From Narcine bancroftii (taxonomy: Eukaryota): a stretch of DNA of 64,000 nt. Of the stretch, positions 1 to 64,000 are shown piece by piece. The notes beneath the pieces are model-generated. The model made no database searches and was not told the DNA's origin. It was given only the letters and a program-made list of their open reading frames with translations. Numbering within the stretch: position 1 is the first letter of the stretch; the number at the start of each line of letters is the position of its first letter. Made by a program: the position numbers and the translations under genes. Where the stretch lies: positions 89,466,001-89,530,000 of the forward strand of contig NC_091480.1 of the NCBI RefSeq assembly GCF_036971445.1, written 5' to 3'.

Positions 1-308
1 ATAAGCCTGAATCCCATCAGTTAATCATTAATGTAAGACTTTCTTGTGCATAGATTGGATGTGACTGTTCTTTTGGTCAAATAGCTTGCTGGGGATAACG
101 AAGTGAAGAATAATTCTTGGTTTGAAGTATTGCCACCCAAATAAATGGGTTCTCTAGCTGGTAGAGGACACATTTCATTGCATTACTCAACCATGAAGTA
201 TTAAAATCTCAATCAACACGAACTCTTGGTTGGGAGCCACATGGCCAATATAATGCTTATGTGACATTTTCTTATTAGTTTCTAACCTTGTCACTCTTTG
301 GTTGAGAA

Positions 309-563
309 AATTTAGACATATAGCACAGTAGCAGGCCCTTTCGGCCCACGAGCCCGGGCCGCCCAATTACACCCAATTGACCTACAACCCAGCACGTTTT
401 TTTTTTAATGCTGGGATGAAACCTGAGTGGCTGGAGGAAACCTACGCGCACACCCAGGGAGAACGTACACACTCCTTACAGACAGTATGGGATTTGAACC
501 CCTGGTGCAATCGCTGGTGCTGTAATAGTATTGCACTAACCGATTTGCTAACCATGCTGCCCC
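309..563 (-). mobile_element. tRNA-derived V-SINE (HE1-like)
   Basis: The minus strand reads a tRNA-like head (gggcagcatggttagc...gggttcaaatccc), a V-domain-like core (ctgtctgtaaggagtgtgtacgttctccc...ggtttcctcc) and a CR1-like tail (gggccgaaagggcctgct...tgtctaaa). About 12 related copies occur in the window. Confidence 0.8.
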
Positions 564-3500
564 ACTAGTATGCTATGTAAAATCTGGCATGCTATGTAAA
601 ACATAGGCTCCATGTAGTGCTGAATATAAGAATTACATGACCTAAGCTGTTCAGTGAGGCCTGAGAAAGTGATGGACATATAGGTACAAAGTAGAAGGGA
701 TATATGAAACAGAGCCGGCATACATCTGGAATGAAGTAGTCAGACATAAAGGGAGAGAAGCAGTAGATAGGAGAAATGGGCCTTGTTCGCATGTGGCTGC
801 AATTGGCAAGGAAAAGCTCTCCAGGTCTGTAGTAATTATCATTCTATTTGCTGTTTCTTTAAATAGTTTTGATTGCCCTGACTAAAATAAATTGCAGAAC
901 AGAATTAACTCTACAATATGTACTGTGATTCTAAGTTTGAACTTTGACCTGACCAGAACCCAATACTCAACAAAAGTCTCCTTTCTGACGAGAAAAAGTT
1001 TCCATTCACAATTACCTTTTGCCAGAGAAACTGATATACAGAGTTACAACACTGTATTTTGAAATGATATCACTTTGTAGATGCAGGTATATAAATAATT
1101 ATAGTACACAGTGAAAGGCTTTGTTGTCTGACAGATTTAAAATACCCTGCAGATATAATAAGATCACCTTCCAATTTAATCAGATAATAATGATATGGTC
1201 GGAGACTTTCAGTTGGGATCTCCGCTGGGAAAGCAATTGCCTTTCTCAGATTGCTCGCAAACCAGTGTAATTGAATGAAGTAATATGGGAATTAATTGAG
1301 GCCTTTGAAATAATTTCCCGTAAATTAATTAACACACCTCCATTCACTAAGTGGAAATAACTTAAGGTCTAGAGTCAGACAGTTAAATTCCAATATTAAG
1401 ATATTTGTTGCATTTTAATGATGGAGAACGTGTGTTATTTCATTTTGTAAATGAATTTGAGAATGCAAGGAGTTAAAATACACCTATGTTGTTAAATTCC
1501 ATAAATCTATAATTATGTATATTGTTTACAAGGAACTAATAGCTCTTTATTAATGCTTTTGCAGTTTCTTGAAATAAGTGGTAATAAGAGCCTCCAGAAA
1601 ATATTACCACCATACAGTATATAATTGCTATGGCTTGTGGGATCAACATTTCCGATCTATTATTCATTGAAACTTTTCTACTTGTTGTCTTATGTCCATG
1701 TATGATCTATGTTTCCTTTCAGTTTAGACGTGCTGTCAGAGTTAGCCATATCCACGAGTCCTACCAGCAGCCGAGTATCACAACAAGCGACTGTGTATCA
1801 AAGAAGCAGATCTACCCACTTTCACCGACTGCACTCAATAGCCTGACCGAGAACCAATAAACTCGAGTTACTTATTAGAGATCTTGCTTTGGGTACAACT
1901 CTCAATGGGGAAGGTGTACGGTGGCCTGAAACACATCTAGATTCCAAGTTTATTTGCTTTTAGGAGATGATGACACTAGCAAGGCCACGTTTATTCCTCC
2001 ATCATCAATATCTGAGAAGTTCTGGCAAATTAAATATTATACTGTTAGCTTCTGAAACATTAGTAGAAAAATAAATCAATAAATTTGTATTGGCTTGGAA
2101 ATTTCATCACAGTCGAATTGTTTAATTGCACTGTATAAAACTGAATGAAAACAATGCTAAAGTAAATCAGGAACTTTCTCTTTGGATGGATAATTCTCTC
2201 CATTGATGCTGCCTGACCCTCCATCTCAATGCTTGTTCTGTATATTTGGCCTGATAATAAGCAAGTCCACACAAAGTATGCATACGTGTGCGGAAGTAGC
2301 CAGAAGTCACAGAAATATTGGTGAATCACAAAATGCGTGAACCAAGCAAGGAAAAAAAACAGCTTTCTTTATAAATATGGAAGTCTGCCTGGTCTAAAAA
2401 AATGTGACCTGTCTCAGAAAGCCCCCGTCTTTGTTGAATATCCATTTTCATGCACCTCATCTTTAACTTAAAATAAACATTCTGATTCCAAACTATCACT
2501 GGACACAACTCCATCACCCAGTCTGCTTTGTGAACCCAGTTCCCTACACTAAAAATGTAGGGCATTCCCACTAAAAGAATTTCAAACCTTAGGATTCAGA
2601 ACTTTCTTTTAGTCTTATACCAACACTTTACAGCCCTCTCTTCCAGAGCATTTTCGTGGTCCACAAAGCAAATCCCACACTCCGGCTGATTTCTGAGAAA
2701 TGTGTGGAAAGCCTGATTTACGGCTTCAGGAGATATCGTCAAAACATTTGCTTCATTAAATTGAGACAAATTGAGAACTGAGGTCATTTTACACCTCTCC
2801 AATTTTCCTGTAAAAGGCATTCTGTGACAAGAATTGATTGGTTGCCCTTTTAGTTCCTGTTACTGGTCATGTGATTTGGGACCAGACAAGTCATCAGCTT
2901 TCAAAGTCACCGTCTCATTACTATTTAAAAAAAAATTTGCATACGATTTTGGCTTGCTTAACCAAAAGAACAGTCATCATCCTTAAAAGAAATGACCAAA
3001 CCCATAAAAAAAATCAGTAACAATTTCATCTAAACAAAATGTTCACGAAGCTGGAACTCATAGGATGCAGATTAGAACCAGTGCTAGTGTTGCATGAACT
3101 TTCTGTGCCGAGTCTACACAGAGTTATATAATAGTAGCCTCAGATGCAACACAGAATAGCTCAGAGAATTATCTTAATTACTTGTGAACCATGGATCGAA
3201 ATTTAATCATATTCCAACATCTTCTGGTGCATCAATTATATGCATTTTGCAATACCTCAAAATTTGAGAGTGCTGTTTTTTGATAACTTTTATAAATATT
3301 TAATTAAAACAAAATAATTTAATTTTCCTGAGATTTATCTAAAAATTTTAATCTTGCAAAGGAGGCAGCAAGGGAATCTGATAGAACTATGATGGGTGTA
3401 GAGAGAAAAGGTAGCATTCTCTTTGGCAGAAGAGCCAAGAAACATGGGATACAGAAGGAAGATGATTAGCTAAAAATCCAAAACCAAGAGGCATTTATTT

Positions 3501-3769
3501 TTCTTCATAAAATTAGTGGTTAGACCTGGAATCCACCATCCAGAGTATAACATTCAAAAGGAAATGAATAGATTTAATTATAGCTATACGGATATGTAGA
3601 AGGGGCAGAGGTAGGGGACTAACTTCAGTAATCTTGCATAAAGAGACTATGGACCATGGGCCATTTTGTTTCTCTTTTTATTATAATCACTCTGAGGTTC
3701 CTTCTGCATGTGGTTGTGTAACTTCGTAGAACTTTGCTCTATATATATATACAGACATCACAAGATAAG

Positions 3770-4020
3770 ACAAAACATGAGGGGTTGAATTTAAGGGCAG
3801 AGAGATTCTCCTGCAATTGCACAGGGAGCTGGTGAGCCAATTCTTCGAGTACTGCCTGACTCATTACTTGAGAAAAGATACACTGGTTTTGGAGGCAGTG
3901 CAAAGGAGATTCATTAGATTAATTCCAGAAATATGATTGTTATCTTATGAAGAGAGTAGTCTGGAACTATACTCATTGGAGTTTAATCTTATAGAAATAT
4001 AGAAATATAAACCTATTAGA
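3770..4020 (+). mobile_element. degenerate CR1 LINE ORF2 3' fragment
   Basis: ttcgagtactgc...ttggaggcagtgcaaaggagattcattagattaattcc matches the CR1 LEY...LEAVQRRFTRLIP motif region. Confidence 0.55.
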
Positions 4021-4169
4021 GTAATGGAAGATTCCACAGTCCAAAGCGATCAACTTGGTAGGGGTGAGGTAGGGGTCCAACATTCTGCGGTCCATGCCAC
4101 AACCCTCCTATCTCAACCTCTTTGTATTGCTCCTGTGCTTCCTTTCATCAGTCCTGCTGAAGAGTTTCA

Positions 4170-4635
4170 AAGCTCGGGACATCGCGGAAAAGACCCTCCC
4201 CACCATCGAGAACATCTACAGGGAACATTGCCGTCGGAGAGCAGCAGCCATCACCAAGGATCCACACCAACCAGCACACATTCTGATTGCACTGATACCA
4301 TCAGGAAAGGGGCGTAGGCACCAGAAGACTAACACTACCAGGTTTATGAACAGCTGTTGCCCCTCTGCCAAGAGATTCCTCAACAACAAACTCAATCAGG
4401 GACTTGTTTATTAAGGACTCTTAAGTTTGCACATTATTGATTTTTTTTCTCTCTGAATTACACAGTCAGTTTGTTTATATTTCTTTATTTGTTTTTATGT
4501 GCACGTTGAGTACAGCTTTTTGTTTGCACTACCAATAAGTGGTCATTCTGCCTCACCCACAGGAAAAAGAATCTCAGGGTCGACTATATGATTTCATGTT
4601 TGCACTCTTGACGATAAATCTGAAAAGTGAAATCT
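4170..4635 (+). mobile_element. Rex1/Babar-type LINE 3' fragment
   Basis: ORF 4094..4414 contains LPTIENIY...KDPHQPAH...PSGK...TTRFMNS, the Rex-Babar C-terminus. The 3' UTR ends in aataaatctgaa-type repeats. Confidence 0.7.
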
Positions 4636-5587
4636 GAGTTTCGGCTCAAAACGTCAACCATTGCTTTTCTTTCACGGATGTTGTTTGATGATTGCGTTCC
4701 TCCAGCACATTGTGTTTGTTGGCCCCAGAATTAAATCCGTCAGTGGAGAGGCTGACTAATTCTTGCATCAGGATCTTATAACATTGAACTTGGAACCTTA
4801 ATAGTAAGGGAAATATTTCCTCACCATCAGATTGCTGGGTCATTTATAATTTTTACATTTCCAGATGCTTGCACTTCTGAACCCAATGGGAAATACGGAA
4901 GGGTAACACACCAAATCTTTCCCATTCAGACCGAGAGAGTGGAGTGCAGCCACCTGCCTGGAAATTCATCCCTGGCCAGCAATATTTTATGTTCTATGTT
5001 GTAATAATAATGTTACACTTTGCCTTAAAATTGATGACCGAGAATGCTTTCCTGGGCCCACACACGAACTGCAGATGCTTGAATCTTGAGAAAAGCAGAG
5101 TATCAATGGAGAGAAATCGTCAGTCAATGTTTCTGGTCAGGACTATTTTTCCAAGGCACTGGTCGCTGATATAAGCACAATTCCTTAGCCACCATTCTCA
5201 TCTTACCTAAATCTAAGGCTAAACTAGACTGTTAACAGAAGCTAAATTCAAGCTAAGTTTCTAGATCATATTTTCACTCAAGGTCTTTTGCATTCATTTC
5301 CATGATTTTGCTTGGTTCTACCCATGATGCTGTCAATATTACAGAGAAGTTGACTGAATCACCCCTCCCAAATTTCATAATTTTGAAAGTTGTCAGGTAT
5401 TTTGAAAATAATTAAAAGTCAATCAGTATTAAAAATGATCACATAATTTAAAATAGAAAGGCAATCTATTTGAAAGTCATTTAAGTAAAAAAAAATGATA
5501 TCACACAATGAGTTAAAAGAAATGAAATTACTCTTCTCACTTACAGCCATTCTTCTCAATTCAAATTTATGGACTCACCATTCTTGT

Positions 5588-5822
5588 TTTTAGACCTACA
5601 GCACGGTAACAGGCCCTTCTGGCCCACAAGCCCGTGCTGCCCAATTACACCCAATTGACCTACAGCCCTGGTACATTTTGATGGGTGGGAGGAAACCGGA
5701 GCATCCAGAGGAAACCCATGCAGACACGGGGAGAACGTACAAACTCTTTACAGTGCTAATTCAAACCCTGGATGCTGGCACTGTGACTGAGTTGTATTAA
5801 CCTCTACGCTAACCGTGCCACC
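5588..5822 (-). mobile_element. V-SINE (HE1-like)
   Basis: Same head, core and tail as 309-563. Confidence 0.8.
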
Positions 5823-6329
5823 CTTTTCTTGCATTTAGTTCCCCAAGTAAGTACCCGTCATCCTACTGCTTGTGTTACATGGACAAGTTTTCTTGACTCT
5901 TCCTCCTGAAGAGTGGGCCATGCAATTTTCCAGCTGGAACCTCTCTAAAATGTCTAAACAGGCACCATTTAATTTCCAGAGAACTTTGAAATGGGCTTTG
6001 ATCAGAATTAATCAGTTGCGAGAGAATTATAGAAGGAAATTCCATCTTCAATGCCTTTTCATGATCAATGTGGGAGTTTTGTCAAAATGCTCAAGAAATC
6101 TTGCAAAAGTTACCTTGCGTAAGTGTTGATTCATACACTCCTACTTGTTTGAGGCCATTACCCAGGTATCTCCCCGTGACCTTGTCCAGATATTCACTTC
6201 TTCAATCTCTCAAAAGGAAGAATGGGCAGTCATGTATCGTACTCACATGAGACTTGATTTAGAACATCAAACAATATATGGCCTTCATAAATCAAAGTAT
6301 GAGAAATTGGGATGTTACCCTCAAGTTGT

Positions 6330-6880
6330 ATGTCATTGTTGAGGCCAAATTTGAAGTATTTTGTGCAATTTTGGTCACCTAACTCCAGGAAAGATATCAA
6401 TAGGTTTGAAAGAGTGGAGAGAAGATTTATTAGGATGTTGCATGGACTTCAGGAACTGAGTTACTGGTAAAGGTTAAACAGGTTAGGACTTTATTCCCTG
6501 GAGCACAGAAGAATGGTGGGGGGAGATTTAATAAAGGTATTTAAGATTATGAGGGGATGGGTAGGTTTTTTTTATCACTAAGGGTAGGGGAGATACAAAC
6601 CAGAGGACATGGGTTAAGGGTGAAATGGGTAAAGATTAGGGGGAACATTACGGGGAACTTCGCAGAGAGTGGTGGGAGTAGAGAATGAGGTGCAAGCTGA
6701 AGTGGTGAATGCAGGCTCAATTTTAACATTTAAGAAAGATTTGCACAGGTACATGGATGGGAGAGGTATGGAGGACTATGTACTGGATGCAGATCAGTGG
6801 GACTTGGCAGAAAAATGGTTCGACATAAACTAGAAGGGCCAAAGGGTGTGTTTCTATGCTGTAATGTTTTATGGTTTAAT
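6330..6880 (+). mobile_element. CR1 LINE 3' fragment
   Basis: gaggccaaatttgaagtattttgtgcaattttggtcacc (RPxLEYxVQFWSP), aaccagaggacatgggttaagg (TRGH) and a CR1-type 3' tail. Confidence 0.75.
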
Positions 6881-6900
6881 ACTATCTCTCATCACTCTTT

Positions 6901-7645
6901 ACTCTTTGGCTTGGTTTCGCGGACGAAGATTTATGGAGGGGGTAAATGTCCACGTCAGCTGCAGGCTCGTTTATGGCTGACAAGTCCGATGTGGGACAGG
7001 CAGACACGGTTGCAGCGGTTGCAGGGGAAAATTGGTTGGTTGGAGTTGGATGTTGGGTTTTTCCTCCTTTGTCTTTTGTCAGTGAGGTGGGCTCTGCGGT
7101 CTTCTTCAAAGGAGGTTGCTGCCTGTCGAACTGTGAGGCGCCAAGATGCACGGTTTGAGGCGATATCAGCCCACTGGCGGTGGTCAATGTGGCAGGTACC
7201 AAGAGATTTCTTTAGGCAGTCCTTGTACCTCTTCTTTGGTGCACCTCTGTCACGGTGGCCAGTGGAGAGCTCGCCATATAACACGATCTTGGGAAGGCGA
7301 TTCTGGAGACGTGACCTACCCAGCGCAGTTGGATCTTCAACAGCGTGGATTCGATGCTGTCGGCCTCTGCCATCTCGAGTACTTTGATGTTAGGGATGAA
7401 GTCGCTCCAATGAATGTTGAGGATGGAGCGGAGACAACGCTGGTGGAAGTGTTCTAGGAGCCGAAGGAGATGCCGTTAGAGGACCCATGATTCGGAGCCG
7501 AACAGGAATGTGGGTATGACAACTGCTCTGTATACGCTTATCTTTGTGCGGTTTTTCAGTTGGTTGTTTTTCCAGACTCTTTTGTGTAGTCTTCCAAAGC
7601 CGCTATTTGCCTTGGCGAGTCTGTTGTCTATCTCGCATCAAATGA
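6901..7645 (-). mobile_element. RTE-clade LINE, 5'-truncated, young
   Basis: ORF 6955..7284 reads LYGELSTGHRDRGAPKKRYKDCLKKSL...CNRCNRVCLSHIGLVSH. The 3' end is cataaatcttcgtccgcgaaaccaagccaaaga. It is near-identical to five other copies. Confidence 0.9.
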
Positions 7646-8012
7646 ACCATATAATTTATGATCAGATTCTCTATAAATTATGAGCAAATTGTTGACATAT
7701 TTCTGTTCTCCCTGGAAGACTTGCATTCATACAGATCACATTTTCCTGATATAATCAAGTAGAATATAAAATAGAACTATGAACAGTTTTGAACAGATCC
7801 TGTGCAATAGGATGCAATATAGGACAGAAAAAGTGTTGCAAACAGTATTGAACTGATACCATTTGCCCAATCAAATCTGTTGACGATAATGTTCATGAAA
7901 ATGGAAGAGACAAAACTGCCAATTACTCTTTGTTGATGGAATCGACTTCCTAATTCTTCGGCTGAATTAAAGACTAATAACCCCAAACTCGAAAATTTCT
8001 TGGTGTGCACCA

Positions 8013-8289
8013 TGTTATGGGGAAAGAATAGTGGGGCAGCAATTAGAAAAGCTCAAAGTGAGAGGTCCTTGTAGGCAGCTGATGTTATTGGCTGTTCTAC
8101 TCCTGCTGTAATCGCACTGCAGCCTCCGTATGCTGGGGTACTGCGCATGTACGGGGTGTCTGGTTGGTTGGTAGGGAGCATACGGAAGGTTGTGGATGCA
8201 ATCTGCACACTCTCCCCCCTTCCCAGTGATGTAAATACATGTATCTTGTTCGGTAAAGCAGTTGTTGTGGTTCACTGCATCTACCGACT
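8013..8289 (+). mobile_element. possible degenerate LTR fragment cut by the RTE insertion
   Basis: Starts TGTT and has LTR-like U5 wording (gtaaagcagttgttgtggttcactgcatctaccgactc). No TSD could be confirmed. Confidence 0.25.
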
Positions 8290-8481
8290 CTCTTCTTCTT
8301 TGGCTTGGCTTCGCGGATGAAGATTTATGGAGGGGGTAAATGTCCACGTCAGCTGCAGGCTCGTTTGTGGCTGACAAGTCCGATGCGGGACAGGCAGACA
8401 CGGTTGCAGCGGTTGCAGGGGAAAATTGGTTGGTTGGGGTTGGGTGTTGGGTTTTTCCTCCTTTGTCTTTTGTCAGTGAGG
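8290..8481 (-). mobile_element. RTE LINE 3' tip
   Basis: LTDKRQRRKNPTPNPNQPIFPCNRCNRVCLSRIGLVSHKRACS followed by the gccaagccaaagaagaaga tail. Confidence 0.9.
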
Positions 8482-9129
8482 ACAATAATGAACATGATGT
8501 CAGAAGTCCTGTCCATCGTGGGTAGCTCAGAAATGGACATTGGTTGAGGAAATGCTGCTTTTCCAGGAGACGTTTAACACGTGACATGGAGAACTCAGCA
8601 AAAGAACCGGCCAATAAAGTTTTCTGTGGCAATCATCCCGTATTTATAGTCACTACTGGTCTCTATTAAAAATGGTATAAATAAATCTTATTTTCACTTG
8701 GCAGAGTACATTATTCACCAAGAGGTAAATCTTTTGAGGTCTTATAGATTTCAAAGTGTTGGAGACTACACATATTGCATTCAACTACTTTAGGACACTA
8801 CATTCAAATCATAAAATAATTTCCAACTGCGGGAGCTTCTGTTCTTTTAAGCGTATTTGTTTTCTGATCTAATCCTGAAGCTCTTGGCGGCCCGATACCT
8901 TAAGAGCATTCACATTGCTTTCATTTTATTACAGTCTGTTGTTCCCTCAATCTTTTAGAAATCTTATCTTTTTGGATTCAGAGGATCATCTCATCAGCCT
9001 GTCTCTCGTTCAAAGCCCAAGAGGAGAATATGCAAGCAACAAGAGGCATTTGAGCACTCACGTTAAAGAGATCATTGGGGCATTCTGAGTATTACTTACA
9101 ATTCTTGGACTGCTATGGCAATACATATC

Positions 9130-9325
9130 GGAATCAGAATTTACTGTCATGAACAAGTCAAGAAATTCAATGTTTTGTGGTAACATCATACTGCAAACAT
9201 TCATATTATAACCATCTTACAACTTAACTACATAAATAAAACAATAGTGCACAAAAAGTAAGGTAGTATCTTGGGTTCATTGATTATTTAGGAATCTGAT
9301 TGCAACAGGGAAGAAGCTGTCCCTG
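9130..9325 (-). mobile_element. Rex1/Babar LINE 3' end (left part of the host of the LTR insertion)
   Basis: gaatcagaatttactgtcat...aggaatctgattgcaacagggaagaagctgtccctg continues at 11830 as ccctgtgccactgagtgctc. An uninterrupted homolog lies at 59360-59655. Confidence 0.75.
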
Positions 9326-9577
9326 TGTGATAGTACATATCTATCACCAATGTACATAGTGTATATAGTAGTGTATATAGTTACTGTATCTAGACTGTGC
9401 TTATAGCGATTGGCTGAGAGCTAAGCCACACCCATTACCTGGGCCTTAAAGGGCTGTGTCCCTAGCCAGGTCGGATCATTCCGGACTGGTCGGCCACCTG
9501 TGAAGAGCTCCGGTCTTTTGCTAATAAAAGCCTTGGTTTGGATCAACAAGTCTTTGGTTCTTTCGACGAGCTCTACA
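9326..9577 (+). repeat. 5' LTR (252 bp)
   Basis: tgtgatagtac...gagctctaca, with AATAAA at 9523-9528 and an internal 12-bp tandem duplication (tagtgtatatag). Confidence 0.95.
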
Positions 9578-9612
9578 ATTTTATTAGCAAAAGAAAAATT
9601 TTTTTGAAAGGG

Positions 9613-10878
9613 ATGGAGCGTCTAATTAGGCCAGAAAAACTTGATATCGACCCACGGTCAGCTACAGCCTTCAAAGCCTTTAACTTCTGGCTGCTGAACT
9701 TTGAAAACTTCCTAAGGCTCATTGAGGTGGAGGAGGATAACCTGCGTCTAACAGCATTGCTGTCTATGGTGTCCTTGAGAGTCTACGAGAACATCCAGGA
9801 TGAGACCACTTACACCGCAGCCATAAAGGTACTGAAAGAAATGTATAACCAACCGGTGAACAGAGTTCATGCCCGGCTCGTGCTTGCATCGAGGAAGCAA
9901 CAGCCCGGTGAGTCCAGTAGGGCATATTTACAAGTATTGAAGGCATTGGGCAAGGACTGTAACTGTGTGGACAAAACTGCTGCCGAGATCACAAATGATC
10001 TCGTCCGGGATGCCTATGTGGCTGGGCTCAGATCAAATGAAGTGAGGCTGCGCTTGCTCGAACAAGGGGTAGAAAAACTAGAGGACGTGGCCCGGATTGC
10101 AATCACAATGGAGGATGCAGCCTTAAAGTCCACCGAGCTCTCTAGGGACTGGACCCCTCGCTCTGATGTGAGTAGAGTGCCCTTCTACCCTACCCCTGAC
10201 GGCCTGTCGGCTGCTGCTACCCTGCCCCGTGAGAACCCGAAATGTTATTTCTGCGGGAGGGACAAGCACAGCAGGTCCCAGTGCCCAGCAAGAAAAGCCA
10301 AGTGCCAGAAGTGCCTTAAAAACGGCCACTTTGCTGCAGTCTGTAGGTCTAAAATGGCCGCCGGCAAACACAGTGCCTCGTGTGAAGCTCAACCGCCACT
10401 ATCCCATTCAAACACTTCTTCCACAGAGCTCTCGTCCAATGAGAGCGAGGGCTCCCCTGCACGGCAACGCCTGACGTCACGGAGACGCCGAACCCGGAAG
10501 GGGCAGCCCACCCTCGCAACCATGGTGATGGCCCGCCTCTCGCCCCCGTGCGGGACACTCGACACTGCCGCCGCCACAGCCACCCGCGGGGCCGACGCTA
10601 CCGCCGCTGCTGCCGCCGCCACAGTCACCCCCGGGGCCGACGCTACCGCCGCTGCTGCCGCCGCCACAGCCAACCCCGGGGCCGACGCTACCGCCGCTGC
10701 TGCCGCCGCCACCGCCACCCCCGGGGCCGACGCTACCGCCGCTGCTGCCGCCGCCACCGCCACCCGCGGGGCCGACGCTACCGCCGCTGCTGCCGCCGCC
10801 ATCGCCACCCGCGAGTGCAGAGCTGCGACAGTACCTTCTGGAGTGTGGTATTGCTTCAAGCAGGACCACGAGCTATAA
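9613..10878 (+). CDS. gag: retrotransposon Gag-like protein, ending out of frame in the integrase remnant after the deletion junction
   Basis: ATG at 9613 (MERLIRPEKLDIDP), RKQQPGES motif and two CX2CX4HX4C knuckles (CYFCGRDKHSRSQC, CQKCLKNGHFAAVC). The ORF is uninterrupted. Confidence 0.85.
   Translation: MERLIRPEKLDIDPRSATAFKAFNFWLLNFENFLRLIEVEEDNLRLTALLSMVSLRVYENIQDETTYTAAIKVLKEMYNQPVNRVHARLVLASRKQQPGESSRAYLQVLKALGKDCNCVDKTAAEITNDLVRDAYVAGLRSNEVRLRLLEQGVEKLEDVARIAITMEDAALKSTELSRDWTPRSDVSRVPFYPTPDGLSAAATLPRENPKCYFCGRDKHSRSQCPARKAKCQKCLKNGHFAAVCRSKMAAGKHSASCEAQPPLSHSNTSSTELSSNESEGSPARQRLTSRRRRTRKGQPTLATMVMARLSPPCGTLDTAAATATRGADATAAAAAATVTPGADATAAAAAATANPGADATAAAAAATATPGADATAAAAAATATRGADATAAAAAAIATRECRAATVPSGVWYCFKQDHEL
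10576..10813 (+). repeat. GC-rich 45-bp minisatellite, 5 full units plus a partial unit, in frame with gag
   Basis: The unit acagccacccgcggggccgacgctaccgccgctgctgccgccgcc encodes TATRGADATAAAAAA. Confidence 0.95.
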
Positions 10879-11509
10879 CCCACGCGGTAATGGCCAGATC
10901 GAGAGGGAGAATGCCACTATATGGAGAGCGGTTACACTGGCTCTCCGGTCTAAAGGTCTCCCCACCTCTCACTGGCAGGAGGTTCTCAGTAGTGCCTTAC
11001 ACTCCATCCGCTCCCTCCTATGTACTGCAACAAATGCCACCCCCCACGAAAGGATGTTCCTTTTCCCGAGGAAATCCGAATCAGGAACCACTGTACCGGC
11101 ATGGCTCACCGTCCCTGGCCCCGTCCTTTTGCGACGCCACGTCCGGCACTCAAAGAACGACCCCTTGGTCGACCGGGTGACTCTACTCCACGCGAACCCA
11201 CATTACGCCTACGTTGGGTTCCCAGACGGGCGGGAGGACACTGTTTCGGTGCGGGACCTAGCTCAGGACGCGGGAGAACCAGCAAACACCCCAACCCAAC
11301 CTTCCCCAACTCTTTATTCTCCAGGCCCCGTGCCGCAGCAGAAGGACCAACCGCACCCGGGCCACCCTGCCGACAACACGACTGGGGAATTGAGCGACGG
11401 AGCAGTCGCACCCGACAAGCCCGCTGGCGACACCACTCCAGCGACCCCGATCCCGGCACCACGGCGGTCACACCGGATGGTCAGACCCCCTGACCGCTAC
11501 AGTCCTTGA
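10814..11509 (+). pseudogene. integrase C-terminal half (N-terminus deleted)
   Basis: The frame of ORF 11054..11509 extends upstream as SAELRQYLLECGIASSRTTSYNPRGNGQIERENATIW...ATNATPHER, including the catalytic E region. It continues PGPVLLRRHVR...GREDTVSVRDLA...RPPDRYSP. Confidence 0.88.
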
Positions 11510-11578
11510 CCTACCCCTTCCTTTCATTCTCTCCCTCGTTTTGTTTTTCCCAGGGTCAGTTCTCCAAGAAGGGGTGAA

Positions 11579-11829
11579 TGTGATAGTACATATCTATCAC
11601 CAATGTACATAGTGTATATAGTAGTGTATATAGTTACTGTATCTAGACTGTGCTTATAGCGATTGGCTGAGAGCTAAGCCACACCCATTACCTGGGCCTT
11701 AAAGGGCTGTGTCCCTAGCCAGGTCGGATCATTCCGGACTGGTCGGCCACCTGTGAAGAGCTCCGTCTTTTGCTAATAAAAGCCTTGGTTTGGATCAACA
11801 AGTCTTTGGTTCTTTCGACGAGCTCTACA
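11579..11829 (+). repeat. 3' LTR (251 bp)
   Basis: Identical to the 5' LTR except ctccgtc versus ctccggtc. Confidence 0.95.
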
Positions 11830-11834
11830 CCCTG

Positions 11835-12015
11835 TGCCACTGAGTGCTCATCTTTAGGCTCCTGTACCTTTTTCCCGAAGATAGCTGAGTGAAGAGGGCA
11901 TAGCCTGGGTGGTGGGGGTCTTTGAGGTTAGAAGCTGTTTTTTTAAGATACCACCTCATGTAGATGTCCTTGATGGAGTGAAGTCTGGTGTCCATGATGT
12001 CGCATGCTGAGTTAA
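11835..12015 (-). mobile_element. Rex1/Babar LINE fragment (right part of the host element)
   Basis: ORF 11825..12070 contains LHSIKDIY...LKDPHHPGYALFTQLSSGKRYRS. Confidence 0.75.
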
Positions 12016-12694
12016 CAGTGAAGGAGAGAATATGAAGAAGATGGGGAAGAAGGGATGAGTTAATACCCAAGGTATGAGGTCACAGTGTGAGGTCAACTCA
12101 TCTGCTTAAGCCTTCAGTACATACCATCCCATTCCCTTATTCCACCGCAACAGTCATCTTATGCTTCCTCTTTTGTTGATCACCACAACATGACCACAAG
12201 GACATGACAAAACAAACAACATATTAACACTTCAACTCATTTTCATGATATAAAAGGTTAAAGCATCACAAAATAGTGTAAATTGCCTGCATGCCTTTGC
12301 CTGACCGGTTGCTCCAAAGATATGGCTAGTTGAATCTGCAGATGTTTAGTGGAAGGGAGTACAGGGCAACCCTGAAGAGATCTGATCTTAGAAGGCCTCA
12401 CTTTGGCCTGCACTATCTCAACTCAAAGGGCAGCAGTTTGGGAAACGAATGAGCCACACTGAAGGTATTGTCAATGTGCTAGGGATTGAAGCCAAAATGA
12501 TGCCAAGAAAAGAAACCAAATTCAAAGCCTGTGGAGACATCGCCATCACAGAACCTCATTAACTGTTCTTTTTTTTAAAATGAAAGGACAAAACACACTT
12601 TAAATATCATGTATTCAAGCAATCAGGCACTGGGCAGCCACTGCAATGGAAGCTGAAACATCAAGCATGTAAATCTGTGATGATGATTGCTTAC

Positions 12695-13172
12695 CAGCCG
12701 CCACCACGTCAACCTTCCATCGAGAGCGTCCTAGCTGGCCGCATCACAACATGGAACAGTTGCTGCAGAGAAATGGATTGGAGGTCAATAGAAAGGAGTG
12801 GCAGAGTGGATGACTGGAGCCTCCCTTCTCCCCCAGCGATGTGATCTTCAGGATCGTTGACTGAAGAAGGCGTGCAAAATCGTTGGAGACCTCTTCCACC
12901 CTGCATGCAGCTGGTCCTGTCAGGAAAGAGATACAGGAGGATCAGAGCCAGCACCACCAGGCTGAGGAACCACAGGCAATGAGAATGCTGAATGAGCAAA
13001 GAAACTGCTCACACTAAACATCCGAGACTCTCATAATCATGAAACAATATTCATTTATTGTATATATGTATTGTTGTCTGATTGTGTGTCTGCATGTCTT
13101 GCACTGAGGACTGGAGAGCGCTGTTTCATTGGTTGTACTTGGGCAATCAGATGCTAATAAAATTGACTTGAT
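12695..13172 (+). mobile_element. Rex1/Babar LINE 3' fragment
   Basis: catcgagagcgtcctagctggc (IESVL)...tcaggaaagagatacaggagg (SGKRYR)...accaccaggctgaggaac, with an aataaaattgacttga tail. Confidence 0.7.
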
Positions 13173-13665
13173 TTATGCAGGTCTTGAAATGGTATAGCCC
13201 ACCACTTTCAAGCTGAAAATGTTTGCCAATATGCTAAGCATTTTGTTCTGCACATGAGAAAGAACTTCATCCCAATTAGTTGATGGAATTAAGTTAACCA
13301 TAGAAATGTAAGGATCCTCTTTCCATCTTACATTGCAATCTTCAATAGATGGCCTGTATTGTCTCTAGGTCTGACACCAGACTTCCAAAGTCAGCACAAA
13401 CAATCAGATAAGCTTGAAATAATCCAAAAAAAAACCCATCCCCAAACCCACCTGTCCTTCCTGTGAAGTCCATGTGGGATTCAGGGCCCACAGAACTGGA
13501 GCAGGGACAAGTCATCCTTGACTTTAGGGACTACGAGGAGAAATAATATCTCGGATTAACTTGTAATCTCATTGATCTATTTTCCAGTTCCACTCAATCC
13601 TTTCATTGGGCTATAGGGCTTGCAGCATACCATTCAAAAGATGTTGTGGAAAAATGAGATTTTTT

Positions 13666-13905
13666 TTTAGATATACATACAGCGTGGTAACAGGTCTTTC
13701 CAGCCCATGAGCCCGTGCCGTCCAATTACACCCAATTAACATTCAACCTCTATATATTTTGAAGAGTGGGAGGAAACTGAAGCACCCAGGGGAAACCCAC
13801 ACAGACATGGCAAGAACGTACAAACTCCTCGCAGACAGTGCCAGATTCGAACCTTGGGTTGCTGGCACTGTGACAGGGTTGTGATTACCACTGCACTAAC
13901 CTTAC
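13666..13905 (-). mobile_element. V-SINE (HE1-like)
   Basis: Same family as 309-563. Confidence 0.8.
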
Positions 13906-14067
13906 TCTGAACTGTGACATTGAATGTTAATTCCTTCTAAACAAACAATCTTAAATATGGGAAAAGCTGTACTGAGCAGAGAATATTAATAGGCTTGATT
14001 TTGCACCGTGAAGATGATGGATCTCTGCATTTGACATCACCACCTTGCATAGGAAGTTTGTAGAACC

Positions 14068-14320
14068 ACTGCCTCATAGCTCCAGTGGCCCAAGTTCAGT
14101 CCTGATCTCTGTGTGGAGTTTGCATTTTCCTACCGTGATGATGTGTGTTTCTTTTTGGTACTCCTGTATAACATGGTAGCTTGCTTGATCACTATAATTT
14201 CCCCAAGCACTGGTGGGGGTAGAATTGATAAGAATATAGAAAAGATAGATTACAGGGAAAATTAACAGGAGAATGGGCTTGTCCTATATGCTGGTATACA
14301 TTCAATGGGCTGAATGTCCT
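14068..14320 (+). mobile_element. older V-SINE copy
   Basis: cactgcctcatagctccag...ctgtgtggagtttgcattttcc is a V-domain core. Confidence 0.55.
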
Positions 14321-16529
14321 CATCAAATTTTGCAAGGAAATAACAGATAGAACCTTTAGGATTATTGTACATGCATTATGAACTTAAAGTTGTAATTTAT
14401 AATTTTCAATTGGGGAGCCAGAACTGTATCTTGAATTTGATCCCTCATGGAGAGCTCATTGTTGGAAAGGGAACTTGATGCAGATTCTTGACCCACAAAT
14501 TTACTCGTGACATTCTGATCTACACCACTGATCTAAAGCCTTGCACATCCAGAGCATCTCAGACATCACAGAAAACATCACCTTCCCACTGTACCTGTGA
14601 TAACCTCTGAGCCAGGAACATAAGTCGCGCTTCAACAATTCCATCTGCAGACAGCTGTTGTACTTTCTGCTTATTTCTGACATTGAATCACTGCTACCTT
14701 ACAGCGTGGCTGAAGAATGAGGCCGTACAATCACTTGTCCGACCAATGACCAAAAGAACTGCCCTTGGCTTTTCCAGTACTAACAATGAATGACAAATGA
14801 TGCTATCAAAATAAATGGTTTGCAATGGCATGCTGAGGAGGAAAATTGTGTAACTAGCTGTGCACCATATGTGGCCAGTTCACTTAATAACTTTAAATTG
14901 TTGCAATTTGTTATAAAGCTGTGAATAAAACATCAGATTTTGACAGTAATTCTGTCTGGTTAATAAATTACTACTGCAAAGAGGTTGCTTCATTCATAGC
15001 AATTTGTCTAAAGTTTGTTTACCAATAATAATTTATGAATTTTAATTGCATAAACTCTCATTGTTTGCCTCATATGAACTAATTCATGCATACATTGGAG
15101 AGTATGGCAAATTTAAAGATTCAAATTGTACTGCAATGGAATTGCATTGTCTAAATAGAATGTTCCTGCACAATATCCGATGCCTGATTTATTTATTTCT
15201 TTTGTCTGCCAGGTTTCTTCCCTTTTTCTTCCTTTGATTCATACGGAGACATACATCAACAAATTGCATCAGCCTTCCAAAATCTTGCAATACAGTTAGA
15301 AGGGAAAACTTGCTTGGCAATCGTGCCTTTCATTACCTCAGTATATCACAGCCAAGTGAGAACGTTCGTTATCATGTTGGAAAAATTGCAACCATTTTAT
15401 TCTTTGCCAAATCCCAGCCACACTCTGCTATAATGATACGATAATCTCATATTGTGATATTAATTGAGGGATACATATTGGTCTAGATATTGAAAGAAAC
15501 CCTTTTGTTCTTCTTCTTCAGGATGTCTTTCAGCTCCAATCGAGAGGACTTTATAGCTCCACTGCAAGATGAGTTTAGATATCAGCTTGGATTGGAATAC
15601 AGACATCTGGAGGTTGATTCTAAAAAGTCACAGGTATGTTTTGTTCTCATGACCAATTCTAAGATAACAACATAGATCTGCTCATAATTATAAATAATAT
15701 TTTGTTCACAGTAAATATCTTTAAAGAGTTGAAGGGGAAGTAATTTATCCTTGGGTCTACTGGTGATAAACGTACATCCAAATAGTGATTCCATTTGCCG
15801 ATCAAGATCATGAAACAAAATGCCTTTGCTTGTCCCAAAACCACATTCTTTTAATGTTTGTAGCCAAAGATGAATGGCGTTCATAGATAAATTGCCCCAA
15901 TGTTTATAACTAGTCCAACAGTAAGTCAATGCTGCTCACCAGCCATTCTCAGTTCCATCAATGCAAGGTCTTTGTTGGGATGCCTGCTGGCATTTTTCCA
16001 TACCTTGATGAAGGGGTCCACCCGAAAAGTCGGTTCTGCATCTTTACCGTTGCTATAAAAAGGACACAGCTTGACCTGATGAGTTTCTGTGGCATTGTGC
16101 CAGATTCATTTCCAAAATTTGCATACTATTCGAAGAGTTGGCATTTATTGATTAAAGAGTTTTGAAGTCCAACAAGTTTTGGATCATGAACTCAAATCAT
16201 CTACACTGGGTTAAAGCAGAATCATATGAGCATCTTATCATAATGAAGATTATTTTGCTCCATTGTAGCAAGGATAAAAGCCCAGATCTATATTTAATGA
16301 CATTTATAAAAAGAGATGAAACATGCCTTTCATAATCACTAAACATAGGGCTTTCAGTTGGTCTTAAATAATCTGATACACTGGTTGATTTTGGACTCCC
16401 TCAAATTTTCAATCGCAAGAGTACTCTTTGCTGTCAGATGGGTGCACAGCAACGGATCTTCTGAAAACTGGTTCTGTGTGATAATTCATTGTAAAGTTAT
16501 TGATATTATTCCAGCAATGTTATTGTTCA

Positions 16530-16750
16530 AAGTTCAGATTTATTGAGTATATACATGACATCACAAAGAACCTTGAGATTCTTTTCCCTGTTGGCAAGGC
16601 AGAATTACCACTTATTGGCAGTGCAAAAAAACCGTACGCTTGGAGATACATACACATGTAAACAAATAAAGAAATGTAAACAAACTGACTGCAATAGGAG
16701 AGAAGAAAATCAATAAAGTGCAAGAATAAAGGTCCTTATGAGTCCAAGCT
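16530..16750 (-). mobile_element. Rex1/Babar-type LINE 3' UTR
   Basis: Reverse complement of the 3' UTR at 4410-4625 (cagatttatt...gagattcttttccctg...gcagaattaccacttattgg). Confidence 0.6.
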
Positions 16751-16838
16751 TAAATGATTCTAGGGTTCTTGCTTCCATTATATAATCCAGGAGGCTCTGT
16801 GGCTTTTGGCCTTTGAGCCAGTTGCTAAATTTGCCCTC

Positions 16839-17090
16839 AAGATTCAAGATTCCCTTCTTGTCATGTAATAGTACGGAACATGTAATATTGCACAAAATTG
16901 CCTTCTGCCTGCCATAAGGCAGTCAGAGTTGCCATTCATGTCGCTCAGTGCCCTTTGTGAGAAAGAAGATCAAAAGAAAGTTCCTTCAGAGTCACTGGGT
17001 GACTGTGGATTCGCCTTCAGTGCTCTGACAGTCCCTGCAGCCGCACAGACCCCTGTTCGATTCACTGGTGCCTTGAGCTCTGTGCCCATA
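16839..17090 (-). mobile_element. 3' part of the non-autonomous (gaatctt)n-tailed retroelement family
   Basis: caagattcaagattccc...ttgtcatgtaata...cataaggcag, homologous to the start of 60667-61480. Confidence 0.6.
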
Positions 17091-17209
17091 TTTAAAGTGA
17101 TTTCCATAGATTAGCCACCATCCACACCCAGCGCCATTTTCATGGTTCCCATTCCGCCTTGCCTATAATTATGATTTCTTTTCAACAAGTGAAAAGCTGA
17201 AGATGATAG

Positions 17210-18270
17210 TTACCTGAAATAAAAACAGAACCTGCTGGAGAATACAATAGGTTTGGCAGCATCTGTGGAGAAAGGGAAAAGAGTCATGATCCCTGAGGAA
17301 AATTGAAAAACCTGTGAAAATGAACATTTTATCTTCAGAGAGGAAGAGCAGTTGAAGATTACTAAGGTAATGTCTATAATAGACTTCCCAGATAGAGAAA
17401 CACAGAAGATGTTGGTGCTCAGTTTTGAATACACATTAGTCAGAACTGTTCCGTGTGGTGGACTGTAAATGAAGAATGCAAGATGATGAAGGCAATGGAG
17501 AAAGAAAAAAAACCTTGAGATGCAGAGCACAGCAATGAAATAAAAGACATCTGGAAATACTCAGCACTATTTATGTCTATCTATGAATCTATGAAGAGAG
17601 AAAAAAATAAGTTAATGTCATAGGTGCATGACCTTACATCAGAAGTGGCCAGTTCTGACATAAACAGGAAAGATGGATATCTTAAATTGTTGAACTCATT
17701 ATTGAGTCTTAAGGGCTGCAGTGTGTCTAGATGGCAGGTGAGGTGATGTTCCTTGAGTTTATGCTGGACTTTACTGGAACAGATTTAGAAGACTAAAGGC
17801 TCAATGTGAGAATGGAATAGAGAATTAAAGTGACATTCAACTGGAAGCTCCCAATCGTGTTCTATAAGGTGGTCACCCCATCTAAAATAAATACTCATGA
17901 AAGGGTCTCATTCCTGAAATTATAACTCACACAATGTTCGCAAAATCCACTTGCCTTGCTGATATTTCCCTAATTTTCTGTTTTTATTTTAGACTTACAA
18001 TGTTTGCAGGGTTTTATTTCTGATTTTCAATTAAGCAACCTATGTTTGGTTTCTCCAATGAAGAGGATTCCACATCATGAGAATGAATGTACTACACTAG
18101 ATCTGTCGAACTGCAAGTGAGTTATTGCCTCTAATTAAGTCCCTTGATGACGGCAGCGGGGGTGTTAAAAAGGGCAGGTGTAACATCTCCCATTAGGAGA
18201 AGAGCTGAAATGGAAGACCAAAGTCGAGGTTCACAATACCACAAGCCCTTTGGAATGCTGATGTTGTAAA
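17210..18270 (-). mobile_element. degenerate Penelope-like element fragments
   Basis: The minus strand near 17700-17760 gives EHHLTCHLDTLQPLRLNNE, resembling the GIY-YIG C-terminal LEEQHLIFRLGTLQP.GLN motif. Terminal-repeat-like pieces flank it. Confidence 0.5.
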
Positions 18271-18729
18271 ATTTTCTTTGAGATGCAACCTTCAAATAAA
18301 ATTAATAGACAAATTTGTTCTGTTTTTTTTGTCACAAGTCTAATCCAAATCATCCTGTTTTTCATCCAGTATTAACCGTCTTTGTTATATTTAATGATGG
18401 AAATGGATATCTGAAAAGTGTTTCATCTTGCCATCCATGCCCTTTTTTCCCCTTATTTTCACTCTGTAAGGACTTTATCGATTGCTTCCCTGCCTTGGTT
18501 TGAATGCTCTGTACCAAGTTTTTGCAGGGTTAAAGCATATAAAAAAGACACATGGGTTCATAGGCCAGAAGGACCTGTTACTGAGCTGTATCTCTAATTT
18601 TAAAAAAAAAAGTGATTGGGTATTTTGATTATATTCCCCATTTGACTTTGGGAAAGCTTTGGGAAGAGAACATTTTATTTACAAATCATAATTTATTTGC
18701 ATAAATTGGGACCAAGAATGATTTATTTC

Positions 18730-19870
18730 CATTCCTGCTCTGTGGGTTCTGAGGTAACTAATGAGGCCAATGTGAGAATTGTGGACTCTTACACAGACAG
18801 TGCAGGTAATAACTGATTGGGGGGAACTGAGGTTGTTAATGTGTGGTTATAGGTTTCCTCCGTTGTATATGGTTATCATTGTCGATTGTATATATGGAGC
18901 TGGCCTGCCCACAGATGACTCATACCCTATGACTCCTCCCCCGTGGTCCTGGGCCACAAAGGTCGAGCCACCTTTCCCTTGCTGCCATTCCTATCCTGGG
19001 ATTCGGGCCAGCAAGGATCTTCTGTGTATTAAAGCCTATCGTTTCCTCAGCTTGTCTCTATGGTTACTGGTAGTGCCCTACAATGAGGTCTGATTTTTCA
19101 AGGCCTCCAAGTAGCCCTGAGGCATGGCTTCAAGGATAATATCATCCTGAATGGCTCTTCTCCATTTCGTGCAATCGTGGGTCATGGATTCCAAGGTGGC
19201 AGTGGGGATGTTGCTCTTCTAAGGCTCTGAGAATATTATTGAATCTTGTCCGCCGTCCATTTACCATGATTAAACTCTTTTACAGGTCTCTGCAGTTGGA
19301 CACGTGAACGACATGCCAGGGAACACTAGAATTGATTTCCTTATCCTTGTAGTAAGTTTCTATAGAGACAGGGTAATGGTGACATTTAGTGCCTCGAGAT
19401 GCCGGTTGTATGCAGTTCAGGACGCAGAAGCATAAAGTAGGGCAGAGATTACTGTTGTGAATAGAGCTTCACATCGCATCTGAGGTCTTGATCTGCAAAT
19501 ATATCTTCCTCAATTGACCAAAGGCTGCATTGGAGATTTGAAGATGATGGTAAATTTCACTGGTTTTACCAAGTAGTAGCTCCTGAGATATGGGAAGGGT
19601 TCATGTTTCCTCAGGTCTCATTATGATCCTGAATGCAGTGCAGCAAGGGCACGCTGAGAGATTTAGAGTCTACGGCTCGCCTTTAAAAGCATCATTGATG
19701 CCATCGATGATGGCTTAAGCTCACCCTCAGAACAGGTGCAAACTCGAGCCCTATCTGCATAACACTGTTCAAGTACTGAGGTAACCTGGAGTGTTGTCAC
19801 CATTGGACTAGCAGCATACTGTCAGTTCAGAAGATTAGCTTTACCTCTGCATGATGTTCATTTGAGCTGA
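18730..19870 (-). mobile_element. old RTE LINE remnant interrupted by a solo LTR
   Basis: The minus strand shows a decayed YADD-region (tatgcagatagggctcgagtttgc) near 19750 and C-terminal CTVCVRVHNSHIGLISYLRTH near 18740-18803. Confidence 0.6.
18833..19083 (+). mobile_element. solo LTR (251 bp), second family
   Basis: ttgttaatgtg...gtgccctacaa flanked by TGAGG on both sides (18828-18832, 19084-19088). ATTAAA followed by gcct sits at the same relative position as AATAAAAGCCT in the 9326 LTR. Confidence 0.7.
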
Positions 19871-22260
19871 GAGGAGGGAGGCAACACGAGAGGAAGAAAA
19901 AGGTAAAAAATCATAGGGTCGATAATGATGACTTATTTAAGAGCGGTATTCACTGAGAATCCCTTTGATGTGGATCAATTGTCAATAGCAACTCTGAATG
20001 CCACCATGGAGACAAAATGGAGACAAACTTCTGAATAAATAAACTTAATAGCAATATTAATTAATAACCACACACACAAATAGAGAGCATAATTTTATGA
20101 AATAAAACCAACCTGTATTCAACATCACCAACATCAACTTTTACATGTGTAAAACTTCAGGAGGAACACACGAACACATGGTTTTACACAGACTTGAGAT
20201 GAAAGAGGATTTACAGCCCATTCTATGAAATTATCATTTTTTTATATAAGAAAAGATACAAAAGGGATCTTCCAACACATCTAAATACATCATTGATACC
20301 TACAAATGGCCAAATTCACCTTGCTTGAGAATTGATGATTATAAGGCCTTTGGCATCATTCAGAATGCTTTTTTTAAGATATGCCATGGGATAGATTGTG
20401 CTGCCATAACACTTTCTGGTGCTCCGTGAAGAGTATCTTTCCAATGGCCATCTATACAGAATGGGTTAAACTTCATGAAAAGATGCAGGTAATAAAATTT
20501 CAAGACAAAAACTGGATCCAATTTATCAGGCGAAAGAGATCTGACATTAATTCACTTAAAAAGTGCTTCCCTTTTCATTTCAATTATATTTTATTAATCT
20601 TATTTCTCGATCACTATCTTTCAGAGTTTCTGAAGCATTGTGCTCTCCGCCTGACAATGAATTAACATTTGGCTCCAAGCCCATTCCATGTTGGATTCAG
20701 AATGTCAGCCTGTGATCAGTGATTCATATCTGTATCATCTTTCCTGGTGTGTTTGAAGAAATTGAGGGTGTTAACCCTTCGCCGTGCCAATCTCTTTCCA
20801 CTCATGATGTTCATGCAATGGCTTTTGACTCCTGGCTGGGAGCCCCTTGCTATTAAAGTCAGCACAGGACAATACTTGGGGAGCAGGTACTGTTCAAGCC
20901 TATACTCCAAGTGTGACAAGATTTTGATCATGGCAGCATCTATTATGCCAAGATCATGCTAATGGTCACTGTTCTGTTGTTGTCCTGTAGGTAGTTCTCA
21001 GCCGACTTTGCTCTTGGGCAAGAGAAAGCAGAAGAATGCAAGGAAGCGTAAAAAAACATCGTTTTGGAGTTAGATCATTTGAAAAGTAGTTACCCCAGCC
21101 AATATAATATGTGAATATGATATGACCCCAATTGCACTCAATTCCATCTTGTTTACAGCCTGATTATTAACGCATGCTTGAAGGTCTACAAATGAGTGCC
21201 ATTAGTGAAAATTCCCAAAGGTGGGTCATTAAATCTATAGAGGCAGAGCTTGGCTTGTGGGAGGAGTCTGCTCTCAATGCAGTGCAAACATGTACAGCTG
21301 AATGCAAACTGCTTAAAATTCCCCAAAATTTTGCACAATTCTAATGAAAAATGGAATCAAATGGAATCTTCATTCCATTATTTTGAGCAGCTTCTATCAA
21401 AGTAAGTAAAAAAATACTGACCAAGGAATTAGAAGGTAGATTTCAGAAAAGGTGAGGCTTGAATTCTTTTTATAACCGTCTCTGTAATTACCTTGTATTT
21501 ACAGATCTCTGCTTATCGAATAATCCTTTGGACAAATAAAAGGTTTTTAACATATATATAAATTTTAAATCTCAGGAATGCAGCCACTAGCCTTGAATAA
21601 TGCTGAAATTTACAACAAAAAAGAACACACTGTATATGGGAGAATGCCTTTTCATGCAAATGAACCTGGCCATCCAGTTTAGCAAATTCCCCTTAAAATC
21701 CAACCATAGCTGCCAAATTGTAATGAAAGATCAAAGAAAGTTGAGACATAGAAGAAAGTGCCTAAAGTCGAACCCTGGCATCGTTGGACACCAGGAAAGA
21801 ACACAAACAGAAATATTCATTGTAATAAGTTAGGGATGAAGTCCATTAGCAACATTATGGTTTGATCAGAAACTCCTTGCACTGACCTAAAAAGAAACAG
21901 GCTGGAGTAAATTAGATGAACTTGAGAGTATTTATTACTTATTCACAGGTTGTAGAAATTGGTGGTAAGTCAGTAGTTTTGTGTCTGCTCATGAGTGATC
22001 CCTGAACTTGGTACATGGCTAGATCATTTACGACAGTTTTTTAAAGGCCAAACACAATTATGGAGTCTGAAGTCATAAGTAAGCCAAACAATACATAGAA
22101 GTGATGAAGGAACTCAGCAGGCCATCCATGGAAGGCAACAGGCAGTTGACATTTCAAGCCCAAGCACTTCATCAGAAATGCCAAAGATCGGGCAAACACC
22201 CTAATGAGAAGGTGGAGGCGGTGGGGGGGGGGGGGGGGGTGGGGAATGTGGGGGTGAGGG

Positions 22261-23051
22261 TGTTGAATGTGGAGGAAACATGACCTCTCTGTCTGTCTAG
22301 AATGTGTATAATGCAGGTAGTCACGTGTCCTCCCCATCTGAAGCTTATTCGGAAGTCACGTCACCTGTCAATCAAGGTTGGAAGCCGTCCACCCATTAGC
22401 CCACACCTCGCTGTTGGGTAATTTAAATCACCTTGGGTCATTATTGACTAGAAGCACAGATTAACACTGTCCACGCTGCAGAAGATCCAGCTGCGCTGGG
22501 TGGGTCACGTCTCCAGAATGGAGGACCATCGCCTTCCCAAGATCGTGTTATATGGCGAGCTCTCCACTGGCCACCGTGACAGAGGTGCACCAAAGAAAAG
22601 GTACAAGGACTGCCTAAAGAAATCTCTTGGTGCCTGCCCCATTGACCACCGCCAGTGGGCTGATCTCGCCTCAAACCGTGCATCTTGGCGCCTCACAGTT
22701 CGGCGGGCAGCAACCTCCTTTGAAGAAGACCGCAGAGTCCACCTCACTGACAAAAGACAAAGGAGGAAAAACCCAACACCCAACCCCAACCCACCAATTT
22801 TCCCTTGCAACCGCTGCAACCGTGCCTGCCTGTCCCGCATCGGACTTGTCAGTCACCAACGAGCCTGCAGCAGACGTGGACATACCCCTCCATAAATCTT
22901 CGTCCGCGAAGCCAAGCCAAAGAAAAAAAAGAATCAAGTACAATTTAACATTCTCCCCATGTGTTAATTAAAGTTACATGTGATTGTAACACTGTGTCCG
23001 GACTCATCTCTCTGTGAAACCACCGAACCTGGTACTCTTCTCAACATGACA
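22261..23051 (+). mobile_element. solo LTR (about 330 bp net), third family, interrupted by an RTE
   Basis: tgttgaatg...caacatgaca has TG/CA ends and the 5-bp TSD GAGGG (22256-22260, 23052-23056). A TATA-like atttaaat precedes the RTE and ATTAAA follows it. Confidence 0.65.
22469..22932 (+). mobile_element. RTE LINE, 5'-truncated
   Basis: ORF 22500..22895 (GHVSRMEDHRLPKIVLYGEL...) followed by the standard 3' tail. Confidence 0.9.
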
Positions 23052-23487
23052 GAGGGGAAGTGGGCGAGAGCACAGGCTTGCAGGAGGGACGGGAAGAAAA
23101 GGAGCTAAGTGGTGATAGGGGAATGGGGCAGAGAGCTGAGGAGGATAGAAAGGAGGTGTGGAGCTGATGTAGGCAATAGGCAGGGGAAGAGAAGGAATGG
23201 AAGGAGGTGTGGAGCCAGAGGAAGAAAGGGACAGGTGTATAGGCAATGGGCAGGAGCATGAGGGAAAGTAGGGGGAAGAGAAAAAAGAGAAAGTGTGGGA
23301 AGCATTACTGGATATTGGAATAGGGGATATTAGTTCCATGTGGTTGGAAATTTCTAAGACAGAATATGTATTGTTCTTCCAATATACATGTGGCCTCAAC
23401 CTGGCAGTGCATGAGTGTGGGGATGAGATTTGGAATTGGCGGCTGGCTGAAGTGAATCGAGATGGAATTGAATGTGGAATACTCAAA

Positions 23488-23865
23488 TTTCAGACATCAG
23501 ATTTATTGTCATGACATCACATACAACCCTGAGATTTGTTTTCCTTTGGGCGAAGCAGAATTACCACTTAATGGTAATGCAAAAAAAAAACTGTACACAA
23601 TGCACACATGTAAACGAATAAAGAAATGTAAATAAAGGACTGCAAAATAGAGTGAAAAAACAACAATGAATGATTTGCAGAAGTCAGAGCACTTAAGTGG
23701 GTCTCTGATTGAGTTTGTTATTGCGGAGTCTGGTGGCGGAGGGGGAGCGACTGTTCTTGAACCTGGTGGTGTGAGTCATGTGGCACCTCGACCTCTTTCC
23801 TGATGGTAGCAGCGAGAGACAGAGTGTGGGCTGGGTGATGTGGATCCTTGATAAATGCTGCTACT
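23488..23865 (-). mobile_element. Rex1/Babar LINE 3' end
   Basis: cagatttattgtcatgacatcacatacaaccctgagat...ctgttcttgaacctggtggtgtgagtc. Confidence 0.65.
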
Positions 23866-24280
23866 CACACTTATACTTGAGTAAACATCAACAATATTTA
23901 ACAATGATCCAATTCATTAATATATCTCAATGTGCTTGTTCATCTGAAACTATGAAGAAAATTTTTAAAACCTAGTGAACAAACAACTTTATGTGTCCAA
24001 TTATTGCTAGGTCATAAATGTTGCTTGATCTACGTAAGCTGCTCAGTCAAGGATCTTACAAAATCTTGGATAAATTCTGACACTAATGATCCTACTTACT
24101 AAAGCATTTTTAAGCACTAAATCTCAAAACATAATTACGCTCGTAAGATTCAATGAGAACCTTGATGCCATCTTTAAAAAGTGATGCAATTTTTAAAAAG
24201 ATTGAACAAAAAGCACATGGGTGAAAATTAACTAAATAGATTGTGGGAGACCTTGTTCTGTTAAGAGGATAACATGGAAA

Positions 24281-25083
24281 TATGGCGGTGCTGTTGGAGC
24301 CGCTGGGAACAACGGGGAGCAAGGGAGCGGAGATGAAGCGCTTGGGGCTTTGAATGGTCCGTTGAGGGAGCTGATAGTGGTTTTATTGAAATCCTGTGAC
24401 TGTGGGTCTGTGTGGACTCTATTAATCTGCAGCAGGCACGAGGGGCTGCAGACTCCGGGGAAGAGACTGGAGCAGGGCACCAGAGGAGGGGAAGATATCC
24501 CACCCCCCCCCCACTTCTGAGAAGGAGAAGCAGAGGAGATGAACCGTGGGAATGGAGACCACAGTGGCAGACCAGTGAGGGCACTCCGTGGCTGAGGGAT
24601 CAAAGCATGTGATGGGCAGCTGGCCACTTGAGGCAAGGAACCCGCAAAAGCAGTGGGCTGCTGGAAACCGCTGTCGGGAGACTCACGCCGGACTGAGGAC
24701 TGCTAGAAATAGGCTCGAACTGGCTGGAAAGGTACCAAATATCAGAACCGGGATCCGAGCAAGTGCTGAGGGTGCTGAAGGATTCCTGGCCGCGTTGGAG
24801 GTTCAGATCTGGACCTAGGGCCGCCAATGGTTTGGACGGGACTCTGTGTGGCTGCGGGGGCTGCAGAAGCTCTGGAGGCAAATCTACTGACACTCGGTGA
24901 CTCTTGGTGGGGGGGGGGATCTCATTTGCTTCTCTCTCTCTCTGACTGTAAGTCTGTCTGTAAGAGGTGCTTAGGCAATACCTGCTGGTGGAGAATCTGT
25001 CTGTCTTGCAGCAGGCAAAAAGAAATTTCATTCAATATGACAGACACTGTTTTATTACTGTGATGATAAACTGAATCTTGAAT
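24281..25083 (+). mobile_element. about 800-bp non-autonomous retroelement with a GC-rich body and (gaatctt)n tail
   Basis: Begins atggcggtgctgttggagcc and ends gataaactgaatcttgaa. Related copies lie at 53786-54545, 60667-61480 and 16839-17090. Confidence 0.6.
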
Positions 25084-25801
25084 TTTGGGAGCACTCTTTG
25101 CCACTGTATGTGTGCTGTCACAGAATGAAGGAAGGTCCCATCAGATGAGTGGTTCACCCTCTATGACAAATAAGTAGCATTTTCCTCCAGAATCTATGGT
25201 GTGTGTTGCTCCCACCCAGTGCTGCTATCTGAGATCCATTTGTTGGCAAACCCTGCCAGATCAGTGTACGATTTGAAATGTCACCAAATAAACAAATTAA
25301 ATATGCTCCCTGTTGTTCTTGTTCCGTCCTTCGGTTGAGAATTATTTTTTAATCCCTCCATTAGTGTAAAGGCAAAAAGGCATGCTAAAAATCACAGCAA
25401 TAATTTTGCCTGCACTATGTACAGCCTTGATGAATTATGCAAAGATGCAGACAAGTATTATTTTTCTAAGACCTAGCTCAAACCAAAATGTGGGCCTCTG
25501 AGTTATTGCTTGGTACACAGAGCACCAATACTTTCCCCTCCCCCTCTTCTCAAATATACACATAAAAAAGTAACAGATGTTTAATGAAAGCATGAATGCT
25601 TTCCAAAGACATTTCAGAAATTGATTCAGAAAAAATATACAGTAAGTGGACACACCTGATATTAGATATTTCTCAACAGCGATCTATAACTCTTGAATAT
25701 TGCAATATATTAAAAAGGAAATGAACTGGGGACACCATGATTATCAAAATATTTGCAATAGAGTTTTACTTTTTTCTTTAAGGTCCCTATTTTATATTAT
25801 A

Positions 25802-26011
25802 CGTAGCGCGTCGAATGACTCAAACCAAGGCTTTTATTGGCTAACACTCCTATTACATCGAGGTCGACCAGTCCAGACTAACCTGGGTCTGGTGAGGAGC
25901 AGCCCTTTATGACCTGCCAGTGGGCATGACTATGGCTCTCAGCCAATCACTACGGCTATATGTAAATATATACAAATAGATACATTGGTGATAGTATCCT
26001 GTACTATCACG
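25802..26011 (-). mobile_element. solo LTR, diverged relative of the 9326 LTR
   Basis: The minus strand reads cgtgatagtacaggatactatcaccaatgta...gattggctgagagc...ccaataaaagccttggtttga...tcgacgcgctacg. Confidence 0.8.
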
Positions 26012-26199
26012 ATATTCTATTTACATCTCTGTTCATATTTCTTATGAACATAAGAAATAGAAGCATCTTGCCCTTCAATCCTGCTCGGCCATTCAAAAAA
26101 GATCATGGCTTATCTGGCTGTGAACTAAGCTCCAATGACCAGATATTTTCCCATTCCTCTATTACCTGTCTATGTCTTAGATTTAATGAGGGAGCTTCT

Positions 26200-26650
26200 A
26201 CTGACAACCAAACAGTGGCACTCACATCAATAGTGATGAGGTGTTTTGAGAGGCTGGTGTCTGAGCAGCAACATAGGTCTGTGCCAATTCATCCAACACA
26301 GCAACAGGTCTATGGCAAATGCCATCTCACTGGCTCCACACAAAGCCCTGGAACACCTGGACAGTGAAGATGCAGCCATCAGGAGGATGCTCTTTATTGA
26401 CCACAGTTCGGCACCATCATCCCCTCAAAACTTATCAGCAAATGCCAAGATCTCAATATTCCACAGTGTCATTGGATCTTGGGTTTCTTCAGATCACAAT
26501 CAATGCAGATTGGCAAGAACATCTCCTCCATAATCCCCATCAGTACCGGATTACCACAGGGCTGCATGCTTAGCCCCATGCTCTACTTGTTTTAAATCTA
26601 TGACTGCGTGGCTTGGTATGACAAAAACGCCATTTACAAATTTGTTGATA
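26200..26650 (+). mobile_element. Rex1/Babar RT fragment
   Basis: VALTSIVMRCFERLV, ALEHLD...RMLFIDHSSA, accggattaccacagggctgcatgcttagcccc (TGLPQGCMLSP) and aaatttgttgat (KFxD). Confidence 0.75.
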
Positions 26651-26709
26651 TTAGTTTTCCACGGTCACAACAGGGAAGAAGCCCAAGTGTGAATGCAGAA
26701 AATGAATTT

Positions 26710-26895
26710 TCAATGACACGTTGCATTTCATGGTTTTGCAGTGGACTTAAAATATGACAGGAAATCACAAAAATAGGTAATATCTAAAAATAGTACCCAA
26801 TGCAAATATTTAAGGAGATCTTCATGATCAGCAACCCAAATTCTATAAAGTACACCCCAAAAGTGTTCAGGAAGAAAAATCTTCATTGTTCAGTG
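26710..26895. mobile_element. Chapaev3-like DNA transposon end
   Basis: Reverse-complement homolog of 54844-55020, ending ...ttgttcagtg|tta. Confidence 0.55.
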
Positions 26896-26926
26896 TTATT
26901 AGGCTAAAAAAAAAGTGAAATACAGT

Positions 26927-27363
26927 CTCTTCTTCTTTGGCTTGGCTTCGCGGACGAAGATTTATGGAGGGGGTAAAAAGTCCACGTCAGCTGCAGGCTC
27001 ATTTGTGGCTGACAAGTCCGATGCGGGACAGGCAGACACGATTGCAGCGGTTGCAGGGGAAAATTGGTTGGTTGGGGTTGGGTGTTTCCTCCTTTGTCTT
27101 TTGTCAGTGAGGTGGGCTCTGCGGTCTTCTTCAAAGGAGGTTGCTGCCCGCTGAACTGTGAGGCGCCAAGATGCACGGTTGGAGGCGATATCAGCCCACT
27201 GGCGGTGGTCAATGTGGCAGGCACCAAGAGATTTCTTTAGGCAGTCCTTGTATCTCTTCTTTGGTGCACCTCTGTCACGGTGGCCAGTGCAGAGCTCGCC
27301 ATATAACACGATCTTGGGAAGGCGATGGACCTCCATTCTGGAGACGTGACCTACCCAGCGCAG
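26927..27363 (-). mobile_element. RTE LINE, 5'-truncated
   Basis: ORF 26962..27336 (RLPKIVLYGEL...) and the standard tail. Confidence 0.9.
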
Positions 27364-27969
27364 TTTGGCAAAAACATGACTATCACCATAGGCTACAAGA
27401 TTTGTAAAAAATAGTCACTGCACTCAGAAGAGAGGCAAACAAGAAAGGTCTCAGATGATGGAAAACTACAGCAACATGCAAAATGCTGGAGGGTCTCAGC
27501 ATCAGCTCTCTGTGGCCTTCTGTGTGACCCACTGAGTCACTGCACTCAAATATTACTGAGTAAGCTTTCAGTGGAACTGTACTTAGACTCAGTTGTGTGG
27601 GAAACATGAAGAGGTTTCCCACAGAAGAAAAAAAAGACAGATGGCTTGTAGGCTCGTTCTAAATCTGCTTAAACAATTTTGCCTTGAGGATGAATGGCTT
27701 TAGGGAGAAGTGAGGCAAAGAGAATAATGCATCAAGGGAAGGTATCATACAGGGACTTTAAAGTGATTGCTTTTCTTTGAAGTATGGGTACCCTGGGAAG
27801 AACTGGTTGAGAGTCATTGCTCACTGATGGAATCAAATGTCTCTTGTCAATAATTTTAGTGTAAGAGTCAATGTTAGTACTAGATGAAATGACATTTGGC
27901 CAACTGCTTCAAGAAAATAATCTGACATCGTGTTCCACCCCAAGGATGTATGCATATCAGAAAATAATA

Positions 27970-28300
27970 TCATCGGCATCTTTCAGCTGCTCCTGTCGGT
28001 AAAGAGATACAGGAGTAACAAGGCCAGGAGGACCAGCACCACCAGGCTGAGGATCAGATTTATCCCTCAGGCCGCGAGAATGCTGAACGACCAAAGGAAC
28101 TGCTCACACTAACCATCCGAGAGCCCTGTATTCACAAAACAATACTTATTCATTTATTTGTATCTATGAATACTTGTCCTGCATATGTATTGTCTGGCTG
28201 GTTGTGTGTCTGCCTGTTTTGTAATGAGGACGGGAGAACGCTGTTTCATCAGGTTGGATTTGTGCAATCAGATAACTTGACTTAACTTGATCTGACTTGA
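27970..28300 (+). mobile_element. Rex1/Babar LINE 3' fragment
   Basis: IFQLLLSVKRYRS...TTRLRIRFIPQAARMLN, with an (acttg)n tail. Confidence 0.7.
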
Positions 28301-29069
28301 TATTGTTTATGAAGCCCAACTGTTGGAAAGTTCTTCAATTTGTCTTCAATGGCTGCAAATTTTCCATTATAACAAAACTGACACTTTGTTCTAAGTGCAA
28401 AGCCTATTAAAGATTTGTGACACCATTTCCCCTTTTGAAGGGTAAGAGTGGAATTAGTTTCATCCCTCCTTACCCCCTCACATTAAAGCTAGTTTAGCAG
28501 CTCGATAATACTTAAACAATGCCCAAAGAATACTGTCCAACAGAGGCAGTCTTCCTTTTCCTGTTCTGACGAAAGGTTTTTGATCTGAAACGTCCACTCT
28601 GCTGTTCTTTCCATAGGTGTTGCCTGACCTGCTGAGTGTTTACATACTGTTTTAATTTCAGATTTCTAGCATGTGTGGCTTTTCTTTGTCTTTTTCAATT
28701 TTTATTAGATTTTTTCAGAAATAGTGCATAAATAGAAATCATTATTCCAAGGTAATTTATTAAAAATATACAGAAATAAGACATATATAAGAAAAATAAA
28801 ACTATTGTATATAAACTCAATATCATAACAGTCCAACAGATAAAAGTAGTAAACACTTAAACAATTATAACATATGATTAATTGAAAAAAAATTTTTTTA
28901 AGTATTATATTATACTACAAATTTTACCCCTTTCCCTTCAGAAGTTATCTGGTAAGTACATATACCATTAAAAGAAACCACAAACTCACAAAACAAGATC
29001 CAAGTGATCTTATAAATTACAAACACAATGAATAAAGGACCCTATAAACTTAGAAAATTTAAATCCATT

Positions 29070-29309
29070 TGTGATAGTACAGATCTATCACCAATGTACA
29101 TAGAGTATATAGTTACTGTATCTAGACTGTGCTTACAGCGATTGGCTGAGAGCAAAGCCATGCCTACTGTCTGGGCCTTAAAGGGTTGTGTCCCTAGCCA
29201 GGTCGGATCATTCCGGACTGGTCGGCCACCTGTGAAGAGCTCCTGTCTTTTGCTAATAAAAGCCTTGGTTTGGATCAACAAGTCTTTGATTCTTTCAACG
29301 AGCTCTACA
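29070..29309 (+). mobile_element. solo LTR of the 9326 family (240 bp)
   Basis: tgtgatagtac...gagctctaca with the 5-bp TSD CCATT (29065-29069, 29310-29314). It lacks the 12-bp duplication seen in the 9326 LTRs. Confidence 0.95.
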
Positions 29310-30298
29310 CCATTACAATAGAAAAACATCTGATATTTCCCAAAAATAAGCATCCCACCATATCAGATAGCAATTGAGTATGTGAAGGAGTGACAACATC
29401 TTTCCATCTCAAAGAGACAGCAAGGGATTGAGACATAGTTAAATTCAAATCAGTTGTCTTAAATGATCCAACAAGGACAATTATACAATTAGGCATCAGA
29501 TTCACATTGAGAACTAAAGGTAAGGTACAAAAGGTACAAAAAATGGAAAGAGAGAAACTAGACCAAAACATATGTAACAAAGTATCTTCTTCAGTCTTAC
29601 ATCCATCACATTTCAAGGAAATATAGAAAAAGTAAGTTCAATGTATTACCTTAAATGGTAAAAGCGAATGTCGGGCACACAAAGAAGATGAATTTACCAA
29701 TTTTAAGATAGAATCCCATGTAGTATCTCAAAATGAAAGTTAAAGATTTTGCTCCCATAATTTTTTAATCTTATCTAGGAAATTATCCTTAGACTTTAAT
29801 AATAAATCAAATATAGCTGATATCAGCTTTTATTGATTCAGTTTACAATTATAAATCACACCTATCATATTTATAACAAGGTCTTGAGGAAGTCTCAACA
29901 CTACAGAATTCAAAACTCCTAATTTGTAGGTATCTAAAGGAATGATGTTTGGGTAGTTTAAATTTAAGAGATAGTTATTCAAGTAAAGCTAAATTATTAT
30001 CAATAATTTAATCTTGAAAAGTTTGGATCCCCAACTTAAGCCATTCATGAAAAGCAGAATCTTGCACAGAAAGTGAAAAAAAGGAACTAAATAGGGCTAG
30101 CAAGTAAAAATCTATCAGATCCAAAACATTTTCTACATTGAAACCAAATTCTCAAAGTATGCTTAACAATAAAATTATCAGTTAATTTGGAAGCAGAAAA
30201 AGGTAATGGCGCTTTTAATTAATCCAAAAAAATGATACAGCTGCTCAATAGTAAAATCTAAAATTAGGTAACATCATTGTGCCCTTCTTCTTAAGGTT

Positions 30299-31139
30299 CT
30301 TTTTTATTTTTCACACTATGAATCATACTGACCAAAATACACACAAACATTTCCTTCTTGAATATACACAGTGTCATTTTCTCCCCTTTTCCCCCCTCCC
30401 TTTCCTCCCTCCTTCACCCCCCATCCCCACCCACTCAACGTTCAACAAATATGATACATTAAACCCATTAAACAATGTCTTCACACAATGAAAATAAACA
30501 AGAAATTTGTGTCATCTACTTTTACATGCTGGGTCAGTTCATTTCGTCTTCTTCTCATTCTGTCATTTTAGGGGGTGGAGGTCTGCAGTAGGACTTCTCT
30601 GTTGTCTTCCATGTACGGTTCCCAAATTTGTTCGAATACTGTGATGTTATTTCTTAAATTATATGTTATTTTTTCCAATGGAATACATTTATTCATTTCT
30701 ATGTACCATTGCTGTATTCTCAGGCTATCTTCTAATTTCTAGGTTGACATAATACATTTTTTTGCTACAGCTAAGACTATCATAATAAATCTTTTTTGTG
30801 CTTCATCCAAATCAAGTCCAAGTTCTTTACTTCTTATATTACTTAGAAGAAGGATCTCTGGATTTTTTGGTATGTTGCTTTTCGTGATTTTATTTAATAC
30901 CTGATTTAGTTCTTCCCAAAACTTTTCCACTTTCTCACATGCCCAAATTGCATGTACTGTTGTTCCCGTTTCCTTCTTACAGCGAAAACATCTGTCTGAT
31001 ACTGTTGGGTCCCATTTATTTAACTTTTGGAGCGTGGTGTATAGCCTGTGTAACCAATTATATTGCATCATGCGTAACCTCGTGCTTATTGTATTTCTCA
31101 TAGTTCCAGAGCATAGCTTTTCCCATGTTTCATTCTTTC
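30299..31139 (-). mobile_element. young L1-clade LINE 3' fragment
   Basis: QYNWLHRLYTT...DRCFRCKKETGTTVHAIWAC zinc motif, G-rich 3' UTR and A-tail. The direct repeat cttcttaaggtt occurs at 30287-30298 and 31160-31171. Confidence 0.85.
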
Positions 31140-31779
31140 TAAAAGAACTGTATTGGCATCTTCTTAAGGTTTTGAGGGAAAACCTTACTAAGACAAGGAC
31201 TCTTATTTTTCCAAGTATATGAGGAAATAATTGAGTCAAGTGAATCAAAAAAAGCTCTGGGAACAAAAACAGGAACAGCTTGGAAAATATATAAAAACTT
31301 GGGTTTTAATAACATTAATTTGTCCAATTTGGGTCATCGAGAGAGAGGAAACCACTGAGCTAAAGACTTCTCAACATAGTTCATTAAAGTAAGAAAATTC
31401 TCTTTAAATAAATTATTATAATTTTTAGTAATAGTTTCACCTACGTAATTACATTAATTTTTAGCTTTTTTAAAAGGAAGGGAGGTATCTATCAGTCAGA
31501 AGAGATCAACTCACTTTTCTGAAGATTTAGTTTATAATGTGAAAATTGCCCACGGTTCCCAGGAACAGAACCCTGTCATAACTTGAGGACTTTCCAGATC
31601 CAAGTCTCCCATAATTTTGTTAATCTCAGATAAATTTTTCCACAGCTTCCTTTCTTCCAAAAAAAATAACCATATGCTTGCTGCTCACACACAATTATTT
31701 TAATTCTTCAAAGCCGGCAATAATGGTAAAAAGGTCCCCTTCACCTATTCAAGTACTAACACATCTGTAAATCAGTGAC

Positions 31780-32265
31780 CAAGTTCATTTATCATCCGAT
31801 TGTACAAGTACAACCCAATGAAACAGAGTTCTCCGTGAAACACACTGCAAGTACACATAGATACATAACGCACATACCGGCAAACGATACAGTAGATATA
31901 TCTAAGTAAATAAATATGATCGTTAAATAAATAGTTGAGTCATGGAGGGTTTATATGAGGGGTTCATCAGTCTCACTGACCGTGGGAAGAAGCCTGGTGG
32001 TTCAGGCTTTCTCGATGGGAGTAGATGAAGGACGTGTTTGGGGTGATAGGGGTCCTCCATAGTCAATGATCCTAGTAAATCCCATCGATAAGGAGGAGGG
32101 AGACCCAAGTTATCCTCTCTGTAGCTCTTATCGTCCAGTAGATTAATCTCTAGTCTCCCCTGCAACCGTACCACACTGTGTTGCAGCTGGCCAGGACAGT
32201 CTCGACAGAGCTTCTGTAGAAACTTGACAGGATCGTGGCCGGCGGCCTTGCCTACCTCAGTCTTC
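31780..32265 (-). mobile_element. Rex1/Babar LINE 3' fragment
   Basis: ORF 31923..32174 contains EDPYHPKHVLHLLPSRK...FFPRSVRLMN. Confidence 0.65.
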
Positions 32266-32382
32266 AGATTTTGATTATATTAGATCAATATTGTAGGCAG
32301 GACCACTGGTTTGGCCTAACTTATGTGATAATGAATTTATTGTCATACATGGAAGTACAATGCATATTTGCACCAAAATTCC

Positions 32383-33152
32383 TACGCATTTACTCACATG
32401 TATAAAAGTTGAATTTTATAGACCATTTTTAATTTTTAGTTTATGTGGTTGACTATTATATGGATCCTTCTTTTGAGGGGCTGAAGTTCACACTAGAATC
32501 CAAAAAAACCATATAACCATATAACCATTTTAGGAGCGGAAACAGGCCACGTTGGCCTTTCGAGTCCGCACCGGTTCACTGATTTTGTGCGCCCTCTTCA
32601 GGCATTGGTCCCAGTAGATCTTCATTCAACAACGATGGGCAAATTCAATGCAGGTGGAATAAATTTGTTACCTAAAATAATTACACTGGGGAAAAAAAAG
32701 TAATAGATTCAGAGAAACAGATGAATATAAGGACAGACTATGCCTGGGAGAAATTCTTTGGAACGAATTAATTAATAATCTAGAGTCTGCACATCAAAAC
32801 ACGTCCCACCAAAGAAAAAAATCCATAAGAATAAAGAGTCGGCGCAAGGTAGTGTTCGAGACCGCGGTAAGTATCTGTGCGGTTGGAGGCTTCTGGGATT
32901 CTGGTTTGTGGGTGGCCAGTGGGAAATCTACATCGAAGGTGCTGGGAGCTCCGGCCTCCGGGAAGCCAGGCCGAGGCACGAGTTCGTGACCAAGGCATCA
33001 AGAGCTCTGGCCTGCGGGGGGTGGGGGCGGGTGGAACTGAGGTCAGAGACTAGCGTCGACCTTTACGTGAGCTTTATGGAAAATTCCAGATATTTTTGCC
33101 CAAAAATAGGTTGGTTTTTACGTGAGATCGACTTTTTCATGAATTTGTACGG
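32383..33152. mobile_element. possible Tc2/pogo-like non-autonomous DNA transposon with a nested CR1-like tail
   Basis: The right end ...tcgactttttcatgaatttgtacgg|ta resembles a CCGTA-type terminal inverted repeat (TIR) with a TA target. The left end tacgcatttactcacatgtataaaagttga is degenerate. An (aaccatat)n CR1-like tail sits at about 32507. Confidence 0.45.
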
Positions 33153-33570
33153 TATGTTTCAATAATGTAGACAGGTTTTCTTGTATGGCAATGTGGGGAG
33201 AGCCTCACAACATGATACCAGCTTCCTCAAGCAATGTACTGGGAAAGGCCTGAAGGTGGTAGTTTGCTTATCTATCAGTTAAATAGAATCTAACAGTGAG
33301 GACTCATATGATAACACAGCTTCCTCAATACTAGCCCAGCAGAATGAATCACTCATCTGTTGACAGGATGAAAATCAGATAAATTCCAATAGCATGAAGA
33401 AAGATAATCTGCTTCAGAAGATTTCTGCCCAGCCAAGTGAAGGAGAAAATAGAATGTATTATTGGGTTGAATGGTACTGAAGGAAGGAAAATGGCAAAAG
33501 ATAACAAGGCTGAGAAAGAGCTAAACTTGCAGACTAATGGTTAGCTGGGTTTTGCATTAGTCTAAATAGA

Positions 33571-34434
33571 CTCCTCCATCAGCCAGCTCCCCACCATGAC
33601 TACATCTCCATTGGGCACACAAAACTCAAAACGGTCAACCAGTTTACCTATCTCGGCTGCACCATTTCATCAGATGCAAGGATCGACAATGAGATAGACA
33701 ACAGACTCGCCAAGGCAAATAGCGCCTTTGGAAGACTACACAAAAGAGTCTGGAAAAACAACCAACTGAAAAACCTCACAAAGATAAGCGTATACAGGGC
33801 CGTTGTCATACCCACACTCCTGTTCGGCTCTGAATCATGGGTCCTCTACCGGCATCAACTACGGCTCCTAGAACGCTTCCACCAGCGTTGTCTCCGCTCC
33901 ATCCTCAACATCCATTGGAGCGCTTTCATCCCTAACGTCGAAGTACTCGAGATGGCAGAGGTCGACAGCATCGAGTCCACGCTGCTGAAGATCCAGCTGC
34001 GCTGGGTGGGTCACGTCTCCAGAATGGAGGACCATCGCCTTCCCAAGATCGTGTTATATGGCGAGCTCTCCACTGGCCACCGTGACAGAGGTGGACCAAA
34101 GAAAAGGTACAAGGACTGCCTAAAGAAATCTCTTGGTGCCTGCCACATTGACCACAGCCAGTGGGCTGATATCGCCTCAAACCGTGCATCTTGGAGCCTC
34201 ACAGTTTGGCGGGCAGCAACCTCCTTTGAAGAAGACCGCAGAGCCCACCTCACTGACAAAAGGCAAAGGAGGAAAAACCCAACACCCAACCCCAACCAAC
34301 CAATTTTCCCCTGCAGCCGCTGCAACCGTGTCTGCCTGTCCCGCATCGGACTTGTCAGCCACAAACGACCCTGCAGCTGACGTGGACTTTTTACCCCCTC
34401 CATAAATCTTCGTCCGCGAAGCCAAGCCAAAGAA
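33571..34434 (+). mobile_element. RTE LINE, longest copy (5'-truncated)
   Basis: FTYLGCTISSDARIDNEIDNRLAKANSAFGRL...TKISVYRAVVIPTLLFGSESW, continuing into ORF 33952..34380. Confidence 0.92.
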
Positions 34435-36871
34435 ATAGACTTCAAAATATTTATTATCAGAGAGACCTATCACACCCATGATCAATTCCAAAATGACTCA
34501 TAATGTGCTAGGAAATCTATACCTTAACTTGGCTGACAGCAATTGTGCAGTGCACATTACATTAAAGATAACTACTCAGTCTTGCGTGCTATTGTACACC
34601 TAATGGATGTATCAGTCAGTTCAGCACTCGGGATTATGTAATGAATTATAAAAATTATAAAATGCTCAGAGAAAAAATGTATTTGATTTCAGGATTAAGT
34701 AGAGTTCAAGGTGGAACAATCTATTTGATGTATTTGCATGTTTTAAAGCTATGTGTAGAGTTTGAGTGTTTACTGTTTTTAACAGTCGTAATTTTTTTTA
34801 AAAGGTCTTTATGAAATATCATCAATATAACTGAAAGATTACAGTGTGAAAAAGATACCAGAGTTAATAAGAAGGGTTAGAATGTCACCCCAAAGAGGTG
34901 CCAGAAGGATGTGGGTTGGAGCAGACAAATTCCCATTTTCTCATCAGTCTTGCCTTGTCTTGGAGGCCATTTGAAGGAGCCAAATTCATCATTTCCTCAA
35001 GTAAAGGATCATTTGGTGAGTTGATGAGTTGGTGCCAGAGCGTTGAAATGCTGGGAGTTGAGAGTTTCTTAGCTGCCGATACTGCTCAGCCAGGACAGAA
35101 AATAGTGAATGGAACAAACAAACAAGCACTGTTCTGAAAATCCCACGCAGCTGAAATGTGTCGGTTCTGTGTAACGGTGCGAAAATATGGGCTGAATTTT
35201 CACTCTTACCCCCAGGCCGAATACTAAATGGTGATTGATGAGCTTCCATTTTAAATGCTGCTCATTTTTTTTTTTCGTTCCCACTTAAAAATAAGACAGG
35301 GTATAAAATGGACAGTGTGTAAAAGAGGAGGAGTCTGAAATGGCAGCCAATCAATAAAAATGACAATTCAGCCCAATTGAGCCTTTAAGGCAATGGACTT
35401 CTGTACTTTTGAGCTGCTCCTGGCCAATCATCTGAGAGCTTTGTGTGCCTTCAATGGCAAGCTGCCAGAAGCTGAGAGTCAATCAATGACAGGACTATGG
35501 TTGACAGGGATTTAGACATCACAATTTTGGCCTGTGCTCAGCATAGTGGGATGTACAGGATAAAGTTACTAAGCAGCATATCCTGAGGACTATTCTGTCT
35601 CAACTAAAGACCAGTGATAACAGAACTGATTATAGATCCCAGAAGTGAGTTTGTTGCTGGATATTTAGAACATGAAGGTATAAGAATGAGAAGCATTTAT
35701 TTATTGTGTCTTCTTCTATCTCATGGCACATCATAGTAAGTTAATTTGTCCTATTGTTGTGAGTCTATCTTACACAAGTGTGTGGCTACAGCAAGTCCGA
35801 ACTTCAGTGCATCTGGACTTGGTACTTAAGTAGATGGCAAAAAGCTCCCATACTCACACTCAGTTGCAGGAAAATTTGCACCTTCAACCTCCGTGGAAAA
35901 ATTCTAGCAGATCATGATGCCAGTATCTCACACTATATCTTATGTTATTGTTGACATGCATCCCGGGACTCTAATTTTCATGACCTCTGTGACGTAAGTC
36001 TAAATTTCTAGCATTGTGTGCTGTACCTAATCATGTGCCCGGATTGCTAAATGTTTCCCTTAATGCCAAGTAAATTCAGAATCCGTTCTTTCCACATTTC
36101 AACTGCACGCTATGCCAGATCAAAAAGAAGCTGCAGTTCCAGGGGACATTGTTTAAGTGCTGTTGGATTTCGCCATCTTCTGCCATCTTCTCAAAGGAAA
36201 CAGTGAGAATCAAAAATTGGAATGCAGACAGTTCTGTTCCACGTAACATGATACACTTGTGGCTTTATAATGATGAAACTTTTTCCTCATGCAGCATATT
36301 GTTCTTTAAGTTGGTATGTTATTTATTTGCTCAGTCTGCAATAAGTAGTTCTTTGGATCTCTTTCAATACACTGTATTCTAGCTGATGCATAAACATAAA
36401 GAACATATCCTCTAGTCACAGGGAAGGATTGTTTTCTACATGTTTTAAATTTTTTTAAAAATCAGAGTAGCTGAATGCTAAATTAATAAAAATACATCTT
36501 AAAAGAGACTTAACATTACTGATCACAAAGTTTCCATTAGTACACCGATTTTAGCCATTGTTGGCAACAAATCTTAAATGTGGTCAAAGCAACAAAGATT
36601 GGCCACTTTTTATAGGACAAATAACAATTTAGTTATAAAATGAAAACTATCATAAAATGAATTAAATTATATCTATTAATAAACAAAGAGTGTAGAGGCA
36701 GAACTGTGTGTTTTACAGAGAACTGTTTATAGCCCACAGCCACATGTCAAACTTTCAGCACGGAAGCTGGTTCACCATCAGTCTAACTTAGAAAACATTT
36801 GTAATGAATCTTTACTCAGATGTGTACTGCATTACAGTAAAAAAGCTTTGTTTTGCATGCTGTTCAAGCAA

Positions 36872-37122
36872 GGGCAGCACAGTTGGTGTAGCAGTTAGCG
36901 AAAGGCCTTTGGTCAGGACCGGGGTTGAAATCCCGCGCTGTCTGTAAGGACTTGGTACATTCGCTTCATATCTGCATGAATTTTCCCCAAGGGCTCTGGT
37001 TTCCTCCCAGTGCTCAAAACTACCGGGGGGGGGGGGGGGGGGGGGGTTGTCTGTTAATTGGGTGTAATTGGGCGGCACGGGCTCGTGGGCCAAAATGGCC
37101 TGTTACGATGCTATACATCTAA
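36872..37122 (+). mobile_element. V-SINE (HE1-like)
   Basis: gggcagcacagttggtgtagcagttagc head, V core and CR1-like tail. Confidence 0.8.
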
Positions 37123-37129
37123 TGCAAAA

Positions 37130-37920
37130 ATAAACAAATAAATAAACAAAATAGCAGGGTCTTAACCTTGCCAATGTAACACAGGGTTTAGTGTTACAGT
37201 CATTCAAATAGTGCCAGGTATAGGGAAAATTACAGTTAAAAACACGGCAAGAGCATTATCTTTTGCAAATGATAGACCTTTTTAAGAGTAAAAACCGTAG
37301 GAAAGAAACTGTCCTTGAATCTGGAGGATTATGTTTATTCAGGGTCATGTATCTTCTGCCCAATAGAAGGGGGTGGGTTGGGGGGGTGGAGAGAAAGAGA
37401 GTTTCACTGGGATGGGATGGGGTCCTTTAATATGTTGCCAATTTTCCCAAGACAGCGAGAGGTATATAGAGTCGATGATCATGCAGTTTTGCATGATCGC
37501 CTGATCTTCATTCTTGCGGTCTTGGGCAGTGCTGTTCTCCTACCAAGCTGTGACACATTCAGATCAGATACTTTCTGTAAAAGCTGATAAAAGACCTTGG
37601 GGATGTGCCAACCTTTCTCAGGCTTTTGTGAAAGTAAGAGTTGTTGGTTCGCTTTCTGGGCCATAATATTGACATGGTTTGAAAATAATAGGTTGTTGGC
37701 GATATTTACTCCTAAGAATTTGAAGCTCTCCACCATCTCGACCTCAGCCCCATTGAAATGCACAAGGCACATGCTCCACTCTATTTCCTGAAGTTAATAA
37801 GCAACTCCTTCATTTTGCTGATGTTAAGGGAGAAGTTATCTCCATCAAACTCTCTATCTCCTTCATGTACTCCATCTTGGTGTTGTTTGAGATCTTGGCT
37901 AAGATAGTGGTGTCATCTAA
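37130..37920 (-). mobile_element. Rex1/Babar LINE fragment
   Basis: ORF 37479..37772 contains NGAEVEMVESFKFLGVNIANNL. Confidence 0.7.
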
Positions 37921-37975
37921 AAATTGTTCATTTCTTGAACTGTTTCTATCATCTGTGCATAAATACGATTGTTTA

Positions 37976-38213
37976 TTTAACATACATACAGCACTGAACA
38001 GGCCATTTTGGCCCTTGAGTTCATGCTGCCCAATTTACACCCAATTAACCAACACCCCTGATACATTTTTTGAAGGATGGGAGGAAATTGAAGCCCCTGG
38101 TGAAAACCCATGCTGACACAGGGAGAAGGTTCCAACTCATTACAGACAGAGCAGGATTTGAACCCCGACCCCGACAACTGGCACTGTTAAGGCATTGCAC
38201 TAACCTTGCCGCC
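37976..38213 (-). mobile_element. V-SINE
   Basis: Same family as 309-563. Confidence 0.78.
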
Positions 38214-38364
38214 CATCATTTTTTTTTGGAGAATAGAAGGCAATTGCACTGATTGCCAGATCATATCACCCTGTAAATGCAACCAGATACTTTCACTTTT
38301 AATATCTCATTTCCATATAATACACACATCAAAGAGTGTAATTTCTCATCGAAATTAGATCACT

Positions 38365-38576
38365 TGGTTAGTGTAATGGTTGGTGCAATGCTATAACAGT
38401 GCCAGCATCTGGGATTCGAAGCTAGCACTGTCTATAAGGAGTTTGTACGTTCTCCTCATATCTGTGTAGGTTTCCTCAGGGTGTCTGGTTTCCTTCCACT
38501 TTCAAAATGTAGGTTAATTGGGCAAAAAGAGCTCGTGAGCTGGAAGATCCTGTTAACGTCTCTTATATCTAAATTA
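38365..38576 (+). mobile_element. V-SINE
   Basis: ctgtctataaggagtttgtacgttctcc core. Confidence 0.75.
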
Positions 38577-38701
38577 AACTTTGTTCTCATAATATCTATG
38601 ACTGGGGGCTCTTGGAACATTCTGTTTTAATCACTCTGTCACAACCCTGACAAAATCCTAGAAACAGGGGCTGGAAATTGTATTAATGTTTTTAAATGTT
38701 T

Positions 38702-38935
38702 AAATTTAGACATAAAACGTGGTAACAGGCTATTACAGCCCATGAGCCTGTGCTATCCAATTGCACCCAATTAACCTAGAACCCCCCCCCCCCAAACATT
38801 TGGAATGGTGGGATGAAAGCGGGGCACCCGGAGGAAACCCGCACAGACACAGAAAGGCTTGCAGACAGCACTGGATTCGAACCACGGTCTCGATCACTGG
38901 TACAGAAACAGTGTTGTGCTAACCACCACACTAAC
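38702..38935 (-). mobile_element. V-SINE
   Basis: Same family as 309-563. Confidence 0.75.
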
Positions 38936-39504
38936 AATCAAGATTGATTCCCTTATTTAGGTTCTCTTCAGCCATTCCAATACTACCAAATCACCTTTTT
39001 CATGGATTTGAGTCCCCAACCCATCCCTCCAATTCCTCAAAAAAATCCAACATCCCAGTTGTTCATGAAATGATGTCCCATTTTCCACCTCAATATTTCA
39101 CAATATTTCGAGGCAGTTTTAATAATATATATCAAAGAGTGCCCAGTCAGAAAATCAAGTGTTTTTCCTCCAATTTATGGATTATCTTGGTGGGATAGAA
39201 CAAGGCCATGTGAGTATGAGATTAGGATCCAATGAATTGAAATGTTTGGCTACTGGGAGATCCCTGTCACTGATGCGAACAGAGGGAAGGTGCTCAGCGA
39301 AGCGATCTCCCTGCCTGAGCTATGTAAAGAAAGCCAGAAAGGGAGCACTGACCAGATGCAACAGATCACTCCCTCGAATACAAAAGTGAATTTAATGACT
39401 TTAAATATTATGTGGAGCAATGATAATGCACCTTTTAAAGAAAATTGATCACCAAGTCATTCAAGGAAAACTTGTTGTCATTAATGGTTTCATTGTTATG
39501 GAGT

Positions 39505-39711
39505 CATGGAAACAGGCCCTTCACCCAAATATACCAATCAACTGACAACGCCTGTACATGTCGAAGGGTGGGTGGAAACCAGAGCACCTGGGGAAAACCG
39601 ATGCAGACATGGGAAGAATGTAGAAACTCCTTACAGACAGTGCCAGATTTGAACATGAGTCGTTGGCGCTGTAATAGCAATGTGCTAACCGCTACTCTAA
39701 CTGTGCTGTCC
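39505..39711 (-). mobile_element. V-SINE
   Basis: Same family as 309-563. Confidence 0.72.
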
Positions 39712-39974
39712 TACGCCCTCAGTAGAGCTGTTGACGAAATAGACTATTGACTATTTTAATTTAAGCTGCTTGTCTCTTCACCAAACCAACTAGACCCACT
39801 TATTGGTGGACACTGAAAATAGTAAAAATGCAGTCCAGAAGTAAAACACGAAGGTCTGTAGACACTGAGTTTGAGATAAAAACACAACCCTGGAGAAACT
39901 CAGCGGGTCAAATTGTGTACTTCATACAGCAAAGACAACGTTTCAGGCTTGAGCCCTTCATCAAAGTATGAGAG

Positions 39975-40565
39975 GCAGTCCATTTGAGCTCAACATGAAC
40001 CAGATGTTAAATAAAATTACAGAAAGCAATATACCAAAAAACCCAGAGATCTTCCTCCTAAGTAAAATAAAAAACAAAGAATTTGGACTTGATTTGGATG
40101 GTGCACAAAAAAGATTTGTTATGATAGCTCTAGCCGTAGAAAAAAAATGTATTATGTCAGCCTGGAAATTAGAAGATAACTTGAGAATACAACAATGGTA
40201 TATAGAAATGAATAAATGTATACCATTAGAAAAAATACCATAATTTAAGAAATAATATTGAAATATTTGAACAAATATGGGAGCCATACATGAAACACAA
40301 TAGAGAAAACCTACCGGGGACATTTACCACCTAAATTAATGGAAGGAGAAGGAAATGAAAAGAAGAATTTCTTGTTTATTTTTATTGATTGACAACATTG
40401 TTTGACTGGTTTAATGTATCTTAGATTCTGTACTTTAAATGAATGGGAGGGGAGGTAGGGAGGGTGGGATGGGGAGAGGGGGGGGAGAAAACGACACTAT
40501 ATATTTGAAAAGGAAAAAGTATGTATCTTGGTCAATGTGGTTTATGGTGTGAAAAAATTTTTAAA
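39975..40565 (+). mobile_element. young L1-clade LINE 3' fragment
   Basis: ORF 39968..40243 (NKITESNIPKNPEIFLL...QQWYIEMNKCIPLEKI) matches the 30299 and 44575 copies. A G-rich 3' UTR follows. Confidence 0.85.
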
Positions 40566-41169
40566 AAAACAGATTTCTCTGCATTTGTGCCCACGTGGAT
40601 CGAACCACAATCTAAAATATTCACCAAATAAATCAGATCAATTTTTGTGCAAGATAGTTACCAATGTCACTAAGTTCAAGTCTCGAATCTTTTACATTTA
40701 TTCATCAAGCCATCTAATCAAATTAAACTCTGTCACCACACTGCCTCACGCGCGGGAGCGCATCCAAATTGGACTTGCCTGAGGAGCTCTCATCGGTGAA
40801 TTTTCAGTTGGGGCTTCTCGGTCATTAGGAAAAAGACATTTATCTGGCTTTTTAAAATGTAATTGTCCTCTTCACTGAGATATGGGTTGCATTGTCTATA
40901 CAATTGAATGTTTTATTTGTAATCCATGTACAAACAGCGTGAATATTTAAAAGCCTTACCCAATTGCAGGTTTCTAAGTACAGGGTCAGAAAATGATTAC
41001 AAATTTAAATGTTAAGGATCAGTTTAATTGTGTACGCTGGAATGGATTTCAATTGCACTCATTCCCAAACCAAATGAGCAGAGGGAAATGCTGCTCAACA
41101 TAAGAATGTAATGGCATGGTGCTACCTTCACCAGTGATTGGCCAAGTAAGGTTACAAAGAAAGACAGAT

Positions 41170-43650
41170 AATGAACATGGTAGAGCTAATAGGCTGAAGT
41201 GCATTTATTCTATGCAAGAAGAATCCTGGCTAAGGCAGATAAACTTTGGCCCTGGATTAGTACAATGAACCACAGCATTGTGGGCTTTTAGCCAATTGGT
41301 TGAGAGAAAGACAGGACTGTCAGCTCTATGTTCCAGGAGGTTTCAGACACAACAGAGAGGGGTGTCAAAATGATGGGAGAGTTGCAATGCTAATCATCAA
41401 GGCTGCCACAATGGCATTTAAAGAGAATGTCTTGGAGGGTCACACAGTGAAACCATATGGGTGGAGCTCAGGAATAAGAAAAGTCCATCACTATGATGGA
41501 GTTATGCTTTAATTTCTCCAATATTGACTGAGGCTTAAATGAAGCAGTGTGTGTTAGGTGCATCCAGTAAGGTTTCTTGACACAGTATGCTGATTATCCA
41601 ACCAGGGATGGGAACACAGTAGATTTATTGGGAAATGAGTCTATCCATGCGATTGGCATAGCAGTGGGAGAGTTATTTGGGAATAGTGATCATAACTCTG
41701 TATGTTTTCAGATAGTTACGGATAAAGTAAAGGCTGGACCTTGGGGAAAAGTGAAAGTGCTAAATTGGTGAAAGGCTAATTATGACAATATTAGGCAGGA
41801 GCTGGGGAGAGTAGATTGGGAGCAGCTGTTATAGGGTAAGCCCACATCCGACATGTGGGAGTCGTTTAAGGCCAGCTTGTCAGAAATCAAGACCAACACA
41901 TTCCTGTGAGGAATAAACACAAGGATGGACAGATTTGGGAACATTGAATGACAAGCGATGTTGCAAATTTAGTCAGAAAGAAAAAGGAAACATATGTAAA
42001 GTTTAGAAGTCTGAAATTGGACAGAGCCTTCCAGAATTATAAAGAATGCAAGAAAGAACTTAAACAGGGAATTGAAGGATGAAAAGGAACCATGAAATGC
42101 CTTTGGTGAGTAGGATTCAAGAAAATTACTTGGCATTTTATACATAGATTAAGAACAAGAGGTAACCAGGGAGAGGATAAGATCACTCAAGGACAAAGGA
42201 AGGGATTTGCAGCTGGAGATAGAAGAAGTGAGTGAGGTACTACACAAATGCATTGCATCAGTATAATGGGGAAAAGTGAGATTGGGAGGGGAGAGGGTAC
42301 ACTGATATTCTTGGGTGTTTTAATATTAAGGAGGAAGAAGAATTATGGGGTTTGGAGAATATTAAGGTGGACAAGTTTGCAAGATCTGATGGTATCTAAT
42401 GCTGACGTCTGTATTCTCTTTAGCCTCAGAAGTAATCCCTATGTCATAGGTGGTCTGTGATTAGTAAGGGATTGCTTAAGGTGGTATGTGGGTGGAAAGA
42501 AAAAGGTTGAAAACCACTGTTTTAATTGTACCTAATTGACTTGTTATGTGCGCAGTTTCACAACTCCAAAGAAAATGGGCCACTGACAATTTTTCTCAAG
42601 CAAAATACTTCAGTAACAATTGGGTCTAGAGCAGTGCTTCTCAACCTTCCCTTCCCACTCATACACCACCTTAAGCAATCCCTGACTAATCACAGAGCAC
42701 CCATAGCATTGGGATTACTTAAAGTGGTATGTGAGTGGAAAGAAAAAGGTTGGGAACCACTGGCCTAGAGAGTAGTGGAAGAGGGATTCTATTCTGATTT
42801 GAGGCTGACTAATAAGTTTGCGAATGACACAAAAACTAGTGAGGAACGTTGGCACAAAATTCTCAGCAGGGATATAGACCAGTCAGAAAAGTGGTTGGTG
42901 AAATGGTGGATGGAATTTAATCTGGGCAAGTGTGAGATGTTGCACTTTGGGAAGTCGAATATAAATGGGAAGTATACAGTAAAATTCGCAAACCTCGGGA
43001 CCATTGATCTCGGGGCATAAGTCCATAACTTACTGAAAGTAATAAACCAAATAGTCAAGGTGATCTAGGAAGCTTACAGCAGCCTTGCTTGCATTGGTTG
43101 TATAAAAGTCTGGAAGTCACATTGCAACTTTATACTGTAAAACTTTAATTCGGCCACATTTAGGCAGTTCCAGTACTTTGACTGTAGGAAGGATATGGAA
43201 GCTTTGGAAAGTGTACGGAAGAGGTTTATCAGGACGCTACCTGGATTAGCGAGTATTAGATATAAGGAAAGGATGGACAAACCTGGATTGTTTTCTCTAA
43301 AGTGCCAGAGGATAGGGTGATCTGATGGGAGTATATTTTTCTCAGTGCAGAAATTTCAAAAACTATTGGGCCTAGTTCGATGGTGAGAGGAAGGAAGTTT
43401 AAAGAGGAATTATAAATCCATTCTTTCACACAAAGACTGATCAATATCTGGCACATACTGAGAGAAGAAGTGGAGGAAACAGGTAGAATCATATCATTTA
43501 AGAAGCGTTTGGACAACACATGAAATGGAAGGAAATGAAGAGATATAAACCATGCACAGCAGATGGGATTCATTACAAGTGGCATTATGATCTGCATAGA
43601 CATCACAGGGCAAAGAATATGGTCCTGTGCTCTACTGTTCTATGTTCTCT
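41170..43650 (+). mobile_element. long degenerate CR1 LINE (endonuclease to 3' end), interrupted by a hAT MITE
   Basis: LTQYADYPTRDGNTVDLL...GNSDHNSV endonuclease motif, KFANDTK...WWMEFNLGKCEMLHFGK RT motif and a (ttctatg)n tail at about 43640. Confidence 0.8.
42430..42762. mobile_element. composite hAT-Charlie-like MITE (left end truncated)
   Basis: Reverse-complement homolog of 61899-62272, ending gggaaccactg. Confidence 0.8.
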
Positions 43651-43682
43651 GTTGGCAAAAATAATTAGCTGATTATTTAATT

Positions 43683-44034
43683 CAGTGATTTCCACTCGCA
43701 TACCACCTTTAGTAATCCCTATGCCATAGATGCTCTGTGATTAGTAAGGGATTACTTAAGATGGTATGTGAGTGGGGGGAGGGGGGGGGGGGAAAGTTGA
43801 GAATTACTGCTCTCAACCCAATTGTTACTGCAACATTTTGCTTGAGAAAAATGGTCATTGGCCCATTTTCTTTGGAGTTATGAAACCGTGCACATTATGA
43901 GTCAATTAGGGACAGTGGTTTTCAAACTTTTTCTTTCCACTCACATACCACCTTAAGTAATCCCTTACTAATCAACGAACACCTATGGTACAGGGAATAC
44001 TTGAGGTGGTGTGCGAGTGGAAAGAAAAAGTTTG
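43683..44034. mobile_element. composite hAT-Charlie-like MITE (degenerate ends)
   Basis: Same orientation and internal spacer as 61899-62272. Confidence 0.8.
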
Positions 44035-44574
44035 ATTTAAATGAATTATCTTTTCGACTACTGTATGCAACGACTTGAGAAAAATATATCTGTCATTACC
44101 CACTCATTGTGCCAGTGCAATCAAGCCTGGGGCTCAACAGCAGAGCTTACAATCAGTTTCTTATTAAAGTTCAATTTCTGATTAATGATAATATCTGAAG
44201 AATAGTCTCACCATCCACAACTTGGCACCCAAATGATTATTCAAAAATGGAAATATTTCTGGCAAAGGTTGTCATAGTTTTGACACCATCACATATGCAG
44301 TCATTTGCCAAGCACCCCAAGAGTGAATGCCATGAGGAGGAACATGCAACAGACAATCAGGCTTATGTTCTCAAAGTGATGCTTGTATGGTGTGCGTTTT
44401 TATTTGCCCTTTGTATTGCTTAAGAAAATTATGAATGGAAAAATAAAATCCAATCTTTAATTAACTTTTTCAATTGAAAGTTTTGAGTTACTGAGTTTAC
44501 GAGAGAGAAAATGCTGAACTTTCTCCATATCAAACTTTTTTTTTGTTTACTCTGAAGCTGACATTTATGTTTTT

Positions 44575-46086
44575 AAATTTTTTTTATTTTTCACACTATG
44601 AACCATATCGACCAAAATACACATAAACATTTCCCTCTTGAATATACAGTGTCATTTTCTCCCCTTTCCCCCCTCCATTCCCTCCCTCCTTCCGACCCCC
44701 CTCCCGACCCACTCAACGTTCAACATATATGATACATTAAACAATGTCATCACACAATGAAAATAAACAAGAAAATTGTGTATCATCTACTTTTACATAC
44801 TGGGTCAGTTCATTTCGTCTTCTTCTCATTCTGTCATTTTAGGGGGTGGAGGTCTGCAGTAGGACTTCTCTGTTGTCTTCCATGTACGGTTCCCAAATTT
44901 GTTCGAATACTGTGATGTTATTTCTTAAATTATATGTTATTTTTTCCAATGGAATACATTTATTAATTTCTATGTACCATTGCTGTATTCTCAGGCTCTC
45001 TTCTGATTTCCAGGTTGACATAATACATTTTTTTGCTACAGCTAAGACTATTATAATAAATCTTTTTTGTGCTCCATCCAAATCGAGGCCAAGTTCTTAT
45101 ATTACTTAGAAGAAAGATCTCTGGATTTTTTGGTATGTTGCTTTTCGTGATTTTATTTAATACCTGATTTAGATCTTCCCAAAACTTTTCCTTTCTCACA
45201 TGCTCAAATTGCATGTACTGTTGTTCCCGTTTCCTTTTTACAGCGAAAACATCTATCTGATACTGTTGGGTCCCATTTATTTAACTTTTGGGGTGTGGTG
45301 TATAGCCTGTGTAACCAATTATATTGTATCATGCGTAACCTCGTGTTTATTGTATTTCTCATAGTTCCGGAGCATAGCTTTTCCCATGTTTCATTCTTTA
45401 TCTTTATGTTTAGATCTCGTTCCCACTTTTGTTTGGGTTTACAGCTTATTTCATCGTTCTCCTTCTCTTGTAGTTTGATGTACATGTTTGTTATAAATCT
45501 TTTAATTATCATTGTGTCTGTAATCACATATTCAAAATTGCTTCCTTCTGGTAACCTCAGCCTGCTTCCCAATTTGTCCTTCAAGTAGGTTTTCAGTTGG
45601 TGGTATGCAAACATTGTACCATGAGTTATACCATATTTGCACTTCATTTGTTCAAAAGATAATAATTTATTTCCCGAAAAACAATTTTCTATTCTTTTGA
45701 TCCCTTTTCCCTTCCATTCTCTAAAGGAAAGGTTATCTATTGTGAAAGGGATTAGTTGATTTTGCGTCAATATTAATTTTGGTAGTTGGTCATTTGTTTT
45801 TTTTCCTTTCTACGTGAATCTTCTTCCAAATGTTGAGCAGATGGTGCAGTACTGGTGTAGTCCCATGTTGCACCAGCTTTTCATCCCACTTATATAGTAT
45901 ATGTTCAGGACCCTTCTCCCCTATTTTATCTAGCTCTAATCTGGTCCAATCTGGTTTTTCCCTTGTTTGATAAAAATCTGATAGGTATCTTAATTGTGCT
46001 GCTCTATAATAATTCTTAACGTTTGTTAGCTGTAAGCCCCCTTGTTTGTACCATTCTGTTAATTTATCTAGCGCTATCCTCGGTTA
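44575..46086 (-). mobile_element. young L1-clade LINE, 1.5-kb 3' fragment
   Basis: ORFs 45204..45770, 44963..45214 and 44839..45081 are consecutive pieces of L1 ORF2. The 13-bp TSD ACATTTATGTTTT is at 44561-44573 and 46087-46099. Confidence 0.9.
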
Positions 46087-46194
46087 ACATTTATGTTTTA
46101 ATGGTTGAAGATATTTGTTTCTTTCTGCTTCAGTAGCCTCATAAATGCTGGAAATTCATATCTCGTGCAAGTAATCACGACGATGTGTTTATTG

Positions 46195-47060
46195 TCGTAT
46201 ACTTGCGGGACTCAACATCAATAATCAACAACTCAACAGGGTTCTGGACTTCCTAACGGAAAGACCACATTCTGTCCAGGTCAGCAGCAGAGCGAATAGC
46301 ACCATCGCACTGAGCACTAGGGCACCTCAGGGCTCTGTGTTCAGCCCATACCTTAAGGTATGCTGAGTCCTTACTGTTCACGCTACTGACCTATGGACTG
46401 CATCACCAGATCCAGCTCCAAAAGTGTCATCAAGTTTGCAGGACACAACAGGAGTCGGCCTCATCAACTACAACGATGAGTCGCACTATAGAAAGCAGGT
46501 GGAAAAATCTCATGAAATGGTGAAAGAATAACAACCTGAGTCTCAAAGTGGACAAGAAAAAAGGAAATGATTGTGGATTTTAGGAAGACCAGAGACAACC
46601 ACCCTCCACTACACATTAATTGCTCAGTAATAGACAGAGTAGGGGGAAACAAGTTCCTCGTAGTCCACTTAAGGAATGATCTATTGTGAGCACACGACAT
46701 CTCACTTGTCGGGAAGGCACAACAGTGTCTGCAACGAGGTGGGCAGGCTACCAGCCACCATTCTGTCAACTTTCTACAGGGGATCTATCCAGAACGTCCT
46801 GGCTGGCTGCATCACAGTGTGGTATCAATAATGCAGAGGAGCAGCAGAGAGGATCACTGGGATTTCCTTCCCCCCCATTTTCATGATCTACCAGGATTGT
46901 TATCTGAAGAGGGCACACAAAATTGTTGAGAACCCCTATCAACCCCACATTCAGCATCTTCCAGCTACTCCCAGTGGGAAAGATGTACAGAAGTGTCAGA
47001 GCCAGAACCAACCAGGCTGAAAAACAGCTTCATCCCACAGGCAGTGAGAACCTGAAACAA
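46195..47060 (+). mobile_element. Rex1/Babar LINE RT-to-3' fragment
   Basis: gcacctcagggctctgtgttcagccc (APQGSVFSP), aagtttgca (KFA), gaaatgattgtggattttagg (EMIVDFR) and ctactcccagtgggaaagatgtac. Confidence 0.75.
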
Positions 47061-47229
47061 TGTATGCATATAATAAATAGATTGATTTTGGCAAAGTAGG
47101 AGATTTATGGGGAAAAGGCAGGTAAGAGGAGCTGAGTCCATGGCCAAAATAGCCATGATCCTATTCATTGTAATATAATATTGCACAGGTCTAGATGCCT
47201 AGCTATAAGAAGATATCATCCATTTGAAA

Positions 47230-47640
47230 GGGTGCATTAAAATTCACGTGATTGGAGATCTTGACTTGTGAGGAGATGTGGAATGTCTCGGGATGATTTT
47301 CTCTGGAAAATGGGTGGCTGAGAAGCAACCTTGTAAAGGTTCTTGTAATCATTAGATGAACAGCCTTAGCTTCTCCCCAGGGTAGGGAGAGTCTAAAACC
47401 AGAGGGCATAGGTTTCGGGTGAAGGGACAAAGATGTACAAGAGCCCTGAAGGGCAAGTTTTCTCACAGAGGGTGTAGGGTAAATAGAGAGGTTGTGACAT
47501 TTAAAAGATATTTGGACAGGTACTTGGATGGGAAAGGAGGGACGTGGACCAAAAATGGTGCATGTCAACCAAGTTGACTCTCTGAGCTAGTCCCAAGCAA
47601 GTGCGGCCAACGGACCTATTTCCACACTCTCTAGCTCTAA
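47230..47640 (+). mobile_element. CR1 LINE 3' fragment
   Basis: aaaaccagagggcataggttt (TRGHRF)...acatttaaaagatatttggacagg. Confidence 0.6.
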
Positions 47641-48500
47641 TTTGACCTTCTTTTGCTCAGTCATCTTTTGCCTTCATGAAATCATGGACATTTTCTACAT
47701 AACAGTAACTATGTAATTGTGATGTGTTGTCATCACCCTCATTCATTGCACTCTTGACAAAATCAAAGATTTCCTCTTTGAATGTCTTGGTGAGTACCAC
47801 CGTTAGAATAGACAATAAACATGACCTCACTGCAAAGCCTCCATTGCACAAACAAAAACTTAGAATGTGCTATCATATTTCTGCTATTTTTCATCGACTT
47901 TTAGTTGAAAGGTTTTTAACCTGTTTACTGACTGCAGTATAACCAATGTGCTTTCAGAAAAAAATGCACAAATAAGCATGTCTCTGTGTATGTAACACAA
48001 CAGTTGAGCCTTTCATTGAGTATTTATTCTCTTTTAAAAGCACTTAAATAGTCAACATGAGTGACTGGACAGGTGAAACCTTTGTAAATTGCTTAGAAGT
48101 TAGAAGAAAATCCTGTCATTTCTGAAATACTGGATCTAACTACCTGTTTATGTGACATTTTTAAATATTAAAAATGTCATTGCAGTTTGAAATTTGACAT
48201 TCCGACCCCATTTAAAATATTTTCTCAAGGATTTACTTTAGACTTGTTTATATGCGAGCTTTTTGGCGGATGTCAATTTTTCCCCAGAAATAATAATAGA
48301 GTTAGCTCAAGTTGGCATTTGTCACAGAATAAAAATATGGCTCTTGCTGTTGTCTGTCAAATACTTGTGGTTTTTAAAGCCATCTAGGCATTGGGCTTTT
48401 GCTGGTCCATTAGTCATTACCCATGCCTGACAAACTATTTAGTGATTTATGTAAAATTATTAGCGTATGATGTAGCCTCTACTCTCAAGGCATAGACAGG

Positions 48501-48978
48501 ATGATTGCATCTCATCACAGTGAGCTGCTGTCAATCCAGCTTCAAGCATGAAGGGACAGTCTGTACAACCATTGCACATGTCCTCAAATTTATTATTATA
48601 CTGTTTTGGGCAGAACCCAATTGTTAATGATTCATTAAGTCTGGATGTGTCCAGAAGCTGCCAGCTGAGGTGGTGAATTCAGGCTCCATTTTAACATTTA
48701 AGAAGAATTGAGACAGGGAGAGGTATGGAGGGCTATGGATTGGGTGCAGGTCAGTGGGACTAGGCAAAAAAAAATGGTTCGGCACAGACTGGAAGGGCCG
48801 AAGGAACCTGTTTTTGTGCTGTTGACTTCAATGGTTCTATGATTGCATCTCTTCACAGTGAGCTGCTGTCAATCCCGTTTCAGGCATGAAGGGACAGTCT
48901 ATTCAACCATTGCACACGTCCTCAAGTTTATTTATTACACTGTTTTCGGCAGATCCCACGTGCCTAATGATTTGTTAA
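48501..48978 (+). repeat. diverged direct duplication of about 138 bp (48501-48638 and 48839-48978) bracketing a CR1 3' tip
   Basis: atgattgcatctc...tgagctgctgtcaatcc...gcatgaagggacagtct...aaccattgcaca occurs twice. A CR1 tail lies at 48639-48840. Confidence 0.85.
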
Positions 48979-49110
48979 ATACTGCTTCCTCCTGTCCATC
49001 AAGATCAGACTTACTTTACCTCCAAACCATAACTTGCTTCTGTCCCTCTTTTTGTGTCTAAATTTTAACTCTTATCCCAAATTTGATTTTTGTAATGATT
49101 TTATGTAATA

Positions 49111-49320
49111 TCCTTTGAAGAAGACCACAGAGCCCACCTCACTGACAAAAGACAAAGGAGGAAAAACCCAACACCCAACCCCAACCCACCAATTTTCCCC
49201 TGCAACCGTGTCTGCCTGCCCCACATCGGACTTGTCAGCCACAATCGAGCCTGCAGCTGACGTGGACTTTTACCCCCCTCCATAAATCTTCATCCGCGAA
49301 GCCAAGCCAAAGAAAAAAAG
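49111..49320 (+). mobile_element. RTE LINE 3' tip
   Basis: tcctttgaagaagaccacagagccc...cataaatcttcatccgcgaagccaagccaaaga. Confidence 0.9.
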
Positions 49321-50594
49321 ATATCTCTAAGGTGATGCTTCATTACTGAACTCTCATTCTACTTTATACACATTCCCCAACGAGCCAATGGATATTAACC
49401 TTCATTCACTCAGCTGAATGATTCAAAACAGACTATTGCAGATGAGCACCCTCATTTTATGATGTGCGTGAATGGGAATGATGCACCGTCATTGATTTTA
49501 AATTAAAACTTCTGGGAAAGAGAGATTCTTACGGCCTTTATCAAAAATTAACACTTTTATAATGTCAGTGTGTTCCAGAGGCTATAACGGCCAATGACAT
49601 GTTGTCTCTATAGAAGAGAAACACAAACATCAAATGAAATATAGAAATGAATGAAATATTGCAAGGTATCACAAACTGGATTTTGAAAGACGGAGAATAT
49701 TCCAAGACCGTCATTGGTGCAAAAATTCCACCAGCGTTGCTCTCCGTAACGAAGGCCTCAACATGAAATGAACTAGTTGGTTAACTCTGAAGTCTTCTAA
49801 CGTGTACCAGGTAATAGATAGGCTAAGAATCATTTTGAATAAGTTATTGCCACTTTAAAATGCTAAAAGGATTTTGCCTGTTCATTTATCTCCTCGTGTA
49901 TAAAGGGTATTTCTGACAATATCTTTGATCTATAATAAGCAAAGAATAATGTTTCCATAAGCATATCTTGGCTTTCTTTTCAACATAAAATGTTGTTTCC
50001 TCAATCATCAGTTTTGACTAGTTGCCATTTCAGTGATGTTAAATAAATAGAATAAGTGATGCTATTAATAGATGCCATGATGAGTCATTCTCTGTTGCCA
50101 AACATAAAATAACATCGCTGCTATTCTATTTCACTGAATAAGTAATCACAAAATCACTTAATCTTCTTAAATTTTTGGCGACTTCAGTAATGACGTAAAA
50201 TTTAATGCAGAAGAGTGGCAAATCTTCAAGTTGCGCTTCAATTGTTTTTCATTTCAAATGCCACTGGAATTGGAATGCAACTCTCTTTCCACTGCTTTTA
50301 AAATTTCCATTAATTTTAAGGCTCTAAATCAAATAAAAAGGCTTATTGTTTGCACATTATGTGTGAACTATATCAGGTCATTAGACAGTTTTAAATTAAT
50401 TTAAGATTCCAAATTATACCCATTAAGAAGTGTGGTAGCAGTTGATTGAAGGGGGAACGTGATACTTTTGGTGACATTTTGTCCGGTTTTCTTGATGCCA
50501 AATGTGGGACGTGCAGTTCTCCCATGGAGGATGGCTGTTTCTGCTGTGTTCTCTATATGCCCACTCCATTAGGGTGAACGGAATTTCACATCAA

Positions 50595-51170
50595 TTAGAG
50601 TCATGGAGTAAAAAAAAGCATGGAAACAGCATGAAAGCCCAACTTTCCCATGCCAAGCAAAGTATTCCACCCACACTGATTCCATCTGCCTGTGTTTGGC
50701 CCACATCCCCCTAACTCCATCATACCCATGAATCCATCCATTTTATTTTTTAGACATTGCAATAGTACCTATCCCAACCACCTCCTACAGCAATCCATTC
50801 CTTACACATAGAACTTCCTTTAAAAAAAGTTACCTCTCAGAGTCCTGTTCAATATTTTCCCCTTCAGCTTAAACCTATGAACTCGGGCTACCTATTTGGC
50901 TTCTCTGGGCAAAAGATTCTTTGTTCGTCTGATTTATCCCTCTCCTGATTTTGTATGTCTCAAAAATCACCCCTCATCCTCCTTCACTCCATTATTAGAG
51001 CCGGCTCAAGCTCTCCCTATAGCTCAGGCACCCCCCCCCCCGAGTCCTGGCCACATTCTCGTAAATCTCCTCTGTACCCTTTCCTGCTTGACAACATCTT
51101 TCCTGTATTACCATGACCAAAACCGAACACAATTCTCCAAATGAAGCCTCACGGACATCTTTTACAATTG
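50595..51170 (-). mobile_element. CR1 LINE 3' fragment
   Basis: Reverse-complement CR1 tail and ORF end (ctcgtaaatctcctctgtaccctttcc...accgaacacaattctccaa). Confidence 0.65.
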
Positions 51171-52765
51171 CACTTGCCGACTGTCACTTTGGGATTTAAG
51201 CTGAAGAGGTGATAAATAGAGAGAAAGGAGAATGGAGGTTGATTAAATATTACAGATAAGGGTATAAAACCGTGGATTGGATATTGCTAATGTTGCTCAG
51301 AAGTTCCATCTGTGGGTCCGAGCTCAGTTTCAAATATTCATGGAGTGCAATTGATGATGGTTCTTGCGAATAACAACAGTCTCCCTCTTCTTTAATACAG
51401 AAGGAGAACTATATTACCTGATCCAAGCATGATGGAAGCTGACTATGTGTGTTGCACTGAGATTGAGCTAAATATATTGTCTGATAAGACATTCAGATTT
51501 GAGCCATGTTCTGGCAAATTTTCCACATAGGATCCTTTTTTGAACAAAATATCTGGATCCTGCTTGACATATTTCAATCACCACAGAATTCCCAGAACTG
51601 GAATCTTCTACCACAGGGGATTATCTTTGAAGTTAAAGAAGACAAAATCAACCTTCAGTAGAATCACTATATAATAACATTCTGGAAATTCAAGCCCTGT
51701 GACAAGGTTGAAATTAATTATTCCTCATGTTGTGCTTCAGTCAGACTCTAATGTGGATTTCTCTCCCCAGACATGTACTGTACTAAGCCACATCACAACA
51801 GAAAATGAACTGTGGCAAAAGTCAAACTTTTGCTGAATTAAAAGATCTTCAACCTGAAATTTTAATTCCATTTTTATTTCTACACAATTTGTCTGACTTA
51901 TTGACTATTTCCAGTCTTGATGGCTTTGGCTGATAAAGAGTGTTTTAATTGTCTTGTATACAAACTACTGGTCTGGTTATTCCTCCATTTTGTAAGATAC
52001 TGACTTGGGTAGCCATAGAATCGTAAAAACATCGAGCATGGAAAAGTGCCCTTTCCGTCATACTGATCAACTAACGAACCCTTTGTTGAGGGTCAACGTC
52101 TATCCAGATGTCTAATCCACTCTGTTGGTTACCCGAAAGGTTGACTTGGGCAAACTTTCCACAGTGCTATCAAAGCTCAAGAAATTAGGGAACCCTCTGC
52201 TAATCAATATGATTTATGCCTTCAGTCTTGTGGTAAACTTTTGTATCAACATACAAAAATATCAATGTCCCATGATCATAGACATAATAAAGGATGCCAT
52301 ATATTATTAAATGGGCATAATTAAAACTCAAGAAAGAGAAACAACTTCCATTTAAAAAAAAAACACAGCCCTTGGAAATCAAGACGATATTGAAAGCAAA
52401 GCTAAAGATATTTTGAATTTTTTGAAATTTTTGTTTAACAAGAAGGAATGAGTCTTTATGAAAATGATACTACATTTTACTTGAAATGCATGGAAGGCAA
52501 AAGAAATATGCAAAGCTTTGCAACTACATGTGAATTCAAAAGATATGGAATCACATGAACTAGCCACCATGTCTCAAAGCATGGCCACACCCAGTGCTAA
52601 TTCTACTGAATTTCACCAAATTAGGTGGAGACCACTTGATAGATTTACCTTCAGCATTCTGCCAGTAAATCTGATCAATACTGACAGGTGTGAAAGAATA
52701 TGCTTCTTTACATCTCCAAGAAAGATTGTAATGATGTCAGTAATAAATTGTATTCATATTTCAAT

Positions 52766-52984
52766 GGTACAGCGCAGTACCAGGCCCTGCTGGCCCACGA
52801 GCCCATGATGTCTAATTATACCCAATTAACCTACAACCCCCATAAGTTTAGAGGGGTGGGAGGAAACCTGAGCACCCAGAGGAAACACGCAGACACGGGG
52901 AGAATGGGCAAACTCTTTACAGACAGCACCGGATTCGAACCCGGGTCGCCGTTGCCACAACAGCGTTGCACGAACCATGCCGCC
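52766..52984 (-). mobile_element. V-SINE
   Basis: Same family as 309-563, with a B-box-like region ggattcgaaccc. Confidence 0.8.
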
Positions 52985-53785
52985 TAATTAAATAAATTAA
53001 TGACTTTTTAAAAATCTGTTTATAATAAAGCCTCAACATAAAATTGAGCCCAACTCATTTGCAAACCTTCCACCAAAAAAAACCTAAACCTTCCCTGTAT
53101 TAATGACATGCAATGATATAGGATACTACACCCAGAATTTTGTGTACAGTTCTGATCTCATGGCCCAAGAAAGAATATACAGTAATTGCATTAGAAGTAA
53201 AGATTTGTGGCATTAATTCCCAGTTTGTTTTTTTTCAGTTGAGGAGAGATGAAACAGACTGGGGCTGCAGAAGAGAAGCCAATCCCATTGCAAATTATTA
53301 GAGGGTTAATCTTGGTCAGCAGCAAATGAAGGGTGAGCTATTGGAAGACAGATTTAATAAAAAAAATTCAACAAGATTATGGTGAATCTCTGGATTTTTC
53401 CACAAAAAAAAGGCGTACTTTCAGACTTAAGTAAAACACAAAAGTCTGCATATGTCATGACTGCAGAGACTTGGGCACCTGCCAACATATTGCTCATACC
53501 TTGACAAAGGCCTCAAGTCCATAACGTTGGTTGTGTATCTTGCTCTATAAAGTACACTGTTTGACCTGCTGAGTTTCTCCAGCATTTCATTTCTAGACTG
53601 AACCTGGTAGACTTTCAGATATGAAAAGAATCAAGGAATATAATGTTTGTGTAGGAAAGTGGCCTTAAGGTAAGTGACCACACAGAATCTTATTGAACAG
53701 TAACACTGTCCTGTTGTTTCTCATCATTTGGAATTAATATCAACTTTGATGTCAACTGGGATCTGCCATATCTAGTTTAGCCTTA

Positions 53786-54545
53786 ATTCGAGATTATTTT
53801 GTTATGATGTAATAAAAGAGAAAGTGTGATATTATTTCCTTTAGCCTACTGTAAGGCAGACAACGATTTTCTATCAGCAGAAATTGGTCAGGACCCTTAT
53901 AGCCAAAAAATAGAAGCTAAAGAGAGTCTTTCCCCCCACCCCTACTCCTGGCCAGAGTCACTGACTGTTCATTGCTTCGCATCCAGCACTCCTACAGCCT
54001 CCACAGTCTTCAATCCAAACCATCAACAACCCGCACTCCAGATGCACACCTCTGACTCAGTAAGGAAGCTTCCAGCACCTTTGGAATCCTCTCGCAACTC
54101 AGTTCCAACACCTGGTAGCCCTTCAGACGGTCTCCAGCAGTCCGCAGCCTGGTGTGATTCCGTTGACCGCAGTCACCAGCGGCCCCCTCTTCAGGTCTGC
54201 TGCCATGGGTTGCATCTGCTGCTTCCCCTTCTCAAACAGGTGGTGGTCTCCCTGTTTTCTGGTGCCCTGCGCCAGTCCTCTGCTTCCCCAGAGCCTGCAA
54301 CACCTCGTGGCCCCTGCCATACATGGGCTCTGCCATATTGGGTCCGTACCCACGGTCACGGGTTTTCAAAATAAACCACCGTCAGCTTCTTTATCAGGTC
54401 TTTTAAAGCCTATATGGAGATGATGGCAGTTGGTCTTGGCGGAGGGACCCTGTGGGGAAATGCTGTGACTTCACTCGCCGCTTCCCTCAGGTTCGCACTT
54501 GCGTCGGTGCTGCCATTACAGCTGCTCCGGCAGCACTGCCAACTC
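53786..54545 (-). mobile_element. about 760-bp non-autonomous retroelement (same family as 24281-25083)
   Basis: The minus-strand 5' end is tggcagtgctgccggagcagctgtaatggcagcacc. The 3' end is homologous to that of 60667-61480. Confidence 0.55.
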
Positions 54546-54843
54546 TTTTTGGGTGTACTTCTGTCACACTACTACTGGAGGAAAGGCAAAGCTATTCCAG
54601 ATGGGTCAACCTTCTCAGCTTTTCCTGACTAGATTATCGTAATAAACCTGGGGAACAGAATGTGATGTTTATCTAATGAATTTCCAACCTATTCATTTTC
54701 ACTGCTAGCTAGAAGGTCGTGCATTGAGAAGGAAAAAAATGATTAACCCCAATCCCCATCCTCAAATTGGTGATGTAACCTCTTTCAGCTGGGCTTCCTG
54801 AAACTAAATGGACAATGATAAGTACTTGTACAAATCCCAATAA

Positions 54844-55325
54844 CATTGGACAACAAAGAATTTTCTTCCTGTACACTTTTGGGTGTATTTTAAGGATATT
54901 GGGCTGGTGATCACGAAAATCACCTTAGAATATTCCTTTCACATAGCGTTTTTAAAATATAACCTATTTTTGTGGTTTCCTGTCATATTGTAAGACTACG
55001 TCAAGCATACAAAACCATGAAAGGCAACTGGAATCCATCAATGCTGGCTGACTATTGATGGACACTGATACGAGAGGCATCAGATGCTGAGTACAAACGA
55101 AAATCAGTGGCAAAACATTTTTAGGTCAGTTGAACTAACACAGTGTGTCAGCAATATTACGCAATTAAACATACTTAATTCAATAAAAGTTCATTTAACG
55201 TTTCTCCAACATCCAACATGACACAGAAAATCTGAAATTATCTTTGTGTTCAACTTGAAATTGTCTATCATAATCCCCAATTTTTTTCAGGAAGCAAACC
55301 TTTTGAATAAATGTGTTGTCCAGTG
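54844..55325 (+). mobile_element. Chapaev3-like (CMC) DNA transposon deletion derivative
   Basis: TIRs are cattggacaaca and tgttgtccagtg. 55023-55124 translates GNWNPSMLADY*WTLIREASDAEYKRKSVAKHF*, resembling the Chapaev3 transposase C-terminus. Confidence 0.7.
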
Positions 55326-55473
55326 TGCTAAACTCCAATTCAAATGTGGTGGTAGTCACAGCAGACTTCTGTCTCTGAGATGATGTCAGCTGCCATCTTG
55401 AAAAAAATCTCTCTTTTTAAAATGTGAATGTGTTGGCTTTATGCCCAAAACCAATCCTAAAAAATAACCTTAC

Positions 55474-55580
55474 CAATTCATATAAACATGAAATACAATT
55501 TAACATTAAACTGAAGATTAATCATATCAATTCATATAAACATGAAATACAATTTAACATTAAACTGAAGATTAATCATA
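55474..55580. repeat. perfect tandem duplication with 54-bp period
   Basis: caattcatataaacatgaaatacaatttaacattaaactgaagattaatcata occurs twice. Confidence 0.95.
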
Positions 55581-56927
55581 GCGCATTTATCACAGAGCTA
55601 ACGTATCTCTTTTTGTGGCACTTGTTGGTTGGTAGGTAGGTAGCATTTACAAATCAACTCCCCACACAAATGCGTTCACTTGAAAATTTCTGGGTGGAAC
55701 GAGAAAGTAGGATGCCATGGTTGAAAGAGTTACTGAAGCCATCAATGCATAAGACGATGAAAATCTAATTATCTTACCTGAACAGTAGGATTCAGTACAT
55801 GAAATGCAGACACACTCTTGAAGCATTGGCATTATGAATTTTCCTGCAGGGCAAACGCTTGTGCAGGAAATTTACCAAACTCATCCAAACAATCCTGCTC
55901 TAATGAATCCATAACAAAATTGAACAATGGACCAACGGGAGGAAACAAACAGTAACACAATGACAACTTGGTAAAGCCTGAAAGTACATGGAACCGAAAC
56001 ACCCAAAGGCTACATTGCAGCTAACCACAATTGGGTCATAACAGAGGAATTTGGGAGGAAAAATAAAAGCTCCTGTACCTTCTACAGGAAGCGTACAATT
56101 TTCCATACTGGCAAACACAGGGGGCATCAGGACTGAAAGAAAAGAGGCTGCTTCGCAGGGCTCACAGACTTCTCTGCACGGCTCAGTCACCAACCTGATT
56201 GGGAGCAGAATGTTTCTTCAACTTGTTAAGCATGTAGCATTTCTCTCTGTGATATAAAGTGGTCGCTTGAGACTTAATGATCCTGAATGTGTTGAGAGAA
56301 AACTTATCTGGTTTTCATATTTAGGAAAGGTAACAACCATTCTAGTAATAATGGTTTCATTCAATAATTCTCAATAACAAACGGAATTATTGAATCAATA
56401 ACCAGAAATAAAACCTATGAAAGAGACCTGAATGAAAATAACTTTCCAAACGTAACTTCACAAGGGGCAGATCTTGCCCGACCAATGTCATAGAATTTAT
56501 CTTAAATCAATCAGGAAATTCTTTCTAGCCTGAATATTTAACCTATTATAGATGTAAATATTTCCAGAGATGATTTCCTTTAAACTATAATTGTTGGTTT
56601 GAATAGATGTAGTATGAAAATGGCCATGATAATGTTATTTAACTACCTAGAAAAGGTGCCTATAAGGTTATGAGCAAAACTGTTTCTCCTTCTGCTCTAC
56701 CTGGAACCAAGTATTTGGCTCCTCTTGCTTTGCTTTCAGAATGTCACATTTCTCTGTAGTTGATGTTTATACTTGCAGATATGTAAACACTTTCTCTCAA
56801 TGATTTCCATTAACAAAAGGGATTGTTGGATAGACAAGTTATTGGTATGGCTTACAAGCCCCTACAAGGCAGATGGTGGCAGATTCTGCCTTTCATTCAA
56901 CTTGTGTTTCAGCCAGCAAAGGGGGCC

Positions 56928-57282
56928 CAATGGTTCTCAACCTTTTTCTTTCCACTCACTTACCACTTTAAGGATTATCTGTGCCATATGTAAGGAATTG
57001 CTTAAGGTGGTATGTGAGTGGAAAGAAAAAGGTTGAAAACCACTGTTTTAATTATACCTCATTGACTCATCATGTGCACGATTTCATAACTCCAAAGGAA
57101 ATGGGCCAATAACAATTTTTCTCAAGCAAAATATTTCAGTAACAATTGGGTCTAGAGCAGTGGTTCTCAACCTTCCCTTCAAACTCACATCCCACCTTAA
57201 GCAATCCCTTACCAATCACAGAGCATCAATAGCATAGGGATTACTTAAAGTGGGATGAGAGTGGAAAGATTGCAAACCACTG
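56928..57282. mobile_element. composite hAT-Charlie-like MITE
   Basis: caatggttctcaacctttt...aaaccactg, a reverse-complement homolog of 61899-62272. Confidence 0.82.
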
Positions 57283-58019
57283 TCTTAAGGTCATTGTGAT
57301 ATCTTGAGGTGCAGCCAAGGTCAAAGTGAGGATAAACATGGTCATAAATAATGGAAGGTGAAATCTGACCAAAGGTATTTTGAATTTAGGCCGAAAAGAC
57401 AGAAGATCAAAGAGGTCCAACATAGATAACCTCAACAGAGGACATAAAAAAGAAGTGGCCTACATATGTTCTAGATCGATGGAATGACATTTACCCAGTT
57501 CAAATGCTGGCTAACATTGATTGACATCATTAAACAGCACAAAGGAACAATAAATAAAGTGAACCGGATGTTGTGATACAATACCAGATTCTTTTAACTT
57601 CAAATTCTCGGAGACCATGATGAAATTATTAAATACCCTGATCATTTGCATCAGGAAATATTGCAAGCATTTCTGCTATTGTTTTATCATAGTGCATCTG
57701 CAGTTCATGGGGAAATAACATATCAGTTCATATCAATAACATATTGGTATTAAAGAGAGGAGTTTGGAGGAATAATTAGACCTAATTTAAAAATGGATGA
57801 TTTGGAAGAAGGGGCAGCTAAAGAAGAGGGCAAAGAGAAAGTTTCAGTTATTCACTGAAAACTTGCATAGAGCATTTGAGCTGAGGATACTGAACATATT
57901 TAGCAATAGGGTAAAGGATGCAGTTGTGAAATGATGTGGGGCCGGTGTCTCTGAAGGCTTTCCTGTTCTAGAACTCTCTGCAATCTGGAGAAACACAACT
58001 CTTTAGTCTTCATTTCAGG

Positions 58020-58113
58020 GTGAATGTACAAACTCCTTACAGACACCGCCGAATTCGAACCCAGGTTGCTGGTGCCGTAACAGTGTTGCAAACGCTACAC
58101 TAACCATGCTGCC
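58020..58113 (-). mobile_element. V-SINE 5' fragment
   Basis: gtacaaactccttacagaca...ttcgaaccc...taaccatgctgcc. Confidence 0.7.
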
Positions 58114-58149
58114 ATTTTGACATTTTTAAGAAAAAGAAAAATAACATGG

Positions 58150-58615
58150 AGTCATCGGGTCATAGAGTGTCCTGAGTTATACAGCATGGAAACAAGGCAT
58201 TTGGTCCAACTCGTCCATGCTGAGTAAGTTGCCTGCCTGATCACGTCCCATTTGCCTGCATTTGACCTTATCAATACACATCATGAGTTCACAAAATTCC
58301 ATAAGATCATCTCCCGGCCTCCCAAACTCTAGAGAAAAAAAGCCCCAACCCATCCAGTTTCTCCCTTAGTCCTCAGAACATCCTTGTGAATCAGTTTTAC
58401 ACCCTATTCAACTATCAATCCTTCTTATAGCCATGTGACAAAAACCTCATACAAACTCCATATATGTGGTTTCATTAACATCTTGAACAGGTAGCAACAT
58501 GATGTCCCATCCTCATAGCCAATGCCCTGACCAATGAAGGCAAGCATACCAACACCTTCTTTACCATTCTGTCTACCTGTAATGCCAATTTCAGGGAACT
58601 ATGTGCTTGCACCCC
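58150..58615 (-). mobile_element. CR1 LINE 3' fragment
   Basis: tacagcatggaaacaaggcatttggtccaac tail and ccaatgaaggcaagcatacc (GMLAFI) motif. Confidence 0.65.
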
Positions 58616-58667
58616 TATGTCTCTCTTTTATAACACTCATTGTACAATATTACAGATTGCATATAAA

Positions 58668-58935
58668 CTTCAGATTTCAGATTTATCACATCCAAACCTG
58701 AGATGCCTTTTCCTTGCAGGCGTGGCAGAATTACCAATAATTGATTGTGGAAAATCAAACTATACACAATGTAAACATGTAAACAAGTAAAGAACTGTAA
58801 ACAGACAATGAATGTAAGCAAACTGTCAAATACAGAGACAAAAAAAACTAAGTTCAAAAGTAAGAGTCCTTAAATAAGTCTCTGACTGAGTGCAGGGGGA
58901 GCAGCTGTTCCTGAACCTGGTGGTGTGAGTCTTAA
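58668..58935 (-). mobile_element. Rex1/Babar LINE 3' end
   Basis: (ttcagat)n tail...gcagctgttcctgaacctggtggtgtgagtc. Confidence 0.65.
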
Positions 58936-58951
58936 TGAAGAAGCCTGAGTG

Positions 58952-59292
58952 CAGTAATTTTCTGGCTAGACCCAGGGAGGGAGTACTGAGCAAATAAACG
59001 GTGCCAAGGCGTTCTCGCGAGAGCTGGTCTCGGTGGCTGCCATGTTCCACTGGTGTCACTACTGCCCTCTCAGTGCCACTACGACCACCCTCCACCCCCC
59101 CCCCCATTGCGTCACTAACTCCCCACCCTGGTCAGTGCCGCCATTAAACCCTCACCCCCCCATTCAGTGCCACCACTACACCTCCTTGGTGCCATCACTA
59201 ACCCCCCTCCCCAGTGCTGTTGTATGGGACGGCACTCGGAATGTGGTCTGGAGGTCAAGGGGCTGCAGCCCAAAAATGTCTGGGAACCATTG
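58952..59292. mobile_element. possible degenerate hAT-type MITE
   Basis: Ends cagtaattttc and tgggaaccattg, with internal cagtgccac-type short repeats. There is no matching TSD. Confidence 0.35.
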
Positions 59293-59359
59293 GCATAGGA
59301 AGTAGTGCAATTCCTATTTGGAGTGGGATTCGAATCCCTCACTATCTGTAAGGGGTACA

Positions 59360-59655
59360 GAATCAGAATTTATTATCATGAAACTCACTGTTTTACAGCA
59401 ATGTCAAAGAGCAAACGTTCATATAAAAACCACCTTATAACATTATTATAACAAAAAAGTTAAAAAGTGCACAAAAAGTAAAGCCGGTCTAGGGTTTATT
59501 GATCATTCAGGAATCTGATAGCAGTGGGGAAGAAGCTGTCCTTGTGCTGTTGAGTTCTTGTCTTTCGGCTCCTGTGTAGCAGAGTGAAGAGGATGTGGCC
59601 TGGGTAGTGGGGATCTTTGAGGATAGAGGCTGGTTGTTTATGACACCGTCTCATG
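59360..59655 (-). mobile_element. Rex1/Babar LINE 3' end
   Basis: ORF 59496..59744 contains ILKDPHYPGHILFTLL...KDSFFPTAIRFLN. Confidence 0.75.
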
Positions 59656-59658
59656 CAG

Positions 59659-59820
59659 GTGTCCTCGATGGAGTTGATACGTTCTCCCCGTGTCTGCATG
59701 GGTTTTCCACGGGTGCTCCGGTTTTCTCCCACCATTTGAAACATACTGGGGATTGTAGGTTAATTGGGCAGCATGGTCTTGTGGGCCAAAGTGACCTGTA
59801 CTGCTGTATGTCTAAATTTG
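59659..59820 (+). mobile_element. V-SINE 3' part
   Basis: acgttctccccgtgtctgcatgggttttccacgggtgctccgg core and tail. Confidence 0.75.
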
Positions 59821-60666
59821 AAAAAAGAGTCCAAGTGTGTTTTTGCTATATCTTTTATTGTAATGAAAGCTCTACCTGGATCAGTTGAAGGGGCACTGAG
59901 TTCACTTACTGAAGCTTACAGGATCTAATTGAATAGAATCAGCCAGATGCTGTATGATGAACAGTAGAGAACATCTGGAGCAAAGTTCATTCTTCCTGTA
60001 GAAGTGACTGTAACCAGAGCATGAAGCTTTCATGCAACCGCATCCTTCCAAGCCACCCAGGAGCCACCAGGCCGTCTGGAGCACACGCGTGTCTTGGAGA
60101 AATGACAGACACTTGGTTTGCAAGGGTTAACACCTTGTCACAATTTCTGTGGCCAGAAGACATCTGCTCCACAGAACCCACTGCTTTGACAAATTGGCAA
60201 GATTCCTCGTGTACAAAGAATCACATCTGGCATCCATGTGGGATTCAAGGTTCTTCATGTCAACCCCATCGTCTTAAAAAATGAAAAAGGGATTGCAATC
60301 AATTAATTTTCAGGTGGTACCTAACCACAGAAACATCCTTTGCCGCATGGCCACTATGCAGGAGGCAACCATGATGTCTTTATTGTGTGGTAACATATAG
60401 TGCCTGCGTTACTCAAAGAGATGAAATACTGGGTAGGTGGCTAATTGGAAAATTGGGCTCTGCTCTGCTTGTATCGTTTTTGAATCCACTAAGATAATCC
60501 CTCCCACCACCAACAACATTTGTTTCGTTCTACTCTGCTCAATTCAACTTTGTAAAACACTCTACTTATATCAGATGTGCTGAAAGACCATGTACAAAAT
60601 CCCAATGCTTTTCATATTGTTCAAAATTATATTCTCTTGGAGCTGAGCAGTTGTCAACCAATTGTT

Positions 60667-61480
60667 CAAGGTTCAAGATTCTTTTATTTGTCATGTAATA
60701 AAACAGAAAATGTGACGTTTCACAAATTTCCTTTAGGCTACCATAAGGCAGACAAAGTTTGGCTATGAGTAGAAATTGCCCAGCACCCCTTGCAGTCTGA
60801 GAAAGATAAGCAGAAGAGAGTCTCCCCAGAGTCATTGAGTGTCCATGGATTCACCTCTAGCGTTCCTGCAGCCACACAGCCTTCAGTCCAAACCGCCAGC
60901 AACCTGAGCTCCAGATGAAAACCTCTGATACAATTAGAAAGCCTCCAGCACTCTTGGCACCTTCTCGCATCTTGGTTCCAAGACCTGGAAACCCCTTCAG
61001 CCAGTCTCGAGCCAGTTTCCAGCAATCTGGTGTGAGTTCCTTGACTGTAGTCACCAGCAGACTGCGTGGTTCCTTGCCTTGAGTCTCCAACAGCTCTCTG
61101 CTCGTGTGTTTTTCAGCTGCTGAACCTCTCAACTGGTCCACCGCTGTGGATCTTCTCCACTGCTTCACCTCCTCAAACTCTGGATGGTCTCCCTATTTTC
61201 TGTTGCCCTGAGTCAGTCCTCAACTTCCCCAGAGTCTGCAACCCCTCATGGCCACTGCCAATCATAGGCGCTGCCATCTTGAGCCCAGACCCCATGGTCG
61301 TAGGATTTTAAAATAAATGAATGTTTATTTTACAGCCCATTTAAAGCATGTATAGAATCAATGGCAGTTGGACTGGGAAGTTGGACCCTGTGGGAGAGCG
61401 CTGTGTGTCCACTCCCCGATTTTCACAGTTAACACCAGCGGCAGTGCTGCCGTTACAATGGCTCTGGCAGTGCCACCATT
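60667..61480 (-). mobile_element. about 810-bp non-autonomous retroelement (same family as 24281-25083)
   Basis: The minus-strand 5' end is aatggtggcactgccagagccattgtaacggcagcac and the 3' tail is aataaaagaatcttgaaccttgaa. Confidence 0.6.
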
Positions 61481-61898
61481 TTTTTTTGTGATAGATGAAG
61501 TATCTCCTCTGCCGTGCTTTGTTCATGTTTAGGTTTCTGCCACTCTTGTTGAAGACATTAAGAAGTCAAGGGCTCACACTGGATTTTGCCATGTCCCTGA
61601 TACCAGTAACATTTTTTTACCCGGACGCTAACAGATGCAATGCATTTGAGGGGCACTGCAAATTCCCTTCCTCCCCACACAGAAGATGTTTTTATACTGG
61701 AAGTTGGTACAAGGCATTAAGCAGAATTTCCTCCACAACATGAACTATAGTATTTTAGTGCCACTTTAACAGTACAATCCGGCGATCATCTGCATAATTT
61801 TTGAAAGATCTCGCATTTTCCTAGAGTACTTTGGATTAGTTGGTGCTCAGCCCTTTAATGCAAGCTGGGCTGAATTTTTATTAAGGAATCTTTTAAAG

Positions 61899-62272
61899 CA
61901 GTGGTTCTCAATCTTTTTCTTTCCACTTACCTACCACTTTAAGTAATTCCTATGCATAGGTGCTCTGTGATTAGTAAGGGATTGCTTAAGGTGGTATGTG
62001 AGTGGGAAGGGAAGGTTGTGAACCCCTGCTCTTGACCCAATTATTACTGAAATATTTTACTTGAGAAAAATTGTCATTGGCCCATTTCCTTTGGAGTTCT
62101 GAAACCGTGCACATAACGAGTCAATGAGGTACGATTAAAACAGCAGTTTTCAAACTTTTTCTTTCCACCCAATAACACCTTAAGCAATCCATTACTAATC
62201 ACAGAGCACTCATGGCATAGGGAATACTTAAAGTGGTAATGTGAGTGGAAAGAAAAAGGTTGAGAACCACTG
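61899..62272. mobile_element. complete composite hAT-Charlie-like MITE (374 bp)
   Basis: TIRs CAGTGGTTCTCAA...TTGAGAACCACTG with the perfect 8-bp TSD TTTTAAAG (61891-61898, 62273-62280). Confidence 0.92.
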
Positions 62273-63174
62273 TTTTAAAGGAAGTTTTCTCAAATAACAT
62301 TGTTCATGGAAAATGGATGAGTAATTTTTGCCATGTCTTTTGAAGCAACCTCAACCTCATCAAGGGGACATGCTTAGTTTCTCCAGCACTTTTGTGTATT
62401 GCCCTACAATCACAGCAGCTGCAGACTTTCCTGCTTCCTGAGCAAGGGAAGGCAGGTCTGTCCTCTTCTCTGCTCAGCAACAGTATTAGTGGAATCACGG
62501 AACAGGCCACAACAATACAAGTACAAATGATGAGTGAACGATAGAGTTTAATTGCAACCAAATTGTGAAAACTATTTCCCTTAAAACTTCCAAATCAAGT
62601 TAAGTTGAAAGGTAACAAAATTATTTTGGACTAACATTATGGTGCCTCAATAGTGAATGTTGCTTCAGCATTTGTTCACCTTTCTGAGGGAGTCTATGGT
62701 TCATGGTTGTTCAAAGTGCAATTGGACTCTGTTACCAGAATTTAGTTTTATTTTCATCATGTGCCAAGAAAGAATTTCTATTCCATTGTTACATGATCAC
62801 ATTTGAAAGTTCTTCACAAAACCCAAGGGTGCCCTGACGATGAATGGTGATGTTTTTAAAAATTAAGATTCTGTGCTGGTTTTCAAGTCTTATGATATCT
62901 GTCACTTTTAAATATATTTTGTTATCTATGGTTCTGTTGGTAGCACCTTTACCTTTGCTGAACTGGCATGGTTCCCATTCATAAAAATTGAGCATTAAAA
63001 CCTGCACTGCCACAAAGTTGTCTTGGGCAAGGTCAATGCTGTACAAGAGCAGCTTTTGAATGAGACATTAAAACAAGCACCTTTCTGTTGTCTCAGATTA
63101 AAAAAAGGTCCTGAACACCTGAAGGTGACCAGCCCAACACCAGGCCCCAGCAAACTATTGTAACTACATCAGAA

Positions 63175-63561
63175 GATTACAAGATCTAGGAGCAGAAGTA
63201 GGCCTCCATCGACCCATTGAGTTATATCTGCCATTCTAATCATGAACTGATCAGCTCCAGTCCCCGCCTTTCTCCCTATAAACCCTTGATGCCCTGACTA
63301 ATCAATCTCTGTGTTAAATATATCCAACGACCTCACTTCCACAACCGCCTGTGGCAAAAAGTTCCGCAGACTCATGACCCTCTGTCTAAAGACATTTTTC
63401 TGCATCTCTGTTTGAAATTGACCCCTTTTATCCTGAATTTATGCCCTCTTGTCCCAGAATTCCCTATCACGGGAAACATCCTTGCCACGTCTACTCTGTC
63501 CAGGCCTTTCAGCATTTGAAATACCTCAATGAGGTTCCCCCTCACCCTTCTGTACTCCATC
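63175..63561 (-). mobile_element. CR1 LINE 3' fragment
   Basis: ORF 63372..63563 reads EYRRVRGNLIEVFQMLKGLDRVDVARMFP...TRGHKFRIKG. Confidence 0.85.
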
Positions 63562-64000
63562 ACTTCAGCTTAACAATCGAATACCTTGAACTTGCTTGTG
63601 GTAGAATCTTGCTGTGAAAGGTTCTCAGAAAATCTGCACTGAAAATGCAATAAATGTCTGGGCACAACATAACTTCTTGGCTTTTATGCAGTTGCTGGAC
63701 GATGTAAAGCACAAAGCTTGGTTCAATACCAGGCATCTCTTCTGCTGGGGTGATAATTCCAGGTTTGTTACTTTGAACAGGGGCATTTGGTACAAGTAGC
63801 TACTTTTAGTGATAGCTTTCAGTCCTCAACAAATCAAATTATTCACCCAAGTCATCAGCTCAAGTCACCCTGGAATTTTGAGGCTACGTTCATTCTTTTC
63901 TTTTAAATTCCCCCCACATTCTGATCGACTCCATCCAAATCCTACCACCTACTGACACACTTGCGGTATTTTACAGTAGTTGGATTAATCTATCAGCCAA

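Follow-up and report, generated by a model that had tools for sequence, protein, structure and literature searches.

A primer site complementary to its own LTR points to self-primed reverse transcription in a chromodomain-less animal Gypsy clade

As judged from sequence, a primer-binding site that is complementary to a segment of the element's own LTR is a trait of a whole clade of chromodomain-less Ty3/Gypsy retrotransposons in animals, one member of which lies in the 64,000 nucleotides of Narcine bancroftii DNA analyzed here (hereafter the window). We think it probable that elements of this clade use a stretch of their own RNA as primer for reverse transcription, and the best reading of the data is that the primer is a 12- to 13-nt fragment with a predicted cut at AAA^RCC. 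Self-priming as such is a known mechanism that has been proven for Tf1 of fission yeast and is otherwise tied, in the literature covered, to the Tf1/sushi chromoviruses and one plant Copia lineage; what appears new is its setting, i.e., a signature of self-priming found throughout a compact, chromodomain-less, large animal Gypsy clade.

The window copy is a young, internally deleted Gypsy element

The copy at 9326-11829 is an internally deleted Ty3/Gypsy retrotransposon without chromodomain that carries TG..CA LTRs, a polypurine tract and a target-site duplication, all of them Ty3/Gypsy features (Table 1). Its LTRs are nearly identical and CCCTG is duplicated on both flanks, and the insertion is young. 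Because the LTR pair (one indel), the CCCTG flanks and the polypurine tract together delimit the element, the LTR end and the 1-nt spacer behind it were fixed without using the complement described below. The gag reading frame encodes two CX2CX4HX4C knuckles, which could be read directly in the window as the first-pass annotation had reported, and crosses a GC-rich 45-nt repeat at 10520-10816. Protease, RT, RNase H and the N-terminal half of the integrase are absent, with the C-terminal half of the integrase joined to the gag repeat; an RT query found zero matches across the whole window, and this copy would need RT supplied by another family member. Among full-length proteins, the nearest is P0017 (labelled Narcine bancroftii; 94% identity over gag), which has the Ty3/Gypsy order gag-protease-RT-RNase H-integrase in a single frame.

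The repeat array sits between gag and protease, and the deletion begins in or just after it; in P0017, the corresponding version of the 45-nt repeat is in frame and forms an Ala/Thr-rich linker. We also note that four NCBI models of Narcine bancroftii (P0007, P0008, P0009 and P0019) fuse this gag to collectin-10, DNAJB13 and a BRCA1-like protein, which reflects either exon capture or annotation error.

Table 1. Features of the Gypsy copy and its flanks, in window coordinates
Feature	Position	Strand	Basis or remark
Target-site duplication CCCTG, left, 5 bp	9321..9325	+	
5' LTR, 252 nt, TG..CA	9326..9577	+	single indel relative to 3' LTR
Candidate transcription start upstream of the arm: TTAAAG resembling TATA (9446-9451), exact Inr match TCATTC (9476-9481)	9446..9481	+	inferred
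LTR arm, predicted self-primer; conserved core about 9516-9529; AATAAA at 9523-9528	9514..9529	+	
GCCT, the clade-conserved (A/G)C(C/T)(T/A) directly 3' of the arm; predicted cut 9529/9530	9530..9533	+	cut inferred
1-nt spacer between LTR end and primer-binding site	9578..9578	+	A in 25/27 families
Primer-binding-site position, complement of the arm	9579..9594	+	family variants: none listed in 9579-9592
Gag reading frame; two CCHC knuckles at about 10243-10344; stop past the deletion	9613..10878	+	
Integrase, C-terminal half, without chromodomain	10817..11509	+	frame differs from gag
Polypurine tract	11566..11578	+	
3' LTR, 251 nt; identical arm copy at 11766-11781	11579..11829	+	
Target-site duplication CCCTG, right, 5 bp	11830..11834	+	

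A perfect 16-nt complement of the LTR occupies the primer-site position

One base past the 5' LTR, the sequence TTTTATTAGCAAAAGA at 9579-9594 is, as the first-pass annotation had described, the exact reverse complement of 9514-9529, and the duplex allows no extension on either side. This complement occurs once in the window and the LTR arm three times (at 9514, 11766 and 29246), and the AATAAA inside the arm is the sole AATAAA/ATTAAA of the window LTR. When the 23-mer downstream of the LTR was compared with 1,258 other 252-nt windows, at most 12 nt matched, and sliding along the window gave matches of at least 16 nt at 64 of about 63,300 positions. Together with the covariation across families described below, this test ruled out a chance complement or single-copy accident. 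The isolated fold of 9480-9640 has no unusual stability relative to shuffled sequences (z -0.54), and the arm-site duplex is present in both its MFE and its centroid structure.

Variation within the family was assessed by comparing contigs of four public runs with positions 9300-9760. No variants at 2% or above are listed in 9513-9540 or 9573-9592 and the first is found at 9593, so the primer site is a trait of the family, and about 14 nt of it form a conserved core. The 16-nt duplex is thus exact in the window copy, whereas its conserved part measures about 12-14 bp. Loose contig ends at 9522 and 9586 (in run X1, 42 at either position; in X9, 5 and 10, respectively) show a sister family in which changes of arm and site mirror each other; as the two ends are on separate contigs, their linkage is assumed.

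Two further contigs of run X1 connect the LTR end (9577-9579) to the LTR start at 9326, and one of these, a single contig that passes via 9579 plus AA, would fit unprocessed cDNA ends, a two-LTR junction and priming at the duplex start, although we would not put much weight on it. In run X5, two sister-LTR contigs become A-rich about 16 nt past the hexamer (window position 9540), which might hint at a poly(A) site; this run is classed as RNA by guess only, as are X6, X8 and X10.

Arm and primer site covary across the clade

Metagenomes were searched with a gag alignment, and the best 80 of 213 matches (34-54% identity to the first sequence of the alignment) were used; with the window element, these 80 metagenome loci give 81 loci that fall into 31 families at 80% gag nucleotide identity. 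Many of the metagenome loci come from one assembly, so families and not loci are the meaningful count. Within this set of the best 80 of 213 matches plus the window element, the site that follows a CA at one base's distance has its pairing partner in an LTR arm located 24-66 nt upstream in 27 of the 31 families. No duplex was found in the other four, which are L017 (with only 36 nt of upstream sequence), L043, L046/L076 and L064/L065. A score of at least 11/12 was reached at 63/81 loci compared to 0/301 control positions within coding sequence, and the LTR end is confirmed by a 3' LTR in seven families.

The sequence of the arm itself is highly variable, with 26 distinct 11-mers among the 27 family representatives. 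Nevertheless, 211 of 216 pairs at positions 4-11 are Watson-Crick, as against 124 on average and never more than 150 when the sites were permuted 10,000 times among families, meaning that arm and site do covary among relatives as the first-pass annotation had anticipated. The register of this comparison had first been picked on pairing; it was reset using positions 1-6 and the boundary motifs only (65 loci in 26 families), and pairing with the family's own site at positions 7-12 then amounted to 90-98% vs 24-78% across families. In the reset register, pairing falls from 78% to 55% over positions 13-16 and is at background from position 17. Swapping in the site of the nearest family lowers the number of pairs at positions 7-12 from 155/162 to 90/162.

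As a held-out test, five extra loci (L081-L085) were fetched later and judged by the same rule. Two of them, L081 and L083, represent new families and have duplexes of 14 and 17 bp. L082, which has an arm identical to that of L025, failed the strict rule (GTC after the arm) with a duplex that is visible by eye, and the primer-site region is absent from L084 and L085. These five loci are, like P0181 and P0198, clade members in contigs filed as bacterial MAGs, most likely because of host DNA in the bins.

Relatives of the window element also share its lack of a conventional tRNA primer site, another point on which the first-pass annotation proved right, given that TGG was found within 0-5 nt of the LTR end at 0 of 67 registered loci. 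An unrelated LTR element in L037 (6101-13696) served as control and has a TGG site with a self-complement of only 4 bp; the clade member of L037 is nested inside this element. One could still argue that the duplex is regulatory only and that a tRNA, half-tRNA or tRNA fragment primes at or near the site, similar to the half-tRNA use that exists in plant Copia lineages (excerpt of PMC6317226). We consider this highly improbable in view of the missing TGG, of 26 different sites that each match their own LTR and of a duplex start that is fixed one base from the LTR end. ARAGORN found no tRNA in the window, and an Rfam search gave no match at the primer site and a single chance-level match overall.

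Proteins of the clade are labelled as coming from sharks and rays, a sea anemone, a sea cucumber, nematodes and an insect. Gag clusters related to the clade number 5,325 at E 0.001 or better, a search of the ESM Atlas returned only unnamed arthropod gag clusters, and four scans of viral contigs yielded no relative. Some distant gag proteins with N-terminal read-throughs appear compatible with a duplex and were dropped as too degenerate to count; likewise, a 53-sequence gag alignment was set aside as search query for being too diverse.

The conserved boundary is AAA followed by RCY and not the poly(A) hexamer

The arm ends in AAA in 25 of the 27 families and is then followed by purine-C-pyrimidine in 26 (+1 purine in 26/27, with G in 20 and A in six families; +2 C in 26/27; +3 C in 24/27), while the primer site opens with TTT in all 27. 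An AATAAA or ATTAAA lies inside the arm in 18/27 families and is missing from it in 9/27, and one held-out family has GGTAAA instead of a canonical hexamer. At the sequence level, the near-invariant feature is therefore AAA^(A/G)C(C/T) and not the hexamer. The earlier view that the paired segment is the poly(A) signal itself thus applies to the window element and to two-thirds of the families (18/27) though not to the other nine, and the idea that the duplex masks the poly(A) signal of the 5' LTR finds no clade-wide support. Starting from the first base past the arm, a stem of at least 4 bp is formed in 20/27 families vs 5.4 expected; in the window element, this stem is weak (3 bp, p 0.76).

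The candidate transcription start of Table 1 includes a TTAAAG whose likeness to a TATA box was judged by eye, a scripted TATAWAWR pairing having failed, plus an exact Inr that precedes the arm end by 52 nt. When the families are compared, the best fit to the Inr-like motif TCAKTY (as defined in an excerpt of PMC3601003) places its +1 at 11 nt before the arm end, which equals the primer length of Tf1, with 7/27 families within one mismatch and at most four at any other offset. The window element has three mismatches at this 11-nt offset and the exact Inr at 52 nt instead; two sister LTRs (47-48 nt) and L007 have near matches 45-48 nt ahead of the arm end. With an Inr at 52 nt here and at 47-48 nt in the sister LTRs, the arm may therefore not be the 5' end of the RNA, unlike in Tf1.

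These observations bear on a variant of our best explanation that comes close to the idea of the first-pass annotation. According to this variant, transcription starts about 50 nt upstream and the arm is a poly(A) signal within R, so that pairing with the site would hide the 5' hexamer and set up the primer at the same time. We regard it as possible yet rather doubtful. It would be in line with the exact Inr at 9476-9481 and the near matches in the sister LTRs and L007, with the hexamer in 18/27 arms (and as the only one in the window LTR), and perhaps with the two A-rich sister-family contigs of run X5. On the other hand, the arm is without a canonical hexamer in nine of 27 families, the cross-family Inr optimum lies at 11 nt (7/27, even if the window element has three mismatches there), and a long primer offers no natural point at which copying would stop after 12-13 nt. 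A poly(A) signal close to the cap is usually weak, so masking it may be unnecessary in the first place. In its most far-reaching form, the scenario would be that a non-chromovirus animal Gypsy clade invented self-priming independently, using its poly(A) signal as primer with the arm in R, a cut after the hexamer at a stem-held AAA^RCC and a fold that also silences the 5' poly(A) site, and we advance this combination only tentatively.

Three solo LTRs in the window share parts of this layout. The one at 29070-29309 belongs to the window family (94%), is flanked by CCATT on both sides and contains the arm without a primer site. Those at about 25794-26011 (minus strand) and about 18835-19082 are of other families, have an AAA with GCCT directly behind it about 50 nt ahead of their end and are likely of the same clade. 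An LTR-like stretch at about 22280-22468 has TTTAAA followed by TCACC.

A predicted path from duplex to primer

The first-pass annotation had suggested tRNA-independent self-priming, and apart from poly(A) masking this suggestion agrees well with the signature at the primer site, its covariation, the lack of TGG at 0/67 loci and the lack of a chromodomain. In the mechanism that we favor, the arm (about 12-14 nt ending in AAA) would fold in vivo onto the site one base past the LTR end. Cleavage of the RNA would then take place at AAA^(A/G)CC, by analogy with Tf1 most likely through the element's own RNase H. The cut would leave a 3'-OH from which RT could copy U5 and the remaining R. Later on, the primer would itself be copied into the plus strand, rewriting the primer site from the arm and keeping both in step. 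For Tf1, the RNA's first 11 bases anneal to the primer site, the RNase H cut falls between bases 11 and 12, and the primer site is copied at the cDNA's 3' end (excerpts of PMC7175516 and PMC11042837).

Single copies of the clade provide a possible trace of such copying. Many have uncompensated mismatches, and in L016, whose family is otherwise near-identical, one substitution is found in both LTR arms together with the matching change in the primer site. This linked change and the mismatches at position 14 that persist in several families fit the copying of a 12- to 13-nt primer, a trace seen mainly in one copy.

Two other routes would produce the same duplex without a cut in the 5' leader. 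The primer could be the 3' copy of the arm, with the RNA 3' end trimmed to the duplex, or short LTR transcripts acting in trans. Covariation is blind to which arm copy pairs, the arm is also present in the 3' LTR and in solo LTRs, and the site begins with TTT in 27/27 families. We nevertheless find this route unlikely because the conserved stem behind the arm (20/27 families vs 5.4 expected) suggests a defined junction 3' of the arm and because the 5' arm is only 24-66 nt away from the site.

Alternatively, nothing would be cut and RT would start from the 2'-OH of the conserved purine behind the arm. This is how retrons work, whose RT starts at the end of the a1/a2 duplex from a 2'-OH, and the layout is indeed alike, with a duplex, a conserved purine (26/27) that opens a stem and a template just 5' of the second arm. 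However, this purine is mixed in the clade (G in 20 and A in six families), the clade's RT is of the usual Ty3/Gypsy type and comes with RNase H, and a 2'-5' joint would hardly allow the arm to be copied into the site as L016 suggests, all of which makes a 2'-OH start barely credible to us.

If self-priming by a cleaved piece of the element's own RNA is real in this clade, tRNA-free priming either has more than one origin or goes back further than assumed, and such elements would evade any control that acts through the supply of tRNAs or through tRNA fragments. Annotation tools that demand a tRNA site would miss or mislabel them, and the families of this clade are presumably catalogued as plain Gypsy elements.

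Comparison with known systems

Self-priming has been tied to Tf1/sushi elements, Tcn1 and plant TAR elements in the accessible parts of the literature (PMC3601003, PMC6317226, PMC13524379, PMC6238403, PMC4600332, PMC7472051, PMC5341516, PMC7175516, PMC10085805, PMC11117352, PMC5006619, PMC6934838 and PMC11042837). Within these parts of the open-access literature, we found no report of self-priming in a non-chromovirus animal Gypsy clade, and an earlier note may exist in Repbase, GyDB or subscription papers. Searches with motifs of the clade for a named relative gave none in supplements (text files, including PMC8556966) or open full text.

In an RT tree against four unnamed RTs only, the clade is monophyletic (100/100) with the shark and ray proteins nested among metagenome families; one row of this tree, L070_other, was disregarded, being a broken fragment from within the clade that sits on a long branch.

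Among the established Gypsy lineages, a gag with double CCHC is Mag-like, and Mag elements are tRNA-primed. The clade has a single gag-pol frame, a short LTR and two CCHC knuckles, and by these traits it resembles Mag elements. Fish members of the Mag lineage (A, B and C clades; MolGy3, MolGy11) are likewise short elements with a short LTR and a single gag-pol frame (excerpt of PMC11117352). Skipper of Dictyostelium, fungal GalEa and bivalve TRIMs are LTR elements without a TGG site, too, but the available portions of the papers describing them (PMC5006619, PMC6934838) mention no LTR segment that would complement the primer site, a feature that the clade does have. Gmr1-like elements are set apart by an integrase before RT (excerpt of PMC3601003), which is the opposite of the order found here. 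For Houba and Osr-1 of the plant Ty1/Copia TAR lineage, self-priming was similarly predicted from complementarity between LTR and primer site (excerpt of PMC6317226), yet TAR elements have plant hosts and the Copia domain order, whereas the integrase of the clade follows RT and RNase H.

The closest match in layout is with Tf1/Tf2 of Schizosaccharomyces pombe, Tj1, Tosmo, Tcry1, the Tf1/sushi chromoviruses and plant Tcn1, which share with the clade the lack of a tRNA site and an LTR segment that finds its complement just past the 5' LTR. The duplex of Tf1 measures 11 nt (excerpt of PMC7175516), compared to a conserved core of 12-13 nt here. Differences from Tf1/sushi elements include the arm ending in an AATAAA-like hexamer and a gag with two CCHC knuckles. 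Moreover, a Pfam search of 31 polyproteins at E 0.05 gave no chromo family among the 25 of 26 families listed (the 26th holds at most one member), in agreement with the first-pass annotation, which had seen no chromodomain after the integrase. Tf1 RNA adopts a "pretzel" of three duplexes (excerpt of PMC10085805), but Tf1-type flanking duplexes do not rise above shuffles over the 27 families (summed helix 249 vs a null mean of 257, and 339 vs 327 with 29/200 shuffles as high), and the clade instead has an LTR-internal stem that starts at the very first base past the arm. On the chromodomain and pretzel tests, the clade is thus not a member of Tf1/sushi, though it would work like Tf1.
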